Of a stretch of 64,000 bases of DNA, positions 1 to 64,000 are shown one piece after another. How positions within the stretch are numbered: the first letter of the stretch is position 1; every line of letters starts with the position of its first letter. The stretch is from positions 89,501-153,500 of IMG/VR virus record IMGVR_UViG_3300033153_007754. One strand, written 5' to 3'. The stretch is from a virus. The notes under the pieces were generated by a model, which saw only the letters and a list, made by a program, of their open reading frames with translations, was not told where the DNA came from and searched no databases. Both the position numbers and the translations under genes were made by a program.

Positions 1-2070
1 TATAGTTGCTTGCATTTTAATACGATATTCATAATCAATATTTTCAGCTTCAACAAAAATTTCTTTACTGCATTTCTCACCTTCAATTTCTTCATATCTT
101 TTCAATGTATGATGTTGTGTTATCATTTCAAGAGTTTCATCACCAGATTTAACTTTTCTTACTTGTTGAATACTATAAACAGGTTCAATTCCAGCAGAAC
201 AATTATCATGTGTCAAAGAAATTGAACCATTTGGTGCAACCGTTGTTAAAGATACATTTCTAATACCATGTATTTGTAACTTTTTTTGATATTCACTACT
301 TAATGTTTTAAAATAATCATGATTTTTAAAGTTTTTTATTTCTTGGTTTTCTGAGTGTTTCACCATATATGGAAAAGCGCCCCTTTCAATAGCTAAATCT
401 ATAGATGTCTTAATAGTTTGATTCTTTATAAAAGACATTAAATCATCAACAACTTTAATTGCTTCATCAGAATCATATTTAATACCTAAAAATGCTAACA
501 TATCTGCTAAACCAGTTATACCTAAACCAATTCGTCTACCATCTAATAGTTTTATTTTGTTTGCTAATAATGGTTGTTTATCTTGGTTGATTTCAACGAT
601 ATTATCTAATCCACGAATTAATAATTCAACACTTTTACTTAATTTATCATAGTCTATAACTGCATTTTTCCTAAAAGGATTTATTACAAAATTATGTAAA
701 ACAATAGAACCTAAATTACAACTTTCGTTTGCAGACATAGGAATTTCACCGCAATTATGAACCAAACATGTAGAATCACATACATCATTATTAATATAAA
801 AATTATGGTTATCTTCAACCGTTAAATCATACACATCAATACTTTCATTTAAATCTTCTATTTTTATTACTTTAACAGTATATTCTTGATAATTATATGG
901 ATTAAAATTATCATGGATAGCCATACCCAATGTATTCTTTGCTTCTGTATATGTTCCATCTAGGTTGGCAATTAAATGTTCTGGCGTACATACAAAATCA
1001 AATCCATTACTTAAATATAATTTTATAACTTTTTTATGTCCTGTTTTAAAGGCAATTGCATTTTTAACTTCACAAACCCATTCTTTACCATTGTGTTTGG
1101 CAGAATAAACTGGGAATTCTTTATTTTCTTCAGATAATACCCTAATATCTACACCACCACGACCATCAGCAACAGCAATACTTGTATCACCAGCAAAACA
1201 CGGGTTAGTAGTGACATATTTAAAATGTTCAATCTGATTTGCTGGGTCATTTTTCAATATAGCATCATTAAATAAACAAGCTGGTTCAGCATCGGAATGA
1301 TTGTTATCAATAAATGCTTCCCATATATCACCTACTCTAAAATTCTTTTTAAAGACATCACCATTTTCAAGTTTAAATGCTGTTTCCCATTCAGCATCCA
1401 TTTCATTATTATATACTAATCCCATAAACTTATCTGTCATTTGAATGGATATATTCGCATTTTCTATTTTGGTTTTATCACCATGTTTAATTTTAATGAA
1501 ATCCATCACGTCTGGGTGGTTGATGGAAATTGTTAAAATTAATGCTCCACGTCTTCCGTTTTGTGCTATTATCCCAGTTGCAGTAGAAAATAAATCCATA
1601 AATGAAACCGCACCAGTTGATATTTTTGCGGAATTATTAACTGGTGCACCTTTTGGTCTTAATTTAGAAATATCAAAACCAACACCACCGCCCATTTTCA
1701 TGATGTTCATCATATCTTTATTTGTTGCTGATATGCCATCTATAGAGTCTTTTTCTATATCTAATACAAAACAGTTAGATAGCGTTGATTTGGTGTCATA
1801 CGGGTTATTTAGTGCATATAAAACCCTACCGGCGAATGTTATTAGATTATTATCAAATTGTTCCTTAAATATTTCATACCATTTTGAATAATCATTTTTA
1901 AAAGAATCCCTTTCACACTTTGCCATTCCACCAGCCAGCCTATGATTCATATCTTTTTTACTCATTTCCAATACGTTATTATCTTTATCTGTTAATGCAT
2001 ATTTATTATAAAACACGAATGTTGATAAATCATGTTTATGTTTTTCAAGTAAGACATTTTTCTTTTCCAT
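1..2070 (-). CDS. nrdJ: Class II (B12-dependent) ribonucleotide reductase, 3' end runs off the window; contains an intein
   Basis: Missing from the ORF track because it has no stop in the window. Manual translation from ATG at 2070: MEKKNVLLEKHKHDLSTFVFYNKYAL..., TTNP/CGE active site, ESCNLGSI, TVAPNGSIS, SAGIEPV. Confidence 0.9.
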   Translation of the reverse strand, partial: MEKKNVLLEKHKHDLSTFVFYNKYALTDKDNNVLEMSKKDMNHRLAGGMAKCERDSFKNDYSKWYEIFKEQFDNNLITFAGRVLYALNNPYDTKSTLSNCFVLDIEKDSIDGISATNKDMMNIMKMGGGVGFDISKLRPKGAPVNNSAKISTGAVSFMDLFSTATGIIAQNGRRGALILTISINHPDVMDFIKIKHGDKTKIENANISIQMTDKFMGLVYNNEMDAEWETAFKLENGDVFKKNFRVGDIWEAFIDNNHSDAEPACLFNDAILKNDPANQIEHFKYVTTNPCFAGDTSIAVADGRGGVDIRVLSEENKEFPVYSAKHNGKEWVCEVKNAIAFKTGHKKVIKLYLSNGFDFVCTPEHLIANLDGTYTEAKNTLGMAIHDNFNPYNYQEYTVKVIKIEDLNESIDVYDLTVEDNHNFYINNDVCDSTCLVHNCGEIPMSANESCNLGSIVLHNFVINPFRKNAVIDYDKLSKSVELLIRGLDNIVEINQDKQPLLANKIKLLDGRRIGLGITGLADMLAFLGIKYDSDEAIKVVDDLMSFIKNQTIKTSIDLAIERGAFPYMVKHSENQEIKNFKNHDYFKTLSSEYQKKLQIHGIRNVSLTTVAPNGSISLTHDNCSAGIEPVYSIQQVRKVKSGDETLEMITQHHTLKRYEEIEGEKCSKEIFVEAENIDYEYRIKMQATI
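754..1200 (-). mobile_element. Mini-intein (149 aa, no homing endonuclease) in the RNR active-site NP/CGE motif
   Basis: In-frame insert CFAGDTSIAVADG...VCTPEHLI...DVYDLTVEDNHNFY...LVHN, followed by extein Cys (CGEIP). Intein blocks A, B (TPEH), F and G are visible. Confidence 0.92.
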
Positions 2071-2106
2071 ATTAATGACCTTATTATTGTTAAATTATTA
2101 ATAAAA

Positions 2107-2790
2107 TTATTTCTTTTTAGTTATTTTCTTTTTGGTTGTTTTTTTAGTTTTATTAACTGTTTTTGGTTTTGTATTTTTTTTAGATTTAACAGTGACTTTT
2201 ACCACAGCAGTTTTAGATTGTTCGCCATTACTCGAATCGAATCCGATGGTAGTTTTATTGTCATTGGTTACACTATCAATAACCTCATCCAACACACCTT
2301 TTTTTTGTTCTTTTGGGAATAAATAATCTACATTATTATTAACCCTAGTTATAGATTTAACTCTTATAAAATTCAAGTTAAATTTTTCTTTTTTGATATA
2401 AAGGTTTATTAAAGAAAGTTTGTTAATAAAAATAGGTATAAGTGTATATCCACCAATGTCAAGACTTATTAATAAATTTCTTGTGGTTTCTAAATCCAAA
2501 ACCCGTTCTTTTTTGTTTACTTCTGTATATGTTAATTTAATGGCATAGACTTTTCCACCCGAAAATGAAACATATATTTTACGTATGTTTTTGTTCTTGT
2601 TTAAATAGTGTTGTAACTCAGTGGCTACCAATACAGCTCTTTTATCACCACCTAAATAATGAAACCCAACAGCCTCTTTTTCTAAAAGAACTGTGATGAT
2701 TTCTTCCTGAATTTTAAACACACCATATTGATTATCATCTTTTTGTAACACTCTGAATTCTTCACTTCTTAACATATTGTACCCTCTCAA
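2107..2790 (-). CDS. Hypothetical protein with a lysine-rich C-terminal tail
   Basis: 227-aa ORF; no recognised motif. Confidence 0.6.
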   Translation of the reverse strand: MRGYNMLRSEEFRVLQKDDNQYGVFKIQEEIITVLLEKEAVGFHYLGGDKRAVLVATELQHYLNKNKNIRKIYVSFSGGKVYAIKLTYTEVNKKERVLDLETTRNLLISLDIGGYTLIPIFINKLSLINLYIKKEKFNLNFIRVKSITRVNNNVDYLFPKEQKKGVLDEVIDSVTNDNKTTIGFDSSNGEQSKTAVVKVTVKSKKNTKPKTVNKTKKTTKKKITKKK

Positions 2791-2863
2791 AATAAAAATT
2801 AATTATATAATGTAAAACATATTTAGTAAAAATATAATAAATAATTTTTTTAGGTAGTATTAA

Positions 2864-3616
2864 ATGTATATTGGCAAAATAAAATATGTTAAAGATAATG
2901 AAATAAGAGTGTTAGTTTATGGTGTTTTTGATGATGATATGCCAACAACAAATTACCCGAAAGCAATATTAACCTCTTCTTTAAATATTAAAAATGGAAT
3001 TGGTATTAATAATAAAATATCGGTAGGTGATAATGTTATTTGTGCATTCTTAAATGGTGATTATTCACAACCAATTATATTAGGTTTCATAAATAACGAA
3101 AATGACACAAAAGAATCTTGGTTTAATTCTAATACTATGGATATTAAAACAAAATCTGGTTATGGGATTTCTATAAGAAATGTTGATGAAAATAAAAATT
3201 TTGATATTGATTTTGATGGTGAAATTAATATTAATAAAACAGATGATAATTATAAAAGTGTTCTTAAGCAATTGAATGATTTAAGGGATATTTTAAATAG
3301 TTTTATTAATAAATACAACACACATAAACATGAAACATTAAATTCACAGGGAATAAAAGGTAAGGCTTTGGGTATGGGCGAAACTACCAACATACAAGGC
3401 GATAAATCTATCCCAGAATTAAATGAAGCTGCCATTCGTGCAGCAATACCAGCCAATTTAGGTATAGACCCAGTAACAGGTTTAACGGCCGTACAAATAG
3501 GCGCAATGTTAGCAATCAATATACCTGAAACAGCTCGAATAATGGCTATATTAAGTGGTGAAACTGAAAGTACTGATGGTGATTATAATGTTGAATTTAA
3601 AAGTAAAAGTAAGTAG
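2864..3616 (+). CDS. Baseplate central spike, gp5/gpV-like (OB fold, no lysozyme domain)
   Basis: N-terminal YIGKI...IRVLVYGV...VGDNVICAFLNGDYSQPIILG OB-fold pattern, plus YNTHKH (HxH tip motif). Confidence 0.75.
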   Translation: MYIGKIKYVKDNEIRVLVYGVFDDDMPTTNYPKAILTSSLNIKNGIGINNKISVGDNVICAFLNGDYSQPIILGFINNENDTKESWFNSNTMDIKTKSGYGISIRNVDENKNFDIDFDGEININKTDDNYKSVLKQLNDLRDILNSFINKYNTHKHETLNSQGIKGKALGMGETTNIQGDKSIPELNEAAIRAAIPANLGIDPVTGLTAVQIGAMLAINIPETARIMAILSGETESTDGDYNVEFKSKSK

Positions 3617-3621
3617 TAGTT

Positions 3622-3948
3622 TTACTTTTTTTTGAAGTCGTTGATGATTTTATTTATTTCATCAAGTTTTGCTTTAAATTCCTGTTCTATATCTCTTTTT
3701 TCTGAATAACATTCTATCCTATCACCAAAAATCTCAAACTCTAAGTAATCATCATTATTTTCATATTCCAGTTGTATAGAATTTCGATATGTTGGAAAAA
3801 CTTCAAATCCATTTAAATCAGTTATTTTATTTATTGTTTCTTTTGTTTTTACCACGACGTTATTAGTGAAACAAGGTGTTCCATCATCAATCCAAGCATC
3901 ATTTTCTATTCTGAAATCATCAACTACACTTAATAGTTCTTCTAACAT
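3622..3948 (-). CDS. Hypothetical protein, resembles the repeat unit of 16887..17555
   Basis: FPTYRNSIQLEYENNDDYLEFEIF vs FISPLYENDLVLEYDNGDNFIDFDIY. Confidence 0.55.
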   Translation of the reverse strand: MLEELLSVVDDFRIENDAWIDDGTPCFTNNVVVKTKETINKITDLNGFEVFPTYRNSIQLEYENNDDYLEFEIFGDRIECYSEKRDIEQEFKAKLDEINKIINDFKKK

Positions 3949-3991
3949 TTAAACCTCAAAAAAAATTACAAATTTATTTATTCTTGAATTG

Positions 3992-4087
3992 AAAAAGGGG
4001 ATAAACAACCGAATTGTTATTTACCCCCTTTTTACTAGGAGAATCGTATGATAATGAAACAACCAAAAGAAGAAGTAACCCATCAAC
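3992..4087 (-). ncRNA. Candidate ~95-nt small RNA with an anti-SD motif
   Basis: TTGACA(4122-4117)-17 nt-AATAAT(4099-4094) promoter; pyrimidine-rich body with ATTCTCCT; ends in a GC-closed hairpin plus T-run (4033-3992). Confidence 0.5.
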
Positions 4088-4163
4088 ATAACTATTATTG
4101 CATTTATTATTATCTTTGTCAAGTTTTTTTTAAATAAATATCTTATATTATCAGGATTTTTTT

Positions 4164-5687
4164 ATGAAGCTAGAAAATATAGAAGAAGAACTAACGTATT
4201 ATAATGGTTTAAATAACTTAAGAGGTATTAAAACTAAAGTAAAGCCACTCACAAAATTACAAAAAGTTAAAACAGCTTTATGTAAACAAAATGTCGAATA
4301 TTTCGCAGAAGAATATTATTACATTGTATCACAGGACAACGGAAGACATAAAATAAAACTAAGAGATTACCAAAAAACTATGATTAAGATGCTGTTGAAT
4401 GAAGACAGAGTTGTTATGAATACGTCAAGACAAATTGGAAAAACTGTTGTGACTGCTATTCCCATACTACATTATGCATTATTTAATGAAGCTAAATTAA
4501 TTGGGATAGCAGGGGATAACTTAGCTACTGCAAAAGAAATTTTAGATAGAATAAAAAGCGCATATATGGAATTACCAATTTGGCTTCAAAAACCTGTCGT
4601 AAAATGGAATGAAAAAGAGGTTAGATTTGCTGATGGCACACGAATATTAGCGCAAGCAACAACGGGTTCAACATTTCGTGGTTTATCTATGAATTGGGTA
4701 TTTGTTGATGAAACAGCTTTTGTCGATGATTTGCTATGGGCTGCCTTTACTGATGCTTTTTTGGCCACTGTTGCTGATAGTGTTACTGCAAAAATAACAT
4801 ACACTTCAACACCAAATGGATACAACCATTTCCATCGAATATGGACTGATGCGGTAAATGGTGTATCCAATTTTAAACCATTTCAGGTGGTTTGGACTGA
4901 TGTAAAAACAAGGAATGAAGCATGGAAAATTAAAACCATGAAAGATATTGATGCAATAGATAAAGAAAGTGCTTTCAGGCAAAACTATTGCGGTGAATTT
5001 ATAACCACTGGAACTACTTTTATTAAACAGGGTATAATAGAAAAGCTATCTTACCTTACAGCTTTAAACGCAGATGATGGCAAAGATTATCTAAACATAT
5101 ATGAAAACCCTCTTAAAAATCATATATATTCAATTGGTGTTGATTTAGGTAAAGGTGTTGGTAAGGATTTTACAACAATACAAATTGTTGATATAACAGA
5201 TGTGGATAATATCAAGTTAGTTCTATCATTCAGGCATAATAATATCGGTAGTATAGAAATAGCACCAATAATTGAATTCTTTTCTGTTTATTATAACAAT
5301 GCATATACATTAGTAGAAAATAACAAATTTGATGTTGCTGATGATTTATTCTATAATTATGGATTTGATAATCTAGTGCATAACAAAGATAATGGTGTTG
5401 CAGGTATATATACAGATAAAAAAACAAAACCTATTATGCTTAATAATCTTAAATATTTAATAACAAATAATAAATTACATATTCCCGATTACCACACTAT
5501 AAACGAATTAGCTCATTTTGTTGTTAAAAATAATGGTTCAATAGAAGCTGATTCAGGTCACCATGATGATACTATTATGGGTTTAGCATTAGCACTATAT
5601 GTTTTAAAATTAGGAGTTGTGGATAATGACCAGGAATCTATAACGAGAGAAGTTAAACAAAAAGCAATTGTATCATTTTTATTATGA
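4164..5687 (+). CDS. Terminase large subunit (T4 gp17-like)
   Basis: LRDYQ adenine motif, SRQIGKT Walker A, VFVDETAF Walker B, STPNG coupling motif, nuclease DLGKGVGKD and HHDD. Confidence 0.95.
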   Translation: MKLENIEEELTYYNGLNNLRGIKTKVKPLTKLQKVKTALCKQNVEYFAEEYYYIVSQDNGRHKIKLRDYQKTMIKMLLNEDRVVMNTSRQIGKTVVTAIPILHYALFNEAKLIGIAGDNLATAKEILDRIKSAYMELPIWLQKPVVKWNEKEVRFADGTRILAQATTGSTFRGLSMNWVFVDETAFVDDLLWAAFTDAFLATVADSVTAKITYTSTPNGYNHFHRIWTDAVNGVSNFKPFQVVWTDVKTRNEAWKIKTMKDIDAIDKESAFRQNYCGEFITTGTTFIKQGIIEKLSYLTALNADDGKDYLNIYENPLKNHIYSIGVDLGKGVGKDFTTIQIVDITDVDNIKLVLSFRHNNIGSIEIAPIIEFFSVYYNNAYTLVENNKFDVADDLFYNYGFDNLVHNKDNGVAGIYTDKKTKPIMLNNLKYLITNNKLHIPDYHTINELAHFVVKNNGSIEADSGHHDDTIMGLALALYVLKLGVVDNDQESITREVKQKAIVSFLL

Positions 5688-5693
5688 AAATAA

Positions 5694-6029
5694 TTACTTT
5701 TCTAATTCCCACCAGGTAAATGTATCAATAAGTCTTGTATATTCTTGTTTCACATTTGTTAGTTTTTTATTTTCTATAGAGAATATATATTTTTCAATTT
5801 CACCATTCTGATTCTTTAGTTCCACCAAAAAAGGATTTCCATATCTATTAATATAAACATTTATCACATTTTTTGGCGAAATTCTAAAATGTTTACTAAT
5901 GTACTTCATTAGCTTTTTTTTAGGGATGTCTTTCGGTTTCTGTTGTGACATTGAAATCTCATTCAATGTGGATACCAAATCACCTTCAAGTTCTTCCATT
6001 AAAAAATTATTACAATTTGTATATAACAT
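5694..6029 (-). CDS. Hypothetical protein, possibly late/head-associated
   Basis: 111-aa ORF with an RBS, an LNE motif and an upstream CATAAATA late-promoter-like motif. Confidence 0.5.
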   Translation of the reverse strand: MLYTNCNNFLMEELEGDLVSTLNEISMSQQKPKDIPKKKLMKYISKHFRISPKNVINVYINRYGNPFLVELKNQNGEIEKYIFSIENKKLTNVKQEYTRLIDTFTWWELEK

Positions 6030-6075
6030 TTTTCACTCCTATCTAACATAAGTCATTAATATATTTATGTTTTGT

Positions 6076-6157
6076 GTTTTTTCCATTGGTGGTTTTACCA
6101 TAGATGGGTTTTCCACCTATGGTTTTTCTATTGGTGGTTTTACCGTTTATGGTAAAA
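6076..6157. repeat. Five 15-bp-period iteron-like repeats (GGTTTTWCC-N6)
   Basis: gttttttccattggt / ggttttaccatagat / gggttttccacctat / ggtttttctattggt / ggttttaccgtttat. Confidence 0.85.
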
Positions 6158-6170
6158 ATAAATAAAACAC

Positions 6171-6199
6171 TTGACATTCACTCAAAAATTGTGTACAAT
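6171..6199 (+). promoter_or_regulatory. Sigma70-type promoter of the HTH initiator-like gene
   Basis: TTGACA-17 nt-TACAAT, with AGGAG RBS downstream. Confidence 0.75.
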
Positions 6200-6232
6200 C
6201 TTTTTGTTGGTGTGTGTTTTTAGGAGAGAGAT

Positions 6233-7015
6233 ATGTCATTAATTAACAATAATATAACAGATAATTCATATTTGATTGACGCTGAATTAAGTCTTAAAGC
6301 AAAAGGATTATTAGGGATTTTAATTAATTTCTCTGGTGAAAACCTTAATATGGAAGACATCAAGGGTTACACCGATAGTGGGGTAACCCAAATAAAAAAC
6401 ACACTGAAAGAATTAAAAAAAGTAGGATATTTATTATCCAATAAAATAAGAAATAAAAAAGGTCGTGTAGATTTTATTTTTAAATTAGAAAATAAAACAC
6501 CTAAAAGTGTTCTGAATGATGATATTAAAAAAATTGAACAAACATCAGTTCCAACCAAAAAAGTGTTACCAGCAGTTAAAAAACATGGTTTATCCGCAAA
6601 GAAAATCATTTCGTTCTATAATAAACAAGTAAAAAAAGGTGGTAACCAACAACAAGCCGTCGTTAATCTTTTACCATTTTTAGAAAAAGGTTTAAAAGAA
6701 GATACAATTAAAAGTGCAATACTTGCATATAAAAACACTTTAAATGATTTAAGATATGCAAGTAAAGTTGAAAACTTTTTCATCAATGACATTGAAAAAC
6801 ATATTGATGAAACAGACAATAGGTATGAATCTTTAACTGAAATAAAAGAGAAAGTAAATTCTTTGACACCTAAACAGGAAAGTGAAATATTGAAGCTGGT
6901 TTTTGATGAAAACCCTAGTTATGATTATGAAGGGTTTAATCTGAAAACATTGTTGGAAGTATCACCAACAACTTACAATCATTATATTAAAAAATATAAT
7001 AGAAATGTTGCTTAG
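6233..7015 (+). CDS. Winged-HTH replication initiator/replisome-organizer-like protein
   Basis: DAELSLKAKGLLGIL...IKNTLKELKKVGYL...RNKKGR pattern, typical of phage and mobile-element HTH replication proteins. Confidence 0.65.
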   Translation: MSLINNNITDNSYLIDAELSLKAKGLLGILINFSGENLNMEDIKGYTDSGVTQIKNTLKELKKVGYLLSNKIRNKKGRVDFIFKLENKTPKSVLNDDIKKIEQTSVPTKKVLPAVKKHGLSAKKIISFYNKQVKKGGNQQQAVVNLLPFLEKGLKEDTIKSAILAYKNTLNDLRYASKVENFFINDIEKHIDETDNRYESLTEIKEKVNSLTPKQESEILKLVFDENPSYDYEGFNLKTLLEVSPTTYNHYIKKYNRNVA

Positions 7016-7389
7016 TCTTTATAGAAATTAAAGGCATAGCCACCTATAAAACCAACAAATAATAAACCTAAAGAAAATAAAGCTTTTTCCATAAAACTAT
7101 GTTTTTCTATATATACAATCTTTTCAATAGTTTCTGTTTCAATTATTGTTTCATCATCACAAAAATAAGTTTTATTTGCCAATAGTTTCCACTTATTTAT
7201 TTGTCTTAATCCTTCAATATCAACCAACACAAACATTTCACTTTGTGGTAGTTCATTTAGATTAATTTCTAACCTACCATCATTCTGTAAAAAATGTACT
7301 TCTTCATTCTTCACAAAAACAGTGTATTTAAATAAATCATTTCCTAATATGGAAATAGAAATTAACATCATTAATAAAATCTTTTTCAT
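7012..7389 (-). CDS. Exported protein with signal peptide and C-terminal transmembrane anchor
   Basis: MKKILLMMLISISILG N-terminus; ALFSLGLLFVGFIGGYAF C-terminus. Confidence 0.6.
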   Translation of the reverse strand: MKKILLMMLISISILGNDLFKYTVFVKNEEVHFLQNDGRLEINLNELPQSEMFVLVDIEGLRQINKWKLLANKTYFCDDETIIETETIEKIVYIEKHSFMEKALFSLGLLFVGFIGGYAFNFYKD

Positions 7390-7398
7390 ATCAACCTC

Positions 7399-9012
7399 CT
7401 ATAAAAGTTTCTTTTTTTTCTTTTTTTTCTTTTTACTTTCATCAATTTTTTCAACATAAATAACAAAACCTTCGGCTTGTTCTTTTCTTAATTCATCATG
7501 TAATTTTTTAATTTCATCATCACTATATCCCATTATATCCCTATATACACCAGCAACAGAAAACAATGGTACTATGTCAGGTCTGCTTTCTGTTGGAAGG
7601 CCTATGTAATCTTTAATATCATTTATTAAAGATATTTTCTCTCTAATATCAGCAAATTTAAAAATTTTCGCATAATCAACAGAATCATGGAATTCTAAAT
7701 ATAAAGAATTCTTAAAAGATACCATGAAATCATCTGAAATATCTGTGTTTTTCTCTTCTTTAATTTTATCATTAATATAATCAAATAACATAGTAATATA
7801 TATTGGAGAAAAAGCCTTTCTATTAGCTAAAACAAAAAACCTAAACCGTCTCATATCTTCACTTATTTCATTTACGTTATCAGCTTTTGGGTGTTGGCCC
7901 CTACCATCTTCAAAATCAATTCTTTTATTTGGAATAAATAAACTCCTATAGGCTTCACGCATAGCAATTTTGTAATCATCTATATTATTTAAATTCATAT
8001 TTCCACCAATAGTGGATACTTCAGTCGCTTTATTTTTATTTCTACTAAACCAGAAATTATCTATCATGGCATGTTTAGCATTTACCGCAGAATATTGTCC
8101 AGTTTCTTGATTGAAAATTGTTTTAAGGTTATATTCATTCTTAATCTTATTTACATGTGCTTTTGCTTTTTTATCTGCCATCATACCTGTGTCTATATAG
8201 AATACAAGGCGTTCAGGTGCTCGTACTATTCGATAAATCAATAATGTGTCTTTTAGTATGTTCAATTGGTTTATCGGTCTAAGCGCTTGATGTAGATACG
8301 AAACCGTTTCGCCATTTATTTTTTTTCCGGATTCTAAATGTATCATGTCTTTTGTCGCTATACCCCTCACATCTTTTCCGTTTTGTTGTGCATAATTTAT
8401 CTTATTATTATTATTTTCTTCTTTATTTTTATATTCATATTGTTTCTTTTCTTTATTATAAAAAACTTTTGTTGGTTCTAGTATATTATAAGAAGATATT
8501 ACACCCTTTGTTCTTTTCTTTTCGATATATAATCTGCCATCCACATAAAATTGTTCAAATAGAATACTTGCGTTATCAGTAAACACCTTTCTATCAACAT
8601 AGAATTTTTCTATATATTCAATTACTTTATTTTTGGCTTTAGTGTTTTTATCTAATAGTGTATTAGATTTTAACATAAATTTAAATGGTGCTGTGTCTTC
8701 AACATTTACAATCACATTATTTTTAATTTCTTCTATTGCTATTTGTACTTCTGTAAATAGAGAGGCACTACGATATTTTCTTATTAATTCATCTAATGTA
8801 GACCACACTTGATAATTCATATTTATATCATCTTTATGTCTACCATACACAAAATTGTTTTGGAGAGCGTTCTCGTTTTTCAATTCCGCTTCCCTGTTGA
8901 CAACTACATTGTTTTTATTCTTCAATTTTGCTTCTGTTAATTTTTTAGATTCATTCAAAACATCTAAATATTTAGCATCAACATCACTTTCCAATATGAT
9001 TTTATTACTCAT
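7399..9012 (-). CDS. Portal vertex protein (T4 gp20-like)
   Basis: LIRKYR, FYVDGRLY, SYLHQALRPINQL, LLIYRIVRAPERLVFYIDTG, ATEVSTIGG. Confidence 0.95.
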   Translation of the reverse strand: MSNKIILESDVDAKYLDVLNESKKLTEAKLKNKNNVVVNREAELKNENALQNNFVYGRHKDDINMNYQVWSTLDELIRKYRSASLFTEVQIAIEEIKNNVIVNVEDTAPFKFMLKSNTLLDKNTKAKNKVIEYIEKFYVDRKVFTDNASILFEQFYVDGRLYIEKKRTKGVISSYNILEPTKVFYNKEKKQYEYKNKEENNNNKINYAQQNGKDVRGIATKDMIHLESGKKINGETVSYLHQALRPINQLNILKDTLLIYRIVRAPERLVFYIDTGMMADKKAKAHVNKIKNEYNLKTIFNQETGQYSAVNAKHAMIDNFWFSRNKNKATEVSTIGGNMNLNNIDDYKIAMREAYRSLFIPNKRIDFEDGRGQHPKADNVNEISEDMRRFRFFVLANRKAFSPIYITMLFDYINDKIKEEKNTDISDDFMVSFKNSLYLEFHDSVDYAKIFKFADIREKISLINDIKDYIGLPTESRPDIVPLFSVAGVYRDIMGYSDDEIKKLHDELRKEQAEGFVIYVEKIDESKKKKKKKKKLL

Positions 9013-9041
9013 TTAAACCTCTTAGTGTTATATTTGTAATT

Positions 9042-9049
9042 TATTTATA
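9042..9049 (-). promoter_or_regulatory. T4-type late promoter TATAAATA (portal)
   Basis: Exact TATAAATA about 30 bp upstream of the portal start. ATAAATA variants precede the spike, terminase, tail tube, gp48 and 52341..54560. Confidence 0.6.
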
Positions 9050-9093
9050 GTATTTTTGGATTGTTTAGTAAACTTTTTTTTTAGATGTATTTT

Positions 9094-9402
9094 TTACTTG
9101 CCTTCTTTTTTCATCTCAACTAGTTTTTCTTGAATTTCTTTGAGTTCATCTTCAGATAAATTACCACCTTCAACTTCTTCCTTGATTTTTTTTAATTCTC
9201 CTTCAATTTCATCAGCACTAGTTTTTTTAGAATTTTCTTTAATTGTTTGAATTTCTTTTTTAATTTCAAGCAATTGTTCTTTAGTATAATTACCATTTGC
9301 AATCATTTCGTGGATTTTTTTAATCTGTTCTTCTGGTTTTTGTTCATTTAACTTGCTTTCAACCAACTCTACCAATTCTTTCAACCCTTTAATTTCATTC
9401 AT
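9094..9402 (-). CDS. Small Glu/Lys-rich protein, possible prohead core (gp67-like)
   Basis: Highly charged, LVE/LNE motifs, adjacent to the portal. Confidence 0.4.
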   Translation of the reverse strand: MNEIKGLKELVELVESKLNEQKPEEQIKKIHEMIANGNYTKEQLLEIKKEIQTIKENSKKTSADEIEGELKKIKEEVEGGNLSEDELKEIQEKLVEMKKEGK

Positions 9403-9450
9403 TTTAACTCCTTATTTTTAAAAATAAAAAAACTTAATATAACTTATTTA

Positions 9451-10185
9451 TTAACCAACATATAAATCACTTCCGGCCGAATATTCAGACTTAAATTTTT
9501 CTTCTAAAGCTTCAACATCACTTTTCCCTTCAGTGTAAATAAAATTAGCATTAACGTTCGCACCACCTGAAAGCTGTCTATCACCAAATTTAGATAAATT
9601 AAAACCCCAATAAGATTTACTCCATGCGACAGCATAAGCACGAATCCAAATGTTATTATAATAAACAGGGGAATCAATATCATATCTTGCTTCAACTTCC
9701 AAGAATATTTCATCACCAATTTTAGGTGTTGGTACTATATTTAATTCTCTACTTTCAGAACTAAATTCAAATTTCACACCACCTGAAAAATGATTTTCAA
9801 CCATAGTTGCATATTCAGCATATAATTCATAAGATATTATATCATAATTGTTATAACTAGAACCTGAACGCCAAGCCAGTGAATAGTCATCAAATAAGAC
9901 ACCTTCACCAAAACGAGCTGATAATGTGCCACTTTTACTTTTTAAAACTTCATTAATAGCCATTGTACCGGCTGGCAAAACAATGGAAGTAGGGTCATCA
10001 ATCGTAATCTTTATTACTTTGCGTCTTGTGGATTCCATAGATGTTTTACTAATATAATATCTCAATGCTTTGTCAATTGCGTGTTTTACTTGTATCTTAG
10101 CAACTTCCTGATGTATAATTGGGTGTCCTAGTTCTACTAATATGTAATTAACAAATTCGTCATATGTTTGTATATTTATTATCAT
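9451..10185 (-). CDS. Neck protein (T4 gp13-like)
   Basis: YILVELGHPIIHQEV, YNNIWIRAYAVAWSKSYWGFNLSKF, LSGGANVN, terminal LYVG. Confidence 0.9.
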   Translation of the reverse strand: MIINIQTYDEFVNYILVELGHPIIHQEVAKIQVKHAIDKALRYYISKTSMESTRRKVIKITIDDPTSIVLPAGTMAINEVLKSKSGTLSARFGEGVLFDDYSLAWRSGSSYNNYDIISYELYAEYATMVENHFSGGVKFEFSSESRELNIVPTPKIGDEIFLEVEARYDIDSPVYYNNIWIRAYAVAWSKSYWGFNLSKFGDRQLSGGANVNANFIYTEGKSDVEALEEKFKSEYSAGSDLYVG

Positions 10186-10850
10186 ACCTTACCTTCTTTT
10201 TCAATTTCAATCATTTCATAAATTGATGAATTAACCAATTTTTTTAATTTAATTGCAAAATATTCTCTTCTAACATGTATTGATTTACTAGACATTATTA
10301 AAACTTCGATTTCTTGTAAAAAACGCTCAATTGCGGGAGCATGTATTAAACTAAAACGTTCAATTAGTGGCTTTGTTATCCCTGCTTCTTCCCATATTTG
10401 AGTATAATGGGTTACAGTTTTTTCAGCATATGATTTAATATTATTCATTTCAGTTTCATTGTCATAAAAATTTGAATTTAAGAATCTTAATGTTATAACA
10501 CCTTTTAGAAATATATCTTTTACTGCTAATATTTTAATATTTAATAATTTCTTTTTTTCAATGTCTACATTATTATTCCCATTTATCATATCCTGTAATT
10601 GATGTAGATATGTAGATATTTCATGAAATAACCCCCTCCCACTAATTAATACATATTCGTAAACTACATCTATAGCAATATAATGTACAAATGTAAGAAT
10701 GAAAAAAGCATAAAAAGGGTTATTTAAACTTAATATTAAGTTAATTGCTATAAAAGCTAAAATACCCGACAACAAGAATTTTACTATAAATGGTCGTCTC
10801 ATTCTTTTTAACATATTAATTATTTTAATTTTCATTTCCATCTTCTCCAT
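10182..10850 (-). CDS. Membrane protein with two N-terminal TM helices (possible lysis protein)
   Basis: Hydrophobic segments FLLSGILAFIAINLIL and FYAFFILTFVHYIAI. Confidence 0.45.
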   Translation of the reverse strand: MEKMEMKIKIINMLKRMRRPFIVKFLLSGILAFIAINLILSLNNPFYAFFILTFVHYIAIDVVYEYVLISGRGLFHEISTYLHQLQDMINGNNNVDIEKKKLLNIKILAVKDIFLKGVITLRFLNSNFYDNETEMNNIKSYAEKTVTHYTQIWEEAGITKPLIERFSLIHAPAIERFLQEIEVLIMSSKSIHVRREYFAIKLKKLVNSSIYEMIEIEKEGKV

Positions 10851-11250
10851 TTAGATATTTAACAATTTCTTCAATGTCATTTTTGTTTTTATCTGATTTT
10901 AAAATTAATAATAGTTTCACCAAAAAAGAACTTTTTTTATTTTTTAAAAAATTAACAATATCATTAAAAATAAATATAATGAATAATTGTACAAAAATAA
11001 CACCTAAAAAATAAGAATGAATATGTGCAATTACAATAACCGTTTTGTATATAATTATATGATAAACCATTACAATTACACAATTGTTAATAAAAAACTT
11101 GAATGTACTTTTTAATTCTTTTTTGATTATAACTTCATTTGTTTCACGGTTAATTAAATATTTATATGCTACAAGAAATACACCCCTGAAAACAAGAAAC
11201 AATAGTATGTATATATATATTAATGTGTAGCTTTCCAAAATAACCTTCAA
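10825..11250 (-). CDS. Multi-TM membrane protein (possible holin)
   Basis: Three hydrophobic segments and a charged C-terminus; overlaps the next gene. Confidence 0.4.
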   Translation of the reverse strand: MKVILESYTLIYIYILLFLVFRGVFLVAYKYLINRETNEVIIKKELKSTFKFFINNCVIVMVYHIIIYKTVIVIAHIHSYFLGVIFVQLFIIFIFNDIVNFLKNKKSSFLVKLLLILKSDKNKNDIEEIVKYLNGEDGNEN

Positions 11251-11264
11251 ACATATAAAACTAT

Positions 11265-12104
11265 TTACATGTAAACATAAATCCCAGTTATTAGATTACC
11301 CTCTCCACTTATCATAAATCCTATTTTAAGGTAATATTCGTAACTGTAAGTATCTTTGTTTTTAGTGTATAAGTTATATAGCTTTAAATTATGTTCATCT
11401 ATACTAGAAACACTATCAGGTATATCAAATAATTTATTATAAGCAATATCAACACTTTCTAGTGATTTATTAAGAATGGATTTTAAATTATCTTCAGCAA
11501 CATCCAACATAAATGTATCAAGTTTATCACCTTTTAGTGTATATAATAAATTATAGTATTTATCTATTACTGGTCTTAAACACTTATAATTTTTTATTTC
11601 AGATAATTTTAAATCACAACTTATTTCTTTATAATTGGATACACTCATTTCACCTAAAAAAATATTATATTTAACATTAAATATTTCATCAGGGTAATTT
11701 CCCTTTATGTAATTAAACACATTTTCATTAAGTGTATAAAGATGTATTTTTTCACCTAATTTTCTTGCAACAGCTAGTTTAGTATAAAAATCATTATTAG
11801 CAAATCTTTCAGTAAAATATAAACTACTATTTTTATAAATTGTTTCCATTAATATATCACTTAATTTATCTTGTTTTAAACCATCTTCATAATCAGTTAT
11901 TTTTCTTTTATTTTTTATTTTATATTTTTTATTCTCAATGTGAAAATAATCACCAATAATTTCTATCATTTGATTATCTGTTTTTCTATATTGCTTTTTT
12001 AACCTTGAATACGCTGATTTTGTGAATTCGTAGTAAAAATCATTATATACAATCACATTTTCAATAGGTGTTTTAAACTTAATTTTATACATATCACCTC
12101 TCAT
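11265..12104 (-). CDS. Hypothetical protein
   Basis: 279-aa ORF coupled to the resolvase gene. Confidence 0.6.
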   Translation of the reverse strand: MRGDMYKIKFKTPIENVIVYNDFYYEFTKSAYSRLKKQYRKTDNQMIEIIGDYFHIENKKYKIKNKRKITDYEDGLKQDKLSDILMETIYKNSSLYFTERFANNDFYTKLAVARKLGEKIHLYTLNENVFNYIKGNYPDEIFNVKYNIFLGEMSVSNYKEISCDLKLSEIKNYKCLRPVIDKYYNLLYTLKGDKLDTFMLDVAEDNLKSILNKSLESVDIAYNKLFDIPDSVSSIDEHNLKLYNLYTKNKDTYSYEYYLKIGFMISGEGNLITGIYVYM

Positions 12105-12637
12105 TCTCTGGATAAAAAATAGGCATCAACGATATCTGAAATTCCATCTTTGCCATATTTAATATTATACTTATCTGCTAATGTTTTTATATATCCTTTA
12201 ACCAGTTTTTCAGGGATAGATTTAAACATATCCAACTTATCTGCATTACCATTTCCGGTGGCGTTTTTCTTTAATACTTTAATCCCAACAAGATTTATTT
12301 CTATACTGCTTTTACTAATCAAATATTTAATTGTACCAATTAATTCACCTATCTGATATAAACGCATAGATGCACGTGAAAAAGCATAGTTTTCTACGGA
12401 TATTCTTATTGGATTGTGTGATATTATAAAGTGTGATATAGTATCTATTCGTTCATTAGGTGTTATTTCACAATCAACAAATTCAACATTAAAATTACCA
12501 TCATCAGAATTATATTTTTTTAATTTTATCAACTTTTTTCTGGATGTTAATAATAATACATTTATAATACCATTATCAGTATTTTTTATATAAATACAAG
12601 ATTTTTTTAGTGCAAGGTCACAACCAACTTGAATCAT
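12101..12637 (-). CDS. RuvC-like Holliday junction resolvase
   Basis: VGCDLA, ISVENYAF, IGELIGTIKY, KKNATGNGNADK, DIVDAY. Confidence 0.85.
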   Translation of the reverse strand: MIQVGCDLALKKSCIYIKNTDNGIINVLLLTSRKKLIKLKKYNSDDGNFNVEFVDCEITPNERIDTISHFIISHNPIRISVENYAFSRASMRLYQIGELIGTIKYLISKSSIEINLVGIKVLKKNATGNGNADKLDMFKSIPEKLVKGYIKTLADKYNIKYGKDGISDIVDAYFLSRE

Positions 12638-13029
12638 TATTGCAACTCTAAAAAATTAGAAATATGGTTTTCATTTATACTTGGTACATTCCAGATAACA
12701 TTATAAATTAAAGTGAATTCACCTAGTGTTTGTGTAGAACCCAATATATTTATTTCAATTCGATTGATTTTATACACTCCATTTGGTAAATTGATAGATA
12801 AATCAATCTGATTTAAACCCTCGCTTCGTTTTGTCGGTATACCTGTTGTTATACCCCCCTTGTATGTTAAAACGCTTGCATCGTTCAATTTTGTGACTTC
12901 AATTTCTAAATAAAAATCATTATTATCAACATCAAATTCAGATAACAGTGCAGACTTATCAGGGAACATGAAATTCATATTGTTTCGGTATACATTAATT
13001 TGTGGTGAGTTTGCTAAATTTAAAGCCAT
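12637..13029 (-). CDS. Hypothetical protein (possibly virion)
   Basis: 130-aa beta-rich ORF with an upstream ATAAATA. Confidence 0.5.
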   Translation of the reverse strand: MALNLANSPQINVYRNNMNFMFPDKSALLSEFDVDNNDFYLEIEVTKLNDASVLTYKGGITTGIPTKRSEGLNQIDLSINLPNGVYKINRIEINILGSTQTLGEFTLIYNVIWNVPSINENHISNFLELQ

Positions 13030-13109
13030 AAATAACCCCTTAAAACATATAAATATTGTTACATATTTATTTTAAATAATAAAGTTATTTATTTTTTTAT
13101 GGTTTTCTC

Positions 13110-13349
13110 CTATAGGTTTGAAATTTTTGTGTCTATTTCTTTTAAAATATCTTCTGAATAACCTGAAAATGAAAAATAACAGTGTTGGAAATTACTAACA
13201 GTTGCATTAAAATCAGTGTCACCAATTATAATATTCCAAATTTTATTATTTTTCCAATTTTCTACATTCCCGAATATACCAACAAATATTTCATTATTTT
13301 TATTTTGGTTTTTCCTTTTTAATTTTTTCAATGCTTTTAATAAATCCAT
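13110..13349 (-). CDS. Hypothetical protein
   Basis: GAGGTGG RBS; 79 aa. Confidence 0.5.
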   Translation of the reverse strand: MDLLKALKKLKRKNQNKNNEIFVGIFGNVENWKNNKIWNIIIGDTDFNATVSNFQHCYFSFSGYSEDILKEIDTKISNL

Positions 13350-13360
13350 AATACCACCTC

Positions 13361-13390
13361 AAAAAAAGAAGCCCCTTAAATGGGGCTTTA
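13361..13390 (-). terminator. Intrinsic terminator
   Basis: AAGCCCC-loop-GGGGCTT followed by a T-run on the minus strand. Confidence 0.7.
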
Positions 13391-13394
13391 AATG

Positions 13395-14867
13395 TTAACC
13401 ATTAATTATATAAGTTGTCCATACATTGTAGTCATCAAAACCACCTTTCTTCGATGTGCAATTTAGGTTCAACCAACTTTCAGGTGAACCAGATTCTTTT
13501 AAAAACCCTTCTAAATAACTATTATTTGTAAGTATCCCAGAATATGAATGTAGCTTTACTTTTATTTCTTCACCATTTTCATATTTTTCATAGTCTAATT
13601 GTAATTTATCACTTGCCATTTTTTCTTTTTGTTTTTCAGCAATCAAACCACATTTTTTATTTAGATAAGCAAATTGTTCAATATCTCTTATACCACCTAT
13701 TTTTTTGCCATCTAAAGTGGCTTTTTCAAACTGTATTGTATCCCATTGTATTTCACAATTATTTAAGTAAGATGATATTTTTTTATACTTAAGACCATCC
13801 GCCTTAACAGATACGCTTGTTTCAACTTTACCATCTAAAACAATGTATTGTATGTTTATAAAAAAGGTATGACCTTTTCTTTTAAGTTCAAATTCTTCTT
13901 GATGACTATAATCGTCAGTAGGATTTTCAATATCTTTTAAAAGTTCAATTTCTTCAAGTTCTTTTTGTTGTTTTACTTCTTCAATTTCTTCCAATCTTTT
14001 AATTTCTTTTTCTTTTTTAGCTTCTGCATTAACACTTTTAAATTTCTTAGATTCTTCTTCTGTTGTATCCAGAAAAAGAGTTTGTGAAAAATACATTGGG
14101 TCATCTTCTCCATAAGACATATCAACATTTTCACTTGCTAGTGCAATGTCTCTTTTATTTTGTCTTTTCCCACCACTCCAATAACATCTATTCATTAATT
14201 CTTCTGTTATTTCCATTCCATATTGACCTAGATATTCACCATGTTTTTTAATAAAATTATTCAATCTTTTTTCATTTTGTTTTTCAATTTTTTCATTTTC
14301 TACAATTTCATTTCTTTCTGCTTTTAATTCAGAAAGTTTTTTAATTTGTTCTTTTGTACCATTTTTTGAAACGAAATCAGCCTTTTGAGTTCTCCAAAAT
14401 TTATTAATATCAGTTTCAATAGCAGATAAATATTTATCTGCTATTTCTTCTTTTTTTGATGCAACAACATTTTTTAACTCTTCTAACATTTCAACATTTT
14501 CACCAGCAAATTCTTTACATTTCTTAATGCCATTACTATATAAGTAATCTGCATTTAAAACGTAATTTAAGGATTTATCAAAAGCTTTTCTATTTTTTTC
14601 ATCAATTTTTTCTTGTTTTTTAACTTCTTCTTCTTTTTTTGCATTTTCTAAATCACATTCTTCAATATGATAGGCAATTCTAACCTTGCCGTATCTACTT
14701 GAAGATACTTCAGTTTCACAATTTAAAGTATGAGTTTCCCCAACTTTAAAACTTTTCATGGTTTCTTTTTTTTCAAGTTTCCATTTAAGAGAATAACCCT
14801 TAAATTCTGTAGTGCAATGTATCCATTTTCTTCCCATCTTTTCTATCTTTAGTGTTAATTCAATCAT
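13395..14867 (-). CDS. Early hypothetical protein (490 aa) in a promoter/stem-loop cassette
   Basis: Long ORF directly downstream of cassette 1 and an AGGAG RBS. Confidence 0.7.
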   Translation of the reverse strand: MIELTLKIEKMGRKWIHCTTEFKGYSLKWKLEKKETMKSFKVGETHTLNCETEVSSSRYGKVRIAYHIEECDLENAKKEEEVKKQEKIDEKNRKAFDKSLNYVLNADYLYSNGIKKCKEFAGENVEMLEELKNVVASKKEEIADKYLSAIETDINKFWRTQKADFVSKNGTKEQIKKLSELKAERNEIVENEKIEKQNEKRLNNFIKKHGEYLGQYGMEITEELMNRCYWSGGKRQNKRDIALASENVDMSYGEDDPMYFSQTLFLDTTEEESKKFKSVNAEAKKEKEIKRLEEIEEVKQQKELEEIELLKDIENPTDDYSHQEEFELKRKGHTFFINIQYIVLDGKVETSVSVKADGLKYKKISSYLNNCEIQWDTIQFEKATLDGKKIGGIRDIEQFAYLNKKCGLIAEKQKEKMASDKLQLDYEKYENGEEIKVKLHSYSGILTNNSYLEGFLKESGSPESWLNLNCTSKKGGFDDYNVWTTYIING

Positions 14868-14869
14868 GT

Positions 14870-14940
14870 GATTCTCCTACAAATCATGGCTTAATTACCA
14901 TCTATTTACAGTATATTGATTTTTCGGGATTTGTCAAGGG
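14870..14940 (-). promoter_or_regulatory. PeSL-like cassette 1 (promoter, stem-loop, RBS)
   Basis: TTGACA-17 nt-TATACT, ATGGT-AATTAA-GCCAT, AGGAG. Confidence 0.8.
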
Positions 14941-14959
14941 TTTTGTTACTTTTTTTGTA

Positions 14960-15409
14960 TTATTTTTTAGAAATCTTATCTAACACAACTGAATGTACAT
15001 TTTCTCTTACTATTTTATAATTGTATTTAGTTTTAAATTCATCATTAAAAAAGATATAATTATGTACCACTACACCATGAACATAACCATATAATCTTAG
15101 GTGACTTGGTGGATTAAGTTCTTTTATCATTTCTTTCGCAATCTTTATATTTTCTTTTCTAACTTCTTCATAGTCTTTCAATTTACCAACTTTTTTTAAT
15201 ATTCTTTCAAATAAATTTTCTGCTGTATTTTTTTCCAATACTTTCCAGTACCAACTATTGTTGTTTATATACACTTCCCATTCATTTTCGTATTCTAAAT
15301 ATTCTACATACCCGTAATATTTTCCTAATTCATTATATAATAAATCATCAATATCTTTTTCTATTTGTTTGATTATGTTAATGTTTAATGTTCTTTTACC
15401 CTTAGTCAT
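14960..15409 (-). CDS. Early hypothetical protein
   Basis: 149 aa, downstream of cassette 2. Confidence 0.65.
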   Translation of the reverse strand: MTKGKRTLNINIIKQIEKDIDDLLYNELGKYYGYVEYLEYENEWEVYINNNSWYWKVLEKNTAENLFERILKKVGKLKDYEEVRKENIKIAKEMIKELNPPSHLRLYGYVHGVVVHNYIFFNDEFKTKYNYKIVRENVHSVVLDKISKK

Positions 15410-15411
15410 AT

Positions 15412-15480
15412 AATCCTCCCAGATTGTGGTTTAATTGCCACCTATATACAATATACTCATTTATTTAAATTTGTCAAGGC
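15412..15480 (-). promoter_or_regulatory. PeSL-like cassette 2
   Basis: TTGACA-17 nt-TATATT, GTGGC-AATTAA-ACCAC, GGAGG. Confidence 0.8.
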
Positions 15481-15499
15481 TTTTCTTACTTTTTTTTGA

Positions 15500-15575
15500 T
15501 TATTTTTTAGATATATTACCTAATACAACTGAATGTACATTTTCTCTTAGAATTTTATTATTATATTTACTTTTG
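15500..15575 (-). pseudogene. Remnant copy of the 3' end of 14960..15409
   Basis: Translates KSKYNNKILRENVHSVVLGNISKK* vs KTKYNYKIVRENVHSVVLDKISKK*; offset exactly 540 bp. Confidence 0.8.
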
Positions 15576-15590
15576 TGGATTTATGTTTTT

Positions 15591-15977
15591 TTATTTATAT
15601 TCTCTAAATTGAACATGCTTGAATAGTGGTCTCTTTTTCACAGTACCATCCGGTAAAATTTCTTCACTACTTTCTCGCCGTGTTGTAGCATACACCGCAA
15701 TAATACCATTTTTTTTACCAAAATTAACTAGGTTATATGTTACACCAAACTCACCAGATATGAACAATACATCTCCTTTGTTTAATTTTGAGATTTCCTT
15801 TTTGAATGAGTTAAGCATTTCAGAATCCAATTCCCCATCAGGTGGTACCTGTGAAAATCTCTTTTGTAAATCCTCACTAATAGTTTTAAATTTTTCAATA
15901 CCATATTTTAATGTGGCATCTTTTTTTTGATTCTCATTCATTGGGTGGCTTGTCATTTTTAACATTGTCTTATTCAT
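15591..15977 (-). CDS. csx20: Csx20-family CRISPR-associated protein (putative cOA ring nuclease)
   Basis: SHPMNENQKKDA, FSQVPP, GDVLFISGEFGVTYNLV, YATTRRES, FKHVQFREY. Start reassigned to the ATG at 15977, after AGGAG. Confidence 0.8.
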   Translation of the reverse strand: MNKTMLKMTSHPMNENQKKDATLKYGIEKFKTISEDLQKRFSQVPPDGELDSEMLNSFKKEISKLNKGDVLFISGEFGVTYNLVNFGKKNGIIAVYATTRRESSEEILPDGTVKKRPLFKHVQFREYK

Positions 15978-15979
15978 AT

Positions 15980-16050
15980 CATTCTCCTGTTGAATCATGG
16001 CTTAATTGCCATCTATCTATAACATACGGATTTTTTTAGATTTGTCAAGG
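15980..16050 (-). promoter_or_regulatory. PeSL-like cassette 3 (drives csx20)
   Basis: TTGACA-17 nt-TATGTT, perfect ATGGC-AATTAA-GCCAT, AGGAG. Confidence 0.8.
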
Positions 16051-16149
16051 GCTTTCTTACTTTTTTTGAAATTTAATTTGGATAAAAAACAATAGTACTA
16101 CACATGCTACCCATATAATACAGGAAATTAAAGTGAAATTAAGTTTTAT

Positions 16150-16887
16150 TTATATCCCAACAATATTTGGTTTAATTGGTTCTTTTTCATTAACACTTAT
16201 ATTTGCACGTTCTAATTTAATTTGTTTTTCCACATCATTTTCTTCAACTTCAGATTCATTAATTGTGAAATACTCATTAAATACATCTAATCCAATATTG
16301 TTAATCATAGTTTTACAAGATTTACATTTTCCACAATGACTTAAGACATCATCATGAATTAAGGGGTTTTCACACGTAGATATCATTTTTTTTAATTTAT
16401 CGTCAATCATATTCCATATATGTGTTTTTTTTATTTTAATCAAAGGGAATTTCAAAACAGGTCTTCTTACATATGTATGTATAAATGGTTTATAAGCATT
16501 ATATAATCTCTTGATTTCGGGTAAATAACTAATTGCATCATCACCCATAACATAACCTAGATGTATTTCATCAATGCTACTAGAAAAAATACTACACCCC
16601 ATAATCCATAACACCGGTTGTATTAAAGTTGCACTATACAGGTCACCTACTTTAATATCTACTTTCATTTGTGCACGATTAAATTCAACCCGATTGCCAT
16701 ACCTTTCTTTGAAATAATTATAAATTATATCACGAGCCTTGTTTTCCATCTTGGTTTGTGTTATGTTATTCCCTATTTCAAATTTAATTAAATAAACATG
16801 GTTGTCTGTGCTTGCTTCTAAAGCTTTTTGAATTAAATAAGTAGAATCCAAACCACCTGAAAACGGTATTAAAATATCTTTTCTCAT
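16150..16887 (-). CDS. QueC-like PP-loop ATPase (7-cyano-7-deazaguanine synthase family)
   Basis: FSGGLDST PP-loop; C-terminal TCENP...CGKCKSC zinc motif. Confidence 0.75.
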   Translation of the reverse strand: MRKDILIPFSGGLDSTYLIQKALEASTDNHVYLIKFEIGNNITQTKMENKARDIIYNYFKERYGNRVEFNRAQMKVDIKVGDLYSATLIQPVLWIMGCSIFSSSIDEIHLGYVMGDDAISYLPEIKRLYNAYKPFIHTYVRRPVLKFPLIKIKKTHIWNMIDDKLKKMISTCENPLIHDDVLSHCGKCKSCKTMINNIGLDVFNEYFTINESEVEENDVEKQIKLERANISVNEKEPIKPNIVGI

Positions 16888-17555
16888 TATTTACCTTCCT
16901 TTTTAAAAAAAATATTAACTAATTGGCTTATATTATTATAATCAATATTTTTCTTGGTTACTAATATATTATCAATAACTTCTTCCATATCTATTAAAAC
17001 GCCTTCTTTAGTATTATATATATCAAAATCAATGAAATTATCCCCATTATCATATTCTAACACCAAATCATTTTCATAAAGTGGCGAAATAAATGGAAAA
17101 TGTTCTAATTGATTAGCAATTTTATTAATTATAAGTAAAACATCTTTATGTATCAAATATGAATATTTTTCTTTTAAATCTTTCAATCTTTTTTCAATCT
17201 TTTCTTTCACGCTTGCTTTGTCAATCTTTTTATAAAAATCCTTAACTAATTGATTTATATTATTATAATCAACTTTTTTTTCTTTTATTAATACATAATC
17301 AACCACTTCTTCCATATCTATTAAAACACCTTTTTCAGTATTATATATATGAAATTCAATATAATCATAATTCCAATAATATTCCAATATTACACCACGT
17401 TCAACACCACGTTCAATTAGTGGATTAACAAAAGGTGGTCGTTCTAATTTACTAGAAATATTATTAATTACAAGCAATACATCTTCATGTATTAGATATA
17501 AACGTTTTTCTTTTAAATCTTTCAATTTTTTTTCAATCTTTTCTTTCACATTCAT
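16887..17555 (-). CDS. Hypothetical protein made of two tandem ~110-aa repeats
   Basis: VKEKIEKKLKDLKEK...DYNNINQLV repeated as VKEKIEKRLKDLKEK...DYNNISQLV. Confidence 0.75.
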   Translation of the reverse strand: MNVKEKIEKKLKDLKEKRLYLIHEDVLLVINNISSKLERPPFVNPLIERGVERGVILEYYWNYDYIEFHIYNTEKGVLIDMEEVVDYVLIKEKKVDYNNINQLVKDFYKKIDKASVKEKIEKRLKDLKEKYSYLIHKDVLLIINKIANQLEHFPFISPLYENDLVLEYDNGDNFIDFDIYNTKEGVLIDMEEVIDNILVTKKNIDYNNISQLVNIFFKKEGK

Positions 17556-17703
17556 TTATTTTACCCTCCAATTCAATTTTTTTACATTTATTTTTATATT
17601 CACAATTAAAACAACCTATTTTATTACAAGTACATTTTTCAAGTAAACATAGTTGTTTTTTAAGTATATCAATCTTTTTTTTCTTCAAAAACAACTCATT
17701 TTC
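17533..17703 (-). CDS. Small Cys-rich protein
   Basis: CTCNKIGCFNCEYKNKC; overlaps its neighbours. Confidence 0.4.
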   Translation of the reverse strand, partial: ENELFLKKKKIDILKKQLCLLEKCTCNKIGCFNCEYKNKCKKIELEGKINECERKD

Positions 17704-18127
17704 CATTATGCACACCTATAGAAAATAACCCACGTTCTTTTTTAAATGGACTACTAAATAACGTTCTAATACTAATATAATCAGCGGAATTATCAAACCA
17801 TTCTTCATCAATGCATATACTAATTAAATGTATGGGATATATTTCTTTTTTTTCTTTATTACATCTATCTAATATGATTTTATCAACTTCATTCACAAAC
17901 TTTTTGATGAAATCATTTGAATATAAATATTCTTTAAGATTTATAGTAAAACCATTCAAATATAAATGCGAAAAAAGCCTTAATAAATCGTGTTTTACTT
18001 CCTTATCTTCAATTCCATATTCACTTATCACTCTATATACGTATCTTATACTAATATTCTCTACAAATTCATATAGCTTTCTTATAGCCTTGTTATTATG
18101 TTCTGATGTTACAAAATATTCATCCAT
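17696..18127 (-). CDS. Hypothetical protein
   Basis: ORF in the minus-strand operon; start placed at the internal ATG. Confidence 0.5.
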   Translation of the reverse strand: MDEYFVTSEHNNKAIRKLYEFVENISIRYVYRVISEYGIEDKEVKHDLLRLFSHLYLNGFTINLKEYLYSNDFIKKFVNEVDKIILDRCNKEKKEIYPIHLISICIDEEWFDNSADYISIRTLFSSPFKKERGLFSIGVHNGK

Positions 18128-18194
18128 GTTTACCCACAAAAAATTAACTATGTGTATAATATCATAAGACTTAAATTTAAGGAATTAAATTGAT

Positions 18195-18971
18195 TTATTT
18201 AGTTTTTCTGAATGACTTTTTAATATCAAAACCAGCTTTTTTTATTTTAGTGTTATTACAGACTTCTGGTATGTTTTTTTCATTAAATCTTGCCGTATAC
18301 ATCAATATTTCCTGATATGCTTCAGTGTGTTCAACTGGTGCATTTATAAATTTTAATGGTATATTTTCTGATACACTCCAAATGGATTCTTCTGGTTTAA
18401 CGTAGTTTGGTTTAACAGGAAAATACGCCCATGAAACATTGCCGTTTTCACCTATTGGAAAAGCATTAAATATAATATTCAAAGAATAAACTTTATTTTT
18501 CATACAATATTCATCAAACACTTTTTTATTTAATATTTTATTAATATTTTTAAAATATTTTTGGTTTTGTCTTGCTTCATATTTATATAAATCATCAATA
18601 TCATAAAAAAATGGACTCACACCCCTACGTTCTTTACGTAATGTCATATAATGATAATAAAGATTTTTAAATCTATCATTTATCTCATAAAAGAATTCGT
18701 TTTTTGGGATTTCCGCACCATCTTTCTCAAAAACTATATAAGGATAGAATTTTCCACAAAAAAACAACACACCCGTTAATAACCCAATATTATCATAATA
18801 TTGCATTTTAGGGATGGCATCCCTATCTGATATAAAAGTGTCAAGTTCTTTTTCTTTCATATCTGTTACATTATTAAAAACCCGTCTTATATTAGTTTCC
18901 TGATAATCATATGCATAAAACATATAATCATAGAAATCATTGTAATTAGAATGTAATACTTTATTTTTCAT
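18195..18971 (-). CDS. Conserved phage hypothetical protein
   Basis: FCGKFYP and C-terminal AYQEI...KIKKAGFDIKKSFR pattern. Confidence 0.6.
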   Translation of the reverse strand: MKNKVLHSNYNDFYDYMFYAYDYQETNIRRVFNNVTDMKEKELDTFISDRDAIPKMQYYDNIGLLTGVLFFCGKFYPYIVFEKDGAEIPKNEFFYEINDRFKNLYYHYMTLRKERRGVSPFFYDIDDLYKYEARQNQKYFKNINKILNKKVFDEYCMKNKVYSLNIIFNAFPIGENGNVSWAYFPVKPNYVKPEESIWSVSENIPLKFINAPVEHTEAYQEILMYTARFNEKNIPEVCNNTKIKKAGFDIKKSFRKTK

Positions 18972-19036
18972 ATTTTCCTTCTACTATTTTTTTGAGTTTA
19001 ACCCAGAGATAAAGGGCTATAAGGGATAGTACTATA

Positions 19037-19426
19037 TTAATCATTTCTAACAAGAAAAAATTGTGACTTCTCATCAATATAATTTTTACCCACATAACAC
19101 CTTTTTTTGGTTTTTCTGTCTATAATACCTGTAACCAAACTACCATTATTAAATATAATTTTATCACCTATTTTTAAATTTTTATAATCAGGCAATTTAT
19201 CTAAATTATCTGGTAAAATAATTGTGTTATGTTGCCCTGAATGGAATAAAAATCTTTTATTGTTATCTAAAGTAGAATACACCACTATCAAACATTTTTT
19301 TTGAGATGGTGAAACCCCTACTTTACATATAGATAAACCTTTTCCACGGTTATATGTGCCTGTCCCATTTTGTGTTATAATAACCTTTGTGTCAACTTTT
19401 GCTGTCATAATATCAATGTTTTTCAT
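19037..19426 (-). CDS. Hypothetical protein with its own sigma70-type promoter
   Basis: 129 aa; TTGACA...TATACT and GGGAG upstream. Confidence 0.6.
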   Translation of the reverse strand: MKNIDIMTAKVDTKVIITQNGTGTYNRGKGLSICKVGVSPSQKKCLIVVYSTLDNNKRFLFHSGQHNTIILPDNLDKLPDYKNLKIGDKIIFNNGSLVTGIIDRKTKKRCYVGKNYIDEKSQFFLVRND

Positions 19427-19486
19427 ACTTCACTCCCTTAAAAACATATAAACAGTATATAAGACAATTTCCAATATGTCAAGTTA

Positions 19487-19696
19487 TTAATAAGTTTTCC
19501 CATAAATAAAACGACCAAACACCTTTAAGAAAATACCCACTACCATATCAAATAAAAATAAACCGATATAAAGCACAACAAAGGCAATTATAATTGCAAA
19601 AGTTCCAGCCCAACCTAATTGTGAAGCACCTACAATTTTAAGTACAATCATAAATATTTGTATTAAAAATAATAATTCAATCAATTTTTCCTCCAT
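19487..19696 (-). CDS. Small two-TM membrane protein
   Basis: LLFLIQIFMIVLKIVG...WAGTFAIIIAF. Confidence 0.55.
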   Translation of the reverse strand: MEEKLIELLFLIQIFMIVLKIVGASQLGWAGTFAIIIAFVVLYIGLFLFDMVVGIFLKVFGRFIYGKTY

Positions 19697-20241
19697 ATTT
19701 CGTTAATTAACATATAAATAGTATTTTCTTGTTGTGTAGTAAAAGAAGCTTTAGTATTAATAAATCTTTCAGCCCAAATACATGGTGACTTATTAAATTC
19801 TTGTGATAGTGCACACCAATCACAAACCATTTCTGCCATTGATGGGTAATCCATTGTTGTTGCATCCACAATATTACCAGAACCCAATTCACCAATATTA
19901 AAATTTTTATCCCAAAACAGTGGATTATGTTTGTTGGTTGTCATATGATGGAATCTAGCTTGTTTGAATTCTTCCTTTATTTTATCATTAACAACATAAT
20001 CCACTGTTTCATTTAATCTTTTTGATTCATGCAAATCTGTTAATAAAATATAAGGTTCAAGCTCAATTTTAGAAAACTTACTTCCATCATGTTTTTTAAT
20101 TTCTTTAAATTCATCAGGTGTTATTAACCCTAAGTCAACCATTTTTTTAGCAAAATGTACAACTAATGCAATGTGTATAGCTGTACGTTTTACGAAATAT
20201 TCCATCATTTCACGTGTTGTATGCTTACTACATTCCATCAC
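19681..20241 (-). CDS. DUF5662-like HD-type metal-binding protein
   Basis: HIALV, HDGSKF, HHMTTNKH, EMVCDW. Confidence 0.65.
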   Translation of the reverse strand: MMECSKHTTREMMEYFVKRTAIHIALVVHFAKKMVDLGLITPDEFKEIKKHDGSKFSKIELEPYILLTDLHESKRLNETVDYVVNDKIKEEFKQARFHHMTTNKHNPLFWDKNFNIGELGSGNIVDATTMDYPSMAEMVCDWCALSQEFNKSPCIWAERFINTKASFTTQQENTIYMLINEIWRKN

Positions 20242-20702
20242 ACCACCTCATTTAATATTTCAAGTATCTTTTCTTCATTATTAAAATCAAATAAATTCGG
20301 ATTAACATAAAAATTATTAGTAAAACAATTAATGTATTTACCACACTTTAATATTTCACCATCAAAACTTTTTAGTCTTAACTTATCTTCATGTTTTACA
20401 AGCATAAATTTTGTCTTAAATACTTGTTGTCTTAATTTATTTAATTCATTTACCATTTTTTTTGTTAATTTATCAGGTTTTACAGCACTATATACATCTA
20501 ATAAGGTTAGTTTTTTTACGCTTAATATATTATCTTTATCAATAAATATTTTATCACCATCTTCAACATCAATACGTTTGGCTTCTTGTATTAATTTTAT
20601 TTTTTTTCCATTTATTTTAACACCTTTTTCTGTCAATACTTTATTTATAGCATCACCATAAACACATGTTAAATAACCATATAAATTAATCACAGTATTC
20701 AC
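20238..20702 (-). CDS. Hypothetical protein
   Basis: ORF overlapping its neighbours. Confidence 0.55.
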   Translation of the reverse strand: MNTVINLYGYLTCVYGDAINKVLTEKGVKINGKKIKLIQEAKRIDVEDGDKIFIDKDNILSVKKLTLLDVYSAVKPDKLTKKMVNELNKLRQQVFKTKFMLVKHEDKLRLKSFDGEILKCGKYINCFTNNFYVNPNLFDFNNEEKILEILNEVV

Positions 20703-20979
20703 TCCTTTCTTTTGCCATTTTATAAATTTGTTTGATAACTAAAACATTCAATAAATCTATATAGAAATCTGTAAAATTGACAACCTCTTTCACGCTATAA
20801 TCACTTGTCTCATCAAATTTACTTAAATCATTAAAAAACTCTTTGAATTCATCCAAAAGCGTTTCAGAATCAAGCTTGTTTGTAAAATACCCATCAACAC
20901 CACACCCAAGCAGTAGGTTAAACCTTTTTTTTGTATCTTCTATGATTTTTACAAATAACACATATTCCAAATCTTCCAT
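20686..20979 (-). CDS. Hypothetical protein
   Basis: ORF with RBS. Confidence 0.5.
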   Translation of the reverse strand: MEDLEYVLFVKIIEDTKKRFNLLLGCGVDGYFTNKLDSETLLDEFKEFFNDLSKFDETSDYSVKEVVNFTDFYIDLLNVLVIKQIYKMAKERSEYCD

Positions 20980-21053
20980 AATTTCCCCATTATAAAAAAG
21001 GATTGAAAAAATTCAATCAGGTTATTATAAGTTTTTTGTGATATTTAATAAAT

Positions 21054-22166
21054 TTATTTTTTTAGAATGGTTTTGATTTCTAGTGCTATCTTTGCGTTAC
21101 TATGTTTTTGTATATCTTTTATATCAATTTCGTTCCCATCAGCATCAATAACCAAATCACAATTAATTTCATATTTACCATCCAACTCACTAATAAAATC
21201 TTTTGTTGCATCAGAATGTATAATTGTGATAAATTTAGATATTTCCTGATGTGATTTTACACCACCTTCTCTTGATATAATAGAGTTAATTCTGTGTGTT
21301 GTGATATAAGCAGAATAAATAGGGATTAAAGGATTATTGAATTTCACTTTTTTATTACTATTCTTTTTATTAACACCACTTTTATCATTAAATTTAATAG
21401 ATTTCTTTTTAATATAATAAGTGTTTGCACCATTGAATTTTAAATCATATGGCTTAATTACAATACCTTCTATCATATCACTACCATAAAGGCTTTTTGC
21501 GTTCTCAACATCAAATTCAAGGGCTTCTTTTAATGTTTTAACACCATAATCTTTAATATAATATTCAGATAATCCCAATTCATTAAATAATTCTTTAGTT
21601 TTTTTAGGACTTATTAATTCACCATCCAAAAATAAATCATAAAATACTATTTGTTTATGTTTTGAATATCTAATTTCTTTCTGTATACCATCACCAAACA
21701 TTTCACATTCTAATACAATATGTTTGTGTTTATTTTTATAAAAATCTGCAATAGTGTTTATAACATTTTGATAGTCTTTCACTACATTTTTATGTTCAAA
21801 AAAGTTAATGTTTTCACTTAAATACATAGTTCTTTTACCATAATCAACCACCATTTCTTGACCATCAAAAAATATTGATATTGCAAAATGTGTTCCATGA
21901 ATTTTAGATGTTAAAATCCATTCTTGATTGTTATTAGTATTTATTAAAAGTTTATCTAATTTAGTGTTATAATGATTACCAATTGAGCTGTATTTTCTAA
22001 ATGGAATTAATGTCAATTCACCATTTATTTTTTTATGGATAATACCACTCAATAGAATTCCACAATTAGAACATTTTTTATTGGTAATTTTTCTTTTAAA
22101 TTCATTTAAATCACCAATATTTACAATTTTACTTTCACCACAACTACAATTAATTACATAATTCAT
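21054..22166 (-). CDS. RNA ligase, Rnl2 family, with an N-terminal zinc ribbon
   Basis: KIHGTHF (motif I), ECEMFG, FYDL, EGIVIKP, IKKK; N-terminal CSC...CSNC. Confidence 0.85.
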   Translation of the reverse strand: MNYVINCSCGESKIVNIGDLNEFKRKITNKKCSNCGILLSGIIHKKINGELTLIPFRKYSSIGNHYNTKLDKLLINTNNNQEWILTSKIHGTHFAISIFFDGQEMVVDYGKRTMYLSENINFFEHKNVVKDYQNVINTIADFYKNKHKHIVLECEMFGDGIQKEIRYSKHKQIVFYDLFLDGELISPKKTKELFNELGLSEYYIKDYGVKTLKEALEFDVENAKSLYGSDMIEGIVIKPYDLKFNGANTYYIKKKSIKFNDKSGVNKKNSNKKVKFNNPLIPIYSAYITTHRINSIISREGGVKSHQEISKFITIIHSDATKDFISELDGKYEINCDLVIDADGNEIDIKDIQKHSNAKIALEIKTILKK

Positions 22167-22169
22167 AAA

Positions 22170-22230
22170 AACCTCCTGATGGGATAATTCCCATTATAAT
22201 AATATTTTATTATGTATTTTTTGTCAAGTT
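22170..22230 (-). promoter_or_regulatory. PeSL-like cassette 4 (RNA ligase)
   Basis: TTGACA-17 nt-TATTAT, ATGGG-AATTAT-CCCAT, AGGAGG. Confidence 0.7.
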
Positions 22231-22232
22231 TT

Positions 22233-22604
22233 TTAAAATATCAAGAAAAGAATTGATATTGTATTAATGATTATATGAAAAGTGTTGTCTATTATTATCA
22301 TCAACCATGTTGATAAGAAGGGTGGCGTTTTTTCACCATAACCGAAATTAGTTTTACCCCAACTCCAATTAACCAGTTTAATCCAGTAAACCGCAAGCCT
22401 AAACCTATCAATCAAAAAATGTGTGGAAAATATTACAAATAAAGCTAAGGTAAAACCAGTAATAAAATAAAATAATGCAGTATATAAACCAGCATGTAAT
22501 AATGCAATCCATGTTTTTTTTGTTTTATTATTTGCAATCCAACTATTTTGTAACAAATAATCCCCGACCAAATGAAATAATAAACTTAAGGCTATTTTAC
22601 TCAT
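22233..22604 (-). CDS. DUF3307-family membrane protein
   Basis: HLVGDYLLQ, LLHAGLY, THFLIDR, DNTFH. Confidence 0.75.
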   Translation of the reverse strand: MSKIALSLLFHLVGDYLLQNSWIANNKTKKTWIALLHAGLYTALFYFITGFTLALFVIFSTHFLIDRFRLAVYWIKLVNWSWGKTNFGYGEKTPPFLSTWLMIIIDNTFHIIINTISILFLIF

Positions 22605-24097
22605 TTATCACCACCAATTAAGATATTAAAATATGCATCCCAGTCTATAGTATGTTCCAATTCAGCCCCTCCATAAACATTGTTTTTACCAACATAAAAT
22701 TTAAAATTATCACTATCAAAAACAAACCAATTTCCACATAAAGTAAATTTTTTACGTTCTTTACTATTTTCAACTCTCACACCTCTTGTTTCAAAACCTT
22801 TTTTTAATAGATATGCTTCCAAATTTTTAGGCGTAAACAATACTTTTATATATGCTGTTTTAATATTAACTTTAAAACCTTTTTTTAAATTTTCAATCAA
22901 TTTATTAATTTTTTTCATTTTTAAAATACCTCTCAATTAAATTATCAACAGTAATGTTTCTATATCCATCAGCACCCTTCTTTTTTAGGGATACTGCGCC
23001 TGTATTATTCCATGTAAACACCCTTAAATATCTTTTAGTGTCCTTATTCAAGATATCAATAAAACCGCTGCCACTGTCGTATTTCATATAGTAATTACCC
23101 TCGAATCCTCTTAGTTTTTTATACCCAGAATTGATTTTAGTGTTTATGTCTTTTGTTTCAACGCCTTCGACGTCAGTTAAAGCTTGAAAATCAACTCTTG
23201 AATTAATCATAAATATCATTTTATGGTCTCCTGTTACTATTCCATAATGTTCATTTAACAAGTAAGTACAACCCGTTATACCAACTTTGTTTTCATCCTT
23301 AAATAATTCACTAAATTCCATTTCTTCTGTATTGTTTCCTATTATTTTTAATAACCTCATTTTAACCCCTTTGATTTTGTTATCAATCGTTGTGTATATC
23401 TTTTAACATTATCGACTGGAAAATGTTGTTCTAAATGTTCAAAAACATAATTTACGTTTACGTCATTTGTTTTATTTTTATCATTCGGAAACATAAAGGT
23501 AAGAATAAGTACCATCACATCCAGCATTTCCTCCCATAGCATACCAGATTTTTTATTTATATCAAAAATACGATTTATCGTATTCCTTGCATCTTCATAG
23601 TAATTTACAGACACACTTAATTCAATTTTACCATCATTTTTTATAATTACATTATGGATGCCAACATCAGGTATTAATATGTTAACATCTTGTTGTTTTA
23701 CTAAAATTGTATCTGTTAATATTAAATCATCATATTTAATTTTACCAACAATTGAATCAGAATCATCAATCATATCTTTTTGGAAAATAATACCTATATT
23801 CCCCATCATTGCATTAAAATTAACACATTCATCAACAAAATATATATCAGAACCATATTCAAGTGGTACGGGTGAGCCAACATCATCATTAATGTTATGT
23901 AAAATTAACACACTACCTTTATAAATTTCATTATCCGTTATTTGATAAAAGATGTTTTCCGCTGTACATTTCGGACTAATCTCAGACCAAACTTCAAAAA
24001 AATTATCACTTTCTTCGTATTCATCTTTAAAGTTTGTTTTGAACTGTCTTATTACTATCATATTTGATACCTCACAAAAAAAGATATAATAACACAA
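22601..24097 (-). CDS. Three coupled hypothetical genes (22601..22936, 22905..23360, 23357..24097)
   Basis: Overlapping ORFs in the minus-strand operon; no motif recognised. Confidence 0.5.
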
Positions 24098-24101
24098 TAA
24101 T

Positions 24102-24497
24102 TTAATTTAAGAAATATTTAATGAAATCTGTTATTTTAATTAAAACTAAAATGCTAGCATAATTATCACCACCCTTTACAGTTCTGGGTTTTTTCTTTTT
24201 TATATATTCTTTTAATACTTCAACTGGAATCATTAATGAAAATTTGTGTTCACCCTTTTTTGTAAAGTTTTGCACCCAAATTTCTGATTCTGTTGTTATT
24301 ATACCCGAATCTTTACCCCAAGACGAAACCTCTATTACCATATTACCAGATTTAACCCATATATCCTTTTCTGTTTTAACTTCACATTTTGTTACACCAG
24401 AAAATATATTATCTACATATTCTTCCCATTGTCGACCAAAAGCCAAATCGATATCAAATTTCTTTAAAACTTTAATGTCTTTACTATCGTTTAGCAT
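24102..24497 (-). CDS. PD-(D/E)XK nuclease-like phage protein
   Basis: KFDIDLAFG...CEVKTE...GNMVIEV...GKDSGI. Confidence 0.65.
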   Translation of the reverse strand: MLNDSKDIKVLKKFDIDLAFGRQWEEYVDNIFSGVTKCEVKTEKDIWVKSGNMVIEVSSWGKDSGIITTESEIWVQNFTKKGEHKFSLMIPVEVLKEYIKKKKPRTVKGGDNYASILVLIKITDFIKYFLN

Positions 24498-24500
24498 ACC

Positions 24501-24830
24501 CTATACCTCCTCATATGTTTCTAAAATAATACCACTGCTATATCCACCTTTTTTCTTAATTTTATTTGAATATAAATCTAAGACATCTTCGATTACCATT
24601 TCCGGATTTACCAATAAAAATAAACTAATAACATCACATGCAAATGTACTAAAATCTGTTTTTGATGTTAAATCAAGGTGTTTTATGTCATCATTTATTT
24701 TTTTCATTACTTCTTTGTTAATATCCCCTTTAAGTGGTTTAATTGTGCATTTACCACCCTTTTCAACTATCATTTGCGGAACATTGTTTCTAACTAAAAG
24801 ATTATAAACCGCTATTTTATTGTTTTCCAT
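24501..24830 (-). CDS. Hypothetical protein
   Basis: AGGTGG RBS; 109 aa. Confidence 0.5.
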   Translation of the reverse strand: MENNKIAVYNLLVRNNVPQMIVEKGGKCTIKPLKGDINKEVMKKINDDIKHLDLTSKTDFSTFACDVISLFLLVNPEMVIEDVLDLYSNKIKKKGGYSSGIILETYEEV

Positions 24831-24846
24831 TTCACCACCTTAAAAA

Positions 24847-26283
24847 TTATTTTCTAATATACTGATTCATACCACTTAATGTAATTGTTTTTTTAACTTC
24901 TTTTTTGGGTTCAGCACTAATACTATTATCAATACCACCTAATTCATTATCATTTCTATCTAAAGACACTGTTTGTCTTATATAATCCACATGTGGATAA
25001 AAGAGTACTTCATTTTCATGACCCATTCTATTTTTTAATAGTTTCATACCAAGTCTTCTTAGTTTCACTAATTCACCATTTTTAAAGCCACCAATAATAA
25101 CATCTGCATGGTCATTAATTGCTTTGGAATCACCAATTTCATCAAGAGATATGTCAACTGGGTTGGCTCTATTACCGGCTCTTGTTGTTTGTGCACCAGA
25201 AAATATTATTGCATCCCTATCAATTCCAATTCCACGTAATACAGCAGCTATTCCACCAATTCTTTCATATGAATTATCACCGAAAGTTGCTTTCATAATT
25301 CCTAAATAATCTATTGCAATTAAATCAGGCTTAAAACCTTTTTTAACATATAATTGTTCTAAATAAGCTTCTAATTTATATGTTGTTAGGGAAAATGGTG
25401 TAAACTGTCTTAATACTAGTCTTTCATTCGTTTTGTATTGTGTACGTACCCTATCCCTTAAATCCTTGTATGATTGTTTATCCATTTTTTTTATTTCAGC
25501 TTCAGGTACACCACTTAAAGACCAATCAAATCTAGCAGCAATTTTATTAACTGGTATTTCTAAACTAACATATAATACTTTTAATTCAGGATTACTTTTT
25601 AACATTGCAGCAGCTTCAGATATCATAACCATCGTTTTCCCTACATGTGTTCGCATCATAAAAATATTTAATGTTCCCTTTTCGTATCCACCTTGCGTTT
25701 TAGAATTTACCCAATCAATACCAGATGGATATTTATGTCCAGATTGTGTATAATAATCATACATCTCTTCCCAATTTGAATGATATTCAGTACCTAACTC
25801 TAAATTAAAATTAATTTTAGCAACTTCTTTAAATAATTCATTGATTTTAAAAACAGCATCATGAGCATTTTCTAATTTAAAATCAATTTTTTTATACAAC
25901 TTACTTGCTGTTAGCATTGCGTCGTGTGTTGCTGAAACAGTTACAAATTTTTCAATCAAATGCAATACAAACTTTTCAGTTCCACTCAAAATACCTATTC
26001 TTTCATTTTTAATTTGTTCAATTAATTTATCAATATTTGCAACACTAATTGCACCATTATGTATTAATATGTTACTTAATTGTTCAAAATTTGGAAGTGA
26101 TTCATAATCCTTATAAAAGTTATTAATTGCATCCCAAACCAATGATATGTTTTTAGTTTCATTCTTCACATAGCTAAGTTTTACGTTATCATATAACATT
26201 CGATACATTGTTTCACCCTTTTCAGGTGTATCCAATATGTATTTAATCAATTTGCTATAAGATAATACAGAATCTTGTATCAT
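24847..26283 (-). CDS. Replicative DNA helicase (T4 gp41/DnaB family)
   Basis: RTHVGKT Walker A, LYVSLE, IAIDYLGIM, GAQTTR, LLKNRMG. Confidence 0.92.
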   Translation of the reverse strand: MIQDSVLSYSKLIKYILDTPEKGETMYRMLYDNVKLSYVKNETKNISLVWDAINNFYKDYESLPNFEQLSNILIHNGAISVANIDKLIEQIKNERIGILSGTEKFVLHLIEKFVTVSATHDAMLTASKLYKKIDFKLENAHDAVFKINELFKEVAKINFNLELGTEYHSNWEEMYDYYTQSGHKYPSGIDWVNSKTQGGYEKGTLNIFMMRTHVGKTMVMISEAAAMLKSNPELKVLYVSLEIPVNKIAARFDWSLSGVPEAEIKKMDKQSYKDLRDRVRTQYKTNERLVLRQFTPFSLTTYKLEAYLEQLYVKKGFKPDLIAIDYLGIMKATFGDNSYERIGGIAAVLRGIGIDRDAIIFSGAQTTRAGNRANPVDISLDEIGDSKAINDHADVIIGGFKNGELVKLRRLGMKLLKNRMGHENEVLFYPHVDYIRQTVSLDRNDNELGGIDNSISAEPKKEVKKTITLSGMNQYIRK

Positions 26284-26343
26284 TTAACCCACTTTAAAAA
26301 AGTTATAATGATATATATAGCATTTCAATAATATTTAAGAAAG

Positions 26344-26370
26344 AATAAAAAAGGGGGCTTACACCCCCTA
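26344..26370 (-). terminator. Intrinsic terminator after the major capsid gene
   Basis: GGGGGT-GTAA-GCCCCC-TTTTTT on the minus strand. Confidence 0.75.
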
Positions 26371-26398
26371 TATTAAATTATAAATTTAATTGTTTAAC

Positions 26399-27865
26399 TT
26401 AAGACTTTGTAGCCATAAATCCGATATCAGCTAATACCAACTTTCTATAGTAATTTTCAGCACCATAAAGGTCTGTTGCAATACCATATCTACTAGATAA
26501 AAGTTTCTTTCTACGGAAATCATTTTCACCGATTGCAGACTCAACCTCGATTGGACGGTAAGGGCAAAAGATAATTCCGTTATCCCTTTCTGTCATTCCT
26601 TTATAACCAATTAATGCACTTAACGCATCACGTTGATTATCATTAAAAATATTGAATTTTCCACCTAAAGTACCAATAAAACCTTCACCTGTTGGACTAA
26701 CTTGTGCGGCTGGCTTGAAGTTCGGCATTGCTTGTATAAAGGTAGAAAATGTAGAACCACCAACAATCCAATTCGCTTCACCCTTTCTGTTACTTTTATT
26801 TATCATTTTAGCTTGATTCAATAATTCAATCCAAATGGTTTGTAACTTGGTCATTTCAGACACATGATGCGACATTTGTGTATCAACTTGAATTGTGTAA
26901 GTACCATTCAATATAGCTTTGGCTTCAATTTCAGCCAAAATTTCACCATCAGTTTCTCTTGCAAGTAAATAAGCACCATTTGTTAAAATATCATCTTCAA
27001 TATCAAATCCATGTGAGGATAACATATCTTGTCTAGCATACTTAGAAAATTCTGCTGTTAACTCTCTTGCTTTCGCAGTAACAGTTTGTGAAACGGTTTT
27101 AAATCCCATTCTATTTCTTTTTACAACATTATCTTCCCAATATGTTTCACTTTGTGGACCTGTATAATTCTTAAAATAGGTATAAGCGATATCATCATTA
27201 TTTAAACCTAAAGTAAAGGCATAAGTAGTACCACCTTGTGTAATTTCTACATCAGTTACAGAATCATTAATATCAGCTTTTAAAGCGGCCAAAGTTGTTG
27301 ACGCAAAATCTGTTATCTTAAATAATACTCTATTACCTTCAAGATGTACTTTTAAAACCTTAACACCTTCAGAGGCAGTTGTACCACTACTACCATCATC
27401 TGTTGCAATAGTATAAACACTATTCACCAAATCATCAGTACCATCATCACCTTCACTATCCATAACAACAATTAACGAAGTTCCTTGGTCAACAATTTTA
27501 CTATTAGTTCCACCAATATCTGTATCAAGAGAACCTTGAAGGTGGTATCTTAAAGCATATTGTTCACCAGTATTGGCGCTCATTGGAACAACACCAACCA
27601 GTTGTGTACTAAATAATTGAGGAACCATTCTTGTTACAAGTGGTAAAATAATTGGCGAGTGAAGAGCTGTGCTTCCGTGGCCAACAAATGCTTGCGGGTC
27701 TTCTTTCATCATCTGCTTTGTGTTTTCCACAAGAGCGTTTGTAATCCATTGCGTACGTCTATCTGTTATACCATTCTTAGCTAACAAACCGTTTACTCTT
27801 GCTTCGTCAAACTTACCCATTACTGCGAATAATTCATTCTCAGTTAATCTTTTTTTTGTTTGCAT
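26399..27865 (-). CDS. Major capsid protein (T4 gp23-like)
   Basis: PIILPLVTRMVPQL, GVVPM, VTAKAREL, ANWIVG, GYKG...GIIFCPY, SRYGI. Confidence 0.95.
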   Translation of the reverse strand: MQTKKRLTENELFAVMGKFDEARVNGLLAKNGITDRRTQWITNALVENTKQMMKEDPQAFVGHGSTALHSPIILPLVTRMVPQLFSTQLVGVVPMSANTGEQYALRYHLQGSLDTDIGGTNSKIVDQGTSLIVVMDSEGDDGTDDLVNSVYTIATDDGSSGTTASEGVKVLKVHLEGNRVLFKITDFASTTLAALKADINDSVTDVEITQGGTTYAFTLGLNNDDIAYTYFKNYTGPQSETYWEDNVVKRNRMGFKTVSQTVTAKARELTAEFSKYARQDMLSSHGFDIEDDILTNGAYLLARETDGEILAEIEAKAILNGTYTIQVDTQMSHHVSEMTKLQTIWIELLNQAKMINKSNRKGEANWIVGGSTFSTFIQAMPNFKPAAQVSPTGEGFIGTLGGKFNIFNDNQRDALSALIGYKGMTERDNGIIFCPYRPIEVESAIGENDFRRKKLLSSRYGIATDLYGAENYYRKLVLADIGFMATKS

Positions 27866-27905
27866 GTTACACTCCTTTAAAATGTTTTAGCGCATTCTTT
27901 AAATC

Positions 27906-27913
27906 TATTTATA
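27906..27913 (-). promoter_or_regulatory. T4-type late promoter TATAAATA (major capsid)
   Basis: Exact motif about 40 bp upstream of the start, followed by AAGGAG. Confidence 0.65.
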
Positions 27914-27917
27914 TATG

Positions 27918-28988
27918 TTAATACATGTCGTAATAATCATCTAAATAAGCAAGTACATTATCAACCTGTGTGGCTGGAACTAAATCAATTTGATTAGCTT
28001 CACTGGTTAACTCAACTTTACTTGTTTGTTTTGTTTCAGGTACTTCTTCAATTTTCTTTTCTTCCAAATCTTCACACATAAACCCAAAGTCCCACTCATG
28101 TCCATAGTCAACATTTTTACTGTTATCTAAAGAATTTAAATAACTCTCTTTACCATCTTCCATGAAACTATTTTTAACAAGACCAACCTCAGGGTTTAAC
28201 ACGGAATTAATTTCTTCATTAGTGTTTGTATTCATAAATGTTTGGGGTGTAACTAATGGGGCATTTCCTTGTACAACCGCTTCTTTAAATACATCACCAT
28301 TTTCTGGAACACTCCAAAAATCCTGACTAAGCATTTTATTTTCTTTTTTCTTTTCATTGTTTTCTATTGATACATTGCGATTTTTTGTAACCAAACCACC
28401 TTCGATTTTACTTTCTAATTGATTAATTACTTCTTCAACAATTGGTATACTTAAAATGTTTTTTATAGTCTCTTCATCATCAACAAGTTTAGATTTCAGT
28501 GTTTTATACGTAATGATTTTTTCATCATCACCCTTTACTTCACTAATATCTTCATTTAAAAACTTATGGAATAAATCAATACTATCACCTCGTGTGGTTT
28601 CGGGTTTTAATTCTTTAACTTTTTTTATAAATTTAAAATAATTTTCAGAGATACCCTTGACTCCCATTTCTTTCTGTATTTCCTCACCAAAACGTACTTT
28701 ATCCGACATACTACCCCTTTTAGTTCTATCAAGAACTTTTTCATTTTTTTTGATTTTTATACTTTTAACTTTCACATTACCATTTGTTTTAACTGTAACT
28801 GTTGGTTTTGTTGTTATATCATTTTTAACAATATCAGTAACACCCTTAACAGCATCTTTAACTAAATTAGTTCCACCATTATTTTTTTCCGGTTTTCTAA
28901 TCTTCATGCTTAAATCGTTTAGGTTTTTTTCGGATACATTTATATTATATTTTCCGAACAGGTTTTTTATATTTGCTTTTAGACCCAT
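27918..28988 (-). CDS. Putative prohead core/scaffold protein
   Basis: Immediately upstream of the capsid gene; acidic C-terminus; position-based call. Confidence 0.4.
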   Translation of the reverse strand: MGLKANIKNLFGKYNINVSEKNLNDLSMKIRKPEKNNGGTNLVKDAVKGVTDIVKNDITTKPTVTVKTNGNVKVKSIKIKKNEKVLDRTKRGSMSDKVRFGEEIQKEMGVKGISENYFKFIKKVKELKPETTRGDSIDLFHKFLNEDISEVKGDDEKIITYKTLKSKLVDDEETIKNILSIPIVEEVINQLESKIEGGLVTKNRNVSIENNEKKKENKMLSQDFWSVPENGDVFKEAVVQGNAPLVTPQTFMNTNTNEEINSVLNPEVGLVKNSFMEDGKESYLNSLDNSKNVDYGHEWDFGFMCEDLEEKKIEEVPETKQTSKVELTSEANQIDLVPATQVDNVLAYLDDYYDMY

Positions 28989-29052
28989 ATTTGCATCCCT
29001 TTTATAAATATAATTTATTTATGTTTTTTTTTAAAAGTGTTTTTTTTGATAT

Positions 29053-29757
29053 CTATCGATTGTATATTTCTTCTATTTTTTCAGATAAAACACCTGATTT
29101 AAGTTCTTTTTTGTGATTTTCTAATTCATTTAGTTCATTTTCTGAAAAGAATTGCAATTTAAATTCATCATCACTTGTTACTATAAAATCTGATTCAATA
29201 ATACCTTCTTTGATTAATTCAATTAAATCTTTAATACTTGCACCATTATCAAAATTTTCTTTAAATAAATTTAATGAAACATTATCAAATTCTTTTAAAT
29301 CCTTTATTACATTTTCTTGAACTAATGTATTTAAGTCACTTATTTCATTAACCATGTTTTCTGGTAATGTAATCATATTCAGTTCTTTGATGTTTTCACC
29401 TAATTTTCTTTTAGTTATAGCGGCTTTTCTTTTTGCTGAACTTGTTTGTTTAGGCTTTTTTTTATTTTTCATTCTCAAACTTCTTTTTTTATCCGCTGCT
29501 TTTTGTGCCGCTGTTTTCTTTACTTTTCTAACCCGCCCATTTTCATCAACTTCGATTCGATAATTAGGGTCATCGCCTAACTTTTTTTTCATGGCTCTAT
29601 ATTTTAATGCAACTGTTTTACCATGTTTAGCTAATATACTGGCAATACTCTCATTTAAAACATCAAACCCATCCTTTTTACTTTCTTCTAAAACCTCTTT
29701 TTTCTTTTTAATTATACCTAAAATCTTATTAAAACTTTCATTAATATTTTCCCTCAT
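29053..29757 (-). CDS. Prohead core protein, gp68-like
   Basis: Basic KKTAAQKAADKKRSLRMK...KRKAAITKRKLG segment plus LNE/INE motifs. Confidence 0.5.
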   Translation of the reverse strand: MRENINESFNKILGIIKKKKEVLEESKKDGFDVLNESIASILAKHGKTVALKYRAMKKKLGDDPNYRIEVDENGRVRKVKKTAAQKAADKKRSLRMKNKKKPKQTSSAKRKAAITKRKLGENIKELNMITLPENMVNEISDLNTLVQENVIKDLKEFDNVSLNLFKENFDNGASIKDLIELIKEGIIESDFIVTSDDEFKLQFFSENELNELENHKKELKSGVLSEKIEEIYNR

Positions 29758-29768
29758 AGTTCACCTTC

Positions 29769-30425
29769 CTAACGCTTAAAAGGGTTATTGTCATCATTAT
29801 AAAATTCGTTCATATCACTTTCAATATCTGTCAATGTTTCTGTTTCATTAATTGCATTTATATTATCATTTTCAGTTCTAAATTCTGTTTTTTCACCAGA
29901 ATATTTATATTGTTTAGATTTCAGTTTATATAGGTAATTTTTACCACCCGAATAAAAAGAATTATCAACTTCATCATCAACAAATATAATTTTAAAAATC
30001 TTAGTTGATGGTGTATGTATTATTAAATCACCAATTATTGGTCGTCTACCTAATACCCTCTCTATAGTATTAATGTCAATTAAAAATGTAACTTCATCAT
30101 CAATTGTAACACCACCTAAATTAAAAAAATCACCACTCCCATCAAAGCTGTTATTATTTTCCATTAACATTCTAATTTTAAAAACATCTTTATATACTTT
30201 TTTCTTTAATTCACCCAGTACAAAATTTATATCTATATTGTTAATATCTAATTTTATAAACTCAACATCAACACCAAATAATGATATATATTCAGCACTT
30301 TGTATTTCATTTAAATTTTGTAATTCTAATGTATCATTATTAAATTTCATGTAAATATTTGCATTAACATCTTCTATGTTGTTAGCCGTGTTATTACCGT
30401 TTAATAAATCTTCTATAAAAGCCAT
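29769..30425 (-). CDS. Neck/head completion protein (T4 gp14-like)
   Basis: EYISLFGVDVEFI, FDGSGDFF, RPIIGDLI, YKLKSKQYKYSGE. Confidence 0.88.
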   Translation of the reverse strand: MAFIEDLLNGNNTANNIEDVNANIYMKFNNDTLELQNLNEIQSAEYISLFGVDVEFIKLDINNIDINFVLGELKKKVYKDVFKIRMLMENNNSFDGSGDFFNLGGVTIDDEVTFLIDINTIERVLGRRPIIGDLIIHTPSTKIFKIIFVDDEVDNSFYSGGKNYLYKLKSKQYKYSGEKTEFRTENDNINAINETETLTDIESDMNEFYNDDNNPFKR

Positions 30426-30426
30426 T

Positions 30427-31095
30427 TTAAAACCTTAATTCATGTATGTTAATTTTCAATTCTTTTAGTAGTTTATCAACATCTTTTTTAAATTTCTTAG
30501 GGAAATATAATAGTGATGAATTGGCAATATCTACATACATAATATTACTACCTTTATTCCCAATATTAAATGTTACAGTTTTATTCTCTATAGATGTTGT
30601 TGCTATTTTAATATCACCATTCCGTAATAGTTTCAAAATATTTTTTAAGGATTCCCTTGAAATATCTTCCAATTTTGGCAAATATCTATATTCAATTTTC
30701 ATTTCCTTTGAGTCATTTAATAAGTCTAAGCCATCATTCTCAAATCTTGTCAAGAAAAAGGTAAGTGAATCAAAATAGTTTTGAGTTGAACCGATACGAT
30801 TCTTTTCATTTCTTAACTCGTATTCTTCTGTTATATCATCATTAGAATAAACTAGATATATAACACCATCATCATCAGTAATAAATGAAACATAATTAAA
30901 ATTTTCCTTAATATTATATGCACCATCAGGATTAATAAACATATCAAATAATAGGTTTTCTGTTTCTAAATCTTCAATTATTTTCAAAATAATATTTTTA
31001 ATTTTAGGTGTACTATATTTTTCTAAAATTTCATCTTCTGAATACAGTAAACCTCTTTCTAATACTTGCAAAAATGTATTTAATTCCATGTTCAT
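30427..31095 (-). CDS. Hypothetical protein
   Basis: 222-aa ORF between structural genes. Confidence 0.55.
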   Translation of the reverse strand: MNMELNTFLQVLERGLLYSEDEILEKYSTPKIKNIILKIIEDLETENLLFDMFINPDGAYNIKENFNYVSFITDDDGVIYLVYSNDDITEEYELRNEKNRIGSTQNYFDSLTFFLTRFENDGLDLLNDSKEMKIEYRYLPKLEDISRESLKNILKLLRNGDIKIATTSIENKTVTFNIGNKGSNIMYVDIANSSLLYFPKKFKKDVDKLLKELKINIHELRF

Positions 31096-31101
31096 CCTAT
31101 A

Positions 31102-31130
31102 TAAAAAAACAGGGGTTATATAACCCCTAT
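31102..31130 (-). terminator. Intrinsic terminator after the tail sheath gene
   Basis: AGGGGTTA-TA-TAACCCCT followed by G and a T-run. Confidence 0.7.
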
Positions 31131-31145
31131 CTTAAATATTAAAAA

Positions 31146-33626
31146 TTATAATAATGATTTATTCTTAGCTCTTGCAAAAATACGTTCAATTGCTGTTTTA
31201 TGGTCAATACCATAATCAAGATATAAGTCAGTTGCACCTTCAGTATTGTTAGTTAAATCACACACAACAATAAAAGCATCAATTCCCCTGTTATCTAATT
31301 CATTTTGTAAATATTTAGATACAATTCTTTGTAACTTATCCCTTGTTGGTGCATCATTATCTTCAGCAACAAAAGAATCAACCATTTCATCAATGTAATA
31401 CATACATTCATTATGCTTAAATCGTACGTTAACACGGTTTAATGAGCTTTCTGTGTTTAACCCTGTTTTATTACCTACCTTGACGATACCAGTGTTTTTC
31501 TTGAATATCAATGGATTCACACGTCTTAAATATAACTCATTTGCATCGTCTTTACCAGGTACCCACTCAACCGATTTATAACGACTCGCAACACCTCTAT
31601 TTTTACCAAACACACCTTTTTGTCTTCCATAAACATCCATTGCCTGAATGTCATTTTTTATCATCACAACATTGGATGGAATCCTAATATCTTTATCCCC
31701 ATATTTGTTACTTATATTAAAAAATGTTGGCAAAGTTTCATATGCGTGTCTTGTACTAGAAATACCCCAACCACCAGCATCAAACCATGTTTCAAATGCT
31801 CCAATTATATCAGCATTTAATTGTAAAGAATAAGGTAAATTAAATTTACCAAATGTATCTAATTGTGAATCTATAACAGAAGTATTAACACCTTCATTAA
31901 TGATAGCTAAATCAGCAGCGCTATATGTTCCATTTCCCGTTAAAACAAGTGGACAGGTATATTCTTCCAAACCAAATTGTTTATATGCAGTTAGAACATC
32001 ATTTGCGACAATTGTACCATCAGCACCATTTTCTAATGTAACATCAATATCCAAATGGTTAACCACTTCATCAGGCAAGTTCACAAATATACTAATCAAT
32101 TTAGATTGTGCAATTAACTTATCTTCAATATAGTATCTATTACCATTATCATCCCTTGCCGTAACATCTGTATTAACTGTAACAATAAACTTTTCTGATA
32201 CACTACCATTTGCAACTAAAATTAATAATTCATGGTCTGCGAAAGTTCTGAAATTAACAAGTTTTTTTAATGTTATAGAACCTTCAATTGCATCTTTACC
32301 ATGTATTTGGACTGTTGTTGTATTTCCCCAAATACCTGGTGTTTTAGCAAAAATGATTATATCTTGTAGATTAATATTGCTTTTTAAATTTGTTTCAAAA
32401 GTACTATCGAATGCATCATAAATTTGTTCAGCAGTTCCATAAACATTGTTTACAGATTGATAAGTAATTGGTCTTGAAATAGTTGCATTTACAATATCTT
32501 GATAATAAAACACAGTATCAAATTGTTCAAAGACATCACCAGAATCATATCTTGCTATAATACTACTATTTACACTTATAACGGGTTTCCCTGTTTCACT
32601 TTCTACATACAAAGTAACAACACCATTATCAATTGTATGTGATATATAATTACAACTTATTTTTGTTGTTATATCAACACCAACAGCAGAAGCAGGCGCA
32701 CTAAAAAAATCACTAACAACATCCGTTCCAGCCGAAGGCGCTTCGATTTCAATACCTGAAACAGTACTGATTTTATCTGAGGATAATACTAAAAAATTGT
32801 TTGAATCAACACTTGCGATATCAACACCAACAGTAGTATTAATTGCACTAATTAAAGATGCTGTATCAGTAACAGTAGATAAATCAATGTCACCATCAAA
32901 ATCAGTTCCATTTAATACTATACCAATAGCATCTCCACCAACACCAGTAAATAAAGAAGCATCTACATCACCTGTTATAATAGCTCTGGAATCACCATCT
33001 TCATCAATATATAATTTATCGTCACTATCTACACTTAAGGAAGCGCCATAAAATTTAAATTTAGAAGTGTTTAGTGGATTATTTGTCACATGGCTTTCAA
33101 CCACATATGGAATCATACCACCATTTGTAACTTCTAAATTAGAAACACCATCAGTAATTGTAATATCAGTTAAATTCTTTACAAAAACTTTTACAGAATC
33201 AACATCATATTCTTCAACTTTAACAAGTGTTACAGCATTGCCATCTATAGCATAAGTAGTAGTACTTAACATGTTAGATAAAACAGTATTAGAAACTATT
33301 AATTCAAAAACAAATGATGGCAAACTATTTGTTATATTTTTCAATGCTGTTTTGGTTGTACCATCATTAAAGGCTCGGGAAACACTAACAATCGAATCCT
33401 GAGACATATAATCAACCACATGCCAATCTTGTATTACATTAGATTTATCACCATCACCAAAAACAGAAGTAAAATTACTATTACTAACATCAATTGGTCG
33501 ACCGATAAAACCTTTTTCAAACGCCCCAGAAAAACCAACTTTTTCGTCTATCACTACCGCAGATGGTGTACTTTCGTCAGGTACTTCTGAAGAATAAACC
33601 CCAGCAATATTTAATACTTTTGCCAT
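31146..33626 (-). CDS. Contractile tail sheath (T4 gp18-like), enlarged
   Basis: AGVYSSE, GAFEKG, AKTPGIWGN, GKNRG, LYLRRVNP, LNRVNVR, VVCDLTNNT. Confidence 0.92.
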   Translation of the reverse strand: MAKVLNIAGVYSSEVPDESTPSAVVIDEKVGFSGAFEKGFIGRPIDVSNSNFTSVFGDGDKSNVIQDWHVVDYMSQDSIVSVSRAFNDGTTKTALKNITNSLPSFVFELIVSNTVLSNMLSTTTYAIDGNAVTLVKVEEYDVDSVKVFVKNLTDITITDGVSNLEVTNGGMIPYVVESHVTNNPLNTSKFKFYGASLSVDSDDKLYIDEDGDSRAIITGDVDASLFTGVGGDAIGIVLNGTDFDGDIDLSTVTDTASLISAINTTVGVDIASVDSNNFLVLSSDKISTVSGIEIEAPSAGTDVVSDFFSAPASAVGVDITTKISCNYISHTIDNGVVTLYVESETGKPVISVNSSIIARYDSGDVFEQFDTVFYYQDIVNATISRPITYQSVNNVYGTAEQIYDAFDSTFETNLKSNINLQDIIIFAKTPGIWGNTTTVQIHGKDAIEGSITLKKLVNFRTFADHELLILVANGSVSEKFIVTVNTDVTARDDNGNRYYIEDKLIAQSKLISIFVNLPDEVVNHLDIDVTLENGADGTIVANDVLTAYKQFGLEEYTCPLVLTGNGTYSAADLAIINEGVNTSVIDSQLDTFGKFNLPYSLQLNADIIGAFETWFDAGGWGISSTRHAYETLPTFFNISNKYGDKDIRIPSNVVMIKNDIQAMDVYGRQKGVFGKNRGVASRYKSVEWVPGKDDANELYLRRVNPLIFKKNTGIVKVGNKTGLNTESSLNRVNVRFKHNECMYYIDEMVDSFVAEDNDAPTRDKLQRIVSKYLQNELDNRGIDAFIVVCDLTNNTEGATDLYLDYGIDHKTAIERIFARAKNKSLL

Positions 33627-33639
33627 ATCTATTTACCTC

Positions 33640-34269
33640 TTATTCAAATTCATTGTTAAAGTTATCTTTACTTATATCAGACAATTTTCCAAAATAGCTA
33701 TTTATGGAATCCAACACATCTGTTAAACCAACTAATGGTATATATTTTTGTTTAGAATATAAAAAAGTTACAGTATATTCCGATACTGATTCTGTATCTT
33801 CACTATTATTTTCAATTTCACTAATTTCTTGTATAAAACAATCTTTTAATAACCATCCATAAACAGGGTTACTCTTAGTATCTCGTTGTACTAATTTTAT
33901 ATCAGCCGTCTTACCATCAAGAATTAAATCACCATTGTCATCAAAATAACTGTTCGATTCCATCCATGCTTGAAAGAATGGTTTTAAAATATGTTTCGGG
34001 TCATTGGATACTGTAATAGTGAAAGGGGAAACTTCCATACTACCAGACAAATGAACTGTATGTCCTTTCCATTTAAATGTTGTAACATTCATAGACGTGG
34101 ATGGCTGATTCATGCTTTTAACTAATGTCATAGCACGAGTTAGCGAGTCTGTTGGTAATTCAATACCTAAAGCACTAGATAACCCTAAAATTTCACCAAT
34201 CGAAATTTCATATTGGCCAGCCCGAAGCCCCTGTGATAAAATATTTTTATAATCTCTTGCTTTACTCAT
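33640..34269 (-). CDS. Tail tube protein (T4 gp19-like)
   Basis: GLRAGQYEI, FTITVSND, FFQAWM, VSEYTVTFLYS; adjacent to the sheath. Confidence 0.85.
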   Translation of the reverse strand: MSKARDYKNILSQGLRAGQYEISIGEILGLSSALGIELPTDSLTRAMTLVKSMNQPSTSMNVTTFKWKGHTVHLSGSMEVSPFTITVSNDPKHILKPFFQAWMESNSYFDDNGDLILDGKTADIKLVQRDTKSNPVYGWLLKDCFIQEISEIENNSEDTESVSEYTVTFLYSKQKYIPLVGLTDVLDSINSYFGKLSDISKDNFNNEFE

Positions 34270-34306
34270 TTATTTAACTCCTTTTTTACTTTCTATAACA
34301 TATTTA

Positions 34307-37300
34307 TTATTTGAATTTTTCTACTGTATCAATCACAACATTGTAATCAGTTCGATTTAAAGTATTTTCATCAGGATTTATATATTTAAAATCAAACTTT
34401 CTTTTAACAAGGTAATTTCCTTTATCAGTTTCTTTCTTACCATTATTCAAATAAAAATAAAACATTTGTTCAATCATTCTAATAAATTTATCACGTTTAC
34501 CAATACCCAAATCTTCAATTTCACTTAATTCAGCTCCATATACAAATTCTAAAATTGGCTCCATATATGAAAGTACTTTATGTAATGGTAATTTATTAGC
34601 TTTTAATATAGTTTTTTCATCATTCACAAACATAGTAAAAGATAGGTTGTATAAGTTAGCGTCTGTTTTCTTTGCACGTTTAAGAAGCATATTTACACTT
34701 AAAACATTTTCACCACTAATTGGTTCAAAATTATCATAATCACCTTCATTTGCCATAAAATTCAAACTATAAGTTTTATTAATTTCGGTAACAGGATAAT
34801 CGTATTGACTTATTGTTCCATCCCTTGAATCAAAAACAAAAGGGAATCCTTTCCCAGTTTTACTTTTCCCATCTCTCCATGTACCATTCAAATCAGATAA
34901 ATCACCAATTAATGTAACTATATCACTTTTATTTGTGATTTTATTTTTAACACCTTTTACCTCATCAAGTATACCATCAATAATAAAATCAGTTCCTTCT
35001 TCACCCATAGAAACGACTATTTTACTTTCTATATCAGTCACTAAATTTTCTGTTGGTGAAAATGTACTATTTCGGATATAAGGACCGATTTCGTCATAAA
35101 AGTTTTCATCCTTTTTATACCAATATTTTAATGCATTAAATATTGCAATTTTTGTTGCACCTTTATAGAGCCCTGTAATTAAACTTGAAAAACGGTAATC
35201 TCTCTTCAATGCACCTTCATGTTCAACAACAGAGTTGTTATGTCGTACAATATTATCAATAAGCATTTTAAGGAATTTCTCAAAAAACAAAGTACCTTCT
35301 TTTTGTGAAATAACGCTATTTTTAATTAAATCTTTTCTTATTCTTTGGAAGTCAAAAACATGTAAAAAATTATTATCACTTCTTATTGCTAAATCGTGTT
35401 TCTTAATGAATTTGTCGGCAAGCTTATTATTACCTGAAAATATACCATAAGATTCATCAAATGCATCTGCAGGGTGGTATTTATCTACAGTATCCATGAA
35501 GCTTGCATCAAATATTTCCACACCTTTATCATCAGATATACTGCCTAATAATATCATTATAATCTCTTGCTTTTCGTCAACATCAAAGTATAAATCACTA
35601 ACTTCAATTATCATTTCAGCAAAATTAGAATCAATTAAACCTGCGTTTTTCCCCATTAAAACATATTTTGCTACATGAGGTTGGGATACTACAAAGTTAC
35701 GCAAACCATTCGATAACATCTTATTACGATATTGGGATGTAAACCCAACTTTTTTATCAAGTTTATCAAAGCCATATTTTCGACCTGTTTTAATAACATC
35801 ATCATAACGTAAATCAATAAATGGGTATAAACCAATACCAAATAACGCACCCATATCATTACTATTTTCGTATGCAAATTCTATATATTCCTTATAATTC
35901 TTTTCTGTTATATTTGGTAGAACATGTTTAGTTAAGAAATCACCAAATCCAATGTGACTAAAAGCAGCAAGATATGTTTTAAAATCATTAGATTTCTTCC
36001 TGAAAAATTTAAGATATGGGTATACATCATCACTCAATCTGGTGCTATCAGAAATCCTATCAAATAAATCACCTGTTTCACTATTTATCTTTCTAAAATA
36101 TTTTTTGAATTTACTAAATACATGCATATCATTCCAATCCATTATTGACGAATTTTTATGAAAAAACATTTCAGCAATATTGGTTGCTTGTACAATAGTT
36201 CTCAAATCTACTAACCCATTTTTCACACCATTTAATAAGATATTAGCAAGTGATATATGTGTATCACCAAACCACCCTTTATCGTTTGCCTTATCAACAA
36301 ACTTCTTGGCATTTGGTAATACATGGTAATCACCCCATTCTTGAATGCCATACGTAACTAAACGATTTAAAACAACAGCCAACTGGTTGATGTCTTTCAT
36401 TAATAATTCCTTTATCTCTTCTACTTTCCTAACTTCATCGTCAAATGGGTTTTCAAACATTTGTATAAGATACCCAAAACTATATGTATCCAGAAGATGA
36501 CCTTTGTTATCAACACTCTTTAATTCAACGTCATCAGCCTTTTCAGGTGTATCCAATGGTGTTGATGGTGTTGGTATTGTTGCCGGTGATGGTGCTTTGA
36601 TTTCAGGCTCAGAAGGTTGGGTTACTGTTACAGGTTCAATAGGTTTAACCGGTGTTTCAAGTTCTTTGGCAATATCTTCTTCTGGTTCTACGATTCTAGG
36701 TGTTTTATCTACTAAATACCAAGCCTTCCTTTTACCACCCCATCTAAAACCAAAAGATTTGATTTTATTCTTATGTTTATAAGTGTCACCAGAAACCCAC
36801 ATCCAAGTTCCATCCAATTTTATTTCCAACCCATCTAAATTCTTTAATCCTTTATATGCTTCCCATTGTTTTTGGCTTAATTCATCTGTATTTAAACCAC
36901 TTGCATCAATATTTGCATCTGGAACATCTGTTATCACAACTTCTTCAGTATCCTCAATTGGTGCTTCAACTTTCCAATTTTCAATATCACTTTTAAATAA
37001 AGAATTGTATATATTTGCATCTGGAAAAGAATCTTTTAATAATTTTTTTTGTGCTTTTAGTGTATTAAAAAACAAATCTGAATAAGTAATATCTCTATAA
37101 AACTTATCAATATTACTATCACCAATATTTTCCATGTGTATTTGTAAAAACTTACCAACATTTTCCACATTTTCAGGCGTCACAGAAACATCACTTAAAG
37201 ATAACATAGCAAAATAATCATATACTTCATCTTGTGTTAAATAATCATTCAAATTTGTATATAATACATTTAATTCTGTCTCTGGTAATTTACCTCCCAT

Positions 37301-37459
37301 GAATTGGAATATTTTACCCTCAATTTTTTCAAAATTATCATCTAATATTTTTTTTGGGTTAAAATCGGTAAAGAAATCATTAAATTGGTCGTAATCATCC
37401 AAATTAACCATTTCAAATAAAAATTCATTATTATGCTTCATTATCATTTCCCTCATCAA
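34307..37459 (-). CDS. Large multidomain protein, probably virion-associated
   Basis: About 1050 aa; Pro/Glu-rich linker; small domain WMWVSGDTYKHKNKIKSFGFRWGGKRKAWY. Confidence 0.6.
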   Translation of the reverse strand: MMREMIMKHNNEFLFEMVNLDDYDQFNDFFTDFNPKKILDDNFEKIEGKIFQFMGGKLPETELNVLYTNLNDYLTQDEVYDYFAMLSLSDVSVTPENVENVGKFLQIHMENIGDSNIDKFYRDITYSDLFFNTLKAQKKLLKDSFPDANIYNSLFKSDIENWKVEAPIEDTEEVVITDVPDANIDASGLNTDELSQKQWEAYKGLKNLDGLEIKLDGTWMWVSGDTYKHKNKIKSFGFRWGGKRKAWYLVDKTPRIVEPEEDIAKELETPVKPIEPVTVTQPSEPEIKAPSPATIPTPSTPLDTPEKADDVELKSVDNKGHLLDTYSFGYLIQMFENPFDDEVRKVEEIKELLMKDINQLAVVLNRLVTYGIQEWGDYHVLPNAKKFVDKANDKGWFGDTHISLANILLNGVKNGLVDLRTIVQATNIAEMFFHKNSSIMDWNDMHVFSKFKKYFRKINSETGDLFDRISDSTRLSDDVYPYLKFFRKKSNDFKTYLAAFSHIGFGDFLTKHVLPNITEKNYKEYIEFAYENSNDMGALFGIGLYPFIDLRYDDVIKTGRKYGFDKLDKKVGFTSQYRNKMLSNGLRNFVVSQPHVAKYVLMGKNAGLIDSNFAEMIIEVSDLYFDVDEKQEIIMILLGSISDDKGVEIFDASFMDTVDKYHPADAFDESYGIFSGNNKLADKFIKKHDLAIRSDNNFLHVFDFQRIRKDLIKNSVISQKEGTLFFEKFLKMLIDNIVRHNNSVVEHEGALKRDYRFSSLITGLYKGATKIAIFNALKYWYKKDENFYDEIGPYIRNSTFSPTENLVTDIESKIVVSMGEEGTDFIIDGILDEVKGVKNKITNKSDIVTLIGDLSDLNGTWRDGKSKTGKGFPFVFDSRDGTISQYDYPVTEINKTYSLNFMANEGDYDNFEPISGENVLSVNMLLKRAKKTDANLYNLSFTMFVNDEKTILKANKLPLHKVLSYMEPILEFVYGAELSEIEDLGIGKRDKFIRMIEQMFYFYLNNGKKETDKGNYLVKRKFDFKYINPDENTLNRTDYNVVIDTVEKFK

Positions 37460-38438
37460 TAATTTCTTTATAGTCTTTTAAAAATTCTTTTAAATAATAT
37501 CTATCATTTTCCTTTAATTTAATACTTAAATCTTGCACTATACTACTACTATCATAGAAAAACTGTCTACCTTCAGGGGATTTATTAAGTCTTACATTCT
37601 CTATTTTCATTAAATTATAATTCATAATTAATACATCATTTACATATACTTTTGCTTTAACAGACAAAGGGTATTCTATTCCATGTGTACTTCTATCATC
37701 AGGATAAGAATACATTTGAAATTTACTTAATATTTTTTTTACTATTTCGATTTCTTTTGTTGTTGTTGGAATCAACCTAAAATCAAATTCAGGTTCCCTT
37801 CTCGCAATATCATTAAATTTCAAATAATCAGAATCGATTTTTGGATTTATACCTTTAAAAGATTTCAACATTTCATGTGCATCAGCCAGTTTACCAGCAA
37901 CCGAACCAATGGCTTTACCAACTTTAGGTATTAAATTAAATAAATTAGATTTCGCCAATTTCTTCATTCCAATATCTTTTAATAAGTCTTCTTTTTTCAT
38001 TAAAACATCAATCAAACCTTCATTTTCAGTTTTATTTTTTAATAAATTTGCAACCATCCCTATTAAACCAGCATCTTCAACACTCCAATCTAAATCGATA
38101 CTATTTATAATTTCCATATCAACAGGAAAAAACAATAAAATCCTATCATAAATTTCAATTTTTGGTATAAATATTTCTTTAATAATATCTTTATTTTTGG
38201 TGTTTTTTTTGATTACTTCTTGACCACAACTTTCATAGTTAGCTTTTTTATTAGGATTCGTTTTAGTAACAAATTTAACAGCTTCAAGACCTAGTTCTTT
38301 TAAACTATCAATGCTTACTTTTTTTTCAGAAACATTTTTATAAAAAGTAAATTCAATATAAGTTCCACCATCACTAACATTCTCAGGAAATTCCAGTAAC
38401 GTTTTATCTTTGATTTTTTCAGGTTGTTTTTTCGCCAT
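37431..38438 (-). CDS. Baseplate tail-tube cap (T4 gp48-like)
   Basis: LEFPEN...YIEFTFY, RREPEFDFRLIP...IKKI-like segment, YSYP...IEYP, LSIKLKE. Confidence 0.75.
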   Translation of the reverse strand: MAKKQPEKIKDKTLLEFPENVSDGGTYIEFTFYKNVSEKKVSIDSLKELGLEAVKFVTKTNPNKKANYESCGQEVIKKNTKNKDIIKEIFIPKIEIYDRILLFFPVDMEIINSIDLDWSVEDAGLIGMVANLLKNKTENEGLIDVLMKKEDLLKDIGMKKLAKSNLFNLIPKVGKAIGSVAGKLADAHEMLKSFKGINPKIDSDYLKFNDIARREPEFDFRLIPTTTKEIEIVKKILSKFQMYSYPDDRSTHGIEYPLSVKAKVYVNDVLIMNYNLMKIENVRLNKSPEGRQFFYDSSSIVQDLSIKLKENDRYYLKEFLKDYKEIIDEGNDNEA

Positions 38439-38523
38439 ACAATATAACCTTATTGCAATTAATAAAGTTATTTATGTTTTTTTTAGGGGATTGCTTTTTA
38501 TTTCACAATAATAAAAAAATATA

Positions 38524-38552
38524 TTGCAAAACTAAATTGTATGCGTTATAAT
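38524..38552 (+). promoter_or_regulatory. Sigma70-type promoter of the cas operon
   Basis: TTGCAA-17 nt-TATAAT, then GAGGT RBS before cas6. Confidence 0.7.
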
Positions 38553-38589
38553 GTGTACGTTGATTAACCACCTTTTTTGAGGTATAAAC

Positions 38590-39282
38590 ATGAAGATTTC
38601 AATAAAATTTAAGTTCACAATACAAATGGATGAATACTGGATAAGCAAACAATACAGAAGAGGTATCGTATCTCTTTTAAAAGATTTATTTGATTCTGCT
38701 GGAATTGATTTATTTAAAACAAACCAGAGAAAGCCGTATACGTTTTCAGTCAAATTCCCTAAATTCGATAAAACAACCAAAACCAATTTCATAACTAGTG
38801 AAAATTGGTTTTGGGTAAACTTTTCAGCTTATGATGATGCAATAGCAAAAAGTATAAAGTCTGAAATATATAAGATTAAATTTTTATCTGCCTTTGGTAA
38901 AGAAATATATGTAGATAAAGTAACTATTAAAGAACAAGATATAATTACAAAAAATGTTATTTTATTTAAAACATTTTCTCCTATTTTAGTAAAGGATGAA
39001 AATGGTAAAAGATTTTTAAATGATTTTAATAAAGATGTTTTTAAACAAAGGTTAATTACCAATATTAAAAATGGATATGAACAATTCACCACCGAAAAAG
39101 CAGGAAGGGTTGATGTATCTTTTAAAAAAGGTAATATGACTGTTGCTGAAACTTATGGTGGTGAAATAGGTTATAAAGGAATCATTAAACTTTTTGCACA
39201 TTCTGATGTTTTACAATTTGTTTATGAAAGTGGAATTGGAAATAAAACAGGCCAAGGCTACGGAATGTTGGAGATATTATGA
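38590..39282 (+). CDS. cas6: CRISPR-associated endoribonuclease Cas6
   Basis: KPYTFSV, FKTFSPILV and C-terminal G-loop GIGNKTGQGYGM. Confidence 0.9.
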   Translation: MKISIKFKFTIQMDEYWISKQYRRGIVSLLKDLFDSAGIDLFKTNQRKPYTFSVKFPKFDKTTKTNFITSENWFWVNFSAYDDAIAKSIKSEIYKIKFLSAFGKEIYVDKVTIKEQDIITKNVILFKTFSPILVKDENGKRFLNDFNKDVFKQRLITNIKNGYEQFTTEKAGRVDVSFKKGNMTVAETYGGEIGYKGIIKLFAHSDVLQFVYESGIGNKTGQGYGMLEIL

Positions 39283-39911
39283 AAACTATTAAATTTATAT
39301 CAAAACATCTAACCAAACTGGATTCTGATGTTAGTGGTAAATGTGCTATTTGTGGGGAAGAACATATTGGTTTCAAACTAAAAAAAGTTCTTTCAGCGAA
39401 TTTTAATGATTGGAAATACATCAAAGATGGTAGTACAAAACATGTTTGTGTTGATTGCCAAAGTTGCTTGGGTTCTAAAAACTTTGATGGAAAAGCATTA
39501 AGAAATTATTCTGTTATTATTACAAAAAAAGAAATTAAAAAAATTAAAAGGTCTGACATATTAGAAGTCATTAGAAATCCATTAAAAGAATTTGTTATTA
39601 TAGTTAATTTTTCTCAAAAAAAACACGCTTTTTGGGATGCAAAAATAAATAACAATAAAAGACACACATATATAGCAACAGACAAGGGAAGTTATATTTT
39701 AAATAATAAAAACTTTTTAGAACTATACAATGATTTATTTACATTGTATGAAATGAAAATAAGTAAAACTGAAATGAGGAGTGGAAAATACAATTTTATA
39801 AATTTAATGAAAAACAATAATATTTTTGATATTGATAATAAAATAAAAAAACAACGAGGTACAAACAATTTTGATTTTGCCATTTGGTTGTTACATAAGG
39901 AGGAAAAATGA
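39279..39911 (+). CDS. csf1: Type IV large subunit Csf1 (Cas8-like)
   Basis: CAICG...SANFNDW...VCVDC zinc finger, QKKHAFW; context. Confidence 0.75.
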   Translation: MKTIKFISKHLTKLDSDVSGKCAICGEEHIGFKLKKVLSANFNDWKYIKDGSTKHVCVDCQSCLGSKNFDGKALRNYSVIITKKEIKKIKRSDILEVIRNPLKEFVIIVNFSQKKHAFWDAKINNNKRHTYIATDKGSYILNNKNFLELYNDLFTLYEMKISKTEMRSGKYNFINLMKNNNIFDIDNKIKKQRGTNNFDFAIWLLHKEEK

Positions 39912-41110
39912 TTAAAGTAGATTACAATTTTACAACAACAACACCAGTTCACACAGGGGCCGACACTAATATGGGAACACTAAAGTCTTTAAGAAGACAG
40001 AAGGTTATATTAAAAAAGGCAAAGACTGAAAAAACAAAATACAACACTGAAATGAGAAGGGAAGCATTAAGAGATATTCTTTTTGCAGTTTATAGTAAAA
40101 TTGATAAAGACCAAATTAAAGGAAAAAGATTAATGAAGATTTGGGATGAATTTCATTCCAAAGTTTTACAAGCTGCAACAGCATCAAATAAAATTCAGTT
40201 CTTAAACCGATTATCTCAACTTTGGGATATTAAATCGATTGATGACACCCTGATTTTACAACATTTGGACTATATGTCAGACAGTGAATTATTACAAACT
40301 GTGAGAGACGAAAGCATTTATCTTGTTTTATCTGTTAGAAAATTAAGAGATGACAAAAAGAATAAAGTAAAGAAGACAAAAAATAATCTATTTAGTAACA
40401 TTGAAGAAAAAAAAGAGGTTGAAATTAAAAAATATTATGACCTTGTTCCAGCAATTTCAGGGAATTCAATTAGAGGTATTTTAAGAAGAATTTCCATGAA
40501 GGATTTTGTTGATAGGGTTGGTATAACAAAACTACCAAAAGACTTGTATCATATTCTATTTACTGGTGGAGTACTAGATAGTTCAACCCAATTTGAAAAC
40601 TTAGATAGAAGAGAATCTTTTATAAAAAATAACCCACTTGTAGCCGTTTTTGGTTCTGCTATTGGAAATATGACAATTGAAGGTTTATTATCTGTTGGAT
40701 GGGCTTACCCAAAATGTTTAGAGATGGGTACAAGTGATAAATCTTACTGGACTTATCTTGATACAGTTTTTCAAACAAGAAGGGATGATTCAGAAATTCA
40801 ACACTTTTTGGAATTAGAACAAGGGCATCCTGGAACATCACAAATGAAATATGAATATGAGGTTTTTGCAACAGGAACACCTTTTACACATGCATTTAGA
40901 TTCATGGAACTTGATGATATTACAACATCAGCTTTTTGGAGGGTATTGGAGTTATTTAAAGAAAACAGTAGTATTGGTGGAATGAAAGCAATTGGTAACT
41001 CATATATAGATTTATCAGAAATCAAAATACCAAAAAATGCAAGTAAATTATATTTGGATTATTTAGAAAAAAATAAAAAAACAATAAAAGATTTTTTCGG
41101 GAACTTATAA
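39908..41110 (+). CDS. csf2: Type IV backbone Csf2 (Cas7) with an internal Cas11-like helical insertion
   Basis: TTTTPVHTG, VPAISGNSIRGILRR, LFTGG, NPLVAVFG, IGGMKAIG G-loop; about 105-aa helical insert at roughly aa 47-150. Confidence 0.85.
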   Translation: MIKVDYNFTTTTPVHTGADTNMGTLKSLRRQKVILKKAKTEKTKYNTEMRREALRDILFAVYSKIDKDQIKGKRLMKIWDEFHSKVLQAATASNKIQFLNRLSQLWDIKSIDDTLILQHLDYMSDSELLQTVRDESIYLVLSVRKLRDDKKNKVKKTKNNLFSNIEEKKEVEIKKYYDLVPAISGNSIRGILRRISMKDFVDRVGITKLPKDLYHILFTGGVLDSSTQFENLDRRESFIKNNPLVAVFGSAIGNMTIEGLLSVGWAYPKCLEMGTSDKSYWTYLDTVFQTRRDDSEIQHFLELEQGHPGTSQMKYEYEVFATGTPFTHAFRFMELDDITTSAFWRVLELFKENSSIGGMKAIGNSYIDLSEIKIPKNASKLYLDYLEKNKKTIKDFFGNL

Positions 41111-41838
41111 TGTTTTATTCAGAAAAACAACTTAATTATAAAATAGATGGTGCAATTAAAACAATTAATACAGCATTGGAACAAGTAGCAAATCCATACA
41201 TTGCTTGTAGTTGGGGAAAAGATAGCATTGTGATGTTATGGTTAATAAGAAAAATTGACAAGAATATCCCAGTTGTTTACATGAATTCTAATTACTCATT
41301 TCCAGATAATTATGAATTCAGAGATAGGATGTTAAAAGAATGGAATATAAAACATTATATTGAACTTCCACCCGTTTCTGATTATAAAGAAATAGTTGAA
41401 ACTTTTGGTTTACCTGGTATTTCCAGAAAATCACAAGACCAAGAAAAAGTTGTTTCTAAATTAAAAAAACAATTAAGACCTGAAATTAAAGAATTTGATT
41501 CAGTGTTTTTAGGTATAAGAGCATCTGAAAGTAGGGCAAGACAAAATATGATAAGATATTCAGGTAAAATAAACACCCTAAAAAATGGAATTACAAAAAT
41601 AATGCCAATTGCAGACTGGACTTTCAAAGAAATGTGGCAAATTGTAAAGGAAAATAATATACCAATGAATACCATATATTCAAAAGATAAATTTTCATCA
41701 CCTGAATGGATAAGAAATTCAGGAATACTATCAACTGATGGGGCTTCGTCTGGAAAAATACAATGGATTAAATATTATTATCCAGCAATTTACAGAAAGT
41801 TATCAGTTGATTATCCGGAGGTAAAAGGGTATGTATAA
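41110..41838 (+). CDS. CysH/PAPS-reductase-like protein (type IV-B accessory)
   Basis: ACSWGKDS PP-loop, FLGIRASESRAR, MPIADWT, IPMNTIY. Confidence 0.85.
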   Translation: MFYSEKQLNYKIDGAIKTINTALEQVANPYIACSWGKDSIVMLWLIRKIDKNIPVVYMNSNYSFPDNYEFRDRMLKEWNIKHYIELPPVSDYKEIVETFGLPGISRKSQDQEKVVSKLKKQLRPEIKEFDSVFLGIRASESRARQNMIRYSGKINTLKNGITKIMPIADWTFKEMWQIVKENNIPMNTIYSKDKFSSPEWIRNSGILSTDGASSGKIQWIKYYYPAIYRKLSVDYPEVKGYV

Positions 41839-42466
41839 GATAACATTTAAAATGGTTTCACCTGTTGTTTTAATGGATAATGTCACCTTTGATTCAATAC
41901 TTGCATATTGTGTATATAGTCATTATAGAAAAATTACTGATATTAAAACATCTGGTGGAAAAGAAATTGATGAAAGCAAACAAGACATACCAGTAACAAA
42001 ACATAAGGATGGTTTTTATCTTGCCAGTTGGGATATTACAACAGAAGAACACGAAAGTGTTGAAAGATGGCGGAAAAGATGGGATAACACAAATGATAGA
42101 CTTGCTGATTTTAAAAAAGCAAAAAGAAAAATAGACACTGCACGAGGTAAATATAAATCATATGATATGCCAATTGTAGTAAAAAGCATTGATGAAATAA
42201 GTTTTTATTTTAAATCAAAGGAGGTGGGAAAAGTAAGTTTTTTCATAAATAACTACCTTGTTGGGATTGGTAAGAAAGTTAAAATGGGGTATGGATGGTT
42301 TTCTGGGTTTGAAATAGAAAAAGTAAAAGATAGTGATGTTTTATATTATAGACCAACACCCAAAAACTTTAAATCACCACTTAAAACGATTGATGGTTTT
42401 GGTGGAATTAAACCACCATATTGGCACAATCAACAAGACATAAAAATTCCATCACTACATTTCTAA
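41831..42466 (+). CDS. csf3: Type IV Csf3 (Cas5)
   Basis: MVSPVV...FDSILAY, GKYKSYDMP, GIGKKVKMGYGW G-loop, RPTP, KPPYW. Confidence 0.85.
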   Translation: MYKITFKMVSPVVLMDNVTFDSILAYCVYSHYRKITDIKTSGGKEIDESKQDIPVTKHKDGFYLASWDITTEEHESVERWRKRWDNTNDRLADFKKAKRKIDTARGKYKSYDMPIVVKSIDEISFYFKSKEVGKVSFFINNYLVGIGKKVKMGYGWFSGFEIEKVKDSDVLYYRPTPKNFKSPLKTIDGFGGIKPPYWHNQQDIKIPSLHF

Positions 42467-42577
42467 ACCAAAAAACAATTTTAATTTATTAAAAATCAAG
42501 TGAATTTTCTTTAATATATTATTTCTTTAAAATATTATATTGTGGGGATTGGATGTAATGGTTTTAATTAATATATA

Positions 42578-43033
42578 TTAATACCAACTTAATTCAACAC
42601 TTTCAGTGTTAATTTTTAAAAGATACAGTCCGTCTATACTGTATCCTGCTGAAATATTAGTAAAGTCCAGACCAACTTTATAAAGTACTTTTGCCACAGC
42701 TTGTTCTAAGTCACACACCGGAAAAGAATAACTTAGTGTTCCCATATTTTCTTCAAGCAACATATGCAGAAGTTTTTCTTCAAATTCTTCCTGCAATGAA
42801 TTGAAAACCACCATCTTACTAAAATATTTATTTATATCCTCACCCCTTCTAAGGTGGGGTGTAAAGTCTTCCATGAATTCCCACATTGGTAAAACAATAA
42901 TGCCTTCAAATTCTTCAGGTTTTTTTTCTTTAAAACCACCAAATTTAGCAACTTTGTTATAATTATGTGACAGAACCTCTTTACCTGCTTGCGTTAAATG
43001 TAGTTTTATTTTTCCATTTAATGAAAATTCCAT
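42578..43033 (-). CDS. Hypothetical protein (likely start MEFSLNGK), paralogous to 43053..43301
   Basis: IKLHLTQAGKEVL vs VKMVLTEEGRKLV; AAGGAG precedes the internal ATG. Confidence 0.55.
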   Translation of the reverse strand: MEFSLNGKIKLHLTQAGKEVLSHNYNKVAKFGGFKEKKPEEFEGIIVLPMWEFMEDFTPHLRRGEDINKYFSKMVVFNSLQEEFEEKLLHMLLEENMGTLSYSFPVCDLEQAVAKVLYKVGLDFTNISAGYSIDGLYLLKINTESVELSWY

Positions 43034-43052
43034 TTTATTCTCCTTATTATTA

Positions 43053-43301
43053 TTAATTATTAACAATTTCAAATTCCCCATTAAGAATATATTTAGAGAA
43101 ACCAACCCTAGTATCTCTTTCAGCCCCAAATATAAATAAAAAAGTTGAAAAATTCATGTCTACATTTTCATCAACTTCACTTTGTGTTGGTAAACCTTCG
43201 TTTACCGCATCATTATTTAAATGTTTCAGTACTAGTTTCCTGCCTTCTTCTGTCAACACCATTTTTACAATTGTTTTTATATTTACCTTTGTGTTACACA
43301 T
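43053..43301 (-). CDS. Early hypothetical protein
   Basis: Downstream of cassette 5. Confidence 0.6.
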   Translation of the reverse strand: MCNTKVNIKTIVKMVLTEEGRKLVLKHLNNDAVNEGLPTQSEVDENVDMNFSTFLFIFGAERDTRVGFSKYILNGEFEIVNN

Positions 43302-43303
43302 AC

Positions 43304-43373
43304 CATCCTCCTATGGGTTGTGGCTTAATTGCCATCTATCTACAATATACGGATTTTTTCGGATTTGTCAAGT
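43304..43373 (-). promoter_or_regulatory. PeSL-like cassette 5
   Basis: TTGACA-17 nt-TATATT, ATGGC-AATTAA-GCCAC, AGGAGG. Confidence 0.8.
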
Positions 43374-43523
43374 GTTTTTTTTTAATTTTTTTTGAAATGT
43401 GCTTTTTTTTCTATTTAACTACTCAATTAATTTTTGGTTGTATTGTTTAATTCTATTAAGTTAATCTTAGGTATTTTAGGGTACATAAACAATATATCAT
43501 AATCAATAAAGATATATTCTTTC

Positions 43524-43675
43524 ACTGGTACTTATGTAGAATGGAATAAATTTAAACTTTTCATTATATATATCCATTATTCATTCTCCACTTTAATCAA
43601 GACAGGTTTTTGTCGTAATCTTAATGGTGTATCTGCTAACATATAAACACCATTCCATTCTACATAAGTACCAGT
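43524..43675. repeat. Perfect 24-bp inverted repeat (one arm intergenic, one arm coding)
   Basis: actggtacttatgtagaatggaat at 43524-43547 is the reverse complement of 43652-43675. Confidence 0.9.
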
Positions 43676-44086
43676 AGTTGTGAAAAAGAAAACACCATCA
43701 CCATTACTACCATAACTACCATCTTCAGCGGGTGATGGTAAGGCAATTGCACCATGTCCACCGCTATTCCTTCTTTGTGGGTTTGTTATTTGAGAATTAA
43801 CAGAGCTTACTTTACCTTCTATTGTGAAATTCGCAACAACACTACCCTTATCTATTAAATATATAAATGCAACTTTAACCCTATTATTCCAAAGCTTAGT
43901 TCTTTTGTTGATTTGGTAACGTTCTAAAGACCAATTTAATGTTACAGGTGGTTGTATCTTAAGAAGTGTACTTTGGTTTTTGGCAACCAATTCTTCTTCA
44001 TCTTCAGCATATCCGTCATCACACCCCATTGTAAATAATATACTTAATAAAAGCATAATTAAAACACCAATTTTTAAACTTTTCAT
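43577..44086 (-). CDS. Lipoprotein
   Basis: Signal peptide with lipobox FTMGC; GKVSSVNSQITNP, SPAEDGSYG. Confidence 0.7.
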   Translation of the reverse strand: MKSLKIGVLIMLLLSILFTMGCDDGYAEDEEELVAKNQSTLLKIQPPVTLNWSLERYQINKRTKLWNNRVKVAFIYLIDKGSVVANFTIEGKVSSVNSQITNPQRRNSGGHGAIALPSPAEDGSYGSNGDGVFFFTTTGTYVEWNGVYMLADTPLRLRQKPVLIKVENE

Positions 44087-44095
44087 ATGGAACTC

Positions 44096-44488
44096 CTATA
44101 AATTATCCATGTTAATAGATGGTAATAATCCATTTTTAAATATTTTTTTATGAACCATTTTTGATTTTGCATTGTAATCACCAATAGCACCATTTAAGCG
44201 ATAACGAATGCCATCAGCAATAGAATATAATCTTATTAACTCTTCCTTATCAGCCCTATCATTTTTATCAAAAATCTTTTTAAAATCATTCAATCTTTTT
44301 TCAGCGTGTTCATGATTCTTCTTTAATACTTTAATATCTTCAGATTGCTGTTTGAAATATTCATAATTATAGATAGCCATATCACTATCAAGAACCTTTT
44401 TTGTGACTCCATAAGTAGAATCACAAGCAATATCACACCCTGTTACAAACATTAGTGCAAATAGTATTAATAACAATTTCTTTAACAT
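44096..44488 (-). CDS. Lipoprotein, helical
   Basis: Lipobox VTGC; YNYEYFK, YNAKSKM. Confidence 0.7.
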   Translation of the reverse strand: MLKKLLLILFALMFVTGCDIACDSTYGVTKKVLDSDMAIYNYEYFKQQSEDIKVLKKNHEHAEKRLNDFKKIFDKNDRADKEELIRLYSIADGIRYRLNGAIGDYNAKSKMVHKKIFKNGLLPSINMDNL

Positions 44489-45976
44489 TTTACCTCCATT
44501 TTTTCATTTTTTAAAATCCTATAATCCTTATCAATTTTATGATAAGAATCAAATATATTAAATTGCATTTTAAAAGCAGCAACCACCAAACCATGACGCA
44601 ATGAATAGTTTACAACATATAGTTCTGATGCTGATTTATATAATCCCCTTACACTTATTTTATTACTATTTAATAATTTTTTTTGTTTTTTTGTTATTGG
44701 TATTAAACACCTTTGTTCAGTTCCATTTTCTATTGCTATTAAATAAGATAAATATTCGGAATTGTCTTTCATATTTAATTCAACAACTAAATCATGTAGT
44801 ATTGTAAAATCAAATGTTTCTTGTATAAATAAATCGAATTCTTTTTCAATTTTATAATCGGTAATATCTCTTATTAAATCCATCATACCCCCTATTCATC
44901 ATCTGCAAGTGAAAATCTGATGCTCCCAATTTCACCACAACCTGAACCCCAAATAGTTGGCATACCATCACCAGTATATTCAACTGTAAAATCCATGCCA
45001 TTATACGTGAATTCAGTTGGGTCACTTTCACTATAGCCAACACCATCAAGATAAATTCTTGCAAACTCTTTTGGAATTGTGAAATCGAATTCTTTGACGA
45101 CACCAGCAATTAAAAGGTAGAATGCTTGAAGAAAAAGCACCTCTGTTTCCTTTTCGATTCTTTTCATTTCTTTAATTATTCCTTCCATTTTACACTCCTT
45201 TATATTATATAACCACTTAACTTCACACTAACAAAACCGTTTGATTCCAATAAACAACTATCTCCAAGGTAACATATTTTTTCATCACTTAATTCAATTT
45301 TTTTTATTAAATCATCATTAATAAGACCCACATCAATAAATCTAAAAAAATCATAATAAGTTTCTATTTTCCATTCACCATATTTTTTTATAGGCTTGGA
45401 TTGACTTAAATAATATTTTCCATCCGAATGTTGTGTTATGTACCTAATTAATATAAACATTAGCACCCCCAAATGTAAATCTTTTTTGTTTGCTTATTGG
45501 GATTTCAACTTCTTCAATTCGTTCAACATCAAGATAAGAATCGTAACATTCAACACATAAAGCACTCACATTGTCATAATTTAAGTCACCATCACTTGTT
45601 TTTACGATTTTCAAACTTGCCTTCACTTTACATTTTTCACAGCTACCATCAGCTCGTTTTATTACGGTATCATATATTGCTTGTAATAATGGTTTATCAA
45701 ATTTTATTAACATTATTATCTCCACTCTGGTCTAGCTGGTAAACCATTTTCTTTAGCTTCTAAACAAGATTTTTTAACCATTTCTAATAATAAATCCTTT
45801 TCATATTTTTTAATTCTATCAGATATAAAAACATCATGTTCATATACACATTCTTGCATATAACTATCTTTATTAAATTTATTACCAAATTCATTTATTA
45901 ATTTTTCAGTTTTATTTTCATATTTAAAACTAAAAAATAGGATTGTAAATGTAACTAGAAACAACAATATCTTCAT
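44482..45976 (-). CDS. Run of small hypothetical genes (44482..44886, 44892..45188, 45200..45472, 45444..45725 degenerate HNH-like CxxC...CxxC, 45716..45976)
   Basis: Coupled ORFs with RBSs; RADGSCEKC...NVSALCVEC in 45444..45725. Confidence 0.5.
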
Positions 45977-46497
45977 TATAATACCTCATCAATTACTTCA
46001 AAAATAGATTTCATATATTGCCAATAAACTTCAAGGTAACTAACATATTTTTTAATAAACATGTTGTTTGTGTATTCCCTTTTATTTTCGATACCCACGA
46101 AAAGATAGTTTTTAATATAATCTGTTATTTTATCCTGCATAGATTCATATTCCAATCTACTAGGAAATATGAATCTGATATTAAAATGAATACCAATACA
46201 ATTATTATTTGCATTCATTATTTTATATTTTGCAATATTTACATATTTAACATCATTTTTCTCAATATTATTGTAATCTAAATAAGTTTCAAATGGTCCA
46301 AATAACCTATCCATCAAGGAAGCATCATCAAAACCTGAATAAGACATATTTAATTTTACGTTAAATTTTAAAATAGTAGTTTTTTTTCCTATTTTCTTTG
46401 AAATGAATTTAAATTTATTTTCATATTTCATTTCACCAAAATCTTCAATTTTCTTTTTTCTTCTATATTTTTTACTAAATATATTAAATAAACCCAT
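45976..46497 (-). CDS. Hypothetical protein, paralog of 46503..47102
   Basis: FNVKLN...CIGIHFNIRFI...DYIKNYLF vs FNIQLN...VIGVNFFVKLI...DYFNNYVF. Confidence 0.6.
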   Translation of the reverse strand: MGLFNIFSKKYRRKKKIEDFGEMKYENKFKFISKKIGKKTTILKFNVKLNMSYSGFDDASLMDRLFGPFETYLDYNNIEKNDVKYVNIAKYKIMNANNNCIGIHFNIRFIFPSRLEYESMQDKITDYIKNYLFVGIENKREYTNNMFIKKYVSYLEVYWQYMKSIFEVIDEVL

Positions 46498-46502
46498 CTT
46501 CT

Positions 46503-47102
46503 TTATCCCCTTAATAAAACAGCATTTAACATTTTTCTAATTTCATTAGTATACACACCACTTACTTTAACCCAAGATATACTATCCTGATACCATTTTA
46601 CTTGTTGTAATAAGCGGGATTCTGTGTATCCTTTTTTTTGTTTTAATGCTTTAAATACATAATTATTAAAATAATCTTGAAAGTTATCTATAATCACATT
46701 TAAATCCAGTTCACCAAGATGTAATATTATTAATTTCACAAAAAAGTTAACACCAATAACATTTCCTTTATTATTTTTAATTTCATCTAAATAATATACA
46801 TTATACTCTATTGTTTCACTTAACTTTAAGGAAACATTTTTTACATACATCTTAAAATCTTCAAGAATACCATTTATAGTGTATTTAATGTTAGTGTGAT
46901 GGAAATTTAATTGAATGTTAAAATCAATAACACTGAAATCCTTGCCTTTTTTTGTTAATTTTGGTTCATATTCTACAAAGTTTTCAAGCTCCATAGAACC
47001 AAACTTATTGATATTATGATTTTTTCTATATTCTTCATTGAATAATTTAATTAAATGTAACACGATTCCTCCTACCAAATCATACAACATTATAATAGAC
47101 AA
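46503..47102 (-). CDS. Hypothetical protein, paralog of 45976..46497 (true start probably about 47062)
   Basis: Same paralogy; GGAGG lies inside the 5' end of the ORF and a TTGACA promoter at about 47115-47120. Confidence 0.6.
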   Translation of the reverse strand: MSIIMLYDLVGGIVLHLIKLFNEEYRKNHNINKFGSMELENFVEYEPKLTKKGKDFSVIDFNIQLNFHHTNIKYTINGILEDFKMYVKNVSLKLSETIEYNVYYLDEIKNNKGNVIGVNFFVKLIILHLGELDLNVIIDNFQDYFNNYVFKALKQKKGYTESRLLQQVKWYQDSISWVKVSGVYTNEIRKMLNAVLLRG

Positions 47103-47105
47103 TCA

Positions 47106-47270
47106 TCACCGATTTGTCAAGCTTTTTTTAATATTTCTATAAAAGGAATAATTATTTAAATTAAATAAAATATAATTATAATACCCTGTTAATACATATA
47201 TTGGTGTTACAATTACAGCAATAATTAACCCCATAATCACCAATAGCAACCCGTTTACTACATTTCCCAT
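47106..47270 (-). CDS. Small membrane peptide (54 aa, below the ORF-track cutoff)
   Basis: AAGGTGG RBS; MGNVVNGLLLVIMGLIIAVIVTPIYVLTGYY... Confidence 0.45.
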   Translation of the reverse strand: MGNVVNGLLLVIMGLIIAVIVTPIYVLTGYYNYILFNLNNYSFYRNIKKSLTNR

Positions 47271-47295
47271 ATTTACACCACCTTAAACGTAAAAA

Positions 47296-47615
47296 TGCGA
47301 CTATCTGCTAATTGTCTGTTTTGTGATGACTTATAAATATTAGCAAATAGTCGCAAATATGACTATAATCGACACCCACTTTATTATTCGTTAAAAACTC
47401 GATGCCACCAAAAAATCATGATTTAATTAAGGAAAATAAAATGTGTATATGGTGTTGACTTTAACATACTTATTCTTATTACCCCAAAAGTGAACCAACA
47501 TGAAATTAAATATTACCAAGCCATACTTACCATTCCGGTCTGTAATCAGTACCGGTGTAATTTTAATTATACGAGATAACATTCTAATAAGTAAATCAAT
47601 CAACCACATCATATT
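47296..47615 (-). ncRNA. Candidate structured RNA, three consecutive stems
   Basis: 17-bp stem TGCGACTATTTGCTAAT/ATTAGCAGATAGTCGCA; CCGGT..ACCGG hairpin; long closing stem; G-U pairs favour the minus strand. Confidence 0.4.
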
Positions 47616-47659
47616 TTTAATATACCTTTTTTTTATTATTTAATAAAGTTTTCAATTAA

Positions 47660-47782
47660 CTAAACCCCTACAAATTTATTACAACAATCATTTTCACCAT
47701 CAACCTGTTTTTTGGTAACACTACAATAACCTTTTTTGTAGAACCTACATTGTTTACATTTATTCACAGTTTTAATTAACAT
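47660..47782 (-). CDS. Small Cys-rich protein (40 aa)
   Basis: MLIKTVNKCKQCRFYKKGYCSVTKKQVDGENDCCNKFVGV; overlaps the upstream stop. Confidence 0.5.
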   Translation of the reverse strand: MLIKTVNKCKQCRFYKKGYCSVTKKQVDGENDCCNKFVGV

Positions 47783-48075
47783 ATTTTTTTACCATCCTTA
47801 TATTTATTATTAAACATTAATAAACCGTTTTTATCCCAGCCAGCAACATTACCATCTAAAACACCTTTTTTATAAAAAGAAACTCTATATTTATTACCAT
47901 TTTCATACCACTCAGTACACATTCCATTAAATAACCCATTTTTAAAATTATATTCTCTTTTTTTATTACCATTTTTATATTTTAAAACATGTTTTCCTGT
48001 AAAAGGTGTCTTAGAAACTGGGTAATATATACCATTTTTATTTATTAAATTATTAAATTCCATATTGCTCACCAA
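47776..48075 (-). CDS. MORN-variant repeat protein (YwqK-like)
   Basis: PFTG...YKNGNKK...WYENGNK repeats. Confidence 0.75.
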   Translation of the reverse strand: MVSNMEFNNLINKNGIYYPVSKTPFTGKHVLKYKNGNKKREYNFKNGLFNGMCTEWYENGNKYRVSFYKKGVLDGNVAGWDKNGLLMFNNKYKDGKKIC

Positions 48076-49114
48076 TTATAGTTGAAAAATCAAATGTGAA
48101 CTGTACTTTACCATTTAATTTATAATAAGTATATTCACTTGTAAATTTACCATCATTATAATGTGCTTTAATTTTTTTATCACCCTTTTTATACCATTCT
48201 CTATATTTCCCTTGTAATAATCCACGATAATATTTTTTACGTATTGCCATGTTCCCATTTCGATACCATTTATAGAATTTACCATGTTTTATACCATCTT
48301 CATAAGTCACCATTCTTTTTAATGTTCTTCCATCTTCCCAGTATTCAACAACAGTTCCAGTAAAAATTCCATTACAATCATACACAGAACCATCCACTAT
48401 TTCAATCACATCTTTTGTTGTATCTATTTCATCACCATAAACATAATCAATATAACTTTTTACACTTCCATCCTTATACCACTCTAATTGTTTGCCATGA
48501 TTTTTATAATAACAAATTTGCGTTGGGTCATAGTCTTCTCTAATAATAACATCATCCAAATAGTGGTGATGTGTTCGGTAATCTATACTATTACGTTCTG
48601 TGTCTTCCCAGCATTTATAATTTAAATATTTTAAATACCCATCTTTCCATATTACATGCGAGTCTAAACCACCATCTTCATAATATTTTTTATATTCAAC
48701 TAAATCACCATACTTATATTCACTCTCTGAACTAAGAGAATCAACCTTATACCACCACTTATTAAAACCATGTTCTTTTCCATTTTTATATTTTATTTCA
48801 TTAATTTTCAAACCATTTTCATCAACGATACTTTTTTTACCATGTTTTTTTCCATCTTCATAACTTGTTGTAATTAACCATTTTTTATCTTCATAAAAAT
48901 ATGTATATTTACCATCTAATACTTTAAACTCAACATTATCATTTTTAGGAAAATATGTTAAAACACAACTAAATCTTGGTGTAGAAAAATACTGTGATAC
49001 TTCACCATTATCACGTGTTTTTTCCCATCCAAAAATAGTGTTTTCCCAATCGGATGTCATTAAAGATTCTTTTAACTTCTTGTTTATTCGTCTTTTTATT
49101 TTTAAACGTGTCAT
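48053..49114 (-). CDS. MORN-variant repeat protein (YwqK-like)
   Basis: YEDGKKHG, YKNGKEHG, WYRNGN repeats. Confidence 0.75.
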   Translation of the reverse strand: MTRLKIKRRINKKLKESLMTSDWENTIFGWEKTRDNGEVSQYFSTPRFSCVLTYFPKNDNVEFKVLDGKYTYFYEDKKWLITTSYEDGKKHGKKSIVDENGLKINEIKYKNGKEHGFNKWWYKVDSLSSESEYKYGDLVEYKKYYEDGGLDSHVIWKDGYLKYLNYKCWEDTERNSIDYRTHHHYLDDVIIREDYDPTQICYYKNHGKQLEWYKDGSVKSYIDYVYGDEIDTTKDVIEIVDGSVYDCNGIFTGTVVEYWEDGRTLKRMVTYEDGIKHGKFYKWYRNGNMAIRKKYYRGLLQGKYREWYKKGDKKIKAHYNDGKFTSEYTYYKLNGKVQFTFDFSTIIGEQYGI

Positions 49115-49122
49115 AACACCAC

Positions 49123-49782
49123 CTATTTTTTTTCGTCACCATTTTCATACCAATATGTGTAATCCCCTTGACGGCAACCATTTACGTAATTAGATTCACA
49201 TCGTTTCTTTCCATCCATGTAATATTCTATATATTTACCATGTTCTTTTCCATTTACATAATCACGTTCCCTTTCTTTATTACCATCTTCATCCCACCAA
49301 GTTACTTTACCACATATTTTACCATTCACATAATTAACAAACCTTCGTTTCTTACCGTTTTCATGCCACCAAATTTCTTTACCATGTTTTTTACCATTTT
49401 TATGATTTATTTCAAATTCTTTTTTATGATTTTCATAGTATTCTATTTTTAAACCATGTTTAAGACCATCTTTATAGTTTATTTCCCATGCCTTATCACC
49501 ATTATCATACCAAAAAACCTCTTTACCATCTTTTTCCCCATCCTTAAAATCTATTTCCCATTGTTTATCTCCATATTCACTGTAATAAACCTCTTTACCA
49601 TCTTTTTTTCCATCTTTGTAGTTTTCTTCTGATATTACTTTACCATCTTCCCCGTAATAAATCTCTTTACCATGTTTTTTTCCATCTTTATAATTAATTT
49701 CAATTTTTTTATTGCCATTACTATAATTATCAACATAAACACCTGTATATGGTACATTATTTTTAAGATACATCTGCATCAC
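49123..49782 (-). CDS. MORN-variant repeat protein (YwqK-like)
   Basis: About eight 24-aa units EINYKDGKKHGKEIxWxENGxK; 72-bp periodicity in the DNA. Confidence 0.8.
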   Translation of the reverse strand: MMQMYLKNNVPYTGVYVDNYSNGNKKIEINYKDGKKHGKEIYYGEDGKVISEENYKDGKKDGKEVYYSEYGDKQWEIDFKDGEKDGKEVFWYDNGDKAWEINYKDGLKHGLKIEYYENHKKEFEINHKNGKKHGKEIWWHENGKKRRFVNYVNGKICGKVTWWDEDGNKERERDYVNGKEHGKYIEYYMDGKKRCESNYVNGCRQGDYTYWYENGDEKK

Positions 49783-50050
49783 CTCTTATAATAATTTTTA
49801 ATCTATCATTGTTGATTCCTTGAACTATATTTAAATCAATAACTTTTTCCATTTTATTATCATCACCCATTACACCCCCTTTTATATCAATTTAATGCGC
49901 TCATATTCAATTAGATTGTTAGTTAAATATATTAAATCCGAATAGATTTTAATTAACTTTTTAGAATCTGTTTCACCATTAACCTTTTCTTTTAATTCTT
50001 TTATTCGCCGTTTTCTATTATTAATTCTACCATCAATTGTATTTAAATCT

Positions 50051-51238
50051 TCATTTTCCATTTTGGTTAACCTCACCGACCGTATAAAACCTACTATTAC
50101 CAAATGTCACTTTATAACCATCACCAAGACGATATAACTCACTCTTAACCACCACACCATTGACTTTAACACCATTATTATATAACATACGACTTAATTC
50201 AGCCTGTGAAGTAACTTTTAAAATATCAATCAAAAATTCCTTAAGTGTTATCTTTTTATTTTCACTCAATATTTCCTGAAAAGTTTTTTTTGAATTCGGT
50301 TTTTTTCTATAATGATTAATTATAATATTCTCTTTTCTTTCTTGCTGTATTGCAATTTTCTTATGTCTATATATTTCTTTCAAACCCATGTCAAGCTTTT
50401 TATAGTTATTAGCATAATGCATTATTTCTTCATAGTAATAATTTTCTTTGAATTCGGAAATTCTTTTACTTATTTTTCTTACATCACCCTCTATTTCCCT
50501 TAATGAATTTAATATCATTTCTAATTCCATAAAACTATATAAATAATCATTCATTCTTAACTGTTTTACTGTTGTTTTTCTAATATCAATCATTGTGGAA
50601 ATACTATCAATTAATCCTTCCATGCCTTTTACTTCATTTTCTATTGAATTTGGTGTTATTATTATCTGTTTAAATCTATGTAAAAGTTCATTTCTTTGTA
50701 TATTAAATTTTTTAAGTATTCTTTTTAACCTCAAATCATTTTTGAATTTATCCTCAATGCCATTTTTATACCCAGTTATTTCTTTCAACTTTTCAATATT
50801 ATACATACACATATTAATTAAATCAGTGGAATTGTATTTTTTATTACTAAATATGTTTTCCGCTAAGTTTCTTATTAAAAACACATATGTCATCCAGTCA
50901 TCACTGCTTTTTGTTCTTGATTTATATACTTTTTCTATCAAAGACATTTTATCTTTTAATGAATTATACCTGTGATATAATTGGAAATAAAAATCATTTT
51001 GAATAATGAAATAAACCTCTTTTTTTAAGTTTGAATACCCATCCATATCACCATTACAGATATCACAAACCCACTTACTTAATTCAAATGGGTATTTATG
51101 TTTTTGTATTTCGAGAATAAGCTGTTTTATTAAATTCTTCCAGAATGGTGAACCATTTTTTTTGGTTGCCATAATACCCAATACACGGTTTGTTATAAGA
51201 TTTTGTCCTTGCTTGATGTGTATTTCTTTACTAAACAT
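50051..51238 (-). CDS. Helical protein with a C-terminal S4-like RNA-binding domain; paralog of 51300..52247
   Basis: LKEFLIDILKVTSQAELSRMLYNNGVKVNGVVV...VTFGNSRFYTV. Confidence 0.6.
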   Translation of the reverse strand: MFSKEIHIKQGQNLITNRVLGIMATKKNGSPFWKNLIKQLILEIQKHKYPFELSKWVCDICNGDMDGYSNLKKEVYFIIQNDFYFQLYHRYNSLKDKMSLIEKVYKSRTKSSDDWMTYVFLIRNLAENIFSNKKYNSTDLINMCMYNIEKLKEITGYKNGIEDKFKNDLRLKRILKKFNIQRNELLHRFKQIIITPNSIENEVKGMEGLIDSISTMIDIRKTTVKQLRMNDYLYSFMELEMILNSLREIEGDVRKISKRISEFKENYYYEEIMHYANNYKKLDMGLKEIYRHKKIAIQQERKENIIINHYRKKPNSKKTFQEILSENKKITLKEFLIDILKVTSQAELSRMLYNNGVKVNGVVVKSELYRLGDGYKVTFGNSRFYTVGEVNQNGK

Positions 51239-51299
51239 TTAGATACTCCATGATTTACACCAAAATTGGTATATGTTATTATAATATAATTTAATTATT

Positions 51300-52247
51300 T
51301 TAGGAATTTTCTTTTAATATTTCCTGAAAAGTTTTTTTTGTGTTTTTATTTTTTCTGTAATATTGAATGATTATTTTTTCCTTTTTAACTTCTTCTTTTG
51401 CAATTTTTTTAATTTGATATAATTTATTAATAATTCTATTATAATATTTAATAGTTTTAATTTGTTTAATAAAAACATCATAGTCGAATTCTTTTTTAAA
51501 ACGCTCAAAACTAAGCATTGATGTTTGAATGGCTTTTAATTTGTTTTCCAATGTTTTAGTACCACGTATTATGTGATTCCTTACACCTCTAATTAATGTA
51601 ATTTCATTACTTAATAAATCAATTATAGTATGAAAAATACCACCAACATCATTAAATAATTCATACACGTTTTCTTTGGGTAAATCTATTTTTTTTAATA
51701 AGTGTAATACATCATTTCGGCCTTTATTAGCAGATTTTAAAGCACCTCTATTTTGATGGAAATAATCCCCAATATTACTATTAAAACCATCAAATAAATT
51801 GTGGTAATCATCTGTAAAATATAGTTCATAATCAACACCAGAAGTAGTGAAACCATTATAAATCCCTTCAGCCAACCGTGTATATATTTTAAATAAACTA
51901 TAAGTTGATGAATAAATCATACTTGAATTAGATATTGACGAAATATGGCTTACTAAATCAATCTTTTCTTTTAATTCAAGTTCTTTATATTTTAAATTAA
52001 AAAAGAAACTATTTTTTATTTCTGATATTATTTTATCTGTTTCATATTTATCTAAAGACATTACCCATTTACTACAATCATAAGTGTATTTATGTTCAAC
52101 GATTATATCCATCAAATCTAATAAATATGTTCGCCAATTATTTACACCACTTTCTTTGATTTCTTCTATTGCATTAATTTCATTCCAAAACATTTTTTTA
52201 AATGCTTCAATTTCTAAATCTTTCTCACTTCTCTTTACATTACACAT
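51300..52247 (-). CDS. Helical protein, paralog of 50051..51238 lacking the S4 domain
   Basis: Shared HKYxxxxSKWV and KKTFQEILxEN. Confidence 0.6.
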   Translation of the reverse strand: MCNVKRSEKDLEIEAFKKMFWNEINAIEEIKESGVNNWRTYLLDLMDIIVEHKYTYDCSKWVMSLDKYETDKIISEIKNSFFFNLKYKELELKEKIDLVSHISSISNSSMIYSSTYSLFKIYTRLAEGIYNGFTTSGVDYELYFTDDYHNLFDGFNSNIGDYFHQNRGALKSANKGRNDVLHLLKKIDLPKENVYELFNDVGGIFHTIIDLLSNEITLIRGVRNHIIRGTKTLENKLKAIQTSMLSFERFKKEFDYDVFIKQIKTIKYYNRIINKLYQIKKIAKEEVKKEKIIIQYYRKNKNTKKTFQEILKENS

Positions 52248-52340
52248 TTTATCCCCTATCTACATATACCAAAATTGGCACATATAGATTTTAGCATACA
52301 TATTTAAATAGTGCAATATTTTTTTTATTATGTGTTTTTT

Positions 52341-54560
52341 TTAAGATATCATAGTAGAAGATAATTTTTCAATAAATCCGTTTACGTCTTCCTGATTAAT
52401 TACTTTTAATTCTTTTACATCCTTATAATCAATTTCCTGATTTGAAAACAATATAGTATTCTTAAAATCATGTAAATATTCAATGTAAGACACGAAAGCA
52501 TCAAAAACGGTTACTGCATCACTTCTTAACGTTTCAGGCTTTAGAATGGATTCCAAGCTGTATTTTTCAATCATTTCAGCCATGCCATACAAAATAAAAG
52601 TATCATTATATTTAAAAACTGAATTATCACTTAAATCAAATAAATAATCAAACCCTGTTTGTGAAGCTATCACACCATCAAACCAATTTTCACTTGTGTA
52701 AAACTCCATGAAATCAGTATCGAAATTGTTTGTTATGTCTTTAATAAAATCATCCATTTTTATTTTATAAAATAACACAAGATTATCTAACATTTCATTT
52801 ATTTTGTATTTTAATATATAAGTATTTTTTTGTGTAAATGGTGTGATTGCATTATAAATAATATCCAACAATGTAAAACTATCACTAGATACCCATTTCC
52901 AAAATTTATTATTAGAATCACTTGCGTCTGGTGTATTCCCTGTGTTACTATCTTGTAAACTAAAAAAGATGTTATCGCCATCAGAAATTATATCATTTTC
53001 TGAATAAGTTGTTCCTGCATTATATATATTAAATTGGTATATAAAATCATTCAATGTTGTGTTCTTATAATTAGCTTTAATAAATGTTAAGATATTCATT
53101 TTTGTATCACCAGATTCAAATGCAGCAAACAATAAATTTAAATCTTTTTGTATATTTATATTATCATAATTATCATTTTTAGATGTCAAAAAGTTTTCAA
53201 ACATTGTTTCATTTGTTATTACATCATGATTATAATATTCTTTTATATCAGTTACATCAAAGATAGGAACTAACCCACCATTATATAAATTCTCTATATC
53301 ATATTTATTTTTATATTCAAACCTTGCAGAATTAATTAAAAAGGGTATATATTCAAAAGAACCATCAACACTATCAGTATTAACTTGTGTTGTTATTGCT
53401 GTTATTTCATCATCAGTTAAAATATCATTTTTATTATACAAAGATTGATTTAATTTACTTAATTCGATTTTTTCATTTTGTGTGTTAAAAAATGGTAATT
53501 TAAATAAATATGTGCCAATTTCAAACATTTTATCATAATAATTTTCTTTATAAGAACATCTTAAGAATAAATCAATGGCTGGTTCATACCAATCTTCAGT
53601 ATATACTTTACTAAAATTCACAATATTTTCAATATAACTAAAATGTGGTAATTCGATTTTATTAGTATAACTAGTAGTATCAATATATTCTATTGTTTCA
53701 TCAAAATATAAGCTGGAATATAATTTTTCTTTTAACCCTTTAAAATATCCACCTAAGAAAAGAAATTGTTCTAGTAAATATATGATATCATAACTCCAAT
53801 TAATATGTAATATATTTGGTAAATAAATATCTGGTGTATTATATGTGTCATAACCTAATAAAGATGCAATTTCCTTATCACTTTCTGTTTGCAAATAACC
53901 AAAAGAATATGGTGTTGTAGAATCATTAAAGTATTTCGTAGTATCCAGTTTTAAATCTGTCAATGTTGCATACGTTAAATTAACGCCTGTAACGTCTAAT
54001 TGGTATACTGTATAATCTGTGTCATAATTTAAAATTTCGGTTGCTGGAGCAAGGTTTAAGGCTACTTTTTTAACAAAAAGAACGTTTAGTATAGATACGG
54101 ATGGGATAGAATATATCAACAATTCTGATTTATTTGGTAACTTCTCTGTTGTAGATACACTAATTATATAATTATCATCACCTAAATCATGTATTGTTTC
54201 TATTGTTAAGTTAAAATTAATCGTTTTATATGTTAAAACTAAAACATCTGTTACGGCAAGAATTAAAGAAGTGTTAATTTTAAAAGCATATAAATTATTA
54301 TTTATGGTAAAGTGATGGTTATCACCTAATCCAAAATTGTAGCCAATCTCATTAATTGTATAATTACTTGTTGGGATTGGGAAAATGTTTTGATAAATAG
54401 TAGCCAATAAAGAATTATTGTTTGTGTTGGAAATAATATCACTAAAATTTGCGAATATAGTATTATAATCAGTAACACCCAACCCATCTTTAAATTTATG
54501 ATATATTGTACTTAAATAAATTGTATTAAGTAAATTATATAACTTTTTATTTTTTAACAT
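52341..54560 (-). CDS. Probable virion/baseplate protein with a small CBM5/12-like module
   Basis: 739 aa, ATAAATA upstream; YNAGTTYSENDII...FFSLQDSNTGNTP...FWKW. Confidence 0.5.
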   Translation of the reverse strand: MLKNKKLYNLLNTIYLSTIYHKFKDGLGVTDYNTIFANFSDIISNTNNNSLLATIYQNIFPIPTSNYTINEIGYNFGLGDNHHFTINNNLYAFKINTSLILAVTDVLVLTYKTINFNLTIETIHDLGDDNYIISVSTTEKLPNKSELLIYSIPSVSILNVLFVKKVALNLAPATEILNYDTDYTVYQLDVTGVNLTYATLTDLKLDTTKYFNDSTTPYSFGYLQTESDKEIASLLGYDTYNTPDIYLPNILHINWSYDIIYLLEQFLFLGGYFKGLKEKLYSSLYFDETIEYIDTTSYTNKIELPHFSYIENIVNFSKVYTEDWYEPAIDLFLRCSYKENYYDKMFEIGTYLFKLPFFNTQNEKIELSKLNQSLYNKNDILTDDEITAITTQVNTDSVDGSFEYIPFLINSARFEYKNKYDIENLYNGGLVPIFDVTDIKEYYNHDVITNETMFENFLTSKNDNYDNINIQKDLNLLFAAFESGDTKMNILTFIKANYKNTTLNDFIYQFNIYNAGTTYSENDIISDGDNIFFSLQDSNTGNTPDASDSNNKFWKWVSSDSFTLLDIIYNAITPFTQKNTYILKYKINEMLDNLVLFYKIKMDDFIKDITNNFDTDFMEFYTSENWFDGVIASQTGFDYLFDLSDNSVFKYNDTFILYGMAEMIEKYSLESILKPETLRSDAVTVFDAFVSYIEYLHDFKNTILFSNQEIDYKDVKELKVINQEDVNGFIEKLSSTMIS

Positions 54561-54625
54561 TTTTTTTACCCTATTAACTATATATAATATATTTATTTGA
54601 TTGTTTTTTTTAGATATGGTTACAA

Positions 54626-55372
54626 TTATATTTGATTTTGTAAAATTTCCATAGGATATTCATCAAAAATTTCTCCTTTTAATTCTCTTCCATTCTTTTT
54701 TTTACTTCTTCTAACTCCATCAGCACCCCATGTACCCCATTGTTTAAAGAAAAATGCTACATCTTGTTTTTTGCATTGATTCTTTATATTTATTACCCAT
54801 TCTTCTTTCATTGAACGAGCTTTAACACCACTTTCTCCACCAACAATTACCCAATGAATACCAGATAAATCTAACACTCCTAAATCCTCTAATAGTGGTT
54901 CTATTGATAGAAATTTTATTCTAGCATTAATATTTCTTAAATAATCAATTCTTGACTTTACGGATTTATCTTCAACTGTAACACCCAACCAAATATTATC
55001 AGATAATTCTTTATCCTTCAGATAGTCATTCATAATCTTTTCTCTTTTGGTTAACAGCTGATAAGTATGTTGAGGAGTATCTTTAATTATTTTAAAAATT
55101 TCATCTAAATATGAATAAGGCATCTCTTCATGAAAAATATCACTCATAGAATTCACAAAAAATTTAGTAGGTTTTTTTACATTTAAAGGCTGAGTAAGCC
55201 TTTCTTTCATTAATGTAAATTTAAAATTATTTTCATAACCTTTTATATTCATTGCTTTTAAACGATGTGCCATTGCTTTTGCATAACAATTTTTACATCC
55301 AGAACTAATTTGAGAACAACCAACAGAAGGATTCCAAGTTGCTTCAGTCCATTCTATTTTAGTTTTTTTCAT
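54626..55372 (-). CDS. DUF5131 (phage Gp37/Gp68) family protein
   Basis: TKIEWTEATWNP, GCSQISSGCKNCYA, FVNSMSDIFHE, SIEPLL, WVIVGGESG, FFFKQWG. Confidence 0.9.
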   Translation of the reverse strand: MKKTKIEWTEATWNPSVGCSQISSGCKNCYAKAMAHRLKAMNIKGYENNFKFTLMKERLTQPLNVKKPTKFFVNSMSDIFHEEMPYSYLDEIFKIIKDTPQHTYQLLTKREKIMNDYLKDKELSDNIWLGVTVEDKSVKSRIDYLRNINARIKFLSIEPLLEDLGVLDLSGIHWVIVGGESGVKARSMKEEWVINIKNQCKKQDVAFFFKQWGTWGADGVRRSKKKNGRELKGEIFDEYPMEILQNQI

Positions 55373-55395
55373 GATTCCTCCATTTGAATTTTATA

Positions 55396-57900
55396 CTATT
55401 TAGAAATGAAATGTTTACAAGGTGTGTCAATCCTTTCCATTTCTAAAAATCTATTATTAATTACCCTGTTTTTTCTTTCCCTTCCGCAATAAAATATGTT
55501 TGAACCATCACGAAAAACAACCATTCTAATATATTTGCATTGTTTACATTTTTTATCATACACAATATTAAGCATTTCTTTCATTATCATATTACCCAAC
55601 TATTTAACAATAAACAATTCTATTTTCACTATTGTTTTGGATTAGTTTATCAAACAGTTTCACAACACAGTTTGCATCAAAAATACTATTTAAACTAGCC
55701 TTTACTAAAAAAAGAAAGTGTGTGTTATCTTCATCAAAATTACTACCAAATATCTTTTCTAAATCTACTGTATTATTTATAATAATATCTTTTGCCCTAT
55801 CATGCAAGACTTTGTTTGCATTTAGAACACAAAAACCTTCCTTGAAATATGTATCATAATAATATTTCGCTATTTCTTCTTCATTCATAAGTTCTTTACT
55901 TGCTTTATTAACTACTTCTATTAATTCATTACCCATTATCTTACCCCTTAATCCAAATAATATACAGTTTTTTTTGGACGCTTTCTTTCAATTCTCAAAT
56001 CCCCAATATGTTCAATAGCTTCATTATCCGTTGAAAATACCTTGGGTTTATAGTGGAAATCGTAACCATATACTTTAGTATAATCTTTAATATACACCCA
56101 AAAGAATAGTAAAAATCTTTCCTGAATCATCCATTTATCTATGCTACCTTTGCTTTCGCAAATTAATTTGAATTTACCCATTATATCAAAAAAAACAATG
56201 TCATTTCTTCACAATCAGTGATAAAATGTATTCGTCTATAAGCATCCTGAGAATAATACCCATCTGCATCTAAAGAAAAACCGGCAGCTTTTAAATACAA
56301 GTCTGCTTTATGTTCAGATAGGCTAAATTCAAAATTATCTATTTTTCTGTCAATTATTTTTTTTAATGCTTTTAAAAATAAATGATAAATTCTTTCTTCT
56401 ATTTTATCCATTTCCTTAGTTATTTTATCCATTGTATTATCCTTGTAAATGTTTATTCACTGCGAAAATTATAGTTACTATTAATAATAAAATTGGAAAA
56501 GATAGGAATTTAAGCTCCCAGTAATTACCCATATTGTCACGCATCATTTTATCGAAGTTATTACTTTTTTTGCTTTTTTTTCTTGGAGCATTTCCATCAC
56601 CATCTTTTTTGATTAATTTCATTATATCACCTATTATATTTATGCCAATTTATCATTAAAAACATCTTGTAAAGCATCGTTAATTTTTGTATGTAATACC
56701 TTATTTTCTAATATAGTACCATTTAATTGTTTAGCAAAAACTTCTGTATAAGCAGCAATAGATTCTCTAATAAGACGGAAATCTTTTTCTAAAGAATCAA
56801 TACCAACCTTAATACACACACCTATGTATAGAAACCCATTTTCTTTAAAAAAAGCATTTTTTTGCCATTTTTCATTTGATGGTGTACGGTAAATATCGTC
56901 TATCCTAATATCACATTCTAATTCATTAAATTTATTTTCATATAATTCTTGAGATTCAACATTAGTTGTATCTAACACAGTTTGTTGGATATTATATCTA
57001 ATTGTATTGGGTGAATATACACCCATCGTAAAATAAATATCCAACTTCTTAACACCATTTACAGTATCAACATAAGTGTTTGTAATACACCATTTTGTTT
57101 TTTCGTTTGGTATTTTTTGAATTTCTTTTTTTTCACCAAACAACCTACTTAAAAAATTACCTCTTTTCATTATCTTACCTCTTTACAAAATTTATCTGGA
57201 ATAATCCAATAACCATTAACTGTAAATTTATTCATTTCTAGTAAACGTTTTCTTATTTTTAAACGTGCTACTCTCCATCTTCCATCATCATAAGTTATTT
57301 TATACTTTCTTCTACTTAGTGTTGCAACTGTTACATGTCCACCATCATCAACTAAAAAATCATCTCCATAAAATATCATTTCGCCTAATTTTATATCCAT
57401 TTTATTTTTATTGAACCTCTCAACATCGCATTCAGAAGTACCCTTAATTATTTTCATGTTTTCATGAAAATCATTATAATCTAATGTTTCCAACCACTCT
57501 TTTAAACCTTCAAAATCAATAACTCTTTTCATTTTATTCCCCTCTATTATTACAAACAATTTCATTTAAAAATACATTAATTGTATGCCCTTCAATACCT
57601 AACCCATTAACCCTATTAATTATGTCATACCCATTATATGCAACATTATGTTCTATTTCTTCTTTAATTTCATTAAGCAATGTATCAGTTACAATCATAT
57701 CAGGCTTTATTTTATTAATTTCTAAAACCATATCATCCAATTCAGAAGATGGGTATAAATGTATTATTTCACAACCTGTATGTTCGTCCATTACATCAAG
57801 AAAGTCTTCAAATTCTCTTTTTAAAGCATTGATAAATACTAATTTTTTATGTTTCATTTTATTCTCATTCATAATCATTAACAAAATTTTCTTCAAAAAG
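55396..57900 (-). CDS. Run of eight small hypothetical genes (55396..55599 Cys-rich, 55604..55936, 55948..56181, 56181..56432, 56437..56622 TM, 56640..57170, 57170..57565, 57534..57923)
   Basis: Tightly packed co-directional ORFs; no family recognised. Confidence 0.5.
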
Positions 57901-59032
57901 CTTAACGACATTTTTCGTATCAACTTTCTTTTTCATCAATTTTTCAACTTTTTTCACTACATCTTTCATTTCAATAATATCAACTAATTGTTCACCTAAA
58001 TCATCTAATATTTCATATTTTAAATCGGATTCAATATCTACATCACTTAGTTCATGACAACCCCACGTTATATAACGTTTTGCTAATGCCATGTCACTGG
58101 GTATCACCACCTTTTTAAGTAATTCTGATACATTAATCACTTTATCAACTTTACTAGTGTTCATCCCATTATGTTCAAGAAAAATATCACCAAAAATATC
58201 CATGAAATTTTCATTATTAAGTTGGATTGTTACACCATCATTTTTTTTAAGTGTGTGTGTACCTGTTTTTGATTCTTCAATTCCATAAAATTTAGCAAGT
58301 TCTAATGCTCTCTCATTGATTGCCTTTATATTCTCTTTATTCATCATATTCTCTTTCTACATTTTTATTAAATAATTCAAGTACCTTTTTTGTATCTATC
58401 TTGGATTTAATAAATGATTCAACCTCTTTTATAACCTCTGGTATATCATTGAAATCACTAAAAAATTCATCCATCAAACTATCTTCTATATCCTCGATGT
58501 GTATATTATCGAAACCAATATCTATATAAATTTGTGCAAACTCCATTTCTGTTGGTATTTTAACCCTATTAAGTAATTCATATAAATCAATTGTTTTTTT
58601 AGGTCTTACCATGGTTGAATTAACTAAAGATTTAACTTCTTTAAGTTTAATATCCTTTTCAACATTTTCTATAAAAGAATCCATTTCATCTAAAACATTT
58701 ATTAGAAAATGTTGTTTTCCACGAACCAAAACTTCAGTTGCATCTTTATTTTTATATTTACCACAAATCAAATCATTAGTGTCATTCAGAAAAATTGAAC
58801 TATATGCTTCTAAATTTATTATTATGTGATTTTCCTTAACAAAATAATAAAAACCTTGTAGTAGTTCTGATATTGCTTTAATTTCAACTGCATTATCAAA
58901 ATCACTTCTATCAAAAAGTATTTTAGTTTTCCCATCTTTTAATCCAACCAAATCGGTGTTATGATTGATTTTTATAATTCTATATGTATCTATTCTAACA
59001 CCTTTGTGAAATATTGGTTTAATTATATTCAT
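57865..59032 (-). CDS. Two genes (57865..58347, 58337..59032) sharing a C-terminal domain
   Basis: ELLKKVVIPSDMALAKRYI...KVDTKNVVKLF vs ELLNRVKIPTEMEFAQIYI...KIDTKKVLELF. Confidence 0.6.
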
Positions 59033-59043
59033 TTTATCTCCTA

Positions 59044-59586
59044 TTATGCATTTTTATTAAATAATTCCACTATTTTAGAATTAAGTAATAATTCAATAAA
59101 AACATTTGATTCACTACCAAACTTAAATTTAATGTAATCAGCCATAGATTGACTATAGCCGAAATCAATATATGTGTTTCTTAAATGTCTCTCAAATCTA
59201 TCTATATCAAATACATATACACCTGTTTCATGAGTTTCTTCAACATCTAAAAAAATATCGTTAAGACCAAATATTTCTTTAAATTTCATAAAAATATCTA
59301 ATAATGTTAAACATCCATCCCCAATTATAAAACCACATGGGTTTGACTTATTTTTAATTTGGGTTTCATATTTGTCTATAACCTTAAGGTGTAACTCACA
59401 ATTTCTTGGTAATGTGTATGCACTATGGTCATTCCAATCTCTACCAACTAATTTTAATTCAAAAAAACTATTCGGGTGAAGCCATTGACCCAAGTCTTTA
59501 ATGTCTTTCATAACACGGCTGTGTTCCTTATTGAATTTATTCGATATTTCAATACTGGTTACATAACCCTTTTGCCCTTTTGTCAT
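59044..59586 (-). CDS. Protein with a partial Rha-like N-terminus
   Basis: VTSIEISNKFNKEHSRVMKDIKDL. Confidence 0.6.
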   Translation of the reverse strand: MTKGQKGYVTSIEISNKFNKEHSRVMKDIKDLGQWLHPNSFFELKLVGRDWNDHSAYTLPRNCELHLKVIDKYETQIKNKSNPCGFIIGDGCLTLLDIFMKFKEIFGLNDIFLDVEETHETGVYVFDIDRFERHLRNTYIDFGYSQSMADYIKFKFGSESNVFIELLLNSKIVELFNKNA

Positions 59587-59684
59587 ACACCCTCACTTAA
59601 AAAAAACTGGAATATCAATCTGATTATCCAATAAAACATTATACTATTTTTAAGAAGTTTTTACAAGAATTAAATTGTGAAAAT

Positions 59685-60441
59685 TTAGTTATTAATCAGT
59701 TCCAGATAAGATATCATTTTATTTCTTAATATTGTGAAAACATCATCAGAATTTAAATCAATTTTGGGTATAACCCTTTTAATTAAATAACTTTCAACAT
59801 CAACATATATATCCGATAACTTTTCATCATGCTGCCTTACCATTTCCCTTATTGATATAGAAGTTCTTTTATCATTAAAATGTTTTCTAGCATTTCTTTT
59901 ACTGGTCATACCCAATATGTTTTTATTCAATTCATTCATTAACCACTGATAGATTGACACATCCCTACCATATAAGCGACCAACACATTTATCCATTTGA
60001 TGGGTAATTAAAGTATCAGTCATCATTTTAGTTAAATCTATAGTTGTCTGGTACTTTTCAATATTTGAAATATATTCCGCCATTTTTCTAAAGGCTGATA
60101 TATACCATTCTTTAATTTCCATAACATCTTTACCTGTGAAACCCATAGCCAACATCATGAAACCATCAAATGATAGAATATACATATTAAGTGATTTATT
60201 CTGTTTTGTCAAGTACTTAGAGCGCTCAAAATTGATGTTGCCAAATTCCGTACTAACCTTTTTTAAAATGTTTTTAATATCTCTAATAACATTCTTATGC
60301 TCTTTATTGAATTTTTCAGCTATCGCCAAACTGGTTGTGGTAGATTGCATTCGTTCCATTATTTCAGAAATATCTAAACCTTTAAGTCTTGGTTTTGATG
60401 GCTTCAACGTTGTTCTGGAACTAGTTGTTTCTTTTGTCATA
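59685..60441 (-). CDS. rha: Rha-family phage regulatory protein
   Basis: TTSLAIAEKFNKEHKNVIRDI, YILSFDGFMMLAMGFTG, YISAFRKM; start placed at the ATG after GAGGT. Confidence 0.85.
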
Positions 60442-60557
60442 TTTACCTCACATATAAAGCAGATAACCAAATCAATTACCCTTAAGAGATAATATCATTT
60501 TTCATAACATATTGCAAATTCTACATTAATATAATAAAAAAGAGATTTACTGTGTGT

Positions 60558-60602
60558 GGTTTTACCGTAGATGGAAAAACCACCTATGGTAAAACCGTCT
60601 AT
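60558..60602. repeat. Three 15-bp iteron-like repeats with dyad symmetry
   Basis: ggttttaccgtagat / ggaaaaaccacctat / ggtaaaaccgtctat. Confidence 0.85.
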
Positions 60603-60862
60603 GGGATAATTTTAATAATATTTATTTCTACTTTATTATTCATATAATTAATAACTAAATTAATATTTATTTCACCTAAATAATATGTTCGATTTTGATA
60701 AAAACCATCAAACCCACTTGTATTATATTCAATATTATTCTTATATAATATTTCTTCTACTTGTATATGTATAGGGGTTTTACTAAAATTATTAACCTTT
60801 TTTATCAATTTTGATATATCTAATGCAGTATGTAATTTAAATTTATTAATTATCTCACTCAT
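60599..60862 (-). CDS. Hypothetical protein
   Basis: AGGTGG RBS; 87 aa; very AT-rich. Confidence 0.5.
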   Translation of the reverse strand: MSEIINKFKLHTALDISKLIKKVNNFSKTPIHIQVEEILYKNNIEYNTSGFDGFYQNRTYYLGEININLVINYMNNKVEINIIKIIP

Positions 60863-60921
60863 TTATTCCACCTAAAAAAATTACATTATTATATCATTAT
60901 CCATATAATTTATAAAATAGT

Positions 60922-60996
60922 ATATTCTCCATTGATGGTTTTACCGTGGGTGGTTTTTCCACCTATGGTAAAACCATTTACAGAAAACCTACCAAC
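60922..60996. repeat. 15-bp iteron-like repeats with dyad symmetry
   Basis: ggttttaccgtgggt / ggtttttccacctat / ggtaaaaccatttac plus degenerate flanking units. Confidence 0.85.
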
Positions 60997-61074
60997 CATA
61001 AATAAGTTTAACTTTTTTAGAAATATTTATTTTTTTCTTGATTAAATAAGTAAAATCTGTTATTTTGTTTCTAT

Positions 61075-61640
61075 TATTGGTTGCACGGGATGTTATCCTG
61101 TGATATTGAAGCTCTTTAAGGGTGTGTGAACATACAAAGAAATGCAACCAACACACATACCCTTAATACCCATATTGTGGTGATATGGGATGCAAATTAA
61201 GACATAACATGTAAACAAGCTTAAACCCTCTATTATAAAGGTTTTGTTTGAATGTAACTTCCCCATAAAAGTTACAATTTTACTGTTTGGTGAACATAAG
61301 CAACTTACCTATAAACAGTAGAATAAAACAGGATGAAGTGATTACGTTTAAATATTTTATACCCGTGTAGTGTGAAAGATGCGTGACATATTGTATACAT
61401 GGCAATATGACTTGGTTATACAAGACTCTGTATTCATAGCTACACCATACCAAGATAAAATAAGCAATTATTTTTCCACGTAATCTTCAATAATATTTTT
61501 TAAGATGAATTCTTTAAATCGTTAGATATATGTTTAAAAAATATGAAATTTCTTTCCCTCAATTAATTAAAACTACCATAACTGGTTAAAGTTACATTTA
61601 TGTATCTACCAGAAAGGGGGGTATAAAGAACCGTCCAGTA
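61075..61640 (+). ncRNA. Candidate large structured non-coding RNA (about 560 nt)
   Basis: No ORF; TTGATT-17 nt-TATTTT promoter at 61038-61066; about ten stems found by eye, with G-U pairs on the plus strand. Confidence 0.55.
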
Positions 61641-61940
61641 TTACTATAATAGTATATATAAATACTACTATATAGTATCATTGTATAATATTATTATAAG
61701 TATTACTTAAATATCACTTTTAAATAAACTAATTTAAAAAAATAATAAATTTATATATATAAAAAAAGTTAATAAATTAAAAAACAATAAAAAATAAAAT
61801 AAAATTATTATTATTAAGATATTTCAAAAATAAAGATGTACTCAATCGTCCATCTTATATTTTCATAATATCTATAGAAAGTATATTACTTTTAGTTTTA
61901 CTTATAATATTATTATATATAATATATATAGTAATTAGGA
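61640..61940. other. Extremely AT-rich tract (candidate DNA-unwinding element)
   Basis: Long runs of almost pure A/T, no ORF, at the coding-strand switch. Confidence 0.45.
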
Positions 61941-61949
61941 GTTAAAAAA

Positions 61950-62618
61950 ATGGAAAAATTAAAAAAAGAATTAATAAAAAAACTAAAAAGAAATAAATTT
62001 AAAATATCAATAATTGAAAATATAAATTTTGGAATACAAATTAAAGCATTATATAAAAATAAAAAATATACATTTAGAATATTTAAATCTAAAAAAAAAG
62101 GAATACATATTGATTATTCATTAATAAATGATAAAAAAATAATTAATATGTTTAAAAATAACAAGAAAATGGAACTTAAAAATATTATTAATAATACTAC
62201 TTATAAGTATGATAAAAATGAAATTGGATTTGGATTTTATGAAAATAAATCTAAAAGTATGTTAATATTATCTTCTGTTTATTTACATAATAAAGATATT
62301 TTAGAAAAAATTGATTTGAATGGAATTAGTAAAACATATGATAATAGATTATTAATGAGTTTTTATATTTATATAATAACAAATACTCAATATAAATTAA
62401 ATATTTTTGAAAGTAAAAGATTAGAAAAATTAAGAGATAGATTTGATAATAAAATTGATTTTAATAACTTTTATATTCAGGAAATAGTTAAAAGACAAGA
62501 TTACACATTTAATAAAAATAATATAAACACTGATGAATTTATTATATCTGAAACAGGTTTACATACTAAAATTTCAAAGATATTTTCAAAGACTGTTTAT
62601 AAATTATATAGATATTAA
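61950..62618 (+). CDS. Degenerate RNase HIII-like protein (catalytic motif lost)
   Basis: ENINFGIQ...FRIFKSKKKGIHIDYS N-domain; EIGFGFYE where IGxDE is expected; LILSSVYL. Confidence 0.4.
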   Translation: MEKLKKELIKKLKRNKFKISIIENINFGIQIKALYKNKKYTFRIFKSKKKGIHIDYSLINDKKIINMFKNNKKMELKNIINNTTYKYDKNEIGFGFYENKSKSMLILSSVYLHNKDILEKIDLNGISKTYDNRLLMSFYIYIITNTQYKLNIFESKRLEKLRDRFDNKIDFNNFYIQEIVKRQDYTFNKNNINTDEFIISETGLHTKISKIFSKTVYKLYRY

Positions 62619-62625
62619 AAATCAA

Positions 62626-62690
62626 TTGACAAACTCTTTAAAATCCATATAATTTAAATGATGGGTAATTAAACCTATATTAATGGAGGA
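62626..62690 (+). promoter_or_regulatory. PeSL-like cassette 6
   Basis: TTGACA-16 nt-TATAAT, ATGGGT-AATTAA-ACCTAT, GGAGG. Confidence 0.7.
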
Positions 62691-62694
62691 TTAT

Positions 62695-63336
62695 ATGAGT
62701 GATATGATAATAGAAAAAAAAATAAATACAATTGATGAACTACAAAAATTTATAGAATCAATTATGAAATATAAAGTAATTAATTTTAATGATGGATTTA
62801 CAACTGTTGTAGTACATGGTGGTAATCCATTGGGTCCATATGCTTTCCAAAATGATTACATAATATTGTATTTAAAAAATGCTGATTATATAATTATGCA
62901 TATAAAAACTGAATTATTTGATAATAAAAACTTAACATTAAACCTAAATACTTCAAATTCTGATTGTAAAATGACATTCACTACTTCCACTAAATTTATT
63001 AATAATAGAAAAATATTAGAAAAAATGAAAAGAATTGAAAATGATGTACTGATAAATATTGCTAATTCTATAACAAAAGATTTTATGGATGGTGAAACAG
63101 CAAGCATACCAACTAATAGTCGATATATGGTACATGAAGCAATTAGCAATGAATTTAATACAGATTTTATTGCTAATGAAATTACTGATGTGTATTTTTG
63201 TTATAAAAATCATATGCCTAAATTCTTACAACCTGATGACATTTTAAAATATCTAAATTCGTTATATAAAGATGTTACTGTTAATTACCACACTGATTAT
63301 AGTAAAATGGAAAGAATATTTTATTTTGAGAAATAA
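62695..63336 (+). CDS. Early hypothetical protein
   Basis: Start reassigned to the ATG after GGAGG. Confidence 0.6.
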   Translation: MSDMIIEKKINTIDELQKFIESIMKYKVINFNDGFTTVVVHGGNPLGPYAFQNDYIILYLKNADYIIMHIKTELFDNKNLTLNLNTSNSDCKMTFTTSTKFINNRKILEKMKRIENDVLINIANSITKDFMDGETASIPTNSRYMVHEAISNEFNTDFIANEITDVYFCYKNHMPKFLQPDDILKYLNSLYKDVTVNYHTDYSKMERIFYFEK

Positions 63337-63339
63337 ACC

Positions 63340-63408
63340 TTGACAAATCCAAAAAAAACCAATATACTGTAGATAGATGATAATTAAGCCATCGTTTACA
63401 TGAGGTTC
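63340..63408 (+). promoter_or_regulatory. PeSL-like cassette 7
   Basis: TTGACA-17 nt-TATACT, ATGAT-AATTAA-GCCAT, GAGGT. Confidence 0.8.
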
Positions 63409-63410
63409 AA

Positions 63411-63818
63411 ATGACTACTAATAAATATATCTCAAATGAAATAGTGAAATACTGGGATGAAACATATGAATCTTTTAATGGTATGGAAGTTATCGCACCA
63501 ACAACATATAGGTCGGAACTTAAAACTACAATTTGGGATTTTTTTAATAATTTATCATCAACTGATGGTATGGAACAAATGCATATTGACATTTTATTAA
63601 AAAATGGTAATTATTTAAGTTTTTATTTTGATGACATTTCAGATGTTGTTGATAATGATAATTATTCAATAACTTTTCATCATGATGGTGAAACATATAA
63701 TACAACTAAATTATCAACACAAGCTGTATTATGTGCTGATGTTTATGGTTTATTATTGAAAAGAAGTTTATTCACCAAAAAAGAAATAGATTCATTAAAA
63801 AAAAGATACCAACATTAA
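63411..63818 (+). CDS. Early hypothetical protein
   Basis: 135 aa, downstream of cassette 7. Confidence 0.6.
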   Translation: MTTNKYISNEIVKYWDETYESFNGMEVIAPTTYRSELKTTIWDFFNNLSSTDGMEQMHIDILLKNGNYLSFYFDDISDVVDNDNYSITFHHDGETYNTTKLSTQAVLCADVYGLLLKRSLFTKKEIDSLKKRYQH

Positions 63819-63839
63819 AAAAATCCGTAGGGGAATCAA

Positions 63840-64000
63840 GTGGGTAATTTTTATAGAAATACAGACGGAAAGGACTTTGTAATCAGAGACGGAAAGGTTT
63901 ATATTTCACCTAAAAAATTCAATTCTAATATAGATTCCACTGCTACAAGTGGAATTAAATCATTTTGGTTCAATGAGCCAATGTTATTATCACCTTTTAG
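63840..64000 (+). CDS. Partial ORF running off the window
   Basis: AGGGG RBS, GTG start, open to the end of the window. Confidence 0.4.
   Translation, partial: MGNFYRNTDGKDFVIRDGKVYISPKKFNSNIDSTATSGIKSFWFNEPMLLSPF

Follow-up and report, generated by a model that had tools for sequence, protein, structure and literature searches.

A five-gene cas operon in a T4-like phage genome

The window analyzed here is a 64-kb stretch of DNA that constitutes the final 64 kb of a 153.5 kb virus genome, the record of which is complete with terminal repeats. The genome is T4-like, i.e., it carries a gp23 capsid gene, and a baseplate gene adjoins the operon, which confirms the proposal of the first-pass annotation that the locus is phage-encoded; the host is likely bacterial. 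Five genes are arranged on the + strand in the order cas6, csf1, csf2, cysH-like and csf3 (38590–42466), with successive open reading frames overlapping by 4, 4, 1 and 8 nt, and the flanking genes at 37431–38438 and 42578–43129 both lie on the − strand. The ORF coordinates and strands thus bear out the earlier description of an overlapping operon antisense to its surroundings, placed as a five-gene block with late structural genes on one side and unknown genes on the other. Of the sigma70-like sequences in this region, TTGCAA-17 nt-TATAAT (10/12; 38524–38552, + strand) matches best and is located in a 150-nt intergenic gap ahead of cas6, with a GAGG downstream of it and ~8 nt before the cas6 ATG. 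However, sigma70-like matches in this AT-rich DNA are not above chance (27 found versus 29 expected), so that, with respect to the single sigma70-type promoter claimed before, the position of the best match stands and the promoter is plausible, while the match itself does not set the site apart.

Absent modules were sought in the complete 153.5 kb genome. No CRISPR array or mini-array was found in it using chains of exact 11-mers together with matches of at least 22/26 at offsets of 40–110, and the only repeats returned were 72-nt protein repeats of the MORN type. Searches that included positive controls detected no Cas1, Cas2 or DinG (DEAD_2) anywhere in the genome, and helicase families gave no match among the five operon genes and the flanking ORFs scanned. 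The absence of array, cas1, cas2 and DinG, first noted for 64 kb, therefore extends to the complete genome, and a cognate array elsewhere, which had been named beforehand as the finding that would speak against the initial reading, is not present in it. A Csx20-like ORF at 15591–15998 had no Pfam matches and was dropped as evidence for a type III system in the host.

The operon region had no megablast matches among GenBank phages, and tblastn with Csf2 found none in 50,697 phages. The other viruses that bear such operons share nothing else with the carrier genome, as would be expected of a mobile moron, and together with the opposite-strand arrangement this could mean that the cassette is a passenger, or is decaying, and currently has no role in the phage. 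We regard this as highly improbable, since none of the five frames is broken and each tightly overlaps the next, the base composition of the operon is fully adapted to the phage, and family-invariant residues are retained in every protein; furthermore, contigs of two additional metagenome samples encode the identical Cas6 protein, with csf1 and csf2 after it.

Effector components and their relation to type IV-B

HMM typing, the check that the type IV-B-like assignment called for, returns Cas6, Csf1, Csf2, a CysH-like protein and Csf3, and so upholds that assignment. Csf1 (39279–39911, + strand; 210 aa), the type IV large subunit with its CxxC...CxxC cysteines, matches PADLOC Csf1_0_IV at 8.3e-33 and reaches 52.5 bits against TIGR03114, under the cut-off of 140; identical copies carry a precomputed PF27781 Csf1 match. 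Csf1 proteins of related operons align with a C-terminus of the form ...LL-x-x-LNK, in which inspection of the alignment by eye for a sliding-clamp docking peptide recognized no clamp-binding motif. Csf3 (Cas5; 41831–42466, + strand; 211 aa) matches PADLOC Csf3_0_IV at 9.9e-31 and displays a GIGKK-x-S-x-GYG loop in the alignment, with 65.7 bits against TIGR03116, again under a cut-off of 140.

Csf2 (Cas7; 39908–41110, + strand; 400 aa) matches PADLOC Csf2_0_IV at 1.5e-43 over residues 175–396, while its TIGR03115 score of 29.8 does not reach the cut-off of 130, and its best Foldseek matches are the type IV Csf2 chains 7xg1, 8rfj and 7jhy (E from 1e-8 to 1.5e-10). It contains a Cas11-like helical insert at residues ~47–152 (40046–40363, + strand), which matches PADLOC Cas11_1_IV at 5.6e-11 over residues 49–158. 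In the AF2 model, helices 47–152 are placed between strands 30–43 and 171–181, and plasmid Csf2 proteins align to residues ~176–398 only. All relatives that were aligned retain the insert, and the fusion is conserved at full length in ~80 loci. The initial gene list, which had no cas11, thus has to be amended: Cas11 is present, as an insert within Csf2. With this arrangement the large and small filaments are held to a 1:1 stoichiometry, and reconstitution may become easier. We found no description of a Cas11-in-Cas7 fusion in the literature searched.

The CysH-like protein, CasCysH (41110–41838, + strand; 242 aa), is a PP-loop enzyme (PF01507, 91.4 bits), the S-x-G-K-D-S PP-loop and G-x-R-x-x-E motifs of which are invariant in 13 relatives, whereas a conserved C-terminal catalytic cysteine is absent. 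Its position between cas7 and cas5 had been taken to indicate an integral subunit. This argument loses most of its weight in the wider comparison, since cysH takes that position in about half of the related operons and follows csf3 in about half, and variable gene order is weak evidence for subunit status; prediction of the complex (0.39 versus 0.01 for the best control) adds weak support.

With regard to type IV-B membership, the operon encodes Csf2, Csf1 and Csf3, a Cas11-like component and a PP-loop CysH-like protein devoid of the catalytic cysteine, and DinG, adaptation genes and an array are absent. The type IV-B loci of Mycobacterium sp. JS623 (plasmid; PDB code 7JHY) and of Rhodococcus/Mycobacterium plasmids likewise combine these four effector components with a PP-loop CasCysH lacking the catalytic cysteine and, like the phage operon, have neither an array nor adaptation genes, DinG or a nuclease. 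Phage Csf2, the core fold of which matches 7jhy, shows 30–33% identity to its counterparts on actinobacterial plasmids, and the plasmid matches to Csf2 are canonical actinobacterial type IV-B loci. However, the phage operon differs in that Cas11 resides inside Csf2 rather than in a separate gene, in the addition of Cas6, in its lytic-type T4-like carrier, and in that its Csf1, Csf2 and Csf3 all score under the NCBIfam equivalog cut-offs. A further viral case is the type IV-B system of the archaeal Fuxiviridae, which has a two-repeat mini-array and a CysH-like gene adjoining Csf3, and for which a role in counter-defence or in conflict between mobile elements was proposed (PMC10541130). Cas6 does not occur in that paper (0 occurrences), whereas the phage operon combines Cas6 with the lack of an array in a phage of a likely bacterial host.

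Cas6 and the clade of Cas11-in-Csf2 operons

The head of the operon, cas6 (38590–39282, + strand; 230 aa), is assigned to the type I-B (Cas6b) lineage by HMMs and fold. It scores 83.1 bits against TIGR01877 (cut-off 58.65) and 65.5 bits, above cut-off, against PF01881, and its closest sequence family is type I-B Cas6b (PADLOC, 2.6e-33). The AF2 model (pLDDT 93.6) has TM-scores of 0.77–0.83 to the solved Cas6 structures 5yi6, 3qjj and 3i4h, and comprises two RRM-like domains and a C-terminal G-rich loop, GIGNKTGQGYGM. The claim that the operon carries its own Cas6 is therefore secure. The phage-like GC3 of 18%, which resembles that of the remaining operon genes, and the 4-nt ATGA overlap with csf1 indicate that Cas6 joined the operon long ago and is integrated in it.

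In a search of 1.8 billion representatives, the nearest Cas6 relative is 35% identical. Relatives of known context reside in cas6-cas8b-cas7-cas5-cas3 operons or adjoin arrays, and the type I-B relatives, which are also operon-head genes, are associated with repeats of 29–30 nt ending ATTTAAAG or TTAGAAAC. Compared with type I-B, the phage operon lacks Cas8b, Cas3 and an array, and its cas6 is coupled to csf1. All residues conserved in the type I-B relatives are kept (Y22, R23, K31, K48, the SP motif and the G-rich loop), including the lysine equivalent K48 and the tyrosine and arginine equivalents Y22 and R23. There is, however, no histidine at the position of the catalytic His46 of PfCas6, as is also the case in the type I-B relatives, and cleavage by Cas6 is consequently not assured.

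The presence of cas6 departs from the typical type IV-B composition. Twelve instances of type IV-B with Cas6, array-less like the present operon, have been reported as rare exceptions (Pinilla-Redondo et al. 2020, PMC7038947), and these documented cases make the operon a variant of type IV-B rather than excluding it; it is a rare but known variant. The Cas6 of the phage operon is at most 35% identical to relatives, stands at the operon head and accompanies a Cas11–Csf2 fusion, features in which it would differ from the published cases. The earlier statement that type IV-B generally lacks Cas6 holds for ~77 of the 80 or so loci considered below, but Cas6 is not unprecedented, given the twelve published instances and two relatives.

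With ~80 other type IV-B loci or so, most of them on viruses, the operon forms a compact clade, the defining trait of which is the Cas11-in-Cas7 fusion (~80 loci in all). Only three of these loci have Cas6: the operon studied here, L066 (a contig of ENA ERZ23491061) and L091 (JACCDR012055788.1), and arrays are absent from nearly all members. Most relatives, among them five near-complete virus genomes, have neither, which implies that Cas6 is dispensable for the core function of the clade. A further 15 virus records from the clade yielded no credible Cas6, a lone 14-bit signal adjoining a methyltransferase being dismissed; an ORF upstream of csf1 in another locus (L002) was ruled out as Cas6, and a supposed Cas6 beside Csf2 on a Thermococcus nautili plasmid, considered as a precedent, is in fact Csf3 (hhalign 99.3%). 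L066 and L091 share the fusion, have cysH directly after csf2 and carry a Cas6b-family gene in the operon, but their cas6 genes, ~30% identical, follow csf3, whereas the cas6 studied here precedes csf1. In L066, the nearest Cas6-bearing relative, Cas6 identity is ~30% as against 62% for CysH, 52% for Cas7 and 47% for Csf3, a divergence that fits a Cas6 tracking different host repeats. In a quick tree the three Csf-linked Cas6 proteins are scattered; their grouping in one clade is not rejected in the AU test (p 0.545), which leaves one and several acquisitions equally open.

Taken together, we assign the operon, with a probability of about 0.9, as a phage-borne, array-less type IV-B effector cassette of a mainly viral Cas11-in-Csf2 clade, equipped with CasCysH and a coupled Cas6 of I-B lineage; the identity of its genes derives from HMMs and folds.

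Candidate RNA substrates and the action of the complex

To our knowledge, the function of type IV-B systems has not been established, and two questions stand out, namely which RNA the complex carries and how CasCysH acts. A translationally coupled Cas6 offers a practical route to the RNA used by these complexes, and it is reasonable to infer from the coupling that a dedicated RNA substrate exists.

Searched for solitary repeats like those that accompany the closest relatives of Cas6 (GTTTTAGT..GGATTTAAAG, GTTTCAATTCAACTATATATAGGTTAGAAAC, plus the general form GTTTCA..GAAAC), the phage genome gives matches at chance level, the best of which falls within a coding region. Repeats around the operon gave low-complexity matches only, the fold of the downstream intergenic region has z = -1.0, and Rfam yielded no match in the window at gathering scores. 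A conserved 5'-terminal hairpin, (A/G)AUGGY-AAUUAA-GCCAU, does recur behind ~14 early promoters of the genome; its stem shows U-G to C-G covariation, and one copy (43321–43378, − strand of the window) lies 850 bp downstream of csf3. Where a phage encodes Cas6 without an array, a substrate in the phage itself is worth considering, and Cas6 might accordingly process non-array phage RNA of this kind, with the Csf–CysH complex regulating or marking the transcripts or DNA of the phage itself. We consider this quite unlikely: the cassette is more simply explained as a 5' stabilizer with a hairpin behind it that masks the ribosome-binding site, the hairpin is unlike the repeats of the nearest Cas6 relatives, and the cassette is missing from the cas operon. 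It is also absent from all fetched relatives, which is uninformative either way.

We tentatively favor a different scheme, to which as a whole we give somewhat less than even odds. Transcription would be driven by a host-type promoter, and Csf1, Csf3 and several Cas11–Csf2 subunits would come together around a small RNA in the manner of the solved type IV-B complex. This RNA would be provided in defined form by Cas6, which would bind and probably cut a repeat-like element. The most likely source would be host CRISPR transcripts, since the complete phage genome has no repeat-like element and the Cas6 relatives serve type I-B/III arrays; this is a best guess, made with low confidence. The loaded complex may withhold guides from host effectors, or reuse host spacers against competing elements, and CasCysH, as an ATP-using PP-loop enzyme without the cysteine of sulfonucleotide reductases, may act on the bound nucleic acid. 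Against the withholding of guides, a drain on fresh crRNA would presumably have little effect on effectors already loaded before a lytic infection. A more specific and improbable version has Cas6 cutting guides from host CRISPR transcripts into the Csf complex, such that host memory directs CasCysH to modify or silence competing phages and plasmids, or host effectors are blinded, with the fast-diverging Cas6 serving as the adaptor to the host repeat.

The guide may, on the other hand, be undefined, which we hold to be rather unlikely: the Csf filament would coat heterogeneous RNA or other nucleic acid, like the type IV-B complex of Mycobacterium, CasCysH would modify nucleic acid, e.g., for restriction evasion or as an epigenetic mark, and Cas6 would act as an RNA-binding cap or assembly factor, possibly non-catalytic. 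Cas6 proteins are RNA binders specific for sequence or structure, which argues for a defined RNA, and the phage Cas6 is intact, coupled to csf1 and retains every residue conserved in functional type I-B relatives. In favor of an undefined guide are the missing catalytic histidine, the Cas6-related proteins 3ufc and PH0350 among the best sequence matches in solved structures, and the rarity of Cas6 and arrays in the clade. Furthermore, according to the summary in PMC8175902, the solved type IV-B complex bound heterogeneous non-CRISPR RNA, and co-expressed type I-E crRNAs were not taken up (Zhou 2021). This result, the missing histidine and the many relatives with neither Cas6 nor an array also weigh against the preferred scheme.

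For the preferred scheme of a defined, Cas6-supplied guide, one phage contig of the clade (L006) has an 11-repeat array beside its operon; as a candidate partner of that operon, the array suggests that members of the clade could be guided by crRNA. Two of its spacers gave self-matches only in IMG/VR, and its repeat recurs in eight other viral contigs, none with Csf genes. Genes for ParB_N and an IbrA-like protein (PAPS reductase plus DUF3440), which as a pair are predicted to act in DNA modification, lie within the operon of three loci (L005, L009 and L091) and also adjoin haloarchaeal type IV-B loci; this association favors the undefined guide, and supports the published idea that type IV-B systems modify nucleic acid.

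Composition and typing of the operon

The window forms the final 64 kb of a complete virus record (153,500 bp with a 114-nt terminal repeat, 26.8% GC). The T4-type gp23 capsid protein of this genome shares only about 25% identity with gp23 of cyanophages and vibriophages. The operon, with a baseplate-like gene directly upstream, comprises five plus-strand ORFs, i.e., Cas6 (gene 1, window 38590-39282), Csf1 (gene 2, 39279-39911), Csf2 with a Cas11_IV match (gene 3, 39908-41110), a CysH-like protein (gene 4, 41110-41838) and Csf3 (gene 5, 41831-42466). In agreement with the first-pass annotation, successive genes overlap (by 4, 4, 1 and 8 nt) and oppose their minus-strand neighbors; each ORF is preceded by a plausible ribosome-binding site, and the GC3 of 18-20% matches the rest of the phage. 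The sigma70-type promoter proposed at the same time is less secure: the candidate TTGCAA-17-TATAAT (38524-38552) is the best promoter-like site of the region, but such sites are not enriched there over shuffled sequence.

Typing with Cas HMMs assigned all five genes, as type IV-B-like plus Cas6. Csf1 (PADLOC, 8e-33), Csf2 (1.5e-43, residues 175-396) and Csf3 (1e-30) score below their NCBIfam equivalog cut-offs, and are therefore divergent members. Residues 49-158 of Csf2 match Cas11_IV (5.6e-11), and the AF2 model (pLDDT 82.5) places a helical domain (47-152) between two strands of a Cas7 core that matches type IV Csf2 chains, among them the type IV-B structure 7jhy. In the CysH-like protein (PF01507, 91 bits), the SxGKDS PP-loop is invariant and a catalytic cysteine is not among the conserved residues; in this it resembles CasCysH, a PP-loop protein lacking the catalytic cysteine (Taylor et al., PMC8175902).

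No CRISPR array, mini-array, Cas1, Cas2 or DinG was found in the whole 153,500-bp genome, which extends the absence first noted in 64 kb and leaves the operon without a cognate array elsewhere in the genome. The phage carries a type IV-B effector set plus Cas6 that is complete, intact and compositionally adapted, and we consider it very improbable that the operon is a non-functional passenger. All array-like periodic signals in the genome are accounted for by 72-nt (24-aa) MORN-like repeats, of which many genes are made (window 49234-49624 and genome 3.7-25.6 kb). A candidate Csx20-like (ring nuclease) ORF (window 15591-15998, minus strand) has no Pfam match at E 0.01 or better.

A type IV-B locus has, by definition, csf1, cas11, csf2, csf3 and a cysH-like gene but neither array nor Cas6. 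The earlier statement that these systems generally lack both stands as the typical definition, but 12 published exceptions carry Cas6 (PMC7038947), and the present operon has one as well. Virus-borne type IV-B has also been published, in one case with a mini-array (PMC10541130), whereas this phage has neither array nor mini-array. What appears to be new is the clade with Cas11 fused into Csf2, of which no description was found in the literature searched; a Cas6 that heads the operon and diverges extremely; and a complete genome proving that a Cas6-bearing operon is unaccompanied by an array. The operon is of interest chiefly because it gives experiments a way to reach the RNA that type IV-B complexes carry.

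Relatives and predicted modification genes

Of the contigs returned by Csf2 searches, 16 are viral (besides this phage), 6 come from MAGs and 57 from metagenomes; the ENA contig L066 (ERZ23491061) is added to these. The Cas11 insert is present in matches that reach the N-terminal half; the weakest metagenome matches align to the Csf2 core only, and plasmid matches, mostly canonical actinobacterial type IV-B plasmids and a few archaeal ones, span only residues about 176-398. Viral contigs with relatives range from 29 to 55% GC, and in the comparisons made with this phage the Csf genes were all that was shared; the cassette therefore moves between unrelated viruses. Asp19 of Csf2 (window 39962-39964), located after the first strand in an N-terminal H-T-G-S-D motif, is nearly invariant across the clade and lies near the position of the RNA-cleaving Asp of Csm3, which makes it a candidate for a catalytic role.

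Gene order is weak evidence for the proposal that CysH is an integral subunit, drawn from its position between cas7 and cas5: only about half of the loci have cysH there, between csf2 and csf3, and in the others it follows csf3. A three-chain prediction of CysH with Csf2 and Csf3 (median 0.39 against 0.01 for the best control; pLDDT of the partners at least 83, contact agreement between runs at least 74%) lends weak support to docking. In three operons of the clade, an insertion between cysH and csf3 carries IbrA-like genes (PAPS reductase plus DUF3440; L005:9999-11836, L009:10915-12048, L091:9021-11755). Such genes are also found just downstream of two haloarchaeal plasmid type IV-B loci (L054:6744-8678, L055:6587-8661), and ParB_N-type genes accompany them in three of the five. 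This recurrent link of type IV-B with an IbrA-like and ParB_N pair, predicted DNA modifiers, speaks for the alternative that the operon encodes a modification machine with an undefined guide and an accessory Cas6, which we regard as somewhat unlikely.

Cas6 and its RNA partner

Gene 1 exceeds the cut-offs of TIGR01877 and PF01881 (top PADLOC model Cas6b, 2.6e-33), and its AF2 model (pLDDT 93.6) superposes on solved Cas6 structures with TM 0.77-0.83. The closest match among 1.8 billion representative proteins is 35% identical. Where the context of its relatives is known, they head type I-B operons or adjoin arrays with 29-30 nt repeats; one relative is followed by a reverse transcriptase and one stands by itself. 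All residues conserved in its subfamily are retained; at the position of the catalytic His46 of PfCas6, neither the phage protein nor its subfamily relatives have a histidine.

Cas6 is absent from 15 other virus records of the clade (with completeness of 92% or more in five), five records examined whole contain no array, and Cas6 was found in two further loci, L066 (csf2-cysH-csf3-cas6) and the metagenomic L091 (JACCDR012055788.1; csf1-csf2-cysH-[ParB_N, IbrA-like]-csf3-cas6). L066 has the nearest operon (CysH 62%, Csf2 52%, Csf3 47% identical), yet its Cas6, at the opposite operon end, shares only about 30% identity with that of the phage. In a quick tree the three Cas6 proteins linked to Csf genes do not group, and their monophyly is not rejected (AU test, p 0.545), so one and several acquisitions are both compatible.

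Beyond gene content we infer, with a probability of about 0.35, that the phage Cas6 may capture host CRISPR transcripts. This reading is favored because Cas6 proteins are repeat-specific, because the phage has no repeat of its own, and because Cas6 has diverged fast compared with the other subunits, a pattern consistent with adaptation to differing host repeats. It is opposed by the solved type IV-B complex, which, as summarized in PMC8175902, did not take co-expressed crRNAs; that most clade members do without Cas6 also counts against it, and a guide sponge would, by our reasoning, come too late for host complexes loaded before infection.

A phage-encoded substrate, e.g., an early 5'-UTR hairpin in 14 copies, seems unlikely. 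Searches found no solitary repeats like those of the nearest Cas6 relatives in the whole genome, no structured or repeated elements flanking the operon and no Rfam families in the window. The roughly 14 cassettes (window 43321-43378 and 14886-16014, minus strand; 63375, plus strand; about 9 more elsewhere in the genome) precede unrelated genes. In each, CTTGACAAATCC is followed by a -10 box (TATACT or TATATT), then by a hairpin at the 5' terminus, AUGGY-AAUUAA-GCCAU, which shows U-G to C-G covariation, and then by another hairpin masking the ribosome-binding site; the set looks like an early regulon.

Repeats near related operons and a mislabeled Cas6

The phage contig L006, which encodes portal, ClpP protease and HK97 capsid proteins, carries an array of 11 type I-C-like repeats, GTTTCAATCCACGCCCCCGCGCGGGGGGCGAC, at L006:10417-11107, 950 bp from its Csf operon, which belongs to this clade. 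Two spacers of the array were without a match in IMG/VR. Single copies or small arrays of the L006 repeat are present in 8 other viral contigs, none with Csf genes. In the metagenome contig L087, a stretch 2-4 kb upstream of the Csf operon holds repeats (GTAGAAAAAAAGGTAAAGGTAGAAGGTA...) that recur every 73 nt; they occupy L087:3841-4025 and sequence upstream of it. The gene annotated 'CRISPR-associated endoribonuclease Cas6' on a Thermococcus nautili plasmid (NZ_OX281346.1, L052:5734-6477), between Csf2 and a PAPS-reductase gene, proved to be Csf3 (Cas5), with 99.3% in hhalign over the full length, and some published cases of Cas6 in type IV-B may be the same mislabel.

Follow-up and report, generated by a model that had tools for sequence, protein, structure and literature searches.

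Gene content and genome context of the locus

The DNA analyzed here (the window) is a stretch of 64,000 nucleotides that makes up the final 64 kb of a complete 153.5-kb virus genome. The genome has direct terminal repeats and a G+C content of 23-30%. Five overlapping genes on the plus strand of the window form one operon, in the order cas6-csf1-csf2-cysH-csf3. The first gene, cas6 (38590-39282), encodes a protein of 230 aa that matches TIGR01877 above the cut-off (E 3.6e-23) and PADLOC Cas6b with E 2.6e-33. It is followed by csf1 (39279-39911), which encodes a Cas8-like large subunit of 210 aa with CxxC pairs (PADLOC Csf1_0_IV, E 8.3e-33; TIGR03114, E 5e-14, below the cut-off). The third gene, referred to below as csf2::cas11, is a single ORF of 400 aa (39908-41110, including the stop codon) with a match to PADLOC Csf2_0_IV at E 1.5e-43. 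The cysH-like gene (41110-41838) is the signature accessory gene of type IV-B and encodes a PAPS-reductase-fold protein of 242 aa (PF01507, E 8.9e-26, above the cut-off), and the operon closes with csf3 (41831-42466), a Cas5 of 211 aa (PADLOC Csf3_0_IV, E 9.9e-31; TIGR03116, E 4.4e-18, below the cut-off). No CRISPR array was found in the window, in the 153.5-kb genome or up to 4.5 kb from the operon, nor in the flanks of about 50 related loci, and searches for Cas1 (PF01867) and a DinG-type helicase (PF13307) gave no match in the whole 153.5-kb genome.

The csf1, csf2 and csf3 core together with the cysH-like gene are the genes by which subtype IV-B is recognized. The locus fits the definition of IV-B except in two points: Cas11 is not a separate small protein but residues 47-153 of Csf2, and a clear Cas6, which is not expected in IV-B, heads the operon. 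This Cas6 (38590-39282) is I-B-like according to PADLOC, in a phage genome that itself lacks an array. Among the approximately 50 related loci the window is the only one with a clear Cas6, with a weak candidate at locus L033; Pinilla-Redondo et al. recorded Cas6 in just 12 IV-B loci (PMC7038947). The presence of a Cas6 in the array-less window copy hints at the processing and loading of a defined RNA.

Several repeats lie elsewhere in the window. A perfect 24-nt inverted repeat (43524-43547 and 43652-43675), with arms 104 nt apart, is located about 1 kb downstream of the cas operon. At 49234-49740, within a gene on the minus strand, there are at least 5 tandem units of 72 nt that are 64-72% identical; these resemble 24-residue protein repeats and not a CRISPR array, and similar pairs of 72 nt are found elsewhere in the genome. 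Repeats of 15 nt of the GGTTTT(W)CC type form two clusters 55 kb apart, at 6075-6152 and 60921-60968.

Csf2 is interrupted at a single hairpin

Two HMMs were used in this analysis, one representing the inserts only and the other the Csf2 core only. The N-terminal piece of the csf2 product, residues 1-46 (39908-40045, plus strand), comprises strand beta1, a small hairpin and the first long strand (residues 30-43). It matches positions 1-46 of the core HMM with E 2e-12 and is predicted with pLDDT values of 80-96; the same HMM positions also match the start of short Csf2 proteins. The C-terminal part, residues 171-400 (40418-41107, plus strand), contains the second long strand, the SGNSIRG helix and the remainder of the RRM core. 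It matches core HMM positions 32-273 with E 3.9e-102 and includes the invariant residues P181, N186 and R193, and residues 175-396 match positions 42-310 of PADLOC Csf2_0_IV. The motifs that the initial annotation had quoted for Csf2 are all present, namely the N-terminal strand YNFTTTTPVHTG, RRQKV and, at residues 180-190, VPAISGNSIRG.

An AlphaFold2 model of the whole protein, made from a 40-sequence alignment, has a pLDDT of 86.1 and a pTM of 0.79. This model superimposes on type IV-A Csf2 with Z 18.6 over 244 residues (model residues 2..400) and on the IV-B Csf2 chain 7jhy_a with Z 17.0 over 218 of 228 residues (model residues 2..397, chain residues 18..288). Since the model aligns as Csf2 throughout except in the insert, the Cas7 fold draws on residues 1-45 as well as on all of the sequence beyond about residue 171. 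A profile alignment to the Csf2 of 7JHY likewise pairs chain residues 18-55 with the sequence before the insert and residues 60-157 with the sequence after it. The initial annotation had proposed an alignment to canonical Csf2 as a check of the insert, and in this alignment about 135 residues are cleanly inserted, all at one hairpin. In short Csf2 proteins the LRREK strand is followed after about 10 residues by PxxSGNSxRG, whereas the fused proteins have about 135 additional residues at the same point. In a library clustered at 50% identity, the matches of 400-500 aa align over their full length, and those of 260-300 aa pair residues 175-180 of the query with their own residue 40-45. The predicted structure places the insertion at the tip of the hairpin that lies between strand beta1 and the SGNSIRG helix.

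The whole protein remains below the curated cut-offs for its family, with 29.8 bits against 130 for TIGR03115 and 20.2 against 22.1 for the Pfam RAMPs entry, which we attribute both to divergence and to the interruption by the insert. The best PDB sequence match of the Cas7 core is the Cas7c of IV-C, with E 2e-17.

The insert is related to type IV Cas11

The interval in which the initial annotation had placed a Cas11-like small subunit (40046-40357, plus strand) consists of 104 stop-free codons, which correspond to residues 47-150 of the 400-aa Csf2 ORF at 39908-41110. Its helical character is borne out by the AlphaFold2 model, in which residues 47-153 are all-helical and lie between the long strands of residues 30-43 and 171-181. 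The nested domain as delimited here from the Cas11 profiles, the model and the match to 7jhy_g, the type IV-B Cas11 (chain g) of 7JHY, has six helices and spans residues 47-153 (40046-40366, plus strand). The description of the domain as flanked by Lys-rich linkers holds in part: a flexible return linker is predicted at residues 154-170 (40367-40417, plus strand; pLDDT 52-54, below 50 at residues 155-164), but on the N-terminal side the supposed linker is a predicted beta-strand, so that the flexible stretch is confined to about residues 154-170. The richness in Lys is peculiar to this AT-rich phage; the median K+R content of linkers in the family is 14%.

Both sequence profiles and the predicted fold back the identification of the insert as a type IV-B Cas11, for which a profile and structure search had been suggested. 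When excised, the insert matches PADLOC PDLC01695 with E 3.1e-11 over positions 2-103 of the 122 in the profile, and PDLC01694 with E 3e-7; the excised insert gave nothing in Pfam or NCBIfam. The insert is conserved over 99-100% coverage, at 37-56% identity, in more than 120 clusters. AlphaFold2 modelling of the domain alone, with 34 nested and free relatives, gave a pLDDT of 86.2. Compared with the PDB by Foldseek, the domain model matches 7jhy_g with TM 0.66/0.60 and an E-value of 0.22. With VIA-align the same chain is matched with Z 12.3 and an rmsd of 2.3 Å over 111 residues, and the next best match has Z 4.3. The value of 12.3 is slightly below about 13, the level to which the tool attaches a warning that helical bundles may match by common arrangement, but the wide gap to the next match, the full-length coverage and the independent profile matches make the assignment to Cas11 safe. 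A PDB sequence search with the Cas11 alignment produced a single weak match, to Cas11c (E 0.004). Nested and free Cas11 sequences align end to end and have in common a conserved helix motif, L..R.E..Y....R. The nested domain and the free Cas11 of locus L015, the top-scoring free Cas11 for the insert HMM, both fall in the Cas11_1_IV profile family.

Nested and free Cas11 are mutually exclusive

Both HMMs were run against every open frame in the window, in the whole genome and in a set of 44 IMG/VR loci, one Logan contig and five MAG loci. The statement in the initial annotation that no standalone cas11 is present proves true of the entire 153.5-kb genome, in which both Cas11 profiles and the insert HMM match only csf2. 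The same holds for 18 fused loci (the window, L001, L003-L013 and L047-L051, the csf2 of L051 being cut off at the start of its contig), where the insert HMM matches only within csf2 and csf1 adjoins csf2. At 28 loci with a short csf2 (L014-L030 and L034-L044), a free ORF of 105-199 aa lies directly upstream of csf2 and matches the insert HMM with E values between 3e-22 and 4e-4, most of them below 1e-10. PADLOC calls Cas11 for two free ORFs that were scanned. At these split loci csf1, cas11 and csf2 come in that order, and csf3 and cysH follow, with either of the two first. Homologues with the insert had been proposed as a test, with the expectation that they lack cas11; they do, and homologues without the insert have cas11 immediately upstream. 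Over about 50 loci, nested Cas11 and free cas11 are mutually exclusive. All fused loci have lost the free gene, which is an argument for a continuing need for Cas11 in these array-less systems.

A search for natural intermediates, that is, genes split at the domain borders, found none. One of the two apparent candidates, P0136 (L052:2559-3771), is a fused csf2::cas11 copy whose Cas11 domain is interrupted midway by a frameshift, and is either a pseudogene or a sequencing error. The other, P0196 (L053), sits on a contig of 1.4 kb and is not informative.

The gene content beside the core genes varies among these loci. At L001 (9884-11098) a protein of 405 aa without a PADLOC or Pfam match takes the place of the cysH-like gene after csf3, and L008 and L012 are also without cysH beside the core genes. 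A second, larger gene of the PAPS-reductase fold recurs near both fused and split loci (L005:8990-10213, L007:9732-10868, L013:9900-11036, L024:7834-9102 and L052:5050-6297). Where Pfam data exist it consists of PF01507 and DUF3440, and a ParB_N gene follows on its 3' side in the loci with Pfam annotation (the P0075 contig and L052), an arrangement that recalls IbrA/IbrB pairs.

Distribution and phylogeny of the fused proteins

A total of 268 proteins were retrieved, 179 of which have both the core and the insert. The fused proteins are 384-493 aa long. Among 150 complete ones, the Cas11 domain starts between residues 42 and 82 (median 45), and the return linker of the fused proteins measures 7-156 aa (median 22). 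Clusters of these proteins in the ESM Atlas, with 117-171 members of which 79-94% are viral, carry the label 'hypothetical'. Genes for terminase, Mu-F, ParB and methylase are found in the neighbourhoods of fused genes, and five copies are in MAGs of Bacteroidota and Desulfobacterota. A tblastn search of GenBank phages gave no match. All 51 relatives on PLSDB plasmids (from Rhodococcus, Mycobacterium and archaea) match residues 176-398 only and are therefore without the insert. The nested layout is real and common to a large, mostly phage-borne clade, and represents a variant of a known system.

A tree was constructed from the Csf2 core columns only, with 175 rows, and a second run was made on a 50-row subset. 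All of the 68 fused representatives fall on one side of one branch, which has an SH-aLRT support of 91 (83 in the 50-row subset). Three 'short' rows inside the fused group begin only at about residue 150-170 of the query; one of them is the frameshifted P0136, and the remaining two look as if their gene calls had been cut short at the N-terminus.

In a second, small and divergent group, formed by L031 (6878-8146), L032 (6482-7690) and P0268, csf2 is long and free cas11 is absent; the insert, which occupies the same hairpin as in the main group, resembles Cas11 weakly. The match of this insert to PADLOC has an E value of about 1e-3, and hhalign gives a probability of 87% with E 3.8e-6 (for L032). 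In the tree this group branches among the split forms with full support, but an AU test on the 50-row subset does not reject a tree in which every protein with the insert belongs to one clade (p 0.44), so that a second origin is possible and not established. We put forward only tentatively the idea that covalent coupling of Cas11 to Csf2 has more than one origin in phage type IV-B, with two or more of these at the same hairpin tip, in the main clade and in the group of L031, L032 and P0268. If this is true, phages would be under selection for a backbone subunit able to supply both filaments of a class 1 effector as one polypeptide, and the hairpin would stand out as the place where the small subunit naturally docks.

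A possible mode of action of the fused subunit

The 400-aa gene very probably encodes a type IV-B Csf2/Cas7 backbone subunit with a complete nested type IV Cas11, which replaces the free cas11 upstream. In the 7JHY complex there are six Csf2 subunits to five Cas11, with Cas11 located on the interface between neighbouring Csf2 subunits (Zhou et al. 2021, PMC7937560). The interface of the free Cas11 is small (505 Å2) and is shared by two Csf2 subunits, and a putative catalytic residue of Csf2, Asp42, is near the path of the target strand (PMC7937560). The IV-C effector has seven Cas7 to six Cas11 (PMC13676074). By analogy, the fused Csf2 would polymerise along RNA at 6-nt steps as in 7JHY, each subunit bringing its own Cas11 domain, and the nested domains would align as the minor ('belly') filament opposite the guide. 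Each Cas11 domain would be held by a short, rigid join on its N-terminal side and by the flexible return linker of about 20 residues. Given the small interface of the free Cas11 in 7JHY, the tether would secure full occupancy by Cas11 as well as co-assembly.

By the profile alignment to 7JHY, the insertion hairpin follows the Asp42 loop, near the target strand, which suggests that the insert is on the face where Cas11 normally lies. The relative placement of the two domains comes from one AlphaFold model with a pTM of 0.79. We infer that nested Cas11 continues to build the minor filament. A prediction of a complex of two copies of the fused Csf2, run without controls, had a score of 0.00 (mark 0.42) and bears neither way on polymerisation. 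The order of the elements also says something about how the gene could have arisen: as Cas11 follows beta1, a simple read-through of cas11 into csf2, which would put Cas11 before beta1, does not fit.

It had also been proposed that the fusion forces a 1:1 stoichiometry of Cas7 and Cas11. A filament with equal numbers (n) of Csf2 and Cas11, in place of n-1 Cas11, would contain one extra Cas11 unit and have a fixed occupancy, and to this extent the proposal stands; as a new ratio it does not, since the canonical ratios of 6:5 and 7:6 are already near 1:1. A covalently held Cas11 may be unable to make the movements that small subunits of other class 1 complexes undergo on target binding.

Other fates of the domain have to be weighed against a role in the minor filament. 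It is unlikely, in our judgement, that the Cas11-derived domain has been repurposed, covering the guide like a lid or offering a place for Csf1, the CysH-like enzyme or Cas6 to dock, and that no belly filament is formed. Such a change of role would agree with the rigidity of the N-side tether, in which strand 30-43 runs nearly straight into the helix at residue 47, and with the one Cas11 unit that a fused filament would have above the canonical complexes (PMC7937560); nor can a constraint on the domain be named from the function of type IV-B. However, the nested copies have retained the conserved residues of free Cas11, and the return linker, with its median of 22 aa, is long and flexible enough for normal docking. 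That the free gene is always gone when the nested copy is present argues that its function was replaced and not that a new one was acquired.

In some type I systems Cas11 is encoded inside cas8. A free Cas11 made from the fused gene, either by an internal translation start or by proteolysis at the linkers, could draw on the presence of Met49 at the start of the domain and on the predicted disorder of the C-side linker. We regard this as very improbable: Met49 is not conserved in the family alignment, an internal start would yield a Cas11 still joined to the C-terminal part of Csf2, cleavage would detach strand beta1 from the RRM sheet, and the sole apparent 'split' relative, P0136 of L052, owes its appearance to a mid-domain frameshift rather than to a break at the domain border. 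Hardly to be entertained, even though helical bundles often score middling in structure comparisons and the insert has no Pfam or NCBIfam match, is that the insert is an unrelated helical domain resembling Cas11 or that the ORF is an artefact of assembly or gene calling that joins two genes, since two independent Cas11 profiles match the insert, the reverse search recovers genuine free Cas11 genes, the structural match to 7jhy_g is unique and full length, the ORF is uninterrupted in at least 179 proteins from many unrelated samples, and the position of the Cas7 strand beta1 ahead of the insert is an order that a simple cas11-csf2 run-on could not yield.

Comparison with known Cas7-Cas11 systems

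Among the closest known systems is the canonical IV-B complex of Mycobacterium sp. JS623 (7JHY, PMC7937560). Its Csf2 fold (Z 17.0) and its unusual Cas11 fold (Z 12.3) both recur here, as do the genes csf1, csf2, csf3 and the cysH-like gene, and neither system has an array, adaptation genes, a helicase or a nuclease. The Cas11 of 7JHY, however, is a separate chain of 143 residues encoded by a gene upstream of csf2, whereas in the window it is a domain of Csf2; the window phage also has a Cas6. In the IV-C effector (Cas10IVc-Cas5-Cas7x7-Cas11x6; PMC13676074; PDB 11fs) there are Cas7-Cas11 pairs along the guide as well, but its Cas11 is a free protein, its large subunit is a Cas10-like HD nuclease, and IV-C systems are chromosomal and have arrays.

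Covalent joining of Cas11 to Cas7 domains is also found in the III-E Cas7-11 (gRAMP) and III-I Cas7-11i proteins (Makarova et al. 2025, PMC12669027). Those proteins consist of several Cas7 domains and one Cas11 arranged end to end in a single effector that does not polymerise, whereas here one Cas11 is nested in one Cas7 fold in a protein of 400 aa that, by homology, should still polymerise. Membership of the fused Csf2 in III-E or III-I Cas7-11 was considered and rejected, as its core is Csf2 and its Cas11 is of the type IV kind; these proteins provide the closest analogy to the nested form, and the resemblance goes no further than that.

The initial annotation did not recognise the architecture as one already described, and our literature search agrees with this. 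A Cas11 inside Csf2 was not found in the type IV surveys, the 2025 classification, the FLSHclust survey, the structure papers on 7JHY and IV-C or the Bathyarchaeia virus paper; Moya-Beltrán et al. 2021 (PMC8658065) and Pinilla-Redondo et al. supplements lay outside the scope of this search.

Implications for type IV-B systems

Type IV-B is the least understood subtype of class 1 CRISPR-Cas, and only its Csf2-Cas11 core has been seen, on random RNA. We take the system to be an RNA-guided or RNA-scaffolded tool that the phage directs against host defence or rival mobile elements. The fused proteins, which are currently annotated as 'hypothetical' or as a generic 'RAMP', add a domain architecture, Cas11 within a single Cas7 fold, that is absent from the classifications and reviews searched. 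The site of the insertion points to the face of Csf2 on which Cas11 works. With four protein genes (csf1, csf2::cas11, csf3 and cysH) instead of five, and with a fixed stoichiometry, the fused systems should be easier to express and their structures easier to solve, and the Cas6 of the window copy itself provides a handle for finding the RNA with which that copy is loaded.

Follow-up and report, generated by a model that had tools for sequence, protein, structure and literature searches.

A candidate structured non-coding RNA in the longest ORF-free gap of a distantly T4-like phage genome

The 5' part of the longest gap between the genes of a large phage is a credible but unproven new RNA: credible because it is predicted to fold better than chance, and unproven because it comes without relatives, a clear promoter or stop signal, or a match to a known family. 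Our tentative reading is that 250-415 nt at this end (61075-61330, perhaps to 61490) form a lineage-specific structured non-coding element that would act in cis on the adjoining tract. That it is a functional structured RNA of one role or another is a view to which, on the modelled fold, we lean. The DNA analysed (the window, 64,000 nt) comprises bases 89501-153500 of a 153.5-kb virus record; positions are those of the window unless the genome is named, and counts given for the genome cover the whole 153.5 kb.

The ends of the record overlap by 114 bp, which indicates a circular assembly, and the GC content of the genome is 26.8%. As far as its predicted proteins indicate, the phage is a very distant T4-like myovirus; a portal protein, a large terminase, a gp23-type capsid protein and a tail sheath are recognisable, and the capsid protein shares only ~25% identity with its counterparts in cultured phages. 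No other ORF-free gap of the genome is as long as the one in question (60863-61949, 1087 nt); the next in length measure 554-673 nt, and a survey of gap lengths showed the phage to be otherwise tightly packed. To the left of the gap all genes are read leftward, among them an 87-aa ORFan that ends at 60862 and two Rha-domain proteins. To its right genes are read rightward from 61950 on, where a K/N-rich ORFan of 222 aa has ~10-20% GC in 200-nt windows. The two Rha-domain genes (59044-60470) are adjacent, encode 261 aa with the full domain and 180 aa with part of it, and lie beside the divergent control region. Neither the window nor the whole genome contains tRNA or tmRNA genes.

Stops occur in all six frames of the gap, and the small ORFs of the stretch gave no family matches. 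A codon-usage score was trained on genes of this phage; the best of the six frames, with stops ignored, scored -1.5 to -10, compared with a median of +11 for coding DNA and a mean of +1 for shuffled sequence. A recent pseudogene or recoded gene is unlikely because the score is negative in every frame and stops are present. We therefore rejected a coding or recoded gene, there being neither a frame with a codon signal nor a family match.

The initial annotation had described ~560 nt of the gap as highly structured and non-coding, and had proposed folding against shuffled controls as a check. When compared with dinucleotide shuffles (60-200 per segment), 61075-61330 folded better than its controls, with a z-score of -4.03 for plus-strand RNA and none of 200 shuffles as stable. 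Minus-strand RNA of the same segment gave z -2.56 (0 of 100 as stable), and DNA parameters gave z -3.64 on the plus strand (0 of 200) and -2.48 on the minus strand (3 of 200). For the longer segment 61075-61490 the RNA values were -3.85 (plus, 0 of 60) and -2.42 (minus, 1 of 60), and 61330-61490 folded separately gave -2.0 (plus-strand RNA, 5 of 100). The last part, 61490-61640, is unstructured beyond chance, since its plus-strand RNA z-score of -0.55 was not significant and 25 of 100 shuffles were as stable. High structure thus holds for ~250-415 nt (z -4.03 and -3.85) and not for these final 150 nt. In a composition-corrected scan of the whole genome in 150-nt windows, the plus-strand run from 60876/61026 onward was the most persistently structured, and folding of the other long gaps of the genome revealed no comparable structure. 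The plus strand is also unusually structured at genome positions 1-500, past the right end of the window on the circle, where the 150-nt window 151-300 has z ~-4.0; nothing accounts for this beyond a promoter cassette at ~500.

The predicted fold is a string of six local hairpins, and its centroid nearly equals the minimum-free-energy structure. Every stem listed in the initial annotation was present on direct reading, at the coordinates given there. On the plus strand, H1 (61084-61102) has 8 bp and a 3-nt loop (pair probability P 0.90), and is followed by H2 (61116-61166; 13 bp, P 0.95), whose 25-nt loop carries GTGAACATA...GCAAC. H3 (61169-61189) has 8 bp and a 5-nt loop, H4 (61216-61250) has 5+5 bp, and H5 (61253-61276) has 8 bp and an 8-nt loop (P 0.96). 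H6 (61277-61324; 12+5 bp, P 0.97) again carries GTGAACATA...GCAAC, here in a loop of 11 nt. Further 3' on the same strand, an inner hairpin CATATTGT/GCAATATG (61387-61409, 8 bp, P 0.96) is robust. The remainder of this 3' domain (61340-61485, plus strand) is less certain, with enclosing long-range stems that vary with the context folded. The long-range stem GATTACGT/ACGTAATC (61340-61485) reported earlier did not hold up, having a P of 0.01-0.17 in context and reaching 0.7 only when the 3' part was folded alone. An A/U-only hairpin of 12 bp and a small hairpin (61493-61612, plus strand) fold no better than shuffles. We treated the occurrence of CATATTGT in both H3 and H7 as chance, the structural register being different.

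The plus strand folds better than the minus strand by 1.2-1.5 z units with RNA and with DNA parameters, and its unpaired bases are 47% A, compared with 35% on the minus strand. A-rich unpaired bases are typical of structured RNAs. As the minus strand scores lower (-2.4 to -2.6), we favour the plus strand, with moderate confidence only. Most helices exist on both strands, and the earlier argument that mismatches are mostly G-U on the plus strand is weak: the confident helices contain ~10 G-U pairs on the plus strand and 9 on the minus strand.

The complementarity described between a 5' strand and the loop of H2 is exact. TTGGTTGCA (61077-61085, plus strand) is the perfect complement of TGCAACCAA (61143-61151) with a duplex energy of -12 kcal/mol, and is partly complementary to the H6 loop. 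Shuffled flanks contain a match of 9 nt in 4.8% of cases (p ~0.05 only). An H-type pseudoknot stacked on H2 would be sterically feasible and is a possible candidate.

H2 and H6 share a motif that is a new feature, absent from the initial annotation. In both hairpins GTGAACATA straddles the start of the loop, covering 3 bp at the end of the 5' arm and the 6 loop bases that come next. GCAAC stands deeper in the loop, and in each case it has its complement in the GUUGC of the 5' strand. The pattern GTGAACATA-N(0-15)-GCAAC has two copies in the 153.5 kb, both of them here, on the same strand and in the same structural place, 164 nt apart; further hairpins of the H2/H6 type were not found elsewhere in the genome. 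Only these 9+5 nt are common to the two, and their stems differ. When 13 stem pairs were compared in the register of the motif, 6 were unchanged, 2 had changed on one side to G-U (plus strand), 5 had changed on both sides and none was broken. The comparison suggests a duplicated recognition hairpin but does not prove one: we noticed the motif post hoc, and any two hairpins placed in register will retain their pairs by construction.

Signals for transcription of the stretch are at the level of chance. The promoter proposed to drive it, TTGATT-17-TATTTT (61038-61066, plus strand), matches at 8 of 12 positions, which lies below the threshold of our scan and is expected by chance in AT-rich DNA; promoter-like matches numbered 188, against 183 expected. 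An intrinsic terminator was not found for the stretch. The phage has an early promoter cassette made up of an A-tract, TTGACAaatcc, TAnnnT, a GATGG...CCATC hairpin (GATGGcaattaaGCCATC), an RBS and an ATG. It occurs at 62626-62690, at 63340-63415 and ~20 more times genome-wide, ahead of many small genes, and is absent from the structured stretch and from the 222-aa gene at 61950. The late-promoter motif TATAAATA was not enriched.

Downstream of the hairpins, a purine tract, AGAAAGGGGGG (61609-61621, plus strand), lies just before an AT-rich tract that begins at ~61640. The G6 run pointed out in this tract (61616-61621) is real and is the only run of at least six G on the plus strand of the 153.5-kb genome. 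We take the tract to resemble a retroviral polypurine tract (an A-rich run ending in G6). The AT-rich tract (61640-61949, 310 nt) has ~10-16% GC in 200-nt windows, and of all 300-nt windows in the genome 61731-62030 has the lowest GC content, 10.3%. Within the tract, 178 nt are bracketed by an inverted repeat of 28 nt (61684-61711 / 61890-61917, 86% complementary). The intergenic tract and the 222-aa gene make up an extreme AT-rich block (61640-62620), far below the genome mean of 26.8% GC.

Upstream of the element, three 15-nt TGG(T/A)nnnnCC units (60936-60980) make up a near-palindrome (60929-60976). Of all 150-nt windows in the genome, the one at 60876-61025 is the most stable, on both strands. 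We assign these units to the promoter that drives the 87-aa gene leftward and not to the RNA. Such units, 15 nt long and partly palindromic (TGGTTTTACCnTnGn-like), stand in arrays of three to six at 60557-60601, 60936-60980 and 6075-6150, the last of these 55 kb away. Each array lies directly upstream of the -35 of a promoter; the genes concerned are a Rha gene, the one for the 87-aa protein and one at 6233. From their placement the units look like regulator sites for promoters and not like origin iterons, and the arrays are a candidate family of operator or activator sites for a phage regulator.

Within 61040-61640 we found no iterons, DnaA boxes occur at the expected density, and no initiator gene adjoining the element is recognisable, the flanking genes being ORFans. 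An origin based on DnaA boxes was rejected since these are not enriched, as was one of the iteron/DnaA type, given in addition that the 15-nt units recur at other promoters and that no initiator adjoins. The cumulative GC-skew minimum of the genome falls at the gap. Within the leftward arm, genes on the plus strand have a skew of +0.20 and those on the minus strand one of -0.24; because the skew tracks the coding strand, the minimum mainly marks the strand switch and is not independent evidence of an origin. The replication gene content does not bear on the structured element. Pfam searches of the genome gave no match to gp59 (N-domain) or to the C-domain of T4 RNase H, both run without a positive control, and none to the DnaG zinc ribbon or Prim-Pol. 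A weak Toprim_2 match lies outside the window, at genome positions 65211-65399, in a 327-aa frame that probably encodes a gp61-like primase.

Searches for relatives returned little. Rfam 15 models gave 0 matches at the gathering score in the whole window and, at E<10 (60800-62000), chance-level matches only, the best of them on the palindrome outside the element. No similarity to the element was found by blastn in phage and plasmid collections, nor were paralogues found within the genome, and exact and gapped DNA patterns retrieved only chance seeds from viral, metagenome and genome collections. Only one other contig carries the locus, and its sequence is 100% identical. Scanning viral contigs with peptide patterns of the flanking genes and the capsid protein yielded nothing; the searches found no homologue of the 87-aa protein and no real homologue of the 222-aa protein, both of which are ORFans. 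The Rha protein has one 55% relative, on a non-syntenic 2-kb contig with a different neighbour, and the best relatives of the major capsid protein are 43% identical and occur on short contigs only. By these comparisons the phage is a singleton among the collections searched, from a lineage without cultured relatives.

How might such an element act? A plus-strand RNA would most likely be read rightward out of the divergent early control region. H2 and H6 would display GUGAACAUA...GCAAC at the stem-loop junction and, because both show the same motif there, may be two binding sites for one partner, perhaps a protein, perhaps GUUGC in the 5' strand of the RNA itself. Action in cis on the adjoining tract is our best guess. 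The transcript would run through AGAAAGGGGGG into the most AT-rich DNA of the genome, and an RNA-DNA hybrid formed or licensed there would start replication, like the ColE1 RNA II pre-primer or a T4 R-loop origin. We counted for this guess the unique G6, the GC minimum directly downstream and the position where the two transcription arms diverge. Counted against it were the lack of a homologue and of a convincing promoter or terminator, the slight G-U asymmetry, and the p of ~0.05 for the pseudoknot. A further point against is that, for an R-loop origin of the T4 type, a promoter and an unwinding element suffice, without any need of a 400-nt fold.

The proposal that the stretch encodes a replication-primer RNA, also made in the initial annotation, survives in part. 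The stretch abuts the lowest-GC tract and has the unique G6, but the skew reflects the coding strand, there is no enrichment of DnaA boxes and the supposed iterons recur elsewhere. What may still support an origin is the 10.3% GC window and the purine tract with its unique G6 before the AT-rich tract. We regard an origin-linked role as doubtful. By analogy, a pre-primer RNA of ~400-550 nt could end in the polypurine-like AGAAAGGGGGG and form an R-loop in the AT-rich DNA, with the two hairpin loops as control point; this is quite unlikely, and a leader or cis-regulatory role is improbable.

The element might instead be one of the large phage ncRNAs that act in trans as free-standing molecules, with a role outside replication; it could, for instance, serve as a scaffold or decoy for proteins through two identical hairpin loops. 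This reading is, in our view, about as likely as the origin-linked role. It fits the longest gap of the genome, the z-score of ~-4, the top-ranked structured run and the duplicated H2/H6 motif, and abundant ncRNAs are known in ~1-kb ORF-free gaps of lytic phages (PMC7567579, PMC9241854). It fits less well with a stretch that has no promoter-to-terminator unit, no Rfam family, no tRNA neighbours and no conservation.

That the stretch is a non-functional spacer or long-decayed DNA, with hairpins that are chance or relics, is unlikely. A singleton sequence without conservation or transcription signals, with 150 unstructured nt at its 3' end and a GC content of ~30%, like coding DNA, is consistent with such a history. 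Yet a spacer would have to reach a z-score of ~-4, with 0 of 200 shuffles as stable, and supply the top-ranked structured run of a tightly packed phage, while retaining no residual codon signal and carrying a duplicated loop motif.

A DNA-level element would place the function in the inverted repeats themselves, as duplex or as extruded or single-stranded DNA, with any transcript incidental; the repeats would bind proteins or signal priming in an origin or control region. With DNA parameters the fold is significant on both strands (z -3.64, 0 of 200, and z -2.48), most helices are available to either strand, and the divergent control region lies beside the AT-richest DNA. We consider it rather unlikely, as the loops, at 25, 11 and 8 nt, are large and on one strand rich in A, the plus strand is consistently better, and the stretch 61040-61640 has neither iterons nor an enrichment of DnaA boxes.

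The initial annotation also suggested that the RNA might be the partner of an array-less Cas complex. We consider it very improbable that the element supplies a guide or partner RNA to such a complex, here of type IV-B, after processing by the phage's Cas6. In favour of this idea, H2 and H6 carry a common motif at a spacing of 164 nt. Against it, they share only 9+5 nt with stems that differ, show no repeat-spacer organisation and have no further copies in the genome, no CRISPR array (at least two near-identical 24-40-nt repeats with spacers, beside cas genes) was found, and the cas operon (38.5-42.5 kb) is 19 kb away.

Placing the stretch in the size class of ROOL (RF03087) and GOLLD (RF01998) RNAs, as had been proposed, proved to be an analogy only. 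The element resembles them in size class and in its association with phages, but their Rfam models did not match it even at E<10, and its hairpins are local and simply strung together, with nothing of an ornate multi-junction fold. tRNA genes are frequent neighbours of ROOL and GOLLD, whereas this element has no neighbouring tRNAs.

A ColE1-type RNA II pre-primer has its own promoter several hundred nt upstream of the origin, with an antisense RNA I over its 5' end, and acts through a persistent RNA-DNA hybrid and RNase H processing at the origin. Like the RNA II of ColE1/pMB1, the element extends over several hundred nt of structured non-coding sequence, immediately before the DNA that should unwind most easily, with a G run near the transition from RNA to AT-rich DNA. 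Unlike RNA II, to which it has no sequence or model similarity, it lies in a T4-like phage and not in a plasmid. For an antisense RNA I unit, we found neither an Rfam RNAI match nor a minus-strand promoter-like site over 61075-61200, and the upstream promoter of ColE1- and T4-type origins is represented here by chance-frequency matches, such as the sigma-70-like site of 8/12 at 61038-61066.

The T4 R-loop origins oriF(uvsY) and oriG(34) consist of a promoter and a ~50-bp unwinding element, without a large folded RNA. The element shares with them the T4-like lineage and an AT-rich, unwinding-type tract downstream of possible promoters; it differs in its large predicted fold. R-loop origins are reviewed in PMC4412123.

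If real, the element would give virulent phages one more large structured RNA that belongs to no class, at a place where replication and both early arms likely begin. It would bear on what such ncRNAs do in phages, and perhaps on RNA-primed origins outside plasmids. At present it is a single sequence that offers a well-delimited target (61075-61330, H2 and H6) for transcript mapping. ICP1 has an orphan ncRNA of ~800 nt that is abundant by RNA-seq (PMC7567579), as are lnc001 and lnc002 of phage K (PMC9241854). Those RNAs were detected as transcripts by RNA-seq, whereas ours has been read only from DNA and showed no blastn similarity in the phage collection. Like them, it belongs to no Rfam family and occupies a ~1-kb ORF-free gap in a large virulent myovirus.
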